DNA of 63,958 nucleotides, the filler included, from Octopus bimaculoides (taxonomy: Eukaryota), in assembly GCF_001194135.2 (NCBI RefSeq). It is 10 parts of 10 records of this genome, joined end to end, with 100 filler letters (N's around TTAATTAATTAA, not from the genome) between each part and the next. Parts side by side here need not be neighbours in the genome. Positions count along the whole stretch, not along the records: positions 35,387 to 44,820 come from NC_068997.1; 9 more parts are not named here. One strand, given 5' to 3'. This document shows, one piece after another, positions 1-63,958 of the stretch; the first letter of the stretch is position 1, and the number at the start of each line of letters is the position of its first letter. Under the pieces are notes generated by a model that was not told the origin of the DNA, ran no database searches, and saw nothing but the letters and a program-made list of their open reading frames with translations. Position numbers and translations under genes: made by a program.

Positions 1-3
1 TTT

Positions 4-737
4 TTAATCACCCAAATATGAACCTTTTTGTGGCACAATGCGTCTCCATCTTTCCTTTAACTTGAAAATACCCTCTTCCCAGAATTGAGGTGGTTTCATG
101 GCAAAGAATTCATCAAGGTATCTTTTTATGTCATCCATGGAATTGAAATTTTTACCATTAAGACTATTCTGCAGAGACCTGAATAAGTGGAAATCCGAAG
201 GAGCAATTTCTGATGAATATGGAGGGTGGGGTAACACATCCCAGCCGAGCTGCAGCAATTTTTGTCTGGTTCCCAAAGAAACGTGCGGTCTTGCATTATC
301 ATGTTCGAAAACAACACCCTTCCTGTTGGCCAATTGTGGACGTTTCTCTTGAATTGCTGCTTTTAACTCGTCCAGTTGTGTGCAGTATTTCTCAGAATTA
401 ATTGTCTGATTACTTGGAAGAAGCTCATAGTACAGAATTACTTTCCAATCCCACCAGACACAATGCAAGATTTTTTTAGGGTGAAGACCTGCTTTTGGGG
501 TGGCTAAGGGTGGCTAAGAATGGCTCATGTCGCTTACTCCAGGATCGCTTTCTCTGAACATTTCGGTAGATAATCCATTTCTCATCACCTGTCACAATTT
601 GCTTTAAAAAAAGCGCGTTTTCATTCCGTTTATAAAGCGAATCACAGATGGAAATGCGATCCAGAAGGTTCTTCTCACTCAACTCATGTGGTACCCAAAC
701 ATCGTTATGTACCCAAGCTTTACCAGGTGCTCATGAA
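4..737 (-). mobile_element. Mariner (DD34D) transposase remnant, central and C-terminal part, frameshifted
   Basis: Minus-strand translation gives HEHLVKLGY, DVWVPHEL, VTGDEKW, HDNARPH and YSSEIAPSDFHLF, with 34 residues between the 2nd and 3rd Asp. A tandem duplication of GGGTGGCTAA (498-507/508-517) shifts the frame between ORFs 476-682 and 4-468. The N-terminus is missing and the 3' TIR lies outside the window. Confidence 0.95.
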
Positions 738-747
738 GTAAATTTAC

Positions 748-1226
748 TTTGTCACTGTTATTTATGACATCGTTCGTGCGTTTGTACTGGTTTTAGCTTT
801 AGGCTTTTAGGGTTAGAGTTAGGGTTTGGTTTTAAAGTTTGGGTTAGGGTTTTAGGGTGAGGGTTAGGGTTTTAGGGTTAGGGACAGGGTTTTAGATTTA
901 GGGTTAGGATTAGGATTTTAGGGTTAGGTTAGAGTGTTTTTCAGCCACTATTTTCGGAAAGACATATTTGTTCCAATTTCTTCATTTTTCACATTTTTCC
1001 GTAACTCTAACCCTAAAATCCCAACCTTAACCCTAACCCTAAAACCCCAACCCTAACTCTAAAGCCTTAACCCTAATCCTAAAACCCTAACCCTAACTTT
1101 ATAACCCTAACCCTAACCTAACCCTAAAACCCTAATCCTAACTCTAAAACCCTATCCCTAACCCTAACACTCCAACGCTAAAACCAGTACAAACGCACGA
1201 ACGATGTCATAAATAACAGTGACAAA
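748..1226. repeat. Foldback element: perfect 50-bp inverted repeat enclosing degenerate (TTAGGG)n and (CCCTAA)n arrays
   Basis: 748-797 is the exact reverse complement of 1177-1226. TTAGGG-like units occupy ~798-935, a non-repeat spacer ~936-1000, and CCCTAA-like units ~1003-1170. Confidence 0.9.
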
Positions 1227-1697
1227 CGAAATATATACCGCTGATAGTTGTTGTTGACAGTAATTTTATTCAAGGGAAAAGATCCCAAAATAGGCAATTT
1301 CGAAAACGCTAAAACAAAACGAAAATACTTCCACAAACAAAATAAACTGAAAAATTTAAAAAATAACTAATAACTGAATTGATTAAACTATATACACGTG
1401 TATCTCAAATGTAAATACATCAGAAATAACAGTGACAAAGTAAATTTACACCGCCAGAACGTCTTGTTGACAAACCACAGCAGTAATTGTTTTCACCTCA
1501 ATAGACGTCATTGATTGGTTGAAATTACCAAAATACGACAACTTTAACACGAAATAACTTCGAAAATAAAGAATTTTCTTAAAAACGCCAAAAGTAAATG
1601 ATGTTTTAAATGACACATTCTACCAGTATACGGAGTTTGAAAGTGTTTAGTTACAAAAAATTATTTTTTCTATGTGCCGGCCAAAAGGAAAAGATCC
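1227..1697. mobile_element. Probable terminal portion(s) of a non-autonomous DNA element associated with the telomeric foldback
   Basis: A second copy of the motif AAATAACAGTGACAAAGTAAATTTAC at ~1424-1449 is the reverse complement of 738-763. The motif GAAAAGATCC occurs at 1276-1285 and 1688-1697. Confidence 0.45.
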
Positions 1698-3097
1698 TGG
1701 GTATATCGCCACAAGCCAAATCTAAGGAAATTTAAATGTCTGAATACTTGAGATGTTAACACAAGTATAGATTTTCGGATCATTAATCTTACCTTTAGAA
1801 ATAATAATTGTTCAACGGGAATTTAATTCAACTATACTGAACACGTATCTGCATATGTAACATAAACTCTTTTTTCTTATCCCCTGTCCTAGTTTCCTTA
1901 AGTATTTCCTTATATTTTACACCGCCTTTTACACCAATCATCTCTCTGATGGGAGGAAACGAAAAGTGTAAGGGAGAGAGAGAGAGAGAGAGAGAGAGAG
2001 CTATTTTCTGCACGGACAAGTAAGGTGACGTAATGTATATCAGCTGATCTCGGCGACCAGTCTGTTCGAAATAGCAGTCAAATCCTTAAACCACACCCTG
2101 CCTACTTAAATAAAGACTTCATTAAACAATAGTTTCTGGTATACAAAAGAGACGAAATATTTACAACTGGGACACTTGCACCAGAGGTCTGTTCAGTCAG
2201 AGACGATCCGGGTGAGTAAATAAAGGTGAGTATAAGCCGCCATAGTGTTGTCCTTCGGTTAGCAGGATTTAGATCGTTCGAGTTTCACACTCTTCGTATC
2301 TGAGTGGTTCTGGCTGTCGACATCAGCTGATATTGAATAATGCCTGACAAGAATAAATGACTACCCTCAGTTCTCTTGTTTGTTAACCTGTGGTTTTTCA
2401 GAATAGTATCGTTTTATAAGTTCTATTACAAATCTTATTGGACAGGCTGTGGTGACGACATTACTCGAAAGTACAACATTTGATTACATAGAATTCCACG
2501 ATCAGAAACAACTCACGGGTTCAAACCTAAGTATAGAGCTGCTACAACTTAATGCTTAGATTCACTCCTCTCCAAGTAAACCGTAAGTAAGAATCTCTTT
2601 TCAGCATTAAGCCGCTTACCGTTGCTGTTTCACCACATGTCAGCTTTAATTGAACGGACCAATTATTCCTTAAGACAGAATACTGTGGCTTGTGGGAGAT
2701 TTGGTAGCTATTCAGCAGCAGATCAAGCGATTTTGTAGATGTTCAGTCGTTGCCACGTACAGTGTGGTGATCTGGTAGAATAAATAACTAGTAAAATGGC
2801 CGCCGGTGTTGTAGTTTGTTTCACCGCAGAAGATAGAGTTTGAAATTAAAGTAGAAACTTTTGAAAACATTGTCGTACTACTTAAATAATGTATGAAAAT
2901 ATTTAAAGATCCTTCATTTTGTACCCACAGTTGTAAACCTCATAGAAGTCAATGAAATGATTTGATAATAACCCCTGGACGATGTTATGAGGTTTGGTTG
3001 GTTAAGTATCTCTTCAAACTATTCTATTCAATAGGTGTTCATTCGTTTGCCATTTTAATGGTATATCTCCAATTTTATTACTATTGGAGTTGTTATT

Positions 3098-3322
3098 AAA
3101 GTGGCGAGTGGCAAGCTGGAAAAATCGTTATCGCGTCGGAAAAATACTTAACGGCATTTCTTCTGACTCTTTATGGTCTGAATTCAAACTCCTCTGTCGT
3201 TAACAGCCTTTCAGCCTTTTGGGGTCGATGATATAAGTACCCGTTGATATCTGGGGCCGATGGTATAGAAAAACCCCTTCCTTCCAAAATTGTTGGTCTT
3301 GTGCCAAAATTTGAAATTATTA
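3098..3322 (+). mobile_element. SINE family B (tRNA-like head, central GCCTTTCATCCTTTCGGGGTCGATAAAATAAGTACC-type domain), diverged copy
   Basis: Aligns by eye with the better copies at 39099-39322 and 20708-20933. Confidence 0.7.
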
Positions 3323-5408
3323 TTACAATAAAATAAGCACTAATTGAGCATTAAGGTCAATGTAATCGATTTATCCCCTCCCCCTAAAATAGCTGCCTTT
3401 GGGTCAAAATTGGAAATTATTGCTAGAGCAGAAATCACTCTTTACGTCTGTTTACTCCTATTGCAATCTAATACAGATTCTTCCTAACATTTTAGTATAC
3501 ATCTTCCGCAGTAGCTAATCTCTTTTAAACCAACTGCAATCGCTTATAGTGTCTAACCTTTATTTTGCTTTCAAATCTCTATTTGTTTTTGTTATCGCTT
3601 ACACTCCGTTGTTCTTCTGTCATTGTACAACGTCCACAATATATCCTATATCAAGCTTTCATTGTAGATTCTTGTTCGCCACCGAGAAAGAAAGAAAAGG
3701 AGAAAGGATAAGCTAAGCGAGAGTGTGTGACTATCACGATTCTCTCGAAGTGGTTAACTACCTAAGTACAAGTACAATGACTTCAGATGAGTTGAAAATT
3801 CAGGTAACCACTTGCTTATTCTACTATGATCAACACAAAAGTCTTTTTTCTTTTTACACACTTGTGTGAAATCCGAAATTTTCAACGGAGAGTGTAAGTT
3901 GTGGGAGTTCTGTTTTTCAAGGGTTGCCTCATATTCTATACTCAAAGGCATTGTCTTGTTACCGAAGATTGAATCTTTGGGGATATTTGATCCACTTTTG
4001 TAGAAAATATTAAAATCTCACCAAACCTAGGTTTTTTTAGCACTTCCACTTAGTTTCAAGAGGATCCATTATAGGAATATGGAATAACCTCTAACACGTC
4101 ACTGATACTTTATTTTATCAGCTTGGCAGGATAAAATTAACCTAAGTGGAATTTGAACTCAGAATGTAAAGGGGTATTACTAAATAACGTCAACCATTGA
4201 TTGTAATAAACTCTATGGTATCTCGGTTTTCTATCTGATTATGCATGCACGTTCAAAATAGATTTTAAAAATGTCAACTTGTTCCCTAAAACCAGTGACA
4301 TAAATAAGTAGAAATGATTCTAACCAGGAATCGAAACTGGAACGCAAATTCTAATTATCTTGGATTCATTTCTCCTCCACGATACGCGGAATTCGTCTAC
4401 TGAAAAGAAAGTTAGCCATTGTTGTCAAATATCTTAATATTTCTATACACTATTAACTGGCAAAAAAAAAAAAAAAAAAAAAACTGCTGAAGTCTTAAAA
4501 GTGTTATTCTCAATAAAATCTGGTGGTTCTCACCGTATTCTTAAGTTGTCTTTTCAAGATAAAAACCAATCCTTTCTTAATGGGAATATTAATTTCCAAG
4601 AGCCTATTTCACTGACATAGAAAAATGTGTACATATAAAACACCAGGGAATATGGATCTTTCTATATCGATCCATTATCAATGAAGGAAACAAGCAAATT
4701 TATGAGTTGGAACGAGGACAAATGAAATAATTGATATCACGTTAATATGAAATTGCTTTATTTTGAAAAGGTTATAAAAAAAAATAAAAGCAATAACTCA
4801 CACACACGCGCGCGAAAACATAATTAAAACCTATTTATGTATAATTTTATGCTTGAATAGATCCATTTTATTATCTTGCAACAGGATACAAAAGCAGAAC
4901 TTTGTGCGGAGGATTTCATATATAACATAAAAGAAAAATAAGGGATGAACGGAACATGAAACAATGAAAAATTATAATACATTAAGGAAACACCAAAGCA
5001 TTTGTCAAAGTTAAACGGTTGGATTCTGATAAACGGTATCAGCTTATATACGTGTGTTATCTAGTTGGATTGGTTAAACTTTATTGTTCCTATCTATCTA
5101 ACACGGTCTATTGGCCGAGCCATTAGAACATGGGATAGGTTATTTTGCAGTAAGTGTTTCAGCTCTCCACCTTCTGAGTTCAAATCCCGCTGAAGTCAAC
5201 TTTGGAATCGATAAATAAAGTATCAGTCCTGTACTAGAATCGATTCATCTCTTTCTTTCTTCCTTTCCTTCTTTCTTCCTTTCCTTCTTTCTTTCTGCCT
5301 GTCTAATTTGTTCTTGAAGATATTTTATTTGATCAGAGCAGATGAATGATATTAGTTTTTAAAATGCCTATCACACACCCCATGGCACAGCGGTGCCCTG
5401 AAAAATAA

Positions 5409-5454
<46 letters not shown>

Positions 5455-6157
5455 CACAGCGACGGCTCAAGCATTTGTGTGTGCATGTATATATATATAA
5501 AGTAACAAACTTTATATATATTTTTTATATCAATTAATTTAAATAAATAAAAGAATTGTTGTATTGAAGATGTAATTGTTTATATATTTTTGTTGCAGTT
5601 CTAAATAAGGGAAGATTTAGATAATTATATAGATATACATACCTATCTTATTGTTGTAAGTTGTGGTGACGAGAGAATCTCTTGGACACGCATGGGTTTC
5701 GATTGACATGCATTTGAGATGTAATGAAGTGAATTTAAATGGTTGTGGATTGTACTTACTTGGTTGTATCGTCCGTTAGAGTGTTTTTGTTGTCTTTTAA
5801 TTGTAATTGGTGTATGATTGAATAGTTAACGCTCACGTTCATAAGACATAGACATTTGAATTAATTTTTACAATCCAGCTGTCCTTTCACATGGAATTTC
5901 GTCTATCTTTAAACCATGACCCTGGAGTGACTTATATATATATAAGGGAACTGTAATTGTGTATATATATCAGTTGAATGTATATAAGTTGAAACAATTT
6001 GTTGGTCTTTTGGTTTTTTTAAATAATTGTTTATGTTATATAATATTGTTATATTCATACTATATTATGTAATATTGTAATATTATAATATAAATAAATT
6101 ATTGGATTGTCAATAGTATTTCTCTATTTGATTTATCTTTGTATGTATGTATGTGTG

Positions 6158-6162
<5 letters not shown>

Positions 6163-6239
<77 letters not shown>

Positions 6240-6240
6240 C
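6163..6240. repeat. (AC)n-(AT)n compound microsatellite
   Basis: Seen directly in sequence. Confidence 0.97.
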
Positions 6241-6249
6241 TCACGTGAG

Positions 6250-6430
6250 TGCAGGTATGACTTTGTGAATAAGAAGTTTGGCTCGAAACCACGTGGTTTC
6301 AGGATCACTCATACTGCGTGGAATTTTGGGCAAGTGTCTTTTATATAAACTTGTAGCTCCGGGGGTGAGGGACTGATGCCTTGTGAGTGAATTCGGCAGA
6401 CAAAACTCTCTGGAAACCCATTGTGTACAT
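6250..6430 (+). mobile_element. SINE family A 5' half, diverged
   Basis: Contains the motifs TTGGGCAAGTGTCTT and GCCTTGTGAGTG shared with the family A copies. Confidence 0.65.
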
Positions 6431-6799
6431 GAACGTATGTATGTGTGCATGTGTGAGAGGAGTATGTGTGATGTGTATGCATGCGTATGTGTCTTTCATC
6501 ACTTGAAAGGGTTCAATGTCTTAATAAAGCTCAATGTCAGAATTTGAAATCTACTGGCTTGCACTTAATTGAGCCTTGCTTTTCTCATGGTCACCTCTAT
6601 GTTTGTTGCTTCTGGGTTGGTAGTTTGCAAGACTTATTTGTCTATGCTCCAAAAAAGAAAACAAAGAAGTTTGTTTACTCAGAAGCTCTTACGTAATTTT
6701 CTTCAATATGTGATTAATCTCCATTCATAAAAGTGGTAAATTTTCCTTTTTCGTTTATTATTATTATTATTATTAAACGAAAAAAAAAACAAGAATTAA

Positions 6800-6819
6800 T
6801 TATTAATTATTATTATTAC

Positions 6820-6862
<43 letters not shown>

Positions 6863-6864
6863 GT
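6800..6864. repeat. (TAT)n microsatellite
   Basis: Seen directly in sequence. Confidence 0.97.
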
Positions 6865-7239
6865 ATTATGAATTCAATTTCCATACATATTTTGGGTTTT
6901 TTCCTCAATATAAAAGGAACAATTCCCTTCCCGGCTAATGCCGGGTGCCTCTGCTAGTATATTGTATATGAGGCGTTTAATAACAGGCTGTCGTAAGCGC
7001 CACAACTTAAAAACCGAGTAAAATGCAGTCAAAGTTTCGCGACTTTCAGAATGCAATATCTCAGCAAGGAAAGAAGTTAGGAAGCTGGTTTGGGTCTGAA
7101 AATGACTGTGAAGGCCTCATCTAATCATTCCACCTATGTTAAATTATATATTTATGTATGCTTCTGAAAGATGAAACAATGACTGCGTCTTTCTCATTTT
7201 GTAGAATATACCAGTACTACAAAACGGTGCATCGCATTG

Positions 7240-7932
7240 CAGATATTAGTCATAATAGGTAGAAAAAACATACAGAGCCCCCACCCCACAAGGTATTGTT
7301 TGTGTTTTAATATACCGAAGTAAGTATACAGTTCTATATTTAAGAGATGAGGAATTATGTACATTATTTACATTATTTACATTATTTACAATTGTAAATA
7401 TTTGTCCTCATCTTCTTTGTTGTTAACACAACGTTTCGGTTGATATACCCTCCAGCCTTCAGTACTAAACAAAGGTCTCAACTTTGCGACAACCATCAAG
7501 TGCATTCCATACTTGGACATAATAGCCCCTATTGAAGAGATAGCCATAATGATACCAAAAGCTCAGGGAGATGAACTAAGGTGGAAAGTGAGACAAGTAC
7601 TAGAAAAAGCGAAACTTCCCAAATCAAACATCACTAAAGAAAAAACGTTCGCTATCAAAAGACTACAGAGTGACAATTCCATCATAATACTTCCAGCAGA
7701 CAAGGAAAATGCTACAGTGGTGATGAACAAGTCTGACTACTCGGAAAAACTGGCTGTAGTGATGGTAGCTACAGCAAAGTAAAGAAAGACCCTACTTTGA
7801 AAACAGAGAGGAAGTTGTCATAGATCTTGATCAAGAACAAGGATCACTTTACACCGATGAAGTACAGACAACTGACTCAACACTACAGTAAACTACCACA
7901 CATGTACGGTCTTCCTAAGATTCCCAAGGATG
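7240..7932 (+). mobile_element. Penelope-like element fragment: inverted terminal-repeat segment fused to the RT N-terminal region
   Basis: From 7462 the translation reads VLNKGLNF...SNITKE..AIKRLQSDNSIIILPADKENATVVMNKSDY, then after a frameshift KKDPT...LPHMYGLPKIPK. These motifs are typical of the region preceding the PLE RT core. The upstream 7240-7461 resembles a PLE terminal repeat in reverse orientation. Confidence 0.85.
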
Positions 7933-8039
7933 GGAGAAGGAGAAAGAAAAATAAATGGAAAGAGGAAAAGAAGCCAGTGAGGATGAGGCGGAGGAGAAAA
8001 GTAAAGTGAGTGGAGTACTAAAAGATAAAGTCCTTGTTT

Positions 8040-8640
8040 ACTGTGTTAGAAAGAAGTGTAGAAGATTCAATAAAAACTGTCGGTGACACAGTTACAAGTT
8101 CGAATATTAAATGTTGCTCCTTCCGTTTTGTTGCGCATAATGTACATGCATCCAAACTCTCATAATTTCGTTGGGACTTCACAGAAGTAGTAGTCCTCTT
8201 TCAATAAATCATCGACAAATTCACTTCTTTGATCATATCTACCTCACTCGATACTAATGATAGAGGTATACCTCAAGTGCAGACAAAGCTCAGAATTATA
8301 AACAAATCTTTCAGTCTGTAAATGGAAGTGAAAGGTATGAAACTGGTTTTTGTTTTATGATGAAAAATGATAAATCACCTGTTTTTGTACCCAACTTTGA
8401 CCCTCCATAAATCCAAAATTTTATTTTGTTACTTATGGGAGCAACTATCTTCGAAGGCTCAAATTGTCGTTCAATTACTTGAAATGAGGAGCAGATAGAC
8501 AGCCGACAACTGATGAAGGTCATTTTTTGTGTTATTTGACCTGTTATCCATTTGTTTCTCTCGTTGTTTGCGCATTGAACTGATTTGTTTTCTTATTTCA
8601 TGTTGTTTACTGTTGGTGACGTCCTGTACCCATATATGCA
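8040..8640 (+). mobile_element. Degenerate PLE 3' end (possible GIY-YIG C-terminus plus terminal repeat)
   Basis: The remnant LMIEVYLKCRQSSEL near 8250-8300 resembles the E..I....P.LN end of PLE endonucleases. It is followed by a ~300-bp unit repeated at ~9150-9465. Confidence 0.5.
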
Positions 8641-8964
8641 TATATATATATGTATGTATATTATTTATCTTAATTTTTTTGATGCGACTCTACTGTATAC
8701 TGTTTTCTCCCTCATCCATTTCTCTAATTCCATTTTTCTCCCTTCACCGTTTTCTATCTGTCTCTCCTTCCCCTCTTTCTATTTCTCTCTCTCTCTCTNN
8801 NNNNNNNNGCATGTATATATATGCATATATATATATGTATGTATATTATTTATCTTAATTTTTTTGATGCGACTCTACTGTATACTGTTTTCTCCCTCAT
8901 CCATTTCTCTAATTCCATTTTTCTCCCTTCACCGTTTTCTATCTGTCTCTCCTTCCCCTCTTTC

Positions 8965-9001
<37 letters not shown>

Positions 9002-9099
9002 GCTCACACGTGACTATCGTCCATCTTTCTTTTCCTTCAGGACTGTCCTAAGGACTTGACGTATTCTATCTCTCTCTTCTATCTTTTCTATTTTCAAAT

Positions 9100-9459
9100 A
9101 AAATATTTTTCAAGTGTTTGCTATTTTACACTCGCTCTGGTCTAACGACCCTCCACATTAGTTTTCGTTTGGTTTCCTTGTGTGTCTCCACTGTCCTGTT
9201 TTTGTTCCCAACTTTGACCCTCCATAAATCCCAAATTTTATTTTGGTACTTATGGGAGCAACTGTCTTCGAATACTCATATTGTCGTTCCATGCTCGAAA
9301 TGACGAGTAGATAGGCAGCCGACAACTGATGAAGGGTCGTTCTTTGTGTCATTTGTCCTGTTTTTGTTGTCCATTTGTTTCTCTCGTTGTTTGCGTATTG
9401 AGCTCATTTGTTTTCGTATTACATGTTGTTTACTGTTGGTGACGTCCTGTACCCATATA

Positions 9460-9465
<6 letters not shown>
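9100..9465 (+). repeat. Second diverged copy of the 8340-8640 terminal-repeat unit
   Basis: Shares CCCAACTTTGACCCTCCATAAATC...GCCGACAACTGATGAAGG...GGTGACGTCCTGTACCCATATATGC with 8340-8640. Confidence 0.8.
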
Positions 9466-9526
<61 letters not shown>

Positions 9527-9609
9527 ATGTATGTGTGTGTGTGCGTGTGTGTGTATGTGTGCGTGTGTGTGATAGACGTTCTAAGCAGCGGAGAATGTGT
9601 GTATGTATG

Positions 9610-9643
<34 letters not shown>

Positions 9644-9702
9644 TGTATGTATATGTATGTATGTATATATGTATGTATGTATGTATGTACGTATGTATGT
9701 AG
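9461..9702. repeat. Compound (TA)n/(TG)n/(TATG)n microsatellite
   Basis: Seen directly in sequence. Confidence 0.95.
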
Positions 9703-9704
9703 TG

Positions 9705-10123
9705 CTCGTGTGGAGTATAGTCGATTGCATGAACTGCAGTACTAAACTGGTACTTATTTTATCGACCCTGAAAAGATAAAAAGCAAAGTCGACTTCGGCG
9801 GAAGTTGAACTCAATGTAGAGACGGACGAAATGTCGTTAAGCATTTTGTCCGGCATACTAACGATTCTGACAGCTTGCTGTGTCAATAATAATAAAAATA
9901 AAAGTAATAATAACAATCCTTTCTATTGGAGGCACAAGGCCACAAATTTGAGGGAAGGGGACTAGTCGATTATATCAACCACAATGTTTCACTGGTACTT
10001 AGTTTATCGACCCCGGAAGGATGAAAGGCAAAGTCGACCTTGATGGAATTTGAACTCGGAACGTAGCATCGGACAAAATACTGTTAAGCATTTCGACCAG
10101 CGTGCTAACGATTCTGCCAGCTT
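9705..10123 (-). mobile_element. Two adjacent SINE family B copies (~9705-9878 and ~9916-10123)
   Basis: Both contain the reverse complement of the B consensus (GGTACTTATTTTATCGACCC...AAAGTCGAC...TTGAACTC...CTAACGATTCTG). Confidence 0.85.
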
Positions 10124-11008
10124 CAAATAGAATGACTTCAAATAGAATACAGAACTTCACAAAGAATCGAGCATGTAACGCAGACTGCTTTCAGGGAACC
10201 TTTTGCTAATCTACAGTCCTCGTACAAATCGTTACAAAAAAGTGGTATTTCTAAATGAACAAATGTTCATTAGATTGGAGCAACTACTAAGCTCTCCTCT
10301 CAAGTCAGGTTTCTCTTGGAACTAATAGGTAAATCCATAACCCACAGGTTTGATTGATTACTGCATAAATATATAACAACAAACGAATATCATTGAGTTT
10401 CATTTCTAAATGTTAAAAGAGAACACACAAGGCTCAAGTTGTTATATTCAGTAATCATTCAAGTAATAATAGCCAAGTAACATTACTTATGCAAGAAAGT
10501 AAAAAGAAGAATAATAAAAGAACAGAATACAAAATACAGAACATGTACGTGTTTCAAATATAATTGATTTGAGTAATTATCAATCGAATTCTATCAACCA
10601 GTTTAATAGAAACAGTTTTAGAGGCAACTAAAATGGTTTTAATTAATTTTTCATGTAGAAAGAAAAAAAGTATTGAAGACAATAGAGTTCATTCTTTATA
10701 TCTCGTGTTTGATCCAGTCATTTGTAATTGCAAATACAATCACATACATGTACATAGATATAGATATTACACGCACATATATACACATACATATATACGT
10801 ATATGTATACATATATTTATACACATATAATAATAATACATATAATAATAATGTCCTTGCAAATCGTTCTACTCAAGATACTGGTAATGACTCTCGACAA
10901 TACGCAACTCTCGGTCTTACACTGCTCTGAAGGCTCTCTGCGCATGTCCATTTATATTGTGGCACAGTCCATTAGGAGCCAACCAATAGGGGTGTTCTAC
11001 TTTCACAC

Positions 11009-11044
<36 letters not shown>

Positions 11045-11227
11045 CAAAAACACAATAACAAAAAAACAAAAAAACAACAAAGTGAGGACGTGATATGGAT
11101 AGTATTATTGGACGCTCAGGAAAGGAAAGAGAGAGTGTATGACGTTTCGGGCGTAGCCCTTCGTCGGAAAGATGGAAAGTTCGGAGAATGGAAGAACGGA
11201 GAAAGAGGAAAATGGTACCGATGCCCA
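11045..11227 (-). mobile_element. PLE-type terminal repeat fragment with a hammerhead-like motif
   Basis: The minus strand reads CCGACGAAGGGCTACGCCCGAAACGTC at 11141-11167. The fragment is truncated by a gap. Confidence 0.5.
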
Positions 11228-11271
11228 NNNNNNNNNNNNNNNNNNNNNNNNNNNNNNNNNNNNNNNNNNNN

Positions 11272-11283
11272 TTAATTAATTAA
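11272..11283. other. Artificial scaffold spacer TTAATTAATTAA embedded in N runs
   Basis: The identical 12-mer, with stops in all six frames, is centred in N gaps at 11272, 35331, 44865, 46627, 48659, 49826, 56944, 61341 and 62474. Confidence 0.95.
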
Positions 11284-11327
11284 NNNNNNNNNNNNNNNNN
11301 NNNNNNNNNNNNNNNNNNNNNNNNNNN

Positions 11328-11745
11328 ACGGTTTCCTTTCGAAGCCGTTCTGTATCAGACGCTCGGTTCGTCAACGATGTCCGCTCTCACGGCTTTTGTA
11401 TATGGTAGCTCTCGAGCCACTACTGCGGAGGTTGAGTGGCATTCCGAGAGAACCAGGTCTAGAGGAGTTTGTTACGGCTTACGCGGATGATATCACTATC
11501 AGCGTAACCTCAGTAGCACGCCTACGTGAAGTGGGTAAGACTATTGAGGCTTACGAGGGGGTGGCAGGAGCAAAGATTAACCGGGAAAAGTCGGTCGGCT
11601 TACAACTCGGCACCTGGGTTGGCAAGTCGATGCCTTTAGACAGCACTGTTGGGCGCTGGACGGAGGGATCGGTTAAGTTGCTGGGAGTTTGGTTTGGACC
11701 AGGCCTCCAGATAGAGAAGAACTGGACGGAGGTATTGAGCAGGGT
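11328..11745 (+). mobile_element. Tx1/L1-like LINE reverse transcriptase fragment
   Basis: Translation gives ALEPLLRRL...AYADDITI...YEGVAGAKINREKSVGLQLGTW...LLGVWFG, clearly paralogous to 27560-27960. Confidence 0.9.
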
Positions 11746-12767
11746 GGACTTCAATTTTACGGTGTCATCTACATATCAACACCTGTTGACAAGCAATGGT
11801 ATGGGACAAACATAAGTACAAACACTCATGCACACACGGGAGGTGTATAAGAAAGAAAGAGGTACCCAACGCATTTAGTAGGAGTTACATATATTATTTA
11901 AAACAGTTTGATGCGGTTCCATGCGACTTAAAGTTTCGTAGGTTCCTCACAGTAATCTAGCTCATCGGACTCAGACGGTGTAGACGACGGGCCTTTTCAG
12001 TTCCCGTCTAACAAATCCATTCACAAGGTTTTGGTCGATTCAAGGCTATAGTAGAAGATACTTGCCCTAGATTGCATTGCATTATAAAGGTGTTGATGCA
12101 ACAAGCAGGCAGAATCGTAAACGCGTCGGACAAAATGTTTAGCACCATTTCTTCTGGCTTTAAGTTAAAGATCAAACGTTGCCGAGGTCGACTTTGCCTA
12201 TCATTCTTTAGCGGTCGAACACTGGAGTCGATGTAATTGATTGAGGCTTTTAGGCTTCGTATTTATAACAGAAACAATAATGTCTATAGGTTTAGCGAGG
12301 GCAGGGACTGCTTCTTTTAAGGTATGCTCTTTTTCTGTGTGCGTATGTGCGAGCGCGTGTATCAGAGAGAGTAAGAAAGACTGTGTGTGTGTGTGTATGT
12401 GTGAATGTCTGTGAATGTGTGCATGTGTGTGTGCCTCTGTATGTGCTGCTGTGTGCCCCTGTGTGTACCTGTGTGTGTGTGTGCGCGCGCGCGCGTTAGC
12501 GACCCTATTTAAAAACCATTGAGATTCAGCTTAGTTTCCTCAAATTAGCTATACTCAACAACTGTCATTAAATGTTCGCCACTGCATGTACTCGTACATT
12601 TCTATGGAGTACATCTGTCAATTCCGTTGCAAAATTGTACGAGACAGCATCAAAAACTAATATCGGATGGATTATTTGCTTTATAATTGTACGCTGTCCT
12701 AGAAGCCATTTGAGACCACACCAATTTAATTTTAAGATATATGAAATAATTCCAACACACACACACA

Positions 12768-12798
<31 letters not shown>

Positions 12799-12913
12799 TT
12801 TAAATTAAATATAAGGATAAAATCTATATAAGAATTTATCAAGTAGCCTGAGTGAAAAACCAGCCAAGGGAAAAATTTATACAAAGTATATAATTATTCC
12901 CTTTAAATATAAA

Positions 12914-13241
12914 TACATTCTTAATATTAAGGGCCGTTACTACACGTAAATGCCTCACACTGTAAGGGACTCTTAAAGTCAAAACTACTTTAATAAATAT
13001 ACACAGTATCGAAAGCGGGGAAAGTAACTTGAAAGTGGCCTGATGAGTACAGAGTGCATTATGTACACTGACTATTGAATCATATGTGTTTGCGGCTAAA
13101 TCTGTTTTTAATTGGCGACTTCCTATTTACATTCCCCCGCTTTCGATACTGTGTATATTTATTAAAGTAGTTTTGACTTTCGGAGTCCCTTACAGTGTGA
13201 GGCATTTACGCATAGTAATACCCCTTAATATAATGAATGTA
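12914..13241. repeat. ~107-bp imperfect inverted repeat pair (12914-13020 / 13135-13241)
   Basis: CGTAAATGCCTCACACTGTAAGGGACTC..AAAGTCAAAACTACTTTAATAAATATACACAGTATCGAAAGCGGGG and its reverse complement are both present. Confidence 0.9.
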
Positions 13242-14981
13242 CATACATATGTATATATGAGTATGTCTAGATATACAAGTACACAAATACCCTGTTCGTG
13301 TTGTTGAAATTTCATTGAAGAAGCCTTGGATCTAGATTAGAAACCGGCTCTTTTTCTATTGGCAAGGAATCTTCAAATAAAACTTAATAATGACATACAT
13401 ACATACATTCATACATACACAAACATACATAAATATGCACATAATGAATGTCCGGTCGCTTCTATTGCTACTAGTAACATGTAAGTCAGTACAATCTGTT
13501 GCATAGTCGGGCCGCTGGTGACTAAACCGCAAATCCTAACAAGCCCTGTTGGTAAGGAGGATAGTTTATGTCGGTCAACCTGCAGGATGAAAAACAAAAC
13601 CTGTCAAAGGAGGGATGAACTCAGTAGAGCTGGGAGTGAGAGATACCCAGTCTTTGTTTGGACATCTCTCTGGCAGAAAGAAATACTGAAATAACACCTA
13701 CTTCATTGCAAACCCGGAAATTCTCCGCTTACTTGTTTCTGGATTGTTGACTTTGTAGATGAGTATCTTAACGGTGTTGTGCAAGCTGCTATCGGCTTTA
13801 AATTTCAGATTGGGCATTGCTGACAGCCATTGTCTTTAACGTTTAGGATAGGATCATTTGTCAGTGATGGTCATATTCATCTATGAGTCAACAGCCACTC
13901 TGCATGTATGTACGTACATATGTATCACCTTTTACACACACACACGCGCACATACATACATATACATACATAGATATATGTGTATATATGTATGTATATA
14001 TATGTGTGTGTAGAGAGATAGAGAGAGCAGTCAGAATATGGCTTAGCTGGCCGAAACTTCGGAATCACAGTCAACATTCTTGTTTAAGACTAATAAATGT
14101 GTATTCTACAAAAGTATTAAGTAATCATCAGATTAATATAAATCGTTAGCACGCCGGGCAAAATGCTTAGTGGCCTTTTGTATGTCTTTTCGTTCTGAGT
14201 TCAAATCCCGCTGAGGTTACCTTTACTTTTATCCTTTCGTACTTTTTTTGGCTTCTTTTACTCACTAATTATTGATTGGATACTTAATTAAACTTATAGT
14301 TATAATTACCATGATTAGTTAATTTTTTAGTTTGAATGACTGCTTCATTGACTAATATACTGATTGTTTATATCTTACATTTAAGTAGCTTGAATCAATA
14401 TTTAGCATTTCCAGCTCAGCAACTTGCGTTTCTTGACTACCACAATGGAAAAAAAATTGCAAATTCGCCAGTCACCGATTTTTGTTAATTTAATTTAATT
14501 TTATTTTATTTTATTTTATATGCATGATTTAATAAACTAACGCTTATTTACAACTTATTTAATATGTTGGCAATCTAACACTGCTTAAAGACCAACATCA
14601 AGTTGTACTCACGCACCACCTTTCTAGCATAAATCTATTTCTATTAATTTATTCTAATAATTTCCTCTACAAAGGTGGTGGGTGTCCTACCATGAGAGCA
14701 CGGCTCCACGTGCCGCAGGGTAGATGCATTCGCTCATTTTCTAATTTTAGTTACAATTTTCGATTTCATAATGAGATAATATAACATAAAAAGTGCTCTT
14801 GCAATTCATTCTTTTATTTATTTAGATTAATACTTATTCTTATTTTAATTCAATCATGGAACATGAAAAATAATTGAAAAATTATTTAATAACAGTATTA
14901 AATAAAATTAAGAACTTTTAATCAGGTAAAATTATAGATAATTAATTGTCACTATTTATTAATTGCATTGGCTGGAAAAAA

Positions 14982-15937
14982 GTAGATTACAATGAAAAAT
15001 GCGATGCGGAGATATGGCGGTTAATATTCTTTAGTTATTAAACCTGGAAAGGTACAGCACAAGCATATTTATACTTAATATACTGCAGCTATAGTTAAAA
15101 TTTTAAAATATATTTAGATTAAAAAACTAAAAATAATAGCTTTTATTAGCTACTCTATAATTAAAAAATTAACTCAAATAATAAATTTAAGGCTAACTGT
15201 TAGCAAGAAGTGAAAAAAAAAACTTTTCAATTGCAAGTTTTCAAATACTTCCATATCTGTACGGCGTGGATATATTCAGGGATTTACCTCCCCCGACATT
15301 TCATACCATATGAGCTATGTAGCCCCTCGCCAAGAAGAATCTTTTATATGGTATACTACCCCGCACCTCAGACAAAAAATTTAACTAGGAAGGGTACCCC
15401 GTTCCAGAAAATATCACTGTACTTTCCCCTAAACCTCAACTCTATCATAAAGGCATCAACTAAACTTACCTTTTTTGAAATTTGCAGAAGGCCAGCCTTG
15501 TGGTATCTTTATCAATGAATTATAGTGTGCCAATTTTTTTATCAAAAAGATGAGCAAAACAGGAATTTCAATTGAATACTACTTAAGAACTTTTAGTAGT
15601 TCTTAAAATCTTGTAATTGAAAACATTTTTAATGGGGGCCATTGAAAATTTTTTTTTGTAACAGTTAGCCTTAAATTTATTATTTGAGTTATGTTTTTTA
15701 ATAATAAAGTAGCTAATAAAAGCTATTATTTTTAGTTTTTAAATCTAAATATATTTTAAAATTTGAACTATAGCTGCAATATTTTAAGTATAAATATGTT
15801 TGTCCTGTACTTTTGCAGGTGTAATAACTTGTGCTGCACTTTTCCAGATGTAATAACTTTTCCTATACTTTTCCAGATTTGGTAACTTAAGAATATTAAC
15901 CTCCATGTGTCCGCATTGTTCATTGTAATATATCTAC
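14982..15937. mobile_element. AT-rich foldback/MITE-like element with ~230-290 bp imperfect terminal inverted arms
   Basis: ~15085-15200 (CAGCTATAGTT...AAGGCTAACTGTTA) is the near reverse complement of ~15658-15777. The outer portions GTAGAT..TACAATGAA..GGTTAATATTCTT also mirror each other. No TSD was identified. Confidence 0.8.
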
Positions 15938-16237
15938 TACGTAGGTTACACATATTATTACATCATACTTTGATATTGAATGAACTGAGAACCTCGTTGA
16001 CAGACTGCTGATATTAAATAAAGTTTAAACGCATACGTTACGCAAATTAGTAGCTTAGTTCTCTATAGCTACCGAATGTCTTGAGTCTATCAACAGGCTG
16101 CTTATTTCTCTGGGATTGGTCAAGATAATGTAGGCGTCTCTGATGAGAACCTCATAAAGTTTAAAAATCAGTTAAGGCTACTCATCATTTTTCCAATCTG
16201 CATCATATCTATCTATCTGCCTATCTATCTATATATG

Positions 16238-16296
<59 letters not shown>

Positions 16297-16788
16297 ATAT
16301 ATATATATACATGTCCTAATGATTTATTGTGTGGTGTGTGCGTTCAACTGTCAGAGACATATGATCTAGGATTCCTAAAGCAAACCCCTCTGATGCCAAA
16401 GGAAGTCTTATTTATTATTTAATCTTATGCTTCATAAACTCCATTGACATAATCATTTCATTTATTACTTTTCGGTATGACCTAATTCTATTGTCAATGA
16501 GCTTAGCGCGACACAGGTATCTTAGATTATGGTGTACGCATATCTATGTGTATAAAAATTATAGTGAGTGTAAATCTATATGTGTGTGCTTATGTGTGTA
16601 TATGTAAATATACATATGCACACAGATATATACGTATGCATATATATATATATATATACACACACATGCATAGGTATTTATGTTTGTGCAGTGAAAGCGT
16701 ACGAGAGCGAGAGAGAGGGGGGGGCTGAAACAGACAAACAGACAGACAGAGAAGAAAAGTTTATCTTTAAGCATGTATTATTGAAAAG

Positions 16789-17228
16789 CAGTGAATTGAA
16801 AGACGTTAGCACACCGGATATAATGCTTGGCGATATTTCGTCCGTCTTCACGTTTTGAGTTCAAATTCTACCGAAGTCAACTTTTACCTTCATCGTTTCA
16901 GGGTCGATAAAATATGTATTAGCCAAGTACTGAGGCTGAAGTAATTGATACCCCCTCCCCTCCAAAATTTATGGCCCTGTATCAAAATTTGAAAATGGTA
17001 TTGGTTGTGCCAAACGGCAGCAACCTGGTAGAATCGTCAGCACGCGGGACAAAATGCTCAGCGGCATTTCGACCGTCTTTATGTTCTGGGTTCAAATTAG
17101 GTTGAGGTTGGCTTTATCTTTCATCCTTTCGGGGTCGATAAATAAGTACCAGTTGAGCACTGAGATCGATGTAATCCACTAACACCTCACCACAAAATTT
17201 CAGGCTTTGTGTCTATAGCAGAAAGATC
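16789..17228 (+). mobile_element. Two tandem SINE family B copies (~16789-16997 and ~17012-17228)
   Basis: Both show the head ...CGTTAGCAC.C.GG...AAATGCT, then TTCAAATT, then the central CATCCTTTCGGGGTCGATAAA domain. Confidence 0.85.
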
Positions 17229-18007
17229 TTGCTGATGTTTTATTTATGAGCACTACTTTGCCAGGGTCCTTCGATATTTCAAAATTGACGCAATTTACGA
17301 ATTAGAGGAAAGGCAAAACTAGAACCCGGAAAAAGTAATTGTAATAAAAGGAATGCAAATAGCAACATGCTACATTAATTCATTAGAAATAAAGAAAGTT
17401 TGCATGTCTTCGATGTAAGTAGAAAATTTATTTCAGAGGCAAACTGTGGATCGCAAGGCCTTCTGAATTGCTTTCCCCACTTTGAATTTTTATAGTAGTG
17501 CAGCCCGCATAATGATGAGTCCTATCTTATGCAGCCCGATTCTCGAAAAAGGTTATCTATGCCTGATCTAGAACAAGACGCCAATGTAATACATAGCGTA
17601 AAGCTAAATATCGGAAACTTCATCTGTTTCTAAAATGGGCATTTGATTCCCTAAACGACCACCATCATTACCAAGTCGAATCGACGTGACTCAAGATGAG
17701 AAAAGACCGATCATTTGAAATGTCACTTCGTCATGTAAGCTTTATTAGTATCAAAATATAACACAAGTGCTCCACAAAATCATTTAGAAACGACAGTGAA
17801 AATAATTTCTTCATTCCTGTCAACGTCAAAAACTTTAAAATACAGCAATAAGTACCAGATACAACTATTTATTAAGAAAATGATTTTAACTAGGAGACCG
17901 GAAAACTTTAGAAACGATGTTCGATTGTTGGAATATATATATTTTTCTAACTTAGAAATACACAAAGCTAATAAAGAATTATGAAAACGAAATGCTGATA
18001 TATATAA

Positions 18008-18285
18008 AGACCCCCTTTAGTCATGAAGGACCCTGGGATTGCACCTAGAAAGTTCCCCACCGAGGCACAAGTCCGGGCAAGGTTGTTTAGGTAAAACCAG
18101 CGATCATCCATGCACACCAGCCTTCCCTCTCCATGCAAAGGCTAATACAGCTTGGCACTAGTGACGTCGCAACTCATTTTGAACTGGAGCAATGTGAAAT
18201 AAAGTGTCTTGCTCAAGAACACAACACACAACCCAATCCGAGAATCGGACTCACTACCTCATGATTGCGTCCAACGCTCCTGAAT
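18008..18285 (-). mobile_element. SINE family E copy (tRNA-like head at the right end)
   Basis: Contains GAACTGGAGCAATGTGAAATAAAGTGTCTTGCTCAAGAACACAACAC and GAATCGGACTCACTACCTC, the reverse complement of a B-box-like head. Confidence 0.7.
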
Positions 18286-18486
18286 GGCACATAGGGTGAG
18301 TTGTCTCACCTGTCTATGGCAATGACTTCCAAGTGTCTCAACACTCAGCGCTTTGAAAGGGACACTGTGTCGAATCGCAGCCGACCAACCGGCGAACATG
18401 CAAAACACATACATTGTGTATGTGTGTTCGATATTGTTTACAACACTCGAGCTGCTTCTAATTCATATTTTAATATATATATATAT

Positions 18487-18876
18487 TCTTTTATTCTTTT
18501 ACTTGCTTCAGACATTTGACTGCAATCATACTGGAGCACCTCCTTAAGTCGAAGAAATCGACCCAGGACTTATTCTTTGTAAGCCTAGTATACATTTTAT
18601 CGGGCTCTTTTTCCGAACCGCTAAGTTTTGGGGACGTAAACACACCACCATCGGTTGTCAAGTGATGGGTTAGGTAGAAACACAGACACACACACACATA
18701 AACATATACATATATATACGATGTGCTTCTTTCATTTTCCGTCTACCAAATCCATTCACATGGCTTTGGTCGGCCCGAGGCTATAGCAGATGAAACTTAC
18801 CCAAAGTGTCACGCAGTGGGACTGAACCCTGAACCATGTAGTTGGGAAGCAAGCTTCTTACCACACAGTCACGCCT
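18487..18876 (-). mobile_element. SINE family A, full-length, with internal microsatellite
   Basis: Reverse complement of the consensus seen at 55321-55878 and 48371-48614. Confidence 0.9.
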
Positions 18877-19109
18877 AAAACTTATAAGCGATCACCTGCA
18901 TTGACTAAGGTAAATAGTCTAATATTGGGTCATTTACTTTAGTCAAAGAACGGTGATCGTTTATAAGCTTTAAGCTTTTGAAATATTATTATCATTATTT
19001 ACAGAAATGTAAAATTCGGCACCGCTTACCAAATAATCGCATCTCCCTGTGCCTGTGAAATCTTGTATCCGGCTGTAAGGCTTTATTTCCATATACGCCA
19101 TTTTAATTC

Positions 19110-19432
19110 TATTCGTCCTTAGTCGAAAGACATCTGTTGGTTTGTCCTGTTATTATTCTTACTGTATTTGTACTACTGTATTTGTGTAACATTGTTCGTT
19201 TTTATTCTGTCCTTGTTTTTGTATACATTTGCTGCTTTCTTCCAAGGAATCTAATGCTCTTAGCTTAGTTTTTCCTTGGGGCTGGCCAGATTGGAGCAAT
19301 ATCGAGAATAACCAGCCGAAATTGCAAAGATAATCTGGATCTCGACTGAAGAGAGAAAACTGCGAATGACCTGTCCGTGTTTTCTTTGTATCGTCTATCT
19401 GGATGTTTTGTCCCTTTCTTGTATCACCTAAA
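19110..19432. mobile_element. Probable PLE-type terminal repeat fragment adjacent to a large gap
   Basis: Same general architecture as the 8340-8640 unit (GAAA...CTGAAGAG motif within T-rich sequence). There is no ORF support. Confidence 0.3.
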
Positions 19433-20194
19433 NNNNNNNNNNNNNNNNNNNNNNNNNNNNNNNNNNNNNNNNNNNNNNNNNNNNNNNNNNNNNNNNNNNN
19501 NNNNNNNNNNNNNNNNNNNNNNNNNNNNNNNNNNNNNNNNNNNNNNNNNNNNNNNNNNNNNNNNNNNNNNNNNNNNNNNNNNNNNNNNNNNNNNNNNNNN
19601 NNNNNNNNNNNNNNNNNNNNNNNNNNNNNNNNNNNNNNNNNNNNNNNNNNNNNNNNNNNNNNNNNNNNNNNNNNNNNNNNNNNNNNNNNNNNNNNNNNNN
19701 NNNNNNNNNNNNNNNNNNNNNNNNNNNNNNNNNNNNNNNNNNNNNNNNNNNNNNNNNNNNNNNNNNNNNNNNNNNNNNNNNNNNNNNNNNNNNNNNNNNN
19801 NNNNNNNNNNNNNNNNNNNNNNNNNNNNNNNNNNNNNNNNNNNNNNNNNNNNNNNNNNNNNNNNNNNNNNNNNNNNNNNNNNNNNNNNNNNNNNNNNNNN
19901 NNNNNNNNNNNNNNNNNNNNNNNNNNNNNNNNNNNNNNNNNNNNNNNNNNNNNNNNNNNNNNNNNNNNNNNNNNNNNNNNNNNNNNNNNNNNNNNNNNNN
20001 NNNNNNNNNNNNNNNNNNNNNNNNNNNNNNNNNNNNNNNNNNNNNNNNNNNNNNNNNNNNNNTTGCGCAAGTGTCTTTTACTTTAGCCTGGTGTTAACCA
20101 ATTCCTTGTGAGTAGATTTAGTACACGGAAACTATAGAAATACGTAATGTGTGTGTGTGTGTGTGTGTGAATGTGTCTTCGAGTTTGAGTTTAT

Positions 20195-20407
20195 ATCATC
20201 CATGCACACCAGCCTTCCCTCTCCATGCAAAGGCTAATACAGCTTGGCACTAGTGACGTCGCAACTCATTTTGAACTGGAGCAATGTGAAATAAAGTGTC
20301 TTGCTCAAGAACACAACACACAACCCAATCCGAGAATCGGACTCACTACCTCATGATTGCGTCCAACGCTCCTGAATGGCACATAGGGTGAGTTGTCTCA
20401 CCTGTCT
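20195..20407 (+). repeat. Exact 213-bp copy of 18103-18315
   Basis: Base-for-base identical by inspection, including the sequence running past the SINE E head. Confidence 0.9.
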
Positions 20408-20707
20408 TTCACTACTTGTCACTGGCGTATCAACCAGCGTTGATTTGTTAACGTCCCCGTAACAAGGAGGGTTGGCAAAACAGACAGATAGAAAGTACTA
20501 AGGTCGATTTGTTCAACTAAAGTCTTCAAGGCGGTACCCCTGCATGGCCGAAGTCCGATGAATGAAATAAGTAAAGGATTACGACACATTATTTTCATCG
20601 ATTTTTCTTGAAATATCGAACTATCTCTGGAGGGTGCTCAACGTTCAAAATGAGTCTGGAATCAGGAATTGCTGTCTTTTTTCTAAGTATTAATATTACA
20701 CAACACT

Positions 20708-20933
20708 AAGGCGGTGAGCTGGCAGAATCATTAGCCTTCCAGGAAAATTGCTTTGCGGCATTTCGTCCGTCTTTACGTTCTGAGTTCAAATTATGACGAG
20801 GTCGACTTTGCTTTTCTTCCTTTGAGGGACGTTGAAATAAGTACCTGTTGAACACTGGAATCCATGTAATCGACTTGGCTCCGCCCCCCGAGATTGATGG
20901 ATGACCTTATACTAAAATTTGAAGCCAATATTA
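20708..20933 (+). mobile_element. SINE family B copy
   Basis: AAGGCGGTGAGCTGGCAGAATCATTAGC...TTCTGAGTTCAAATT...GAGGTCGACTTTGC. Confidence 0.85.
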
Positions 20934-22018
20934 TTTTCCTGTTTAAGCCCACTGATAATCATTTTACTCTATTGATACCCATGGATTGAAATAGAAAATT
21001 GCCCCATCGCAGGTTTGTTGTTCAAGAGAAACGAAAGTAATTATGGTAATTTAATTCTATCCTCTACAATTACGGCACCAACACATTGCAGTTAGTGCTG
21101 CTCCATAGTAACTTCAAGTTACCAAATTCTGACCGAAGAATCAACCGTTTTGTCATCAAAACTGTAACGTGTTCAGTTTCTGAAACATATCGGATATAAA
21201 ACTCTGCTCCCTTTTTATTATTTCCCTCCTGTCATCTTGACCCTCACGAAGGATTTTCGAAACTTTAGATTATCCACTCCCCTCGGCAATTTCACCATAT
21301 TCCTTCTGTCGCTTTTTTTTTTTCTTTCAAAATACTTAATTCTTAAACTACCCAGATAAACCATGCTACCACTAATAAAAACCGAGTGTGGGGGACCACT
21401 GAATATACTTAGATTATTCGTTAGTTTGCAATTCTAAATTCAAATTTATCGTGGTTATAATATGATTTGTCTAAGAAAGATACACTATAGGAAGACAACA
21501 TTTCAACTGGGGACAATACTTTATGGGACATAACATAACCAATATTGACTCTGGCACCTTTTAACATTTTATTGTGTGTGCATGCTCCCAACTACTGACA
21601 TTTATGCACACATGCAGTCTGTAATCTGAGAGAAGAAGGCTTAAATGATGCCATAACTTGCCTAAGGTAATTCGAAAAGCTAGTGAGAGGAAGGTGGTTA
21701 CTCGCATTTTCCTATTTTGGCTGGCGTCTTACTTCTCCATAGTCTTCTTTATATTTGTATTATTTTTTTTCTCTTTATCTCCCTAATTTTTTTCTCAGTT
21801 TTACTTTTTTTTTACTTTTTAGCGGGAAACGTTGACATCGAAACAAACGAAAACTTTCTCAATTTCTTTCTTTCCTTTTTTTTTTCTTTCTTTCTGTCTG
21901 TCTGTCTGTCTGTAGCTCCCTGATCATTCTACCTCCTCTCATCTATCTCCATGTTTGTCTGATATATGTATATCTAACTATCTGTCTTTGTCTTGTCTGT
22001 CTCATCTTCCTTTCATAT

Positions 22019-22065
<47 letters not shown>

Positions 22066-22900
22066 CTCTTTTTTTCTCTTACTCTCTTACGTACCCACTC
22101 TCTTTTGTAAAACCTACCCCGTTACCACTTGCTTGCTTTCCAACCCATACCTAACTAACTTGACACATCGTGGGAAACAGGGCAGATAACCTTATTTTGT
22201 ACTAATCGTTTTGGTTGTTGTTATGATTGCAGTGTTTGCTATTATTACTTGCTGTTTCTGTTACTGCTGCTGCAGCTGCTGTCGGTGCTATTGCAGAAAT
22301 TTCTGACACCATGTCACAGCAGCTTCTACTGCTGCTTCTACTCCTGCTGCTGCTGATACCGATGCTAACAGTACAATTGCTAATATTGTCATATTTACGA
22401 GGGCTTGCCGCTAGTTCAACTATCGCTGTTAAATTTTATAGCAACTGTTTCCTATTCTTTTTTTTTTTTTAAATAAAAGTTCTTTTATTGTATTCTTGCT
22501 TTAAAGTCGACAACCAATTATAACGCCCGAACTTTTTTTGTATTAAATTTATTTCTACTTGCAGGCATGCATGCATGCATAGTTGCATACATATATACTT
22601 TACGTACTCATAAATTTACTTGTAAATACAGACTCAAGAATAACATACATACACACATGTGTGTGTATGCGCATAAAGAGAGATAGAACAGGAGGAGGCG
22701 GGTATTAACATGTCAGTATAAGGATTTCTCTCGGTTTATGGGTTCCCAAGGGGGTCTACATGTGTTTTAGAGGAAGACCGATATACAGAGCAAGGGGAGA
22801 GAGGATAATTATTTGTGTATGTGCAACTGTGTTTAGAAATACAAAAGTATGAATAACTCTTCCTTTCTGCATATAAAATGCATGTCTGTGAGTTTGCACA

Positions 22901-23232
22901 AGCGTGGCTGTGGGGGTAAGAAGTTTGCTTCTCAACCACATGGTTCCGGGTTCACTTCTGGGCTAATGTTTTCTACAATAGCCTTGGGCCGAACAAAGCC
23001 TTGTGAGTGGACTGGGATAGACAGAAAACTGAGACAAGACCATCTTATGTGTGTGTGTGTGTGTTACCCCCTTCCTCTTGACAACCGATGTTGGTGTGTT
23101 TACGCTCGGCAAAAGAGACCAATAGAAGAAGTATTAAGCTTTAAAAAATAAGTATTGGGGTTAATTCATTCGGCTAAAAGTTCTTCCAGGCGGTGCCCCA
23201 GCATATCTACAGTCAAAAGACTAAGACAAGTA
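22901..23232 (+). mobile_element. SINE family A copy
   Basis: Head GCGTGGCTGTG.GGTAAG...GGTTCCGGGTTCA, then AAAGCCTTGTGAGTGGA, an internal (TG)n, and CTTGACAACCGATG.TGGTGTGTTTACG. Confidence 0.85.
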
Positions 23233-23237
23233 GATTT

Positions 23238-23282
<45 letters not shown>

Positions 23283-24017
23283 TGTATATGTGTATATGTA
23301 TATATTTATGTGTATGTGTATATATATTAATGCGTGTCTATGTGTTTGTATACGTTTGTATTTTTTTTTTGTAGGTATATGTTTATATTTACACGTCACA
23401 TATTTGAGTGTGTGTACGCGTGTGTGCGTATGAATATAAATGCGTTACATTTTATAGGACTTTCTATTTCTGTGAACATGTTTGTTTGATGAATTCTGTG
23501 AAGATATCTGTTTGATGAGTTCTGTGAGCATATCTGTTTGATGAGTTTGTTATTTACATCCTTCCTGATGAGATTGATGCATTGCTGACCATAATTTATC
23601 CTGTCGAACATTTTGGAGTGCATTCGTCGAAACATATGTAGAAGAATTCAAGATATAAATGGTTTAACAACAACCTTTGAGTTCGTCTCCTTGTTCAATT
23701 TTCCTATATGTATATATATACATATATATGTAAGTACGAAGATGTATACGCACAAGCATAATCGTTGGCGTGGCTGTGTGGTAAGTGTGGTAAGAAGTTC
23801 GGTTTCAACCACATGGTTTCGGGTTCACTCTCACTGTGCACCTTGGGCAAGCCGCTTTTACTACATCAACTAAAACTTGTGAGTGGATTTGGTAAGAAGT
23901 CCGTTATATAATTATGTATATATGGTTCAGATATACAGATAGCAAAAGACAGAGGCAGGTGAGGGCGGGTGAGGGAACAAGCAGGTACATGCATGTATAT
24001 ATATATATATATATATA

Positions 24018-24160
24018 TCAGGTTGAGTAAAAAAAGTAAGCAACGTTCTGAACCATGAAGAATTTGTACCGTATTTTTGCAGAGTTTTGAATTTTTTTAA
24101 AACATCTTTTTGCAGTTGTCTGATAATACAGACACATTTGCCCAAATGCATCAATAAGTG
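24018..24160. mobile_element. Mariner-type terminus (TIR TCAGGTTGAGTAAAAAAAGTAAGCAACGTT after TA)
   Basis: Matches the reverse complement of the mariner end at 28805-28830. The minus strand gives LLMHLGKCV, resembling the mariner C-terminal L..RW.KC motif. Confidence 0.65.
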
Positions 24161-24169
24161 ATATTTTTT

Positions 24170-27100
24170 TCACTCTCGACTTGTTCGTTCGTGTATTCCT
24201 GTGCGTTGTTCGAAAAGTTTGGCGTATGTTGTAATATTTGTGTTTAATTGTTGAATTTGCACTGTTGATTTATTACGTTGTTGAACTTTTGAGTGTTTTT
24301 TTAAACACCTATTTTTCTGCTTGTAGCAGACCTTTGTTAACGCTTTCCCCTTGTGTGAAGGGAGAAAATATTGTTGTATTTTTTTTAAAAAATGGAGAAA
24401 TCCCCTATTAAAACCAAGACCAGTAGTGAACCTGGTACAAGTGAAGATATCAGAAGCGGAGAAGGCAGTACACTTTTAATTAGCATGCCAACAGAAGAGT
24501 TTATACAAGGAAGAAAAGCTAGCAATTTTGCAGCAGCCAATGTCTAAAAAAAGACAATAAATTGTGGAAGCGATGAGCTCGGAAAATACAAAGATACGAT
24601 GAAAGGGAGGGGAGTAAAACAGTGATTACCCCTCCCAGTGAAACAACGTAGAATGCACTGCGGTGCACCGTGATATATAAATCATTTGTGACCAAAGCAA
24701 AAAAACTGGATATCGCAAGTAAAGAGGCGGTGGAGCTGTGCCTCCGTTCAGTTTGGAACGATGTGGCATACATCACAAGAGGAGTGAAGTATTCCGTTTT
24801 AAAATCGAGGAAAAGGCAAAACAAGCATCAACGGAGCCATTTAAAACTGCGGAGGTGGTTCTCCTACCTACTAATCTTGGAAGACGGAATTCCAAGATTA
24901 AGGTAGGAGACACCCCACCCGAAGTAGATCCCACTTGGCTGGTGGCAGCCATAATAAACGGCTTGGAGGATAAGATCACAATTCCTCAAGCCTCAGTGCT
25001 TGGACTGCAAAACTGGCAGGGGTAAGGCCTCAAAGTGATTGTACAGGCTGCCCCGGCTGATTTAGAAAATAATATAGAAACTATGCAGGCGAGGGAGACT
25101 AAGCTCCGAGTCACGGTAGAGGGGATGATGCTTCGTTGCTACAAGTGCGGTCAAAAAGGTCACATTAGGGTCGAGTGCAAACCTCCTACCGAAAAAGCAG
25201 CGACTTCCCCACCTGAAGAAAAACAAACAGATGCTGCAGGTGAAACGCAGGATGAAACTTCGGAAAATAAAAAAGAGGAAGAGGAGATGGAGGAAGCCCA
25301 AGGAGAAAGGTGGGAAATTTTTTTCCAGAAAAAAAGAAAAGACCCTTCCCATCCAACCCTACTAACTCGACATCAAAGCAAAAAAAAAAAACAACAAACA
25401 GATCACACAACTACAAAAAAAAATCCCAGCCCAAAATGTTCTCCACCCTTCTAGACATGGATTATACTGCAGTAGTGACTTGTTAGTCGTCACTACTGCA
25501 GCGACTAAAACACATACTAAATGCGGCCAACGTAACCAAAGACTACTGGGGAAAAACATCCCTCAAAACATTGCTATTTATAAAATAGACCGAGCCAATT
25601 ATAACATGTTGGCTAATCGATTTAGAAACATGAGCCCTGTGAAGAAAGACTTTAACCCACTAATGTTTGAGAGCCTAGTCAATGACACCTCGCAAGCCTC
25701 GAACTAAACACAAAAGGAATGAGATGGAGGCACCACCCCCTCTCAAACTGTAAGTATAACCATTCTGGATATTCTTAATGTAGGGTGTTTGAACGTACGC
25801 GGCCTGGGATCAGAGTGGAAACAAGGTCGTTTCTTTAATGCCCTCAGGTCGCATAGAATAGATATTATAGTTGCCACTTCCCCACTCTCCTAAATGGGTA
25901 CAAAAAAATTATTTCTCCATGCCTACCTGGAGGAGGGGAGACGCTGCTATACTGCTCAGGAAAAACCTGGATTTAGAGACAAGAACTATCTTCATCGACC
26001 CGGAAGGTATGTTGGTCGTTCTTGACGTGACACTAAGCAGGGGTAAGGTATTCAGGCTTAGTAGCTGTCTATGCTCCCTCGGGAACTGGCCAGTCTGATT
26101 TTTTTCGAGGCCTGGAGAAGTCAGAAGTCACTTAGGACGTCTCACACCATAGAAATGTTAGGTGACTTTATAGTAATCTGCGATGCATGCGTAGATTACG
26201 TTGGCTCGTCGATTGATAGGAGGGGAAACCCGTGCTTCAATAATCTGCTCAGTCGATTTCCCAAATATTCTATTGTGGACATGAACTAATAGCGATGGGT
26301 CATCTTACTTAGACAAGATTCTAATTAGAGAAATAGACAAAAAATCTAGTTAATAGTCTACAATTTCACTATGTCACAAATTTGTGAACTGTAGTCTGGA
26401 CTTATGTAAGTTACGTAGACAGGGATCCGGCTACTGGAAACTCAATAAGTCACCTTTGGCTCATGAGGAGTACAGGAATCAGATTAGACAGTTAGTAGTG
26501 AGGACATTGTGTGATGCCATTATTAACAACAAATGGTGGTATGCCCTCAAAAGAGCCATAAAATTTGAGTCTGTTTGGTATAGCAAAGAATTAGTGGCTA
26601 AGAAAAATAGAGTAGAGAGGGCTTTAGTTAGTACTCTAGACGAAGCACTGAAATCTGGCTCCGCGCCCCGAGTTTTAGCTGCGAGAATAGCGCTTAACCA
26701 TCACCTCGAAACCAAAAACGAAGGATGCGTAGTCAGGACTAAGCAACATGCAATGGGTCGCGAAGGATTCAAAACCGCGGGATGAACCTGTGTGATAGAG
26801 ACCCAACGTGGCAATAATGGCACTATAAGATTTTTGATGAATAATCAAGGGAACTTGGTGAAAAAACCCGAGATGTGTAAGGTCTTTCAGGAGCATTTCA
26901 CCCTGCTTTTCGAGAGGGGCGGCGGGCTGGAATGGAGGAAGTACCTCACGTACTTCCCCGCTGGCGGGCCGCGTCCCTCGGGGCGGGAAGCGGAGCGCTG
27001 TGAGGGGCCGATCACAATTGCGGAGTTGCAGGAGGTTTTGTCGGACTGTGGTGGAGACAAGTCGCCAGGACTAGATGGTCTCCCCCACGAGCTTTATAAC

Positions 27101-28378
27101 AGTATGCCAGACTTGTTCAGGCACCTACTAGAATGCGTTTTCACCAATTGGCAACAGAATGGGTTTATACCCAGATCTGTGAGCCGGGGAATGGTGACGC
27201 TGCTTAGAAAGGACCCTAACAAGGGAATATTATAATAATTTCAGGCCCATCACTCTGCTTAACACAGAGTTGAATATTTTGGCCAAGGTGTTAGCAAAAA
27301 GGTTGGCGCGTGTCGTTTGGCGGAATCGTCGAGGAGGCACAAACTTGTGCTGTTCCTGACAGATCCATATACGATAATCTCCATCTTCTACGCTACACCT
27401 TAGAGAGCCTAATGGGTCTCCTGGCAAGGTGGGGCTCTGGTTCATTTAGACCAGTCCAAGACTTTTAATAGGGTTGACCATCGGTATCTGGTGTCGGCCT
27501 TCGCAGCATTCGGGCTCGGCCCCGTCTTCCGTGAGCGGACCATTGCTCTATACAGTAACATCGACTCGATCGTTCGGGTGAACGGGTTCTTCTCGAAGCC
27601 GTTCAACATCAAGCGCTCTGTTCATAAAGGGTGTCTTCTCTCCCCACTTCTGTATGTGTTGGCTCTAGAGCCCTTACTGCGGAAGTTGGAGGGCTTGAAG
27701 GGCGTCCCACGCGATCTAGGTTACAGTAGGAAGGTTTCGGCGTATGCGGATGACATCACCATCACCGTGTCCGGGATGGTACACCTACAGAGAGTAAGCA
27801 AAGCCATTAAAGACTACGAGGCAGTGGCAGGAGCAAAAGTTAACCGGAATAAGTCAGCCAGCTTGCAACTCGGCACCTGGAGAAGCAAGACGATACTTCC
27901 CAACAACGTCGTAGAGCGTTGTACGGAGGATCCGGTTAAAATGCTAGTGGTTTGGTTGGGCCTCTGAAAGGAAGGGCGGAGGTCGCAGGAGTGTTTATCG
28001 CTTTTGTGATTACCTACCACCTAACCGTCGTGCCTTGCCCCCGTTCGTGGTTGATCAAGTTGGAGCGGCTGCTCTTCCGCTTTTTGTGGAGGGGTAAAAG
28101 TCCTGTTGTAAAGCCCTCTGTCTACTGCCAGCACCAGCTAAAGCGTGGGCTAGGGATGCCTTGACTGTTGATGCGCAGACATGCGCTGAGGCTGAGGCAT
28201 TTGTGGCTCTACCTGAATGGTGAACAGGTGTAGTCTCCGTTCGTTCGGTCGTTACTTCCTGAGCTTACTAGTTTGAATGAACTAGAACCTTGGATCAAGT
28301 GTAGACTAAAGTTGGGTGCTTGGCAAGCGGAGTATCGTGAGGCACTCAAGCTTCTCTATAGAGGGTTGGTTGAGGCTC
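24170..28378 (+). mobile_element. Tx1/L1-clade non-LTR retrotransposon, decayed, 3'-truncated
   Basis: ORF1 remnants from ATG 24392 include a CCHC knuckle CYKCGQKGHIRVEC (25137-25178). ORF2 remnants include the APE motif VGCLNVRGL (~25780), GSGYWKLN, KSPGLDGLPHELY, FRPITLLNTE..ILAKVLAKRL, GCLLSPLLYVLALEPLLR and YADDITI. There are many stops and frameshifts. Confidence 0.93.
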
Positions 28379-28830
28379 AGAAGCATATTGCCATGAAATT
28401 GCCAAAATGAACGAGAAACTGTTACTCCTCCGTCCCACACTGGTCAACAGAAAAGGGCCAATCATTCTTCACAATGCTCGACTGCACGTTTCACTAACGA
28501 CGCTTCAGAAGTTGAGGGAACGTGGCTACGAAGTACTTCCCCATCCAACTTATTCCCCAGACAGTTCTCCTACCGATTACCACTTTTTCAAGCACCTCGA
28601 TAGTTTCCTGCGAGAGGAGTTCAAAAATCAAATCGATGCTGAAAGTGTATTCCAAGAGGTCATCAGCTCCAGAACTCCACATTTTTATGCTATCGGAATA
28701 AACAAACTTGTAACTCGTTAGCAAAAATGTGCTGATTGTAATGGTACTTACTTTGATAAATAAAATTTCCGCATTATTGAAATATATTGTGATGAATTTC
28801 ACGTTTCAAAACGTTGCTTACTCAGCCTGA
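28379..28830 (+). mobile_element. Mariner 3' fragment with right TIR and flanking TA
   Basis: ORF 28407-28721 contains NRKGPIILHNARLHV, LPHPTYSPDSSPTDYHFF and INKLVTR*QKC. The element ends ...GTTGCTTACTCAGCCTGA|TA. The second catalytic Asp is deleted. Confidence 0.9.
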
Positions 28831-28854
28831 TAATATATATAAGTCTGTCATACC

Positions 28855-28894
28855 GGCCGTGACGAAGGGAAATAGCCCTGAAACTCGAGTCGCC
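28855..28894 (+). ncRNA. Candidate minimal type I hammerhead ribozyme (one extra base in the core)
   Basis: GGC-C(G)TGACGA-AGGG aaatag CCCT-GAAAC tcga GTC-GCC gives stem I GGC/GCC, stem II AGGG/CCCT, a palindromic stem III and a GUC cleavage triplet. Confidence 0.4.
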
Positions 28895-30271
28895 TTTATA
28901 TATATATATTTATATTTATATATTTATATATTTGATCCTTTATATTGAACACTCAATATTTCATCTACATTCAATACTTTCTTTCATGGTGCCATCCATT
29001 TTTATGTTATTTTATTTTATATTGTATATTGTATATCATATTATATATTGTATATTCCATATTCTATACCCCACATTAGTTCTGCAGAAATATAAATAAA
29101 ACATAAAAAACAGACAGTGTTGGAACTCTTTTAAGCAAAATAATATATTCCTCTATACACNNNNNNNNNNNNNNNNNNNNNNNNNNNNNNNNNNNNNNNN
29201 NNNNNNNNNNNNNNNNNNNNNNNNNNNNNNNNNNNNNNNNNNNNNNNNNNNNNNNNNNNNNNNNNNNNNNNNNNNNNNNNNNNNNNNNNNNNNNNNNNNT
29301 ATATATATACATGTGTGTGTGTGTCTTTGCGCTTGTTTTTGTCCCTACGACTGCTTGACAACCGGTGTTGGTTTTTCTAAGTACCCGTAACTTATCTGTC
29401 CGGCATAAGAGACCAATAGAATAAATACCATGCTTCTGAAAAATTAGGATTGGAGTCGATTCTTTTGCAGTGACCCATTATGGGTGTAGTCCAATGAGTG
29501 AAACATAAAAGATATGTATGTATGTATGTATGTATGTATGCATGCATGCATGCAAGTATGTATGCGTATATATGTGTAGCCCACCTGTGATGATTCCTTC
29601 GAAAATCTCTGATGCCTTATACTCAGGCATCAGAGTAAAACCCGAATACAAAACTGTCAACATGTCCTCATGTTTGAGATGTTTCTAAGACATTTATAGG
29701 ACTCTGGTTTCGGTCGCTTCACTCTGTTCCCTGGACAAATACTTCCAGACGTAGTTTCGTGTTGACCCATGTATGGTGACTGAAAATGAGTAGACAGAAA
29801 CCATTGAATGAACTGCAGCTCTCTTTCAAATGGTTTGCCTTGTTATACACTCTGACACAAATCTTCCGTTTGAAAATTATGTTAAGTGCCTGCAGAATAC
29901 ACGATCACTGAGTAAGCAGGTAGTTCAGTTGAACAACTAACATCCTTATTATCTACAAAACCGGTGGGGAATTCATTCAGTTTATCCATTGTATGTGTAT
30001 ATTTATTTTTACAACTAAGAAGTTAGACTTGTCTAGCAAGATTATTTCATAAGAGAGCGTATGGTAACTCTAAAATATTTACATGGTAGATAAAATGTAA
30101 TTTCCTTTTTAAAACACACATTTAAAGTTATATCCTTTATCATTTATCTGTTACTTGTTTTAGTCATTAGGCTGCGGTCATGCTGGGGCACCGTAATGAA
30201 GGGTTTGGTGAAACAAATCCACCCTAGTATTTTTTTTAAAAGTCTGGTACTTTTTTTTTAAGTCTGATATT

Positions 30272-30600
30272 TATCTTTTACTTGTTTCAGTCATTAGACA
30301 AGCGGCCATACTGGGTTATCACCTTGAAGAGTTTTAGTCGAATGTATCGGCCCCAGTACTTTTATTTTAAAACATGTAATTATTCTATCGATCTTTTTTT
30401 ACCGAACTGCTAAGTTACGGGGACGTAAACACATCGGCGCCGGTTGTCAAACGGTGCGTGGGGAACAAACACATACACAAAGACACACACGCACACACAC
30501 GCACACACACACACGCACACACACACACACATATACATATATATATATATATATATATACGACGGTCTTCTTTCAGTTTCCGTCTACCAAATTCTCTCGC
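30272..30600 (-). mobile_element. SINE family A copy, head region interrupted by a family B SINE
   Basis: CTAAGTTACGGGGACGTAAAC...(CA)n(TA)n...CTTTCAGTTTCCGTCTACCAAA. Confidence 0.8.
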
Positions 30601-30607
30601 AAGGTTT

Positions 30608-31395
30608 TAATATTGGTTTCAAATTTTGGCACAGGGCCAACAAGTTCAGGGAGTGGGGTAAGTCGATTACATCTACACCAGTGCTCGATTTGTGCTTGTT
30701 TTATCGACGCAGAAAGGATAACAGGCGAAGTCGACCTCGGCGAAATTTGAACTCAGAACGCAAAGAAGGACGAAATGCCGCTAGGCATTTTCTCCGGCGT
30801 GCTAACGATTCTACCAGCTCTTAAGCACTTTGTCTAAACAAGAAGAAAACTCAAATGTATGAGAACACTTAAAATAGTTTTCATGGACATTTCTCACATT
30901 TTAAGAAAAACATTGTCGACCTGAAAATATTTGATTATTTTAAAACTCTTTCAAAACTGAATTACAAGAAATTCAACAAAATCTCAATTTTCAGATTCTG
31001 GCCTTCTTTCCTACATTATATTATTGGTTCCAAATTTTGGCACAAAGCCAGCAATTTCACAAGAGGAAGTAAGTCGATTACATACTCAGTGCTCAACCGG
31101 TCCTTGTTTATCGATCCAGAAAGGATGAAAGGAAAAGTCGGCCTCGGCGAAATTTGAACTCAAAACGTAAAGAAGGACGAAATACGTCTAAACATTTTCC
31201 CCGTGTGCTAACGATTCTGCCAGCTCTTAAACACTTTGTCTAAATAACAAGAAACTCAAATGCGTACTTAACACATTCTACAAAAAACATAGTCGACATA
31301 AAAATACTTGATTCTTAGAAAACTTTTTCAATACTGCAATATTAAGAATTTAACAGTATGTTAATATTCAGAATCTCGTCTCCTTTCTAATGAAA
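30608..31395 (-). repeat. Diverged tandem duplication (~410 bp unit), each unit containing a SINE B copy plus unique flank
   Basis: Units ~30608-31020 and ~31021-31395 share the SINE and the following CAGCTCTTAA.CACTTTGTCTAAA...AACTCAAATG...GTCGAC... Confidence 0.85.
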
Positions 31396-32821
31396 TATTA
31401 TCGTTAATTATAAGCAACACCATTAGTAAAATGGCCACCTTGCTGTTACTTGAGGTCGCTGGAGGGGAGGGAGTTGGAACAGCTCGATTTAAACAAAGCT
31501 ACGATGAAAACAAAAATAATAATGACGAAAGAAACTTGAGAAAAAAACCCATAGCTACTGTTATCAAGGTTTTATTACGTACAATAACCAACTTTGCTTT
31601 ACATCCGCAATAAAATAGCGTTTATGGCGGATGTAAATAGTGGAATCCGGTTGTAGACGTATTACATAATGCAGTCATTGGCTGATGAAAAATCAGCACC
31701 AAATAACTGCTAGTTTTTTTTATAGTTGGTACATTTCTTATCCTTTCCAAACAAACAAACAGACAAACAAACAAAAATTCCCACTACTTTCGTAGTATAT
31801 CCGTCATGTGTGTGTGTCTGTGCCTTCTCAGCCGGCGGGATTCAAATTTCAATTATTTTATATGACATACTTGATTATAATATCGTGTTTTATGTTGAAA
31901 GGAAACATGTAAAAGTTCAAGAAAGCAAACGGTTCAAGAAGAAAAGACTGGCCTAGTTGAGAGTTGGATTTCGTAGTGCTGGTAGGATGAATGAAGAAAT
32001 GAATGAGTAATGATTGAGCAAATGTAAATCAAAGTGTACGCGCGAGTGTGTGTCTGTGTCTGTGTCGGCGCATGTGTGTTTCTCTGTGTTTGTTGATATG
32101 CGCGTATTTGATGAGGCATTTTATTGAGCAAATAACTATAACGACTTTACACTTTGTTACACAATATGTATGTGTGCGTGCCATGTGAGTACGTATGTGC
32201 GAGTATTTGTATGTGTGGAAAGGTGTTATATATGCGTGTGTGTGTGTATTTATATATATATATATATATATATCATTTATCATCGTAAATATACAGGGAT
32301 TAGCATTGAGTTGCTTCTCCTATCGCCATCCATTTAGAGAAAGATTTGTAGTTTAGAATCAGTAGTTTTTTGACTGCTATTTCTAAATTTTCAGTATGTT
32401 GGAGAAGCAACTCAATGCTNNNNNNNNNNNNNNNNNNNNNNNNNNNNNNNNNNNNNNNNNNNNNNNNNNNNNNNNNNNNNNNNNNNNNNNNNNNNNNNNN
32501 NNNNNNNNNNNNNNNNNNNNNNNNNNNNNNNNNNNNNNNNNNNNNNNNNNNNNNNNNNNNNNNNNNNNNNNNNNNNNNNNNNNNNNNNNNNNNNNNNNNN
32601 NNNNNNNNNNNNNNNNNNNNNNNNNNNNNNNNNNNNNNNNNNNNNNNNNNNNNNNNNNNNNNNNNNNNNNNNNNNNNNNNNNNNNNNNNNNNNNNNNNNN
32701 NNNNNNNNNNNNNNNNNNNNNNTATAAACGTGTATATATAGTTATATATAATATATATATACTTACATATTAATAAATATACACATGCATGTGTGTGTAC
32801 ATATCCATACATGCAAACATG

Positions 32822-32874
<53 letters not shown>

Positions 32875-32980
32875 ATATAGATATATTAAAAATGCACTTA
32901 CATATAAATACATACACGTATGCACATATGTATATATTTTTACAAGATTTGTGGTTTTTCTACAAGACTGTACATACTTA

Positions 32981-33352
32981 TGAGGAGGTATCAAAAGTAA
33001 CTGGAAACGTTCTCTGTGTGACAAGCCCGCTGTAGTTCAGGCTTCCGCCGCTAAAAGCCACTTGATGCGACCCTCAGGCATCAGTTTGCCGACCGTTGTC
33101 GTCGAATAATGTCGTAATGCCACGTTGTACGTCTTTGTTTTGCAGTGCTTCTTCCCTGGTCGTCAATTTTTGCGATGGCTGAAGCGAAGGGACAACGTTC
33201 TTCCGTGAAATTTTGTTTTCTGCTGTAGAAAACGACGGCCGAAACAGTTGTCATGCTTCAAAGAGCTTACAAGGACGCTGCCATGAGCAAAACACAAGAG
33301 TACGAATGGTCTTCATGCTTTAGGAACAGTCCCCTGTCGCTCGAAGGCCAAC
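32981..33352 (+). mobile_element. Mariner 5' fragment (left TIR and N-terminal HTH region)
   Basis: The TIR-like start is TA|TGAGGAGGTATCAAAA. From ATG 33175 it reads MAEAKGQRSSVKFCFLL*KTTAETVVMLQRAYKDAAMSKTQEYEW...SLEGQP, resembling the mariner QR..KFC..LGK...ET..ML..AY....S..QV.EW...LED.PR motif. Confidence 0.8.
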
Positions 33353-33369
33353 CTAATTTACTACTAATT

Positions 33370-33370
<1 letters not shown>

Positions 33371-33427
<57 letters not shown>
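33371..33427. repeat. (ACT)n microsatellite grading into degenerate Thr/Ala-like triplets
   Basis: Seen directly in sequence. Confidence 0.95.
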
Positions 33428-34937
33428 GCTGCTGCTGCCTCTGTTGCTGTTGTTGCTGCTACTTCTAAAATTCCCACTGCTTCAGTGGATATTACTACTT
33501 GTGGTACAGCCATTACTTCCATTCCTCCAACTGAAGTACAGGAAAAAACTGTTACCACTACAGCGACGACCATTTCCACTTCTACCACTACAACTACTGT
33601 TAAAGCTGTAATTTTTACCTCTATGAATGAACCTGGTACAACCACTATAACTACGACCACTACTATTGCTGCTTAGAATCCTGGAAGCAATGACCCTTAC
33701 GAAGTTATATTTCAAAATACACTACAACTGAAAATGGACTCTATCATGAATCAAATTCTTCCAATCATGAACCAATCATAAAAAGCAAAAATCCCAAATC
33801 AATGAAAAGGTATTAACAAAGGATCAATAAACCATAGCTACTGTTACTACATGAAGGAACAATTGACCTCTGCCACTGCAAAAAACTACGGTCACTTGGC
33901 CATGCTGCTATTTGTATGGTCAAGTTACCAGACAGCCACCAGAAGGAAGCCAGCAACCACTACCATGTGGAGTTTGTGAATTCCCATGTGAAATTTTGCT
34001 GTTCTGCTTAACCGTATTTTGCATGCATATGCTGTCAGGTAAATAATAGCTGTTACGTACAACTCTTTCAGTTACCCGTCTTTCTATGTCCTGCAGCCAA
34101 ACGCTCAACATTTTAGTTTGAAGTATTGCTCTCATGCACACAAACACATATATATATATTACGGAGATGTACTTGCATAGCAAGTGACTTGATCATAGAT
34201 AGTGTACTGAAAAAAAAACAATTGCAGCGTGCAATATGTTTGTAGGCCATTCAGGAAAACACAAAAACCGTTAATTAAATTTCATTTTAACAGCTACCTG
34301 TTCATTGACAAAACTTCACGCTGCATCTCTCTCTATATGTATGCATGTATGTGTGTGTATCTTTGGGTCTGTGTTTGGCTTCCCCATCACCACTTGACAA
34401 CTGGTGTTCGTGTGTTTACGTCCCCGTAACTTAGCGATTCGGCAAAAGAGACCGAAACAATAAGAATTATGCTTCAAAAAAAAAGTCCTAGGGTCGATTT
34501 GTTCAACTAAAGCCCTTCAAGGCAGTACTCCNNNNNNNNNNNNNNNNNNNNNNNNNNNNNNNNNNNNNNNNNNNNNNNNNNNNNNNNNNNNNNNNNNNNN
34601 NNNNNNNNNNNNNNNNNNNNNNNNNNNNNNNNNNNNNNNNNTATATATATATATATATATATATTCCACTTGCAAAGTGTTTACCAACTTAAGACTTATT
34701 TTTCTCATCTCTGGCTTTTAATGATTATATAATAAAAAATAATTTTTCTTTCACACGCTCCTTTATATGAAAGTTACTTACTAAACAAATCTCGCCTGAG
34801 TATCCGAAATTTGATACACGCTTATACTCACACACACACTCACACATACAAAAACTCACACATGCACGCACGCACACATACACACATATAAAATGACGAC
34901 AATTTACTCATCACAACTTGTGTGTATACTTGATAGT

Positions 34938-35286
34938 GGAGGCGCAATGGCCCAGTGGTAAGGGCAGCAGACTCGCGATCGTAGGATCGCGGTTTCGATT
35001 CCCAGACCAGGCGTTGTGAGTGTTTATTGAGCGAAAACACCTGAAGCTCCACGAGGCTCCGGCAGGGGATGGTGGCGAACCCTGCTGTACTCTTTCACCA
35101 CAACTTTCTCTCACTCTTACTTCCTGTTTCTGTTGTGCCTGTAATTCAAAGGGTCAGCCTTGTCACACTGTGTCACGCTGAATCTCCCCGAGAACTACAT
35201 TAATGGTACACGTATCTGTGGAGTGCTCAGTCATTTGCACGTTAATTTCACGAGCAGGCTGTTCCGTTGATCGGATCAACTGGAAC
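34938..35286 (+). mobile_element. SINE family C (tRNA-derived, young), truncated by a gap
   Basis: A-box-like TGGCCCAGTGG and B-box-like GTTTCGATTCC; highly similar to 47014-47394. Confidence 0.92.
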
Positions 35287-35539
35287 NNNNNNNNNNNNNN
35301 NNNNNNNNNNNNNNNNNNNNNNNNNNNNNNTTAATTAATTAANNNNNNNNNNNNNNNNNNNNNNNNNNNNNNNNNNNNNNNNNNNNTTATTGCACCTGAA
35401 CATCTGCCACAAACAAAAACTAACTTGCTAGTTAACCTGCCTTTGATGTTGCTGCACCTCTTATGTGTCCGTAGCTTGCACCGGGTACATCTTATAGAGT
35501 TACTACCTACTCCTTTTCTACATACTGAGCAGGGCCATC

Positions 35540-35591
<52 letters not shown>

Positions 35592-36374
35592 ATACATATA
35601 TACATATATGAGAGGCTTCCTTCAGTTTCCATCTGCCAAATCAAATCCAGTGTCGAGGATCTTGTGAGCAGAAAGGTAGAAAACACTTGCCACACAGTGG
35701 GACTGAACTCAGAACCATGTTATTCAGAAGCAAACTTCTTACTACACAGTCATAAAAACAAATAAATAAATGAAGTTATATCTTGGTTAAAACATATTTG
35801 CGTTATTGTCCATAGATTCACTTCTATCTAACATACCTATGTGTTGTTTATCATTTACAATTCTTGCAGATATGGGCTTAGACAGACAGACACACACACA
35901 CACACACAGGAGTGGAGCTTGGCTGTAAGATAATACAGAAATACAGTGTGATGGTTTATTTCCTGTACATAGTTCATCAGCTTGTTTATGTCATTGCAGA
36001 ATATTGGAAAACAACCCAATCCTTAACAGGAAATTCTACAAGTGTAACATTGTGAACCAGCGTAATTAAAAATTTTGTACAATTGAAACCCAAATATTTT
36101 TGTTATAAAGAAAATAAGCAAGATTTAAAAAGAAAATGTCTTTTAAGAAATCGCTTCTTTGGATATGAAGATTCATTCTAAGACCCTATTTGCTAAATGT
36201 ACTTGTTTCAGACAAGAAAACAAGGGAACCTCTTCGTAGTAACTTAACTTGCTAGAAGTAGCTGCCAGATTCTCGAAGGTCTAAAACAGTACCTACAGAT
36301 TTGTTGATAAATTCACCTTCATATGATTATTGAATAATTTGTTCATTGATTATGTTAATAACGTTTATATATAC

Positions 36375-36535
36375 ACGACAGGCTTCTTTCAATTTCCATC
36401 TACCAAATCCACTCACAAGGCTTTGGTTGACCCAAGGCTATAGTAGAAGGCACTTGTCCAAGGTGCCATGCAATGGGACTACACCTGGAACCATGTGGTT
36501 GCGAAGCAAGCTTCTTACCACACAGCCACTCCTAC
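36375..36535 (-). mobile_element. SINE family A 5' half
   Basis: CTACCAAATCCACTCACAAGGCTTTGG...GAACCATGTGG...CTTACCACACAGCCACTCCT. Confidence 0.88.
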
Positions 36536-36561
36536 ACACATATATATATATATATATATAT

Positions 36562-36798
36562 ATCATCATCATCATCGTCGTCGTCATCGTTTAATGTCCA
36601 CTTTCCATACTGGCATGGGTTGGATGGTTTGACTGGGGTCTGAGAAACCAGAAGGCTGCACAAGGCTCCAATCTGATCTGGCAAGGTTTCTACAGCTGAA
36701 TGTCCTTCCTAACACCAACTACTCCAAGAGTGTAGTGGGTGCTTTTTACGTGCCACCGGCAGGCAACGCTGGCAACGATCACGCTCAAATGGTGCTTT

Positions 36799-36802
<4 letters not shown>
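36562..36802 (-). mobile_element. SINE-like family D copy with (GAT)n tail
   Basis: CATCATCATCGTTTAA.GTCCACTTTCCAT...CCAATCTGAT.TGGCA.GGTTTCTACAGCTG. The tail resembles RTE-type 3' ends. Confidence 0.8.

Positions 36803-36881
<79 letters not shown>
36803..36881. repeat. (AT)n-(AG)n microsatellite
   Basis: Seen directly in sequence. Confidence 0.97.
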
Positions 36882-36883
<2 letters not shown>

Positions 36884-37299
36884 AATGTAAGGCAAGCAAG
36901 TTAGACATCAGATGATGGACTCAATTTACAATCGTTATTTTTTAACCACCAAACCACCACTGTTGGACTCACAAAACTTGTATTCAACCCTTTTAATTCC
37001 TGATATCATTTCTATTCTGTGTAAGTCAAACTTTTTTTATATGTATGTATATGTACATTTTTTGTATACACACACACACACATGCACGCACATGCACAAA
37101 CACACACACATACACGCACATTTTGTATTTGTGTTGTTGTTTCCAGCAGTGTATGTTGTGCTTTCAAGGACAGCTTTCCTTTCTACTTCCAACCCAAAAT
37201 GGCCATCCCATTGCAATAACATCATGGTTTTTCCAGTTTTCTCATTGATATTTCCGTCTTTCTTTAATTTACATCAGCAAAAGATACAAACACCTCCTC

Positions 37300-37590
37300 A
37301 TGTGTGTGCGTGTGTGTGTGTGTGTGTGTGCGTGTGTGTGCAGGTATGGGAGCATGTGTATGCATGTGTGTGTGTGCATGTGTATGCATGTGTGTACATG
37401 TGTGCATGTGTATGCATGTGTGTGTATGTATGTGGGTGTGCATGTGTGCATGCATGTCTGCATACGTGCATGCGCATATATGTATGTGGGTGGGTGGGTG
37501 TATGCATGCATGTGTGTGTATCTGTGTTCATGTACCTGTGTGTGTATGTATGTGTCCATGTGTATCTGTGCATGTGTGTGTGTGTGTTAG
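37300..37590. repeat. Degenerate (GT)/(GCAT) simple-sequence tract
   Basis: Seen directly; it produces the spurious Cys/Val and His/Thr ORFs. Confidence 0.92.
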
Positions 37591-37621
37591 TGTACATTTG
37601 TGCTTTTATCTTTTATTTTTT

Positions 37622-37998
37622 CTCTTTTTATCCTTTTTACTTGTTTCCATCATTGGACTGAGGCCATGCTGGGGCACTTCCATGAAGGGTTCAGTCGAAT
37701 GAATCAACTCCAGTGTTGTTTTTTTTTAAGCATGTCTCTTTTGCTGAACTCCTAAGTTACAGGGATGTAAACAAACCAACACTGGTTATCAAGCAGTGGT
37801 GAGGGACAAGTACATGAACAAAGCCACACACACACTTATCTATGACAGGCTTCTTTCAGTTTCCATCTACCAAATCCACTCACAAGGCTTTGGTCAGCCT
37901 AGGGCTATATTAGAATACAGTGGCCCAAGGTGACACACAGTGGGACTGAACCCAGAACCATGTAGTTGGGAAGCAAACTTCTTACCACACAACCACAC
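37622..37998 (-). mobile_element. SINE family A, near full-length, diverged
   Basis: Both conserved halves are present in reverse orientation. Confidence 0.85.
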
Positions 37999-39098
37999 CT
38001 TCGCCAACATTGTATGTGCAAGACAACAGGCTTCAGTACAGTTTCTGCGAACCAAATTCCATTCATAAGGTATTGGTCAGCTCAAGTTAATTGTAGAAGA
38101 CATTTGCTAATGTGTTGTGCAATGATGCAATTTTTTAAACATGGAGCCCTTGCTGCACTTCAAGGCTCACCTCAAATATACTTTGTTATTTCAATTGCTT
38201 TTCATTATTTCTTCTTATATACAATTAAAAACACTTGAATATCAACAATTACACACGCGCACACACACACACACACACACGCATGTACACAACACACACA
38301 CAATTCTAACATCTAGGTGACCCAGTTAGTGCTGGAGTGGATTATATGAAAACACAAGACAGGGCATAGAACAGGAGTTATCTAGAGAACAGCTTGTCAT
38401 CAGTTGACAACAAAATCTCTCTCCTCTCTGTCTTTCTCTGCAAAAATTCAGGAAGTAGAACAACTGCCAATAAAGAGCCGAGCTGGCTCCAAAGTATGTT
38501 GAAGTATGTTAAAGTAGTGCAGTTAATCAATACTGTTTGGAAATGGAGAGTAACTATCAAATGAAAATGTATCACGAATAATTACTAAATGTTAACTGGG
38601 TTACGTAAAAGAAAATTTGGATCAATGTAATTTGGAACTGAACAAGAAAAGTTAAACCTCAACAATAAATTGGTTGCATGGCCTAACGATTAGGGTGTAG
38701 TGCTCACAATCGTTAGATCATCGGTTTGGTTTCTTAACTGGGTGCCATCAAAACCCTTCGTTTCATGTTGCTCTAGTGTTGTGTGGGGATTGGCGTGTCA
38801 AAGAATAGACCTTAAGTTTCCTCTACATGTCATAAAAAGTGACTAAAAGAGGCTGAGGCAGGATTTGCATTCCAGCCTCACAAAACCCTCACCAGTAACA
38901 ACTCATCAAACAGACCCATGGGCTTGGAAGATTGTGCAAAGGTGTCGTCTGCCAAATGGTGGAGGCAGGGATGTACTGTTACTGCGCATGGCCCCATACT
39001 ACTACTAACAAATTGACAAAAGGTACAGAAGATGGTGTGGGGTCGGGGAATTCTATATGAATAAATAGAATTTAACCATTTAATATTGAAATTGGTAA

Positions 39099-39322
39099 AA
39101 GGTGGCGAGCTGGCAGAAATGTTAGCACACTGGGTGAAATGCTTAGTGGCATTTCATCTGTCTTTACATTCTGAGTTCAAATTCCGCCGAGGTCAACTTT
39201 GCCTTTCATCCTTTCGGGGTCGATAAATTAAGTACCAGTGACGCACTGGGGGTCGATGTAATCGACTGCCCCGCCCTCACCCCAAAATTTCAGGCCTTGA
39301 GCCTAGAGTAGAAAAGAATATT
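39099..39322 (+). mobile_element. SINE family B, well-preserved copy
   Basis: AAGGTGGCGAGCTGGCAGAAATGTTAGCAC...TTCTGAGTTCAAATTCCGCCGAGGTCAACTTTGCCTTTCATCCTTTCGGGGTCGATAAATTAAGTACCAG. The central domain resembles the Meta-type SINE domain as I recall it; not verified. Confidence 0.92.
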
Positions 39323-39420
39323 GAAACTGGTAAAATCAAGACACAATTATAATTAAAATGTACAATTAATTGGAAGCATGTTAAATGAAACCTTATTAAT
39401 GCATCTCAAAATAAAACATA

Positions 39421-39572
39421 TGTGGCTGTGTGGTAAGAAGTTTTTTTCCCAACCACATGGTCATAGGTTCAGTCCCACTGCATGGCACCTTCAGCAAGTG
39501 TCTTTTACTGAAGTCTCAATCCCACCAAAGCCTTGTGAGTGGATTTGATAGACAGGAGCTGAAAAAGCCCCA
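39421..39572 (+). mobile_element. SINE family A 5' half
   Basis: GTGGCTGTGTGGTAAGAAG...GGTTCAGTCCCACTG...CCAAAGCCTTGTGAGTGGATTTG. Confidence 0.85.
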
Positions 39573-39589
39573 TCATATATACATATATC

Positions 39590-40113
39590 ATCACCGTCAC
39601 CATTTTCCATGCTGGCATGGGTTGGACAGTTTGACTGGAGCTGGTAAGGCTGCACGAGGCTCCATTGTTTGTTTTGACTTGGTTCCTACACTTGGATGCC
39701 CTTCCAAATGCCAACCTCTCAGTAAAGTGTACTGAGTGCTTTTCATGAGACACATATGAATGTCACTATAATGTAACACTGACGTCTATATACATATATC
39801 CGTATATATTTATATATAGTGTGATCGTTGCTAGTGCCGTCTGACTGAATCCCATGCCGGTGGCACGTAAAAAGCACCATTCGTGTGTGGTCAATGCCAA
39901 TACCGCCTGACTGGCCCTTGCGCTGGTGGCACATAAAAAGCACCCACTACACTCTCAGAGTGGTTGGTATTAGGAAGGGCATCCAGCTGTAGAAACTTTG
40001 CCATATCAGATTGGAGCCTGGTGCAGCTGCCTGGCTTGCCAGTCCTCAGTCAAACTGTCCAACCCATGCCAGCATGGAAAGTGGACGTTAAACGACGGTG
40101 ATGATAATGATGA
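39590..40113. mobile_element. Two family D copies in inverted orientation (~39590-39742 minus, ~39822-40113 plus)
   Basis: TTTCCATGCTGGCATGGGTTGGACAGTTTGACTG (~39604) and its exact reverse complement CAGTCAAACTGTCCAACCCATGCCAGCATGGAAA (~40048). Confidence 0.85.
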
Positions 40114-40446
40114 TGGTCTAAGATGCAGGGACTGAGGTGTAGGAAGTAAATTAGCTTCAAGCAATTTGTAGTAAATATAAAAAACAACTTCCAGGAACAA
40201 TAATGGTTTATTGAGACGGAAGGTTGTGCATTTTTTTCAAATCAAAGAACGGTAAATTGAAAAAAGTTCTTTTTATATTTCATGGCAAGTGACCAGGGCT
40301 GCCGGGTGTATGAATATCTTCAGCTTGAAGAGTTACCTGGAGGATACACCTCACCTGGATATTTACCACTTCTGAGATTCTGCTCACGATGAAACATATG
40401 TAGCCCAGACCTTATCTACTCCATTCCATGACTCTTGGATCATTAA

Positions 40447-40875
40447 TCATCATCATCATCGTTTAACGTCCACTTTCCATGCTAGCATGGGTTGGACAAT
40501 TTGACTGAGGACTGGTGAAACCAGATGGCTACACCAGGCTCCAATCTGATTTGGCAGAGTTTCTACAGCTGGATGCCCTTCCTAACACCAACCACTCCGA
40601 GAGTGTAGTGGATGCTTTTACGTGCCACCGGCACGAAGGCCAGTCAGGCGGTACTGGCGACGGCCATGCTCGAAATGGTGTATTTTACGTGCCACCTGCA
40701 CAGGAGCCAGTCCATTGGCACTGGCAACGATCTCGCTCGAATGTCTTTTCACGTGCCACTGGTACAAGTGCCAGGGAGGCGATGTTGGTAACGATCACGC
40801 TGGTGCTATTTACATGCCACCGGCATGGAAGCCAGGCAGCTTGCTCTGGCAACGATCTCGCTCAGACGGTGCTCT
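40447..40875 (-). mobile_element. Family D copy with about four internal ~60-66 bp minisatellite units
   Basis: Units anchored on TT(T)ACGTGCCACC...CTGGC.AC.G.C..GCTC. Confidence 0.87.
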
Positions 40876-40961
40876 TAGTTGTTATTGTTGTTGTTGCTGA
40901 GAGAGAAATTGACGAAAGAGACAGAAAGTATATGTGCATGTGTGTGAAAGATGGATGGATG

Positions 40962-41003
<42 letters not shown>

Positions 41004-41870
41004 TTGCTGTCACCAAAGTAACTAACAAGACTTTCACTATATAACAGTCTCCTATTAAAAAAAGGTACATACATGATCAACAGGTATTTTTACAGGCAGC
41101 GTAGTGACAGATAAAGACCTAGTCCTTAATAAATTGGAACTGACACATTTTTAAATTTTTGAAAACACCAAATACTTTGAAATGTGCAAATGAGAAATAG
41201 AATATTTTTATAAACAAAGAAAATAAATTAGTTGTAAACCCACTCTTTTGACTCCAATCAGTTTCTGATTTTTAGAAAAATTCAAGTTTTAATTATTTAT
41301 TTATTTATTTATTCACAGAATGCGAATCTAAGGTTCAAAACATAAAAATCTGAAAACCATTCTTTAAGGCTTAAAAATATAGGTTAGAGAAGGTTTTTAA
41401 AATCTAGGCCAAAATTAATAGGAATTGAAATTGTAGAATATATCCCAAGACAAAAGAATGTGCAGATCATTAACTTTTCCCAAAAGCATTGAAAACAATC
41501 AAAGAATAAAGAATATTGATATATTCTGCCTTCATAAAATGAAGATCTACACGAAAAATTTATGTTTAGTAAGAACAAAAGAAAATGTGACTTATTTGTT
41601 TTCAGTATGCTTTAATCTTCATAATTATAAATAAATCAAGTATTCTATAAAGAATTATTTCAGTAAACAAGCATTTTCTTTTTTAATTCAACAGTAATTT
41701 TTTACGTCACTAAAACATTGACTTCAAAAATACTAAATGTATGGGTGTGTGTGTGAAATTGTTCAGCTCAAGTGATTCCCAGAGGGCCCTTGACCCAAGT
41801 TCAAATTTTATGAAGTAGACTAACCTTTCAAAATCCTGGATTCTGTGGTGAGAAAATTCATTTAAATAAA

Positions 41871-42060
41871 AGTGATTCTCAAGTGGAGTTCATGTGACCC
41901 TTGCTGGGGCCATACAAGATTTTGTTGAAATTTATCTGCAATAAATTGGTTCTACTTTCACAATACACAAAATATTTTAACAGTCTTTTTTATGTAATTC
42001 TTTCATAAGTAAAATAGAAATTAAAGGGATTCATGGGTAAAAATTGGTTGAGAACCACAG
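41871..42060. mobile_element. Possible small hAT-type MITE
   Basis: Ends are AGTGATTCTCAA and TTGAGAACCACAG, imperfect short TIRs. No clean TSD. Confidence 0.35.
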
Positions 42061-42070
42061 AAATAAAGAC

Positions 42071-43070
42071 GGCATAACTACAGAGTTCTACCCCCCAGAC
42101 TTTGGAAGGTCATAACTTTCAGAAAAATGAATATTTTGTAATGAAATTTTCTATGCATATAGTATTTACTATGTAGAATCCGAATATACAAGAATTTCCG
42201 GTGAAAGTGTTTTGGAATGGGGGTGGGGGTCAATTTTCGGAAATTCCAACAGNNNNNNNNNNNNNNNNNNNNNNNNNNNNNNNNNNNNNNNNNNNNNNNN
42301 NNNNNNNNNNNNNNNNNNNNNNNNNNNNNNNNNNNNNNNNNNNNNNNNNNNNNNNNNNNNNNNNNNNNNNNNNNNNNNNNNNNNNNNNNNNNNNNNNNNN
42401 NNNNNNNNNNNNNNNNNNNNNNNNNNNNNNNNNNNNNNNNNNNNNNNNNNNNNNNNNNNNNNNNNNNNNNNNNNNNNNNNNNNNNNNNNNNNNNNNNNNN
42501 NNNNNNNNNNNNNNNNNNNNNNNNNNNNNNNNNNNNNNNNNNNNNNNNNNNNNNNNNNNNNNNNNNNNNNNNNNNNNNNNNNNNNNNNNNNNNNNNNNNN
42601 NNNNNNNNNNNNNNNNNNNNNNNNNNNNNNNNNNNNNNNNNNNNNNNNNNNNNNNNNNNNNNNNNNNNNNNNNNNNNNNNNNNNNNNNNNNNNNNNNNNN
42701 NNNNNNNNNNNNNNNNNNNNNNNNNNNNNNNNNNNNNNNNNNNNNNNNNNNNNNNNNNNNNNNNNNNNNNNNNNNNNNNNNNNNNNNNNNNNNNNNNNNN
42801 NNNNNNTACATACATCAAGGTATATTTGTAGAAAATTTCACGAAAAAAATATTTATTTTCCTAGAAGTTAAGAGGAATTTAAGTGGACTGTTGGAATTTC
42901 CGAAAATTGTCCCCCACCCCCCATTCCAAAACATTTTCACCGGAAATTCTTGTATATTCGGATTCTACATAGTAAATACTATATGCATAGAAAATTTCAT
43001 TACAAAATATTCATTTTTCTGAAAGTTATGACCTTCCAAAGTCTGTGGGGTAGAACTCTGTAGTTATGCC
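42071..43070. mobile_element. MITE with ~180-bp terminal inverted repeats and an 8-bp TSD (interior largely a gap)
   Basis: 42071-42252 (GGCATAACTACAGAGTTCTACCCC...GGAAATTCCAACAG) is a near-perfect reverse complement of ~42888-43070. The direct repeat ATAAAGAC lies at 42063-42070 and 43071-43078. Confidence 0.92.
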
Positions 43071-43402
43071 ATAAAGACATCCAACCTTGACAGTGAAAAT
43101 GTTGGGAAGAATTGGTTTAGTTATAAAAAAAAAAAACACACAACTTTTCATGATATTTTTTTTTAATAAATCAAGCATTCTATTTTGTTATGGGAAGATG
43201 TTTTTGTTTATTTTTTTTTGTTTAACTATATTATGGACAACAAAAGTGATTTTGCCTATCTACCATTAATTGTTTCTCTAAATAACGGAGAATTGGTTTA
43301 ATTTTGTCTCCTTCAATTGTCATTTTATAAAATATAAGAAGAATTCAATGCCATCTGTCTTTTTTTTATGGCTGTGAAAAATAGTTTTTGTTACATTATT
43401 TT

Positions 43403-43933
43403 CTATGGACAGAAACTTGTATCGCAGCCAACGTTATGTAGAACTTTTGCTCTGGTGTTGTTTTGAATGACAACATCAACTCTATCGAATTCAACCCCAT
43501 AACGATCAGCTTTATGAACTTCAATGGTTATATTGTGTGGGCCTGATTCAATGTCATAAACGTTATTCTGCAGTAAATTGCTTGACGGTACCATCCTGTT
43601 GGACATGGAATGTGTTTGGAAAGTTCCAATTTCAATAGCATCAGTGTAAAAGTTGACAATATCTTCGTCACCATCATTTGAATAAACGACATTAACACTT
43701 TGAATAGTTATGTCATTCAATGCACAGAAACACAAATGTATTTTCTCACCTTCATGCATCCAGACAGTTTCTTGCATCGATGCTGCAGAACGGGGATGGA
43801 CAGGATATTTGATTTGGGATTCGAAATATTCCGCTTCAACTGAAAAAGAGACTTCAAAGTCTGTAATTTGAGCCCAGGCAATGACAAGCTGAGAAAAGAT
43901 AAAACCCACAAAAACAGTATGATGAGCTCCCAT
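43403..43933 (-). CDS. Putative secreted CBM6/CBM35-like carbohydrate-binding beta-sandwich protein (176 aa, single coding exon)
   Basis: The only long stop-free ORF in non-repetitive sequence. ATG at 43933 has a strong context (AAGATGG). It has a hydrophobic signal-peptide-like N-terminus (MGAHHTVFVGFIFSQLVIAWA-QI) and the ordered motifs VEAE, RSAAS..TVWM, YSNDG, GPHNITI and GVEFDRVDV. AATAAA lies on the minus strand at 43207-43212. The family assignment is by motif recognition only. Confidence 0.8.
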   Translation of the reverse strand: MGAHHTVFVGFIFSQLVIAWAQITDFEVSFSVEAEYFESQIKYPVHPRSAASMQETVWMHEGEKIHLCFCALNDITIQSVNVVYSNDGDEDIVNFYTDAIEIGTFQTHSMSNRMVPSSNLLQNNVYDIESGPHNITIEVHKADRYGVEFDRVDVVIQNNTRAKVLHNVGCDTSFCP

Positions 43934-44420
43934 CTTCAGTAGTTTTGTCTGAAGTGTCAAAAGGCTTCCTGCAACTTCAAAAGGCGTTGTTGATTTGCTG
44001 TCTGTATTTCCAGTTAGACCAGTTAACAATCAAAATATACCTTTCTTGATGTATGTATAAACATGTTTCATTATTTCTTCCGTCAAAAGGGTGCATTTAA
44101 GTTGCATTTTCTGTTAATGACTGGTATCAGTTAGCATGGCAGGTCAAAGGGTATCAGACTGTTACAAAAGATTGTAGTTGGTGAACAGCTAAAATTTTGT
44201 TCTTGTTGATTTCATTTTTGTCATTGTTTTCCTTTTTGCTGTTGTTTTATTTTATTTTCATTGTTATTATTGCCATTGTTGTTTTTCACAATAACTGAAT
44301 ATTGTTTAGAATAAAAATAGTGTTTTTTCATGTGATACATAGAGCTTCAAGCTGACATAGAGCATTTTATCTATAGTTCCATAAAACTTATGCTACAAGA
44401 AGTATACATAGAAAATCTAC

Positions 44421-44820
44421 ACATCATCATCATTGTTTAACGTCCGCTTTCCATGCTAGTATGGGTTGGATGGTTTGACTGAGGACTGGCAAGCCAGGCA
44501 GCTGCACCAGGTTCCAATCTGATCTGGCAAAGTTTCTACAGCTGGATGCCCTTCCTAACACCAACCACTCTGAGAGTGTAGTGGGTGCTTTTTATGTGCC
44601 ATTGCACAGGAGCCAGTCAAGCGGGGCTGGCATCGATCACATTCAGATGGTGCTTTTTACGTGCCACCAGCATGGGAGCCAGTCAGGCGGTACTGGCAAT
44701 GGCCATGCTTGGATGGTGCTTTTTACGTGCCACCAGCACGGGAGCCGATCAAGTGACACTGGCAATGACCACACTCAAATGGTGCTTTTTACATGCCACC
44801 GGCACTGGTATCGACCATGC
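44421..44820 (-). mobile_element. Family D copy with about 3.5 internal minisatellite units, truncated by a gap
   Basis: CATCATCATCATTGTTTAACGTCC...; repeated GGTGCTTTTTACGTGCCACC units. Confidence 0.88.
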
Positions 44821-45465
44821 NNNNNNNNNNNNNNNNNNNNNNNNNNNNNNNNNNNNNNNNNNNNTTAATTAATTAANNNNNNNNNNNNNNNNNNNNNNNN
44901 NNNNNNNNNNNNNNNNNNNNATATGTTCAATTTATACTTCTTTGAACGATAACATGTCCAGGCATTCGGATCTAGAATTAGAAAATCCAGTAGAACAATA
45001 TCTGTTTTGCCGGAACCCCAGACAAAATATCTGGCAGGAAGATATAGTTCTTGAAAATATAGAATCTATTGGTGGAGATAATTTGAACTGCATAATGTTT
45101 CCAGATTCTAACTATTCCATCTTAACGACTGATCGATTCTTAGGAATGCTGTTGTGCCATACGGTTTATCACGGGCATCTAATTCTTAAAGAGCCCATCT
45201 CTCTTTTGGTGTGACGACAGGAGGAGATAGAGTAAAAAAGATAAAAGTGACACCAGTATTTTATTTATCGAACCCGAAGGAATAAAAGGTGAAGTTGACT
45301 TCTTCGGAATTTGAACTCAAAAGATATCGTATCTTTAACGGCTATGTTGACAAAAGTCATTTAGTAAAGTTGGCAGATTTGGTTAATTAGTCTGTCACGG
45401 AGAATGAATTTTCAATTCAATTCCTTTGTTGGAAACAACAGTTTATTTTTTAAATATTGACGATA

Positions 45466-45653
45466 ATATTGATTTCAAATTTTGGCACAAGGCCAGCAAC
45501 TTCGGGAGAAGGAGTTCAATCGATTATATCGACACCAGTACACAACTGGTACTTATTTCATCGATCCCGGCATTTGAACTCAGAACATAAAGACGGTCGA
45601 ATAGCGCTAAGCATTTTGCCCGGCGTGCTAACGATTCTGACAGCTCGTCACCT
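45466..45653 (-). mobile_element. SINE family B copy with internal deletion
   Basis: TTTCAAATTTTGGCACAAGGCCAGCAA...GGTACTTATTTCATCGATCCC...GTGCTAACGATTCTG. Confidence 0.8.
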
Positions 45654-46252
45654 TAATTTATGGCAATATTGAGACTCCATGCATTTGTGCATAATGAAAA
45701 GATATGTAGGAGATAGGCCAAGGAAGAGAAAATGATGTAAACTGATAGGATGGGTGTTAGCAGAGTTCCTAGAAGAATTTATTAACTAAATTGCAAGGAG
45801 ATCTGGAGAAATCAACATTTCTGATTATTGCTGGTCGTCTGCGAGCAAGAAGGATGGAGAAGGCGGCTTTGCTGGTTGGCGACGAACAGTAAAAAAATGC
45901 TGAATGTCCGTAGGCAGAGTGTGGAAAAGAGTGTATGAATGAGAGAAGGAACATTAATGAGTTAAATAGAAGGTAAATGTAAGAAACTTCTATGTATGTA
46001 CGTATGTGTGTATGTATGTATATACGTACATCTAAATACACAAACACACACATACAGACTCACAGATACACACACACACACACACATATATATGATTGCT
46101 TTCTCGAGGCAGTCTGGCGAATGCAATTACACCGAAACTTCGAGTAACTGTCAAAACTTCGTTTTAAAAATAATGAGCTTATACTGTTGGGTATCGATTG
46201 ACCATTCAATTGATGTTTGATCGCTTTTATATTTTTTTATACAACACTACAT

Positions 46253-46305
<53 letters not shown>

Positions 46306-46682
46306 CCATACCAAAAAATAGAACACAGACACTCTAACAGTTACTTCGAAAACATAACTTCTTCTACGACCGCTTCAATAACGACCACGAACGTTAACAA
46401 CCACATAATTATAAATAAATGCTAAAATCATTTCATTAAAGAGGTAATTATAATTAGTATAATACGTAGGTGTCGTTTCGTCAGGGGCGTTTTTTTTTCC
46501 TCAAAATATTAAAATCTCGATTATCGCAGGAGTGGCTGTGTGGTAAGTAGCTTGCTTACCAACTACATGGTTCCGGGTTCAGNNNNNNNNNNNNNNNNNN
46601 NNNNNNNNNNNNNNNNNNNNNNNNNNTTAATTAATTAANNNNNNNNNNNNNNNNNNNNNNNNNNNNNNNNNNNNNNNNNNNN

Positions 46683-46746
<64 letters not shown>

Positions 46747-46973
46747 TCTATTATTGTGGTAATATGGTATGGGAAACAGGGTGAAGACGAGCGGTCGGAG
46801 CAAAGCCATTCTCTAAAGTGTCCTTGCTTTTATTTAAGACAATGGAGGCTGCTACACAGCCAGGGGGTGAATCTCGACTGTTATTTATAGTATGTCAAGT
46901 TATGCCTTTCCATGTATGAGAGAGCCATTCCCAAACCCAGAAACAACGATTCCATTGTGTTGTAGGATGTCAA

Positions 46974-47004
<31 letters not shown>

Positions 47005-47013
47005 TGTATGTGT

Positions 47014-47394
47014 GGAGGCGCAATGGCCCAGTGGTTAGGGCAGCGGACTCGCGGTCATAGGATCGCGGTTTCGATTCCCAGACCGGGCGCTGTGAGTGTT
47101 TATTGAGCGAAAACACCTAAAGCTCTATGAGGCTCCGGCAGGGGATGGTGGCGAACCCTGCTGTACTCTTCCACCACAACCTTCTCTCACTCTTACTTCG
47201 TGTTTCTGTTGTGCCTGTATTTCAAAGGGTCAGCCTTGTCACACTCTGTGTCACGCTGAATGTCCCTGAGAACTACGTTAAGGGTACACGTATCTGTGGA
47301 GTGCTCAGCCACTTGCACGTTAATTTCACGAGCAGGCTGTTCCGTTGATCGGATCAACTGGAACCCTCGACGTCGTAACCGACGGAGTGCCAAC
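47014..47394 (+). mobile_element. SINE family C, full-length young copy
   Basis: GGAGGCGCAATGGCCCAGTGGTTAGGGCAGCGGACTCGCGG...GTTTCGATTCCCAGACC...; ends CGTCGTAACCGACGGAGTGCCAAC. Confidence 0.93.
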
Positions 47395-48370
47395 CAGTAA
47401 ATCCATAATATTCTTCAAGCCATTGGAGAAAACTTAACTTGACTACATTGTAGTTTTCTCTCGTTACACTTTTATTTATCATCAGAACCGTTCCTACAGT
47501 CATTGGCATATGAGATGTGAACAGCCAGCTTTTCTGTGATATGGTGATGTGATAACAGACAGCGGTTCCTACCAGACTGCACTTGTTGAACCTGCTCTGT
47601 TATCGCTCGTACTTTCATAGTCGTCGTTGAAGGGATCTGCTATCTTTTATCATTGTTTGTTTCAATCATTGGACTGCGGCCATGCTGGGGTACCACCTTG
47701 AGGGAGTTTTGGGTCAAATGGATCAACTCCAGTATTTAATTGTTTTGCTAACCCTGGTACTTGTTCTATCGGTCTCATTTGTCAAACTGCTAAGTTACAC
47801 GAACGTAAAACTCACCAACACCCGTAGTATAGTGGTGGTGGGACGCGCGCACACACACACACATTCTTTATTTGTGAAGTAAGCCCATCGTATATGTGCG
47901 TGCGTGCGTGCGTGCGTGTGTGTGTGTGTGTGTGTGCTTGTGTGTGTGTTAGTTGTATGTGTGTGCTTCTGTGTATATATGAATCCAAGTATGTTTGAGT
48001 GTATGTTTAAGTTTGTGTACGTATATTTCAATTTGTGTATGCGTGTATATGTCTGTGTGTGTGCATGTTTGCTCATTGGTGTGGGTAGAAGTGTGTTTGA
48101 GATTGCGTGTTTGTGTATATGTATGTCTATGTTTGTGAATGTAAGCGTATATGTGTGCGTGTGTTTTTGTTTGTGTGAGTGTTTCTATGTCTGCGTTAGT
48201 CTAAGAGCATAAACTTCAAAATTCGTGACTCTTTTGTCCTTCTTTATTCTCAAGTTTTTATATTCATGTATATAAATAACTATTTTCACACTTATACACA
48301 CTTAGAGCACATATACACACATGTATACATGCATACGTGTATGCGTGTGTAGGTATATACATATATATAG

Positions 48371-48614
48371 GTGCAGGAGTGGCTGTGTGGTAAGTAGCTT
48401 GCTTACCAACCACATGGTTCCGGGTTCAGTCCCGCTGCGTGGCAGCTTGGGCAAGTGTCTTCTACTATAGCCTTGGGCCGACCAAAGCCTTGTGAGTGGA
48501 TTTGGTAGACGGAAACTGAAAGAAGCCCATCGTATATATGTATATCTATGTGTGTTTGTGTGTCTGTGTTTGTCCCCCCCAACATCGCTTGACATGCGAT
48601 GCTGGTGTGTTTAT
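48371..48614 (+). mobile_element. SINE family A, well-preserved, truncated by a gap
   Basis: GCAGGAGTGGCTGTGTGGTAAGTAGCTTGCTTACCAACCACATGGTTCCGGGTTCAGTCCC...CTTGGGCAAGTGTCTTCTACTATAGCC. Confidence 0.93.
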
Positions 48615-48844
48615 NNNNNNNNNNNNNNNNNNNNNNNNNNNNNNNNNNNNNNNNNNNNTTAATTAATTAANNNNNNNNNNNNNNNNNNNNNNNNNNNNNN
48701 NNNNNNNNNNNNNNTACATACATATATATATATATATATGTACGTACACACACACACATAAACTTGTAAAACACGCAAGCAAGCAGAAATTGAGAAACAT
48801 CATCAGATAAGTAGATTGCTGGACGGTGAATCAAGATAGATGTA

Positions 48845-48862
48845 CAGAGAGAGAGAGAGAGG

Positions 48863-48945
<83 letters not shown>
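48845..48945. repeat. (AG)n-(AGAC)n-(AGAT)n compound microsatellite
   Basis: Seen directly in sequence. Confidence 0.96.
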
Positions 48946-49193
48946 CTAATGAAAATAAAAATGCTTCCAGACACTCCAGCAATGTGAGAATGGATGCCAT
49001 GTCCTCAGGTTACAAATTCTGCCGTTCCACCTCGCAGACTTAACATTCGAGTTAGGTTTCCTCTGTTTATTGTTTTTGCTGTTTTTGTTGCTCCTGTTAT
49101 TGTGGTTATTTATTTAATATATTGTTATTATTATTATTATTGTTGTTGTTATCGCCATCATCATCATCGTCGTTGTCATCATCATCATCATCA

Positions 49194-49229
<36 letters not shown>

Positions 49230-49664
49230 ATACTACCACCGCACCGATATACAGCATTTACTTAGGTTTCGGATTCCCGTAAATTCTTTTACCATTATTA
49301 CACCTTTCAGAAACCACCTCTTTCCAAGACTAGAGTCCTCCCACAACTACATGTTCGCAATTCCAAGACTTCTGAAATTGATTCCTTGTTGTTATAGTTC
49401 TTATAGTAGAGAGAGTGGTTTATCGGCTCGTCTTCCATAGAGATTCCTCTTTGCTCTCTGCGCATTTTCTCCTCATCAGACGCTGCTTATTTTAAATGGC
49501 ATAATTTGCTCAAGAACAAATTAATAGCAACAATTTAATTAAAAACTATATTTGATCCATTGCATGGCATTTTTTCCTATAACATTTGTAATTACAAAAC
49601 AAAGTCAAAGCCCATCGTGTGTGTGTTTATATATATATATATATGGATCAAAACAGTTTCATTC

Positions 49665-49780
49665 AAATTCGTTGGTAGTCCGAGTTTCAAGGGTGGTGCT
49701 AATCTTCAGCCATTTTGAATTGAAATTCAAAATGGCTGAAGATTAGCATCATGCTTGAAACTCTGAGTACCAACGAATTT
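49665..49780. repeat. 116-nt near-perfect palindrome (56-bp arms, 4-nt loop)
   Basis: The arms match at 51 of 56 positions; the inner 24 bp (TGCTAATCTTCAGCCATTTTGAAT) are perfect. Confidence 0.93.
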
Positions 49781-49881
49781 TNNNNNNNNNNNNNNNNNNN
49801 NNNNNNNNNNNNNNNNNNNNNNNNNTTAATTAATTAANNNNNNNNNNNNNNNNNNNNNNNNNNNNNNNNNNNNNNNNNNNN

Positions 49882-49929
<48 letters not shown>

Positions 49930-50227
49930 CGAAGGCTGCACCGGCAGATAAACTGGTACACATTTTCAACTGAGTAGACCAGAGCACTTTGAAATGATGT
50001 GCCTTGCTGAAAGACACCGCGCTATTCGGTGTGGAATTGATCTCACACCGTAATGATCGTAGGCTCAGCAGCTGCTCACTAGGCCACTTGCTTTGAAAAA
50101 TCTCAACAAAACCCTTCAACATATTTGTATATATGTATGTATATAATTTTGTATATTTGTATGTATTGTGTATGTATTATGTATGTTTATACACATACGC
50201 ACGCACTAATTTTTGCCTATCAAAATA

Positions 50228-50600
50228 CCTTTTATCTTTTGCTTGCTTCAGTCTTTGGACTGCGGCCATGCTGTGGCACCTTCTTGAAGGTTTTAAATTG
50301 AGCAAATCACCCATAGTGCATTGTTTTTAAAATTTAGTTCTTATTCTGTCTTTATTGCCAAACTTCTAATTTCTAATACCGTTAATACAAACGAGCACCA
50401 GTTGTCAAGCGATGAGTAGACAAGTACAAATGCAGACAGACAGACGAACCACACACATATATACCTAGACATATGATACGACAGGAATACCGCATAGTTT
50501 CTCTCTACTAAATTCACTCCCAGTGCATTGTTTGGCCGCACAATAGGATTGAACCCGGAACTACCTTGTTGCAAAGCGTGCTTCTTAACCACACAGCTAT
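50228..50600 (-). mobile_element. SINE family A, diverged
   Basis: TTGGACTGCGGCCATGCTG...CACCAGTTGTCAAGCGATG...CTTCTTAACCACACAGC. Confidence 0.8.
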
Positions 50601-52302
50601 GCTTGCACCGAATTCTATTTTCTTTGAATATTTTTTTATTAACTGTAATTCTTCCATTCAGTTCCGCAAACTCATTCATTGAAATTGTTTCGTTTCAAAA
50701 TAATTTTACACTCATTCATTGATAATTACAGTTTCGATATTAATGAATGTGATTATTCGTCGAAAACTGATTCGTTCAGTGTAAATGTTTCATTCACTAC
50801 ACGCTAATTTCATTCACTAATTTTTTTTTTTTTTTTTTCATTTAATATGATCATTTAATTCTTTCATAACCACTAATTTCTTCACTGTAATTGTAAATCT
50901 CCTTCAATGAGGCACTCTCAGTGATGTATCATGTGTGGAAATCCTAATTAATTTTGGTCATCATCAGCATTATATCTGCTAATTGGATGTAATTGTATGT
51001 TTGGCGAGATTCCGATCGATCAATGCAAAGATATGAAAGAAACGTTATTGATATAATAACATTAACATGGATAACAACAGTAGTAAAAACAAATGATGGC
51101 GATAACTAAACAACAACAACGATGACAACAACAACAACAACAATAACGATGATGACAATGACAGCAATATCAACAACAACAACAGAGGTTTAGACAGCAG
51201 AAGCAAGAGCGAAATGGATGTGTCTTCAATTGACGCAACAGTAACTTTGACAGCTATGCGACCATAACAATCAATCGCAAGTGACTATGATTTCGCCAAT
51301 TGGTTTTTAGATGCCTATGTAGTCACGAGCACATATAGACACCTGTTTGAGTTCCCTCATCCACTGACCCAGCTGAATATTGTGGGTGGTGGCAGCTGGA
51401 GCTGGAGCTGGAGAGGGCTGTACCAGCACTAACTTGGTGCTCGTTCTCAGCTGAAGAGACTGGAGCGACGTGAAACAAAATCGTCATGCTTAAGAATAGA
51501 ACGTGCCACCCGTTTCAGGAATTGAATACAAAAACCTCGTGATAGTGAGCCTATCACCCTCACCACAGCTAAGTATTTGACCACATAAGTATCATGACTA
51601 ATGATGTGTAAGTAGCCTTGAAACAAACATACTTAGAATTTGTGTTTTTCCTTTTATTTAATAGCAGTATATGAGACAATAGTTATACTAAATACGGCGC
51701 ATATGGCTATATCCGCACATCAATCCTCGCGATATAAAAACTTGTTTGTGTTTTTTAAATCGATGCAAGAGAGATGAATGTCTTTTCATGGCGTCAGTAT
51801 CCAGTGATTTCTATACACATCCCCGGTCCTATCTCATGAAACATAAGATTGAGTAACGTTAATATAGATACTATACCATCAATAGTGAGGTCTAGAAAAG
51901 GATGTGCTGCTTTAATTATAAAAGAAACTAAAGAACTATCAACTAGATTCTAATATCGCAATAGCGGGTCATTTTCTTATTCCCTAACAAAATTTATCTA
52001 CACATTCTCTAATCATGATCAATGTTATTAATTTGTTAATGAAATGACTTAACATCTTATAAAATATACAAACCAATGAACAACAAAACAATGTGCAGAA
52101 ATAACGAGGTCCTCTTGTTGAAAATGGTGGTTCACTGTATTGTCGTGATGTTTGCTGATTAACTAAAGGGCGCATGCTCAAGGGCTTCCAAGATCTGAAA
52201 AATGTAATGAAGCACCTTGTAGATATCAAAAGCATTCGCGTTATGGAATATTGACCAAAATGGTTGTGATTTGGAAAATGGGGGCCGAGATTACTCTTTT
52301 TT

Positions 52303-52834
52303 TTTTACTCTTTTACTTGCTTCAGTCATTTGACTGTGGCCATGCTGGGGCACCGCCTTTTAGTCGAGTAAATCGACACCAGGACTTATTCTTTGTAAGC
52401 CTAATACTTATTCTATCGGGCACTTTGCTGAACCGCTAAGTTACGGGGACGTAAACACACCAGCATCGGTTGTCAAGCGATGTTTGGGGGAGGGGCAAAC
52501 ACAGACACACACACACACACACACACACANNNNNNNNNNNNNNNNNNNNNNNNNNNNNNNNNNNNNNNNNNNNNNNNNNNNNNNNNNNNNNNNNNNNNNN
52601 NNNNNNNNNNNNNNNNNNNNNNNNNNNNNNNNNNNNNNNNNNNNNNNATATATATATATATATATATATACGACGGGCTTCTTTCAGTTTCCGTCTACCA
52701 AATCCACTCACAAGGCTTTGGTCGGCCCGAGACTATAGTAGAAGACACTTGCCCAAGGTGCCACGCAGTGGGAATGAACCCGGAACCATGTGGTAAATAA
52801 GCAAGCTAATTACCACACAGCCACTCCTACGCCT
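52303..52834 (-). mobile_element. SINE family A, full-length, with a gap in the internal microsatellite
   Basis: Both conserved halves flank (CA)n-NNN-(TA)n. Confidence 0.92.
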
Positions 52835-52989
52835 ATACGATTGTTAGAAATATAAATTAGAAATATTTGGAATGTTGAATCAATGTGAAATTTGGTCATG
52901 ACTCAATTGAAAAAAAAAATGTGCTGCTCTGGAGATTTCCCTGAACTGAGAAAAAGAAAGCGTATCGGTTGTGATCTATGTTAAAATGT

Positions 52990-53690
52990 GTGTGTATGTT
53001 TTGATATTTTGAGACAGTATTTCAAGAGCGATGTACAAGATCATGAGTGCAAACTACGAATATACCAAACTCTTTTTGATGTGATTTCGGTTGCAGCACC
53101 GAATTCCATTTTTGCAACACGAGTTGCTTCGTCAATAAATGAACAATATTTTGGTCGTGTCGTACCGTATTTAGCCAAATAAAGCTATAGTTGCAAGTAA
53201 TTCTTTGCATTCAGAAGCTTTATTCAGCTGAATAACTAAGCTTTGACATCGATCTGGTAGCAACTTGAAATAGTCATAATCAGCTTGTAAAATGCATGAT
53301 ACCAACATTAGCATGACAATAACATCATATCTTCCGGAAACGAATTTGCTATTCGAGAAATGCGTCGAACAATATTTGCAATGTTTGATTCCGTATCAGT
53401 TGTCAAATCCCAATATTTATCATTAGAACCTGGGATATCATTCAAAACTTGATTGATTGATTCGGCATTTTGTTTACTTTTCATATTTGTTTATTTCATT
53501 TTCTTGTGCTAATATACCCTGTTCACCTGCAATAATTTTACAGCAGTATTTTCACCTGCTTGATCTACGAATTTACTTTGTTGTTCATCACATTCTTTGG
53601 AATCGATTCCAAACTAGAACTGCTGTTGCAGCTGCAGTTGCGTATGATTTTTGTTACTGATGTTAGCATTTGTCTGTCCATCAAAGGAAA
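52990..53690 (-). pseudogene. Highly decayed hAT/ZBED-like transposase remnant
   Basis: Minus-strand pieces occur in the expected order: AGENTAVKLLQV, AESINQVLND...DLTTDTESNI and KQLVLQKWNS, resembling TGENIA, TTDN.SN and Q...TRWNS. Multiple stops and frameshifts. Confidence 0.4.
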
Positions 53691-54159
53691 TATACTTTTC
53701 CTGACTGTGAAATTATTCAATAGCTAAAAATAAAAAATAAAATAAAAATCATGCTATTCGAATATGCGTTGCTAGAACTTATACTTGGGGGGAAGGAATA
53801 TGCTTTTAAAGCCATTATGACCATTCTTTCGGCAATTTCGTTTGATTTTGTATGATATGAAGGCGTTCCCATAAGTTTACATCTATAATTGTGAAGTCAT
53901 GTACACAAATCATTAGCATGAAATTCATAGGAATTCTCCACTATGCTTCTAATTTCAAACAATTCTTGAAACAGTGCAGCCACAATTTACTTCATCATAA
54001 TAGCTTTAATTATTAACGTTTTCAAACAGATTGGTACAATAATTAAATCTCCAATCCATTATACAAAACATTATTTTCAACTGCTAACCTATTTTTCAAT
54101 GACTTAAACGACCTTTCAATAACTGAACAATTGCTCCGTTTGTTAAAAATGCCGACAGT

Positions 54160-54366
54160 GAGCAGGCAGAATAGTTAGCACACCGGAAAAAATACTTAAC
54201 GGCATTTTTGTCTTCACGCTCCGAGTTCAAATTCCACCGCGGTCGATTTCACATTTCATCATTCCGGAGTCAACAAAGTAAGTACCAGCTGAGCACTGAG
54301 GTCGAGGTAATCGACTTACTCCCTCCTCCGAAATTGCTGCCTTGTGCAAAAATTTAAAACCAATAT
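54160..54366 (+). mobile_element. SINE family B copy
   Basis: GAGCAGGCAGAATAGTTAGCAC...GAGTTCAAATTCCACCGCGGTCGATTTC...AAGTACCAGCTGAGCACTG. Confidence 0.85.
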
Positions 54367-55320
54367 TTGTATATCTTGCTTCATTCAGCTGTGGTTAATG
54401 TTCTTGTGAAATATGGTGAATATGTTGTATAAATCTTTTCTCCTATCATAAATTCCTTTGCTTCAGAAAACGATTTTGATAGCATATAATTCACAAAAAT
54501 ATTATTTCAAGTCCCATATGTTAATTCTGCGTCTACGTTCACTTTTTCGTGTATATGCGCTACTGATATTCGGGTTCGTCACATATGCCCTTGCATCTTT
54601 TATGCCATCAAATACAGTATATCGCTCTTTTGAACTAATTTAACAAAATAACACTATCTAACACGATTTTTGTCCTAAGGTTGCAACTCTTATTTCCTAT
54701 TTTCTTACCCCTAGAAAGTATGAAAAAATGGCTAATATTTCCTTCCAAATTTAATTTTGTTACATTTATTTAAATCCCAGAGAATCCATCTCATCACATG
54801 GCTATGATGTTCAGGTCACAAAAGCAAAGTTTGAAGGGAATAATACTTATTTCTTTTGATTTCTAGTTGGAAGCAAAAGAAAATAACACAGACCGAAGGC
54901 AAAAAAAAAAAGAAAAAAAAAGAAAAGAAAAATACTCTGTGTAATTCTTAAGAGTAAATAAATACTTTAGTTTGCCCCATGGTATACTCCCGAGATCACT
55001 ACAGGCCTTTGCGCAATTCTTAAAGGAGGACTTCATTTACTTCATCCGAAAGAGACTTCTTTTAAAAGATCTTTCTAATTAATTTTCTCAACTTCTCTGT
55101 GGTTAATGGTTTAATCTGTATCGGTAATGTTCTTGTTTTGACATGACATTCTCTAATATTTTCTGAAAACACCGTAATCACCTAAATTGCCAACACCATC
55201 AATTAGAAGAACTCCAAGTTCATAAATTAAAATTAATATATTGATTTACTAGTATTCATAGCATCCATACCGAACGAGCCATGACCTTCCTTAAATTTAT
55301 CAACAACGATATTTTTATAT

Positions 55321-55878
55321 AGGCGCAGGAGTGGCTGTGTGGTAAGTAGCTTGCTTACCAACCACATGGCACCTTGGGCAGGTGTCTTCTACTATAGCTT
55401 CGGGCCGGCCAAAGCCTTGTGAGTGGATTTGGTAGACGGAAATTGAAAGAAGCGGGTCGCATATATATATGTATATATGTATATATATATANNNNNNNNN
55501 NNNNNNNNNNNNNNNNNNNNNNNNNNNNNNNNNNNNNNNNNNNNNNNNNNNNNNNNNNNNNNNNNNNNNNNNNNNNNNNNNNNNNNNNNNNNNNNNNNNN
55601 NNNNNNNNNNNNNNNNNNNNNNNNNNNNNNNNNNNNNNNNNNNNNNNNNNNNNNNNNNNNNNNNNNNNNNNNNNNNNNNNNNNNNNNNNNNNNNNNNNNN
55701 NNTCGCTTGACAACCGATGCTGGTGTGTTTACGTCCCCGTAACTTAGCGGTTCGGCAAAAAGAGACCGATAGAATAAGTACTCGGCTTTCACAAAATAAG
55801 TCCTGGGGACCATTTGCTCGACTAAAGGCGGTGCTCCAGCATGGCCGCAATCAAATGAGTGAAACAAGTAAAAGAGTA
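55321..55878 (+). mobile_element. SINE family A, full-length, with a gap in the internal microsatellite
   Basis: Head GCAGGAGTGGCTGTGTGG and tail CCAGCATGGCCGCAATCAAATGAGTGAAACAAGTAAAAGAGTA. Confidence 0.92.
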
Positions 55879-56867
55879 ACGATCTTCACAATTCCTATCC
55901 TCTTTATGTCCATTAATGCATGAAACTTTCCTCAAAATACAAGAAGTGATACATCGAATTGCTTTAGTTTCTAATAAAAATTTTCTTAAGTTTCGTTCAT
56001 AGCAATTCACCCAAAATTTTTGAGGTACCACATCAACCTGACTGTTCGTGTCATCTTACCATTACTGAGCTTCATATTGATTAACAACGTAAAGTCTTTA
56101 GACTAATTCCATAAATACCAGTAGAATTCTCGTTTATTCTTTTACCTGTTTCAGTCCACAAACTGTGGCCTTGTCGTGGCAGCACCAATTTCTTCAATCT
56201 TCTATTCGCTTTTTTCTTTGTAGATCTCCATACTCTCTGACAGTGGTTCTTTTCTCCCACGTTTATTATTTATGCGCGTTTTACCAAATGCAGGACATTT
56301 TGAGGGTGCATGTTTACACGCAGAAAAAAAGCAGTGCTTAAAATTAAAATTTTATACGTTTATTTTATCAACGTATGTCACTGTGACAACACCCAAATCA
56401 TCTTTACCATTTATTTTATTATATTTCGCTTCAATCATTTGAAATTTAAAAACCATTTTAAGCATTTGAATATATTCAATAAACGCATTAAGCAGCAGAA
56501 CACACGACAGAAAATGTTTTAGTGCATTCACATGATGCTCAAATAATTGCACTCTATCTATGAATTTCATTTATATCACACCATCTGCACTTTATCGTTT
56601 AGTTATTATCTTCTTCTTCCTTTTCTTTTATTCAAATTCACAATAAAACGAATTGCTGACTCGTATAAGCTTTGTGGATAACTTTGGATTGATTGAATCA
56701 GATTTTGATGATTTCAGTCACAAGACGACAGTTTTCACAGTTACCAATTTCTTTTGGGAGACGAACTGTTGGCATTATCACAGATATTGTAATTCTAAAA
56801 TGCTTTTTCTTCAGATTCCAGGCGTTCCTCAATTACAGAAACTATTCGTACGGTAGTCACAACCATT

Positions 56868-56898
<31 letters not shown>

Positions 56899-57282
56899 AN
56901 NNNNNNNNNNNNNNNNNNNNNNNNNNNNNNNNNNNNNNNNNNNTTAATTAATTAANNNNNNNNNNNNNNNNNNNNNNNNNNNNNNNNNNNNNNNNNNNNA
57001 TTCTCAAGCTCTATTGGGTGCAAAGTCATTGAGTTGTTTACTTAGCAAATGAGATTGATGGAAATTCGTTTCTCCATAAGAAACTTAACGCTGGAAGAAA
57101 AAAAGAAGGGATTAAATTCTAGATAGGCACATTAGCATTAAAAGTATTAATCGCTTTATATATATATATATACTCACATATATATATAATTTATGAATAT
57201 AAATATGTATATACATCAGAATATATGAATATATGTGTACATAAATATATAGTATGATATTATGTATATATATGCAAATATG

Positions 57283-57322
<40 letters not shown>

Positions 57323-57433
57323 TATTTACACACACACATATCCGCTCTGTGTATTAAGTGCATTAAGTGCAAATGTCTATCTCACTCGTTAAAACATTCT
57401 CAAGTTTCTTTTTACCCTTTTACCCACATAGTA

Positions 57434-57436
<3 letters not shown>

Positions 57437-57509
<73 letters not shown>

Positions 57510-57520
57510 ATATATATATT
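57437..57520. repeat. (TCTA)n-(TA)n microsatellite
   Basis: Seen directly in sequence. Confidence 0.97.
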
Positions 57521-58554
57521 ATATGACACGATGGTCATTGCTAGAAAACCTTGATGATAAGTTTGGGTGGTCAATGCTATTAATCTGAAGTAACCCAACA
57601 ACAACAATAACAACAGTATCAAAGTAGTTTGTTTGTCATTACTTGTCTTGGTAGAAATAATCAAAAATTTCCCTCAAATTATACCTGAAAATAAATGACG
57701 GGATGTTCATAGTTGGATTGCTTTTGATAATAAATCTGATCGCTCATAGTCGTCTTAAAGGAGAAGCAGTACTCCTATGAGTATAACAGCAAGATTAACA
57801 TATTTGTGATCGAATCTGAAGATAATATAAGATTAAATATGTAAATCATCGTACTTTAATATCTGCTTGAAATTACTTGGTGAGAAAAATCTTCATTTCT
57901 GCGCACACACAATCATACACGGACAAACAGTCACAAAACCGCAAACACAGACACACAGAAGCACATACAGTCACACATATGCACACATGCATACAAAATT
58001 GTTACTAAAACATTTTCTAAAATGTGAAGAATTCAGGTACGTATTTATAATATAATGAACTGTTTCAATAGTTTTGGGTCCTTCTGGCAATAAGTGCTGC
58101 TGCTACTGCTGCCAGGAATGTATTTGGCGATGCTGTGAATGTATAAATTCTTCAATGACATTTGTTGTCAGTGGGTAAGCAATTGCTATTGAATGCTTAA
58201 CTTAATAGAAAGCTCTTCCTATGAATATTCCGAACTGCAAAAATAATATATTACTTATACGTATTCTAAAACACCCAATCGATATTTCGCTCTCTGTTCA
58301 GCGTTATTGCTAATGTAAAGTTGGTGATTGAATTTGTAGCTATGTACTTTAATATACATCGGTGAGTTCTATGTCAATAGCGGGGATGTTTATTTAATGC
58401 CACTTCAATACCGTTCAGTTGTCACAACTCCGTGATGGATCCTCCGTCGGTTATGACGATGATGAATATTGAGGTTGTTCGATCAAATCAACTGAACTAT
58501 CAGACACGTTAACCCTTTAGCATTTAAACCGGTAATAGCTCTTACAGATGAAAG

Positions 58555-58870
58555 GATTCTCATGTTTGATCAACCGAATAACCTGCTCATTGAATTTGTA
58601 TGCGAGTGGCTGAGTATTACACTGGCACGTATGTCCTTACCGTTGATTCTCCTGCCTGAACAACGTGACATGATATGTGACAAGGCGGTGCTTTTGAATT
58701 ACCGTTGCAGTTTATTCGATCATCCTCTGTCTACCCAATTTCACTCAGAAGGCTTAGCTTCACCTGAAACAATGTTAAAAGGCACTTGCGCTAGACGTCG
58801 CGCTGTTAGGTCGAACTCGGGATCTCGTGATTGCAGTGATGCACACTTCTTAGTCATGCGCCCATGCTGC
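58555..58870 (-). mobile_element. Old SINE with a 3' half related to family C
   Basis: The minus strand reads GCCTTGTCACA..ATGTCACG...ACTCAGCCACTCGCA...GAGCAGG...GTTGATC, matching the 3' half of 47014-47394. A tRNA-like head lies near 58870. Confidence 0.65.
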
Positions 58871-59058
58871 GTCCACGGTTGTATTTTCTTTTTGGAAAGT
58901 GACCTTGCCAAATGGCAGTTCAGTTAACTGCCGTACCGTCTATGTACACAAAAGCGGATGTCTCGAACTCTGCACCAATCTGTCCATTCACTGAGAAAAA
59001 CTTCAGAATAAATATAATAAAAGCAACAGAGTATATCATTCTAATATATGGATTAAGC

Positions 59059-59315
59059 AAAGGCAGCGAGCTGGCACAATCGCCAGCACGCCGTCTTTAC
59101 GTTCTAAATTCAAATTCCGTCGTCTTAACGTTGTAAATTCCATCCTTTCGGGGTCGCTAAAATAAGTCCCAGTTGAGCAATGGGGTCGCTAAAATAAGTC
59201 CCAGTTGAGCACTGGGGTCGCTAAAATAAGTACCAGTTGAGCACTGTGGTCGATGTAAACTACTTAACCCCTCTCCCGAAATTGCTGGCCTTGTGCCAAA
59301 AATCGAAACCAATAT
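59059..59315 (+). mobile_element. SINE family B copy with an internal 32-bp triplication (59150-59245)
   Basis: Three units of GGGGTCGCTAAAATAAGT(C/A)CCAGTTGAGCA(A/C)T. Confidence 0.9.
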
Positions 59316-60211
59316 AGGAATTAAACTCTTTTATTTTAAGTATGTTGCAGTTTGCTTCAAGCATTGTAATTTAAGAAAAGCGAGTTTGATGGAAGGCTTC
59401 GTATGATGCGAAATAATATATAATTTAATAATTCCTAACATTTCGGGTTAGATAGACACCGATAGAGGGAAACAGTTAAAAATATCAGTGACTTGTCATT
59501 CATCGCTATTGAACTTGACACAAAGTATTGAGGGACAGCAGAGACGAGACGGCGGACAGAGAGCACAGCAACTATGGGAGAAGACCAACAGAGATGGTGG
59601 ACAGCAGCTGACCCGAGCTGACAACAAAGGTAATGGTCAGTCGAAAGACAAAATACATTAGAAGTCAGTAGCACTGCAAGCAGTTAACCATACACTGAAT
59701 GCAGCTACAATTGCTTCAAGAGTAATAGCATCCAAACTCTCTCGATATTTTGTCGTTCGTAATAATGGCAGCATTTGCTTCTTTTTTTTTGTTTATAGAA
59801 AGAATATTTTGTTAATCATAAATCTCAACAAATTCAGTGTTCTTCCTACAGATAAAATAAAGTAAATTTCTGGTACCACATATTGTCTCTCTCGCAAAAG
59901 AAAGCAACAACCAATGAACGAACAGCTTACAATAATATTTAGGTTTATCGTCCTACTTTTTTTTATTTTGAAATCTTGTATTTCGTTTTTCCAGTGTCTG
60001 AACACTAACTACACGTCAATGTACTATGCACTCTGCTTAATGCATTGTTCACATGTCTCTAACCAAACTATACCAGTTAAACAGCTAACATACAGGGAAC
60101 TGTTGAGCAAGAAGATGTTTACTCTTGGCTTGTTGTCAAGTGGCAGATGTTGTCTAGTCCAAGTAAAATCTATCCCAGTCCAGCTTTTTAATTTCGTTAA
60201 TGATTCTTTCT

Positions 60212-60420
60212 TATTTTGGCTCAGGGCCAGCCATTTTGAAGGGAGAGAAAGTCGATTACATCGCCCCAGTGTTCAATTGGTATTAATTTTATCGAACCCC
60301 TAAGGGGTTAAAGGCAAAGTCCTCCTCGGCGGCATTTGGCCTCAGAACGTAAAGAGTCAGAAGAAATGTTGCCAGGTATTTTGTCCGGCGTGCTAACGAT
60401 TCTGCCAGCTAGTCACCTTT
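60212..60420 (-). mobile_element. SINE family B copy
   Basis: Reverse complement of the B consensus, ending GTGCTAACGATTCTGCCAGCT. Confidence 0.85.
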
Positions 60421-60887
60421 TTATTTTGAGTAGTAATGTAACCTAACAAGACAACATTGTTCAATATGACCTTTTTACAAAAAAGATAGGCTGTAGCTTT
60501 GGAGGAAGCTTGGCTATTACCTCTAGCATGTTGACTGACTATCTTTTTACTTTCACCTTCAACCCCGATTGAAATATTTAGTTTGAATATACAACATTCG
60601 ACAAAACATTAACGCTGCGTCTTCGAATTTCCATCCATTAAAAGATAATGCTTTTAGTATATAGTAAAACCCAACCAATATTTAAACAAACTGCACCTAA
60701 AGACGATTTTTCTAAAATATTTCATCATTGTAAGCTGTTGGTTAATTGGCCGTTTATTTTGTCTTGCCAGGCATCGAATTATTTTCCGTTAGTGAAGTAA
60801 ATTTAAATTGTTTGGAAAGAAGTATACCATTTAATCTTGATGCATTTATTTAATTTAAATTTCTCTTCAACTATAAAGTCCTTAATT

Positions 60888-61100
60888 TTGGTTTCAAATT
60901 TTGTCACATGACCAGCAATTCCAGGGAGGGGTTAAGTCGATTACTTCGACGCCAGTGCACAACTGGTACTTATTTAATCGACCTCGAAAGAATGAAAGGC
61001 AAAGTCGACCCCGGCGATATTCGACCCCATAACTTAAAAAGTGACGGAATACCGCTTGGCATTTTGTCCGGCAGGCTAAGGATTCTTTCAATTTGCCGCT
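60888..61100 (-). mobile_element. SINE family B copy
   Basis: TTGGTTTCAAATTTTG...GGTACTTATTTAATCGACC...AAAGGCAAAGTCGACC. Confidence 0.85.
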
Positions 61101-61212
61101 TTATAAAGTCCTTAATATTTGTATATAGCAATTAATTCGATCTGGTTGAATTTTTTTTAGTATCTAAGCATTAATTAATTATATCATATCTCATTTTGGA
61201 AGGGTAGAGAGT

Positions 61213-61252
<40 letters not shown>

Positions 61253-61396
61253 ATGAGAGAGAGAGAGAGAAAGAAAATAGTGAGGGAGAGAGAAAGNNNN
61301 NNNNNNNNNNNNNNNNNNNNNNNNNNNNNNNNNNNNNNNNTTAATTAATTAANNNNNNNNNNNNNNNNNNNNNNNNNNNNNNNNNNNNNNNNNNNN

Positions 61397-62400
61397 TTAA
61401 AGAAGGATTTACAACCAAAAGCCCTACCATACATTTCCACACACAAACCTCTTAACAACAATGTCTTCGACACCATCCTTCAAAACATTCCCCTACTAAA
61501 AAAAAGATCACAGAATGAACTTAATCCTTCAAACGCACGCCATCATAAAAAGCAAGAGACAACCCAAATCTATGAAAGGTCTCCTAACACAAACTCGAAT
61601 ACGCTCAACAACAACAGAACAGAAGCCATCAGTAAAAAAATGCGGAAGACCCAACTGTGGGATATGCGTCAATTTAATTGAGGGATCAGAGTTCTCCTTT
61701 CAAACAGGAAGAACGTTTCACAGTGAAAAACAACTTCACATGTGCTTTGGAAAACCTGATATACGCACTAACCTGCTCTGGGTGTCAAGAGCAATACATA
61801 GGCCAAACAAAAAACAGTCTACGTAAAAGAATGGCTCTGCACAGATCCCAGATCAAAATTCCCCAAAACAGAAAAAATAGCATTCAGCCAACACATCGAC
61901 ATTTACGCCAGTAACAAAAATCCAAGCTTCAGAATTTTCCCCCTCTACCAACTCAGGGACGATACAACCCATAGCCAACGATTTAGTAAAGCGACTCTCT
62001 GTATTACAAAATACAGACCCCTTTTGAACGCATCTACAACAAACGACGTATCCACCACGGCCTTAGAATAACACAAACACACGCAAATATTAAAAATGAT
62101 ACACTCAAGGGATTCCCAAGAAGTCATTAAAATACAGTCCCAATCACTGCTATAATCCATAACGAGCCACTTTTAGGTCACTTAACCATTTAACATTCTA
62201 CTACTATCATACCACATACATTGCTTCTTATTCTCCCTTCTCTTTCTTTTTCTTCTTCTTCTTAGTCTTCTTCCTCTCCGCCACCTACGCAATTTTTATT
62301 TAAAAAACATTCAAAAGAGATGTCTCAAGAGTTCAATCACTACTGCCATCCACAACAGGTCACTTGACCATTTAACATCCTACTATCATGGCACTCCCAC
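61397..62400 (+). mobile_element. Penelope-like element 3' part: GIY-YIG endonuclease remnant and downstream repeats
   Basis: KCGRPNCGIC, then after a frameshift FTC..ENLIYALTCSGCQEQYIGQTKNSLRKRMALHRSQI, later YRPLLN. Two diverged copies of AATCACT...AGGTCACTT.ACCATTTAACAT..TACTATCAT follow (~62140-62215 and ~62335-62395). Confidence 0.85.
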
Positions 62401-62959
62401 ATTCTTCTTCTTCTTCTTCTTCTTCTTCTNNNNNNNNNNNNNNNNNNNNNNNNNNNNNNNNNNNNNNNNNNNNTTAATTAATTAANNNNNNNNNNNNNNN
62501 NNNNNNNNNNNNNNNNNNNNNNNNNNNNNGAGTAAGGTGATTAAAATCAAAATAAGCAACAAGGATATGCAGAGGTAATGCAGTACGATTGTTTCATGCA
62601 ACTCCATTTAATTGAACAACGCAATCATTACATCAATTTAAAATGCAGAGCAATCCTCAGCTGCACAAAGACAGAATTTAATTAAATTAGAGCAGATGGA
62701 CACATTAGTATAATTTTACCTAAAATCTCCAAGAAGTTAAGGTGATAGACAAAGAACATGTTGCAACTTCAGCTGAAGTTGATATCCTTGATATCCTCTG
62801 GATATCTTTGTTGCTTATTTTGATTTTAATCACCTTACTTTGAAATTGTATGGATAATACCGTACTAAATTCTGGTGCCTCAACTTAAGTACCATATTCA
62901 TCTGAATCTATCTATATATCTATCTACATATCTATGTATATATGTATATATATATATAT

Positions 62960-63002
62960 ATGAGTGTGTGTTTGTGTGTGGGGGTGCGTGTGTGTGTGTG
63001 TT

Positions 63003-63041
<39 letters not shown>

Positions 63042-63068
63042 TTGTGTTTGTGTGTGTGTGTGTGTGTG
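62960..63068. repeat. (GT)n-rich microsatellite
   Basis: Seen directly in sequence. Confidence 0.96.
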
Positions 63069-63958
63069 CCACATTAGAACTTAAGCAGTGCAATATTTTA
63101 TATTTTTGCAATTACAGTATAGAACATCCTGTGTACGTGAATTTTAGGCCACCATTTCGGGGCTTTCCTAAGCTGGAGTCGGCAGCGCAGTCGCTAGATA
63201 AACTGGCTCTTTACATGAGAACAGTTCCTTTTCAATTCCAGCTACTGACTATTGCTCAAAGCTACTCATGGGGTAGAGTTCTGATCAGAATCTGCTCTCG
63301 CTGCAGATCTCTACTCTTCCATTTGCTACTCTGCTCTTGAAAAGTGATGCCTAACTTACTTTAACAATTTCATCTGGACTTGTCACAAATCTATGATATC
63401 ATACACATTATTTATCAATATGGTTATTACGTAAATGATACAGGTATCATATAAATTACGACCATCTTGAAACAGCTGTCGAAATAAGATTTTGCATATT
63501 TTTTTTCTTCGTTTAATAATCTGTACTTATGTGCCTCTCCGTGTAAATATGTCTCATGACTGACGCGTGGCACACAGTGCACCTGTTCAGACAACGTCGA
63601 TTTGATGGAGAGAGTGAACTAATGTGTGACACAAACATGTGATCACTATAAACAAGTCGTTCGGCAAAAGCTGCTCGTTCATACGTCGTCTCCGACGGGA
63701 GAGTCCATCATATATAAAATACTGGAGTTAATCCATTTGACTAAAAATACTTCAAGGCAGTATCCCAGCATGACTGAAACTCTTCGAAACGCCAGTGTTT
63801 TAATGGTAGCAGCTGATGAAGGATATGTTCTCTATGTGGCCTGCGTGTTTTTTGTACCTTGTTTATCCTTTTGTCCATGTTTTTTTGCAACGTCATGTAC
63901 CCAGATATGTATCTATATGTACATGTAGATGAAGATATGTACATACATGTACATATAT

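What the first reader, a model, noticed from the sequence alone, without database searches (positions are those of the whole stretch)
43403..43933. Lone single-exon gene for a secreted, bacterial-style CBM6/CBM35-like lectin domain
Seen: the only clean non-repeat ORF in 64 kb. It has a strong ATG context, a signal-peptide-like start, four Cys (CFC and C-terminal C....C), two N-glycosylation sequons (NIT, NNT), a downstream AATAAA and a candidate 5'-UTR splice acceptor (CTTTTGACACTTCAG, exon starting 43948). Established: CBM6/CBM35 modules begin with an EAE Ca-binding motif, continue AS....V, Y.N and G.(N/H).I.I, end with a D.(I/V).V strand, and are mostly appended to microbial glycoside hydrolases. 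Inference: this is a stand-alone secreted carbohydrate-binding protein in an animal, possibly a lineage-restricted immune, mucus or digestive lectin, possibly of horizontal origin. The loop that often carries a sugar-stacking Trp reads SNRMVPSSN here, hinting at altered specificity.
Basis: partly seen in the sequence, partly recalled or inferred. Interest (0 to 1): 0.75.

Follow-up and report, generated by a model that had tools for sequence, protein, structure and literature searches.

The report
Secreted stand-alone CBM6/CBM35-like domain gene
A small intact gene in repeat-rich animal DNA encodes a secreted protein consisting of one sugar-binding-module-type fold, best known from bacterial enzymes; it belongs to a large undescribed family and has lost that family's conserved tryptophan loop.

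Summary
The ORF is real: minus strand 43933 to 43403, 176 codons, with a signal-peptide-like start, four Cys and two N-glycosylation sequons. The protein itself hits nothing in Pfam or in PDB sequences. An exhaustive phmmer search found 149 relatives (best E 1e-37). Bacterial members carry dockerin or glucoamylase-like domains and reach the Pfam CBM_6 threshold. An AlphaFold2 model built on 27 relatives (pLDDT 84.8) matches almost only CBM35, CBM6 and CBM36 modules in the PDB.

The suggestion of horizontal origin is not supported. The nearest relative is the N-terminal domain of a 672-aa single-ORF protein on a eukaryote-like contig. That protein belongs to a family of about 600 aa with an uncharacterised C-terminal region. 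No trace of that region lies anywhere in the piece, which extends about 8 kb downstream of the stop.

The protein keeps 22 of 27 family-conserved positions. Four of the five misses lie in one loop, where a six-residue deletion removed the nearly invariant G..W. A family-invariant Glu sits where CBM35 has its binding-site Asn.

Most likely this is a secreted, probably Ca-stabilised, lectin-like protein with altered or lost glycan binding. Expression, orthologues and ligand are untested.

The parts
43403..43933 (-). Complete coding sequence: 176 codons plus TAG stop, in one exon
   Evidence: relatives found at E 1e-37
43871..43933 (-). Signal-peptide-like leader, residues 1-21, with predicted cleavage after AWA
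   Evidence: hydropathy; helix 3-21 in the model; equivalent leaders in relatives. No dedicated signal-peptide predictor was run.
43463..43855 (-). CBM6/CBM35-like beta-jelly-roll domain, residues 27-157
   Evidence: AF2 strands 27-157; Foldseek PDB hits; family HMM positions 12-180, E 5.6e-42
43829..43837 (-). EAE motif (E33, E35), conserved in 89-95% of family domains; candidate ligands of a structural Ca2+
   Evidence: the Ca role rests on established knowledge of CBM6/35 and was not tested
43778..43792 (-). RSAAS (R48, A51, S52), nearly invariant in the family
43724..43732 (-). CFC (C68, C70); C70 is shared with the 'FCL' subset of the family and C68 with P0011
43661..43684 (-). YSNDGDED, the family signature Y-S-N-D-G-x-x-D (82-97% conserved)
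   Evidence: aligns to RYGNNTGA of the CITase CBM35
43562..43609 (-). Divergent, shortened loop SMSNRMVPSSNLLQNN (residues 109-124); a six-residue in-frame deletion relative to P0011 removes the family's G..W
   Evidence: pairwise alignment; columns G 96%, W 97% missed; lowest model confidence, pLDDT about 65
43484..43507 (-). DRYGVEFD (D143, G146, E148, D150), the last-strand motif; E148 aligns to the Asn, and D150 to the Asp, of CBM35 'AVNLD'
43409..43426 (-). C-terminal CDTSFC (C170, C175), shared with P0011 (CNAKNC); likely disulfide partners of C68/C70
   Evidence: the pairing is inferred
43526..43534 (-). N-glycosylation sequon N134-I-T
43454..43462 (-). N-glycosylation sequon N158-N-T
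43297..43302 (-). ATTAAA, 100 nt after the stop (candidate poly(A) signal)
   Evidence: unverified
43207..43212 (-). AATAAA, 190 nt after the stop (candidate poly(A) signal)
   Evidence: unverified
43949..43963 (-). Acceptor-like CTTTTGACACTTCAG, whose AG ends 15 nt before the ATG (possible 5'-UTR intron end)
   Evidence: unverified and not specific

Best explanation
This is an intact, single-coding-exon gene for a small secreted protein (mature form about 155 aa, 17.6 kDa, pI 4.6). The protein consists only of one beta-jelly-roll domain of the CBM6/CBM35 type.

The domain belongs to a large, unnamed family with the signature EAE ... R-S-x-A-S ... Y-S-N-D-G-x-x-D ... G-x-x-W-N ... D-x-Y-G-V-E-I-D. 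Bacterial members have the domain appended to dockerin or glucoamylase-like modules. Eukaryotic members have it in tandem arrays on mucin-like surface proteins, alone behind a signal peptide, or at the N-terminus of a conserved family of about 600 aa. The gene here is a domain-only relative of that 600-aa type.

Inferred mechanism:
1. The leader is cleaved after Ala21.
2. The domain folds around a structural Ca2+ held by E33/E35 and D150.
3. Two disulfides (C68/C70 with C170/C175) pin down the C-terminal tail.
4. N134 and N158 may be glycosylated.
5. A ligand, most likely a glycan, is bound at the variable-loop end through the conserved polar and acidic cluster R48, N86, D87, D91, D143 and E148.

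The Trp-bearing loop has been deleted, and Glu replaces the canonical CBM35 Asn. Binding is therefore probably altered (charge- or metal-mediated, or a small epitope) or weakened. The protein may act as a soluble lectin, opsonin or decoy.

Shown here: the ORF, the family membership, the fold class, the conserved positions and the loop loss. Inferred: secretion, Ca binding, disulfides, glycan binding and biological role.
For: - The ORF and its features.
- 149 relatives, 25 of them below 1e-10.
- Bacterial members P0007 (30.5 bits) and P0091 (28.9 bits) reach the CBM_6 cut-off of 28.9. They carry Dockerin_1 or Glycoamylase domains.
- 15 of 27 short members hit CBM_6 at E <= 1, best 3.9e-6.
- The AF2 model has pLDDT 84.8 and pTM 0.76.
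- Foldseek hits: CITase CBM35 at E 1.7e-5; agarase CBM6 (2CDO/2CDP); CBM35 2W3J with TM 0.73 normalised on the target.
- The family profile hits the CITase CBM35 at E 2.3e-4 and the GH87 domain 1 at E 7e-4.
- 22 of 27 conserved columns are kept. The leave-one-out HMM score is 125 bits, against a family median of 147.
- The sister is the N-terminal domain of P0011, which shares CFC and the C-terminal Cys pair.
- No C-terminal-region homology anywhere in the piece, which runs about 8 kb downstream of the stop.
- Stand-alone short members exist elsewhere, including an MMETSP transcript, P0013.
- CBM35 modules have a conserved Ca site and bind sugar at the variable-loop site on a Trp platform (PMC5408701).
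Against: - The protein itself has no Pfam CBM hit, even at E <= 10, and no PDB sequence hit.
- The family's nearly invariant G..W is missing, and Glu stands where CBM35 has Asn. Glycan binding may therefore be lost.
- No orthologue, transcript or exact-match contig was found. The searched collections cover animal genomes poorly, so this counts for little.
- No member of this family has a demonstrated ligand.
Confidence: 0.6

Rival explanations
1. It is a truncated relic of a 600-aa-family gene. Only the N-terminal module survived a deletion or rearrangement, and the ORF is unexpressed or non-functional and simply has not yet decayed.
For: The sister sequence, P0011, is a full-length 672-aa gene whose domain is followed by about 500 more residues in the same ORF. 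The octopus-type ORF stops three codons after the shared Cys pair. A functionally important loop is deleted. Repeats and an inverted repeat with an assembly gap lie 330 nt downstream. No orthologue was found.
Against: The 176-codon frame is intact in AT-rich DNA where stops are frequent: an ORF this long appeared in 1 of 300 simulations. At only 34% identity to the sister, it still keeps 22 of 27 conserved columns, the signal peptide, all four Cys and a good start context. The loop deletion is in frame. No remnant of the C-terminal region is left, so the truncation is old, yet the ORF has survived. Domain-only members exist in other eukaryotes.
Confidence: 0.2
2. It is the first coding exon of a larger gene. 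A donor site upstream of the stop would splice it to distant exons outside the piece or in the assembly gap, and those exons would encode the family's C-terminal region.
For: About 40 of the 149 relatives have the domain at the N-terminus of a protein of about 600 aa. The piece covers only about 8 kb downstream and contains a 554-nt gap.
Against: The frame ends in TAG, with a second stop four codons later. No convincing GT donor lies in the last codons: the sequence offers only GTTTCT and GTCCAT. The full-length family HMM finds nothing but this ORF in six frames of the piece. The sister gene is a single uninterrupted ORF.
Confidence: 0.07
3. It is a recent horizontal acquisition from bacteria, or bacterial contamination of the assembly.
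For: The fold is best known from bacterial glycoside hydrolases. Bacterial family members exist at E 2.5e-20.
Against: The ORF is embedded among eukaryotic interspersed repeats and microsatellites. Its GC is 38%, against 27-31% in the flanks. The best hits and the NJ sister are eukaryote-type proteins on large, gene-poor contigs and in a protist transcriptome. It shares the eukaryote-type 'T..S.SN' and 'FC' features rather than the bacterial 'DTG..GSGW' loop.
Confidence: 0.03
4. It is a real secreted protein whose jelly-roll is no longer a lectin and instead binds a protein or another non-glycan ligand.
For: The aromatic platform is lost and Glu replaces the canonical Asn. One relative, P0143, couples the domain to a MACPF domain. 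Jelly-roll folds of this class recur in phage tail and fibre proteins.
Against: The rest of the family's conserved polar and acidic cluster is intact. Bacterial relatives are attached to glycan-processing modules.
Confidence: 0.1

Closest known systems
CBM35 modules, e.g. CBM35-1 inserted in the GH66 cycloisomaltooligosaccharide glucanotransferase (PDB 3WNK-3WNP, 5X7G)
   Same: This is the best structural match (Foldseek E 1.7e-5) and the best profile-to-sequence match (E 2.3e-4). The jelly-roll is of about the same size. The strand motifs align: Y-x-N, G-x-H and the final x-x-D-x-(I/L)-x-(L/V).
   Different: Identity is only 14-15%. Glu (E148) stands where CBM35 has Asn in 'AVNLD'. The Trp-containing 'WGTW' segment is deleted here. 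This protein stands alone behind a signal peptide and is not part of an enzyme. Two extra disulfides are likely.
CBM6 (Pfam PF03422), e.g. the agarase CBM6 2CDO/2CDP and the LamC CBM6 5FUI
   Same: Structural hits have TM up to 0.72 normalised on the target. Relatives reach or approach the CBM_6 gathering score. The N-terminal E-A-E and the last-strand Asp are typical.
   Different: The window protein itself does not hit the CBM_6 model, even at E <= 10. The family has its own Y-S-N-D-G-x-x-D and G-V-E-I-D signatures.
[quoted passage not shown]
   Same: They are an animal precedent for a bacterial-type CBM used as an innate-immune glucan sensor (PMC7915573). That these modules are CBM6-type is from my own knowledge.
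   Different: They are modules of a multidomain protease-activating subunit, not a lone domain. No sequence comparison was made here.
N-terminal domain 1 of the GH87 alpha-1,3-glucanase (PDB 7C7D; Pfam CatAgl_D1)
   Same: The profile aligns EAE, the 'AS....V.L..G' stretch and 'YS.DG' to residues 60-136 (E 7e-4). There is also a Foldseek hit and a Pfam hit for P0020.
   Different: It is part of a bacterial enzyme's catalytic unit, and only the first half aligns.
Unnamed family of about 600 aa on eukaryote-like contigs (P0011, P0017, P0020, P0024 and about 35 others)
   Same: The N-terminal domain is homologous. P0011 is the NJ sister (34% identity, E 8e-27) and shares CFC and the C-terminal C....C.
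   Different: Those proteins continue for about 450 residues with conserved motifs (CAEEDNV, PDFTW, DFWW, LYQDGN.RLLP, FRSMWV.DGNADVDHV, HNT.SPDI). These have no significant Pfam or PDB match. The window gene stops after the first domain and has no trace of the rest.

Membership tests
CBM6 / CBM35 fold class (galactose-binding-like jelly-roll CBMs) | Beta-jelly-roll sandwich of about 120-140 residues, superimposable on solved CBM6/35 modules | tested here: met
   The AF2 model has pLDDT 84.8. Foldseek against the PDB gives 75 hits at E <= 1e-3. The top 50 are almost all CBM35, CBM6 or CBM36, with probability 1.00 and TM (normalised on the target) up to 0.73.
Pfam CBM_6 (PF03422) | Score at or above the gathering threshold of 28.9 bits | tested here: not met
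   The window protein gives no hit at E <= 10. The link is transitive only: P0007 scores 30.5 bits, P0091 28.9 bits, and 15 of 27 short relatives hit at E <= 1.
CBM6 / CBM35 | Structural Ca2+ site formed by the N-terminal E-x-E strand and an Asp in the last strand | tested here: inconclusive
   E33, E35 and D150 are present and 89-99% conserved in the family. D150 aligns to the Asp of CBM35 'NLD'. Metal coordination itself was not testable.
CBM6 / CBM35 | Conserved Asn two residues before the last-strand Asp, in the variable-loop binding site | tested here: not met
   Family-invariant Glu (E148, 98%) aligns with that Asn. The role of the Asn is from established knowledge.
CBM6 / CBM35 | Aromatic (Trp/Tyr) stacking platform in the loop before the penultimate strands | tested here: not met
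   The family has G..W in 96-97% of domains. The window protein has a six-residue deletion there and no aromatic residue in 109-124. The profile aligns the family Trp to the second Trp of CITase 'WGTW', so its equivalence to the stacking Trp is uncertain.
CAZy CBM family (any) | Experimentally demonstrated carbohydrate binding by a member | not testable with these tools
   No member of this subfamily has a name or a described ligand in the sources searched.
Unnamed 'YSNDG' domain family (defined here hits) | Signature columns EAE, R-S-x-A-S, Y-S-N-D-G-x-x-D, G-x-H and D-x-Y-G-V-E-x-D | tested here: met
   22 of 27 columns conserved at 70% or more are matched. The leave-one-out HMM score is 125 bits, within the family range of 85 to over 147.
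Unnamed 'YSNDG' domain family | G-x-x-W-N loop | tested here: not met
   The segment is deleted or replaced; about 10 of 158 domains fail a strict G..W motif match.
600-aa eukaryotic family (P0011/P0020 type) | Conserved C-terminal region of about 450 aa after the N-terminal domain | tested here: not met
   The full-length HMM matches only positions 12-180, on the ORF. Nothing else in six frames of 35387-44820 matches. tblastn gives nothing significant.

The most novel reading that the evidence does not exclude
The gene may be a working member of an unrecognised, eukaryote-wide family of Ca-dependent lectin-like domains (the 'YSNDG' domain) that shares ancestry with bacterial CBM6/35. In this animal, the N-terminal targeting module of a 600-aa protein of unknown function would have been released as a soluble secreted protein with a re-engineered binding loop. 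That would make it a new type of animal lectin, opsonin or decoy whose recognition relies on an acidic or metal cluster rather than an aromatic platform.
Probability: 0.3. Interest if true: 0.55.

Novelty: new variant of a known kind. Interest (0 to 1): 0.4.

Why it matters
Stand-alone CBM-type domains encoded by animals are rare. The known example, the glucan-sensing modules of horseshoe-crab factor G, is an innate-immune sensor. This gene gives an entry point to a family found in both bacteria and eukaryotes, with 149 cluster representatives at E <= 1e-3. Only its bacterial fringe reaches an existing Pfam model. The family includes a strongly conserved eukaryotic protein of about 600 aa with no known domain in its C-terminal 450 residues, and a fusion to MACPF. 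A defined ligand for the domain would annotate all of these proteins. The octopus-type variant, with the Trp loop deleted, is a natural test of what that loop contributes. If the gene proves unexpressed, it is an ordinary orphaned gene fragment.

Tried and rejected
- **Direct Pfam scan** of the protein gave only chance hits: TPR_RPAP1 at 16 bits, a phosphonate-binding domain and DUF7076.
- **Direct PDB sequence search** gave only a chance VPS29 match at E 0.04.
- **Single-sequence AF2** was unusable, with pLDDT 46.
- **The word-indexed protein search** returned only the query, or 2-4 proteins, even with alignments. It supplied no names or taxa.
- **Cluster look-ups** gave no informative names. 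The window protein is a singleton 90% cluster held by UniRef and MetaClust.
- **Exact-protein contig look-up**: not on record.
- **tblastn of all 149 relatives, and a full-length family HMM, against the piece**: no further exon.
- **blastn of the piece against the loci of P0011 and P0002**: no shared DNA.
- **Phage collection (tblastn), viral contigs and JGI metagenome contigs**: no relative of the window protein.
- **A scan of bacterial genomes with P0007** matched only its dockerin, so bacterial taxa for the domain remain unknown.
- **Profile of the 600-aa family against PDB sequences**: only chance hits at E > 0.1.
- **Rfam and tRNA scans of the piece**: nothing.
- **A compensated double frameshift in the divergent loop** was considered. 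The +1 frame reads PTGWYRQAIY there. I rejected it because nothing beyond the single Trp matches the family, and a six-codon in-frame deletion explains the alignment.
- **The source organism** was not determined. The repeat content looks cephalopod-like to me, from memory only.

Full report
**1. The observation**

The piece (35387-44820) is AT-rich (24-51% GC in 500-nt windows) and full of microsatellites and interspersed repeats. It contains an assembly gap at 42253-42806.

On the minus strand an ORF runs from ATG 43933 to TAG 43405-43403 and encodes 176 residues. The ATG is the first in the frame and has A at -3 and G at +4.

Residues 1-21 form a hydrophobic leader ending A-W-A. Cys are at 68, 70, 170 and 175, and the sequons are at N134 and N158. 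ATTAAA and AATAAA lie 100 and 190 nt after the stop, and the acceptor-like CTTTTGACACTTCAG is at 43963-43949.

The other long ORFs in the piece are TG-microsatellite translations or run through N. ORF length alone is only moderately unusual: 1 of 300 Markov simulations reached 176 aa or more. GC at codon positions 1/2/3 is 0.50/0.33/0.32. Homology settles that this is coding sequence.

**2. Relatives**

The protein alone hits no Pfam family and no PDB sequence above chance. The word-indexed search finds only the query itself.

The exhaustive phmmer search of 1.84 billion cluster representatives gives 149 proteins at E <= 1e-3, 25 below 1e-10, and a best hit at 1e-37. Domain parsing gives 182 domain hits in these proteins.

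The alignment defines a clear family. Its consensus is lEAE ... RS.AS..TV.L..G ... v.YSNDG.sD ... G.F.T...s..G..WN.F..sG ... G.H ... D.YGVEiD.

Four architectures occur:
- **Tandem arrays.** Two to four copies separated by Ser/Thr/Pro-rich linkers, with a C-terminal hydrophobic anchor (P0002-P0006).
- **Short proteins.** Signal peptide plus one domain (P0013, P0022, P0025 and others). P0013 is from a marine protist transcriptome.
- **About 40 proteins of about 600 aa.** The domain is at the N-terminus, followed by a strongly conserved region that has no significant Pfam or PDB match.
- **Bacterial proteins.** The domain follows a dockerin (P0007) or a 'putative glucoamylase' domain (P0019, P0091, P0120).

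**3. Fold**

The bacterial members reach the Pfam CBM_6 gathering score: P0007 scores 30.5 bits and P0091 28.9 bits, against a cut-off of 28.9. Among the short members, 15 of 27 hit CBM_6 at E <= 1, with a best E of 3.9e-6.

With a 27-sequence alignment, AlphaFold2 gives a confident all-beta model: pLDDT 84.8, pTM 0.76, and strands from residue 27 to 164. Foldseek against the PDB returns 75 hits at E <= 1e-3. The top 50 are almost exclusively CBM35, CBM6 and CBM36 modules. They include the CITase CBM35 at 1.7e-5, MiXBM, the agarase CBM6 2CDO/2CDP, the LamC CBM6 and the CBM35 structures 2W3J, 2W46 and 2WZ8. TM scores normalised on stand-alone modules are 0.6-0.73.

A 40-sequence family profile hits the CITase CBM35 at E 2.3e-4 and the first domain of a GH87 alpha-1,3-glucanase at E 7e-4. 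The viral library gives only generic jelly-roll matches in phage tail and fibre proteins, plus one unnamed 643-aa protein.

**4. What is particular about this member**

It keeps 22 of the 27 columns that are at least 70% conserved. These include E33, E35, R48, A51, S52, Y84-G88, D91, G131, H133, D143, G146, E148 and D150. It scores 125 bits against a family HMM built without it; the family median is 147.

Four of the five misses lie in one loop, residues 109-124; the fifth is a conservative Leu-to-Met change. In the pairwise alignment with its closest relative, six residues (HGTQEW in P0011) are deleted in frame. This removes the G..W that 96-97% of domains have. That loop is also the least confident part of the model.

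In the profile alignments, the family's invariant Glu (E148) falls on the Asn of CBM35 'AVNLD'. The family's G..W falls on CITase 'WG-TW'. CBM35 modules have one conserved Ca site and bind sugar at the variable-loop site on a Trp platform (PMC5408701).

The whole family thus departs from canonical CBM35 chemistry by having Glu where CBM35 has Asn. This member has additionally lost the aromatic segment.

**5. Origin**

In a neighbour-joining tree of 158 domains, the window domain is sister to the N-terminal domain of P0011. Identity is 34% at E 8e-27. The two share the CFC motif and the C-terminal C....C pair.

P0011 is a 672-aa single uninterrupted ORF on a 186-kb contig that also carries copia-like fragments. 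It belongs to the 600-aa family. P0002 and P0003 are also single ORFs, on contigs of 108 kb and 1.19 Mb with sparse genes. The bacterial P0007 sits on a densely coding contig.

A full-length HMM of the 600-aa family matches only the ORF in six frames of the piece (HMM positions 12-180, E 5.6e-42). tblastn with all 149 proteins finds no other exon. After the TAG a second stop follows four codons later.

The gene is therefore a domain-only relative of a longer eukaryotic gene type. Nothing points to recent bacterial transfer or to contamination. The ORF lies between eukaryotic repeats, its GC is close to that of its flanks, and it has the eukaryote-type loop and Cys features.

**6. Mechanism (inferred)**

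- The leader is cleaved after Ala21 and the protein is secreted.
- The jelly-roll is stabilised by Ca2+ at E33/E35/D150 and by two disulfides that tie the C-terminal tail to the CFC strand.
- N-glycans may be added at N134 and N158.
- A ligand is bound at the loop end through R48, N86, D87, D91, D143 and E148.
- Without the Trp segment, binding is expected to be altered or weakened.

The association of the domain with glycan-processing modules in bacteria, and with MACPF in one eukaryotic protein, fits a targeting or recognition role. Factor G of horseshoe crabs shows that animals can use such modules as immune glucan sensors (PMC7915573).

**7. Rivals**

- **Decaying relic of a 600-aa gene (0.2).** It is favoured by the truncation and the loop loss. 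It is disfavoured by the intact frame, the kept signature residues at 34% identity to the sister, and the absence of any downstream remnant.
- **First exon of a larger gene (0.07).** It is disfavoured by the double stop, the lack of a good donor site and the intronless relatives.
- **Recent horizontal transfer or contamination (0.03).**
- **A non-glycan ligand (0.1).** It cannot be excluded.

**8. Limits**

- Expression, orthologues and the source species could not be examined. The collections at hand hold few animal genomes, and the searches that were possible found nothing.
- No family member has a known ligand.

**9. Verdict**

This is a real, intact gene for a secreted, stand-alone CBM6/CBM35-fold protein. 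It is a divergent member of a large unnamed family and lacks the family's Trp loop. Its structural interpretation is supported. Horizontal origin is not supported, and lectin function remains untested. Interest is moderate.

Noticed in passing
window 42071-42229 and 42912-43070 (gap 42253-42806): A 159-nt inverted repeat, 97% complementary, brackets the assembly gap about 330 nt downstream of the ORF's stop. It could be a foldback element or an assembly artefact.
   Followed up: no
window 36578-36755, 40451-40628, 44424-44601 (direct); 39927-40105 (inverted): An interspersed element of about 180 nt occurs in four copies (62-94% identity). At 40616-40863 and 44584-44805 it is followed by tandem units of 66-67 nt. 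Their translations give the recurring 'FTCHRHG.QSGGTGNDH' pseudo-ORFs.
   Followed up: partly
window 36370-36533, 37837-38000; inverted 39422-39585: A second interspersed element of about 164 nt occurs in three copies at 77-83% identity.
   Followed up: no
window 37068-37600: A TG/CA-rich compound microsatellite produces spurious ORFs of up to 249 aa on both strands.
   Followed up: yes
proteins P0011, P0017, P0020, P0024 and about 35 others (locus L001 5001-7019 for P0011): A strongly conserved family of about 600 aa found on eukaryote-like contigs. Each protein has an N-terminal CBM6-like domain, a weak PL4-domain-III-like stretch, and a C-terminal region with the motifs CAEEDNV, PDFTW, DFWW, LYQDGN.RLLP, FRSMWV.DGNADVDHV and HNT.SPDI. 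The C-terminal region has no significant Pfam or PDB sequence match.
   Followed up: partly
protein P0143 (1253 aa): This protein combines the same N-terminal domain, part of the 600-aa family's C-terminal region, PT repeats and a MACPF (pore-forming) domain.
   Followed up: no
locus L003 10001-11602 and 14028-14723: On a 1.19-Mb contig, the three-copy protein P0003 lies 2.4 kb from a second gene of 231 aa with a weak CBM_6 hit. Single-ORF sulfotransferase and ADP-ribosylglycohydrolase genes are next to them, which suggests local paralogue clusters.
   Followed up: no
BFVD entry UPI001E6AA5CF (643 aa): This is the best viral structural match to the model (E 6e-6, 21% identity, TM 0.62, rmsd 2.9 A). 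Its length is close to that of the 600-aa family. No name or host was available.
   Followed up: no
protein P0007 residues 134-174 (locus L004): Summed over its three copies, the bacterial member also exceeds the Pfam DUF7055 cut-off (32.8 bits against 27.6). That DUF may therefore model the central 'YSNDG' part of this domain.
   Followed up: no
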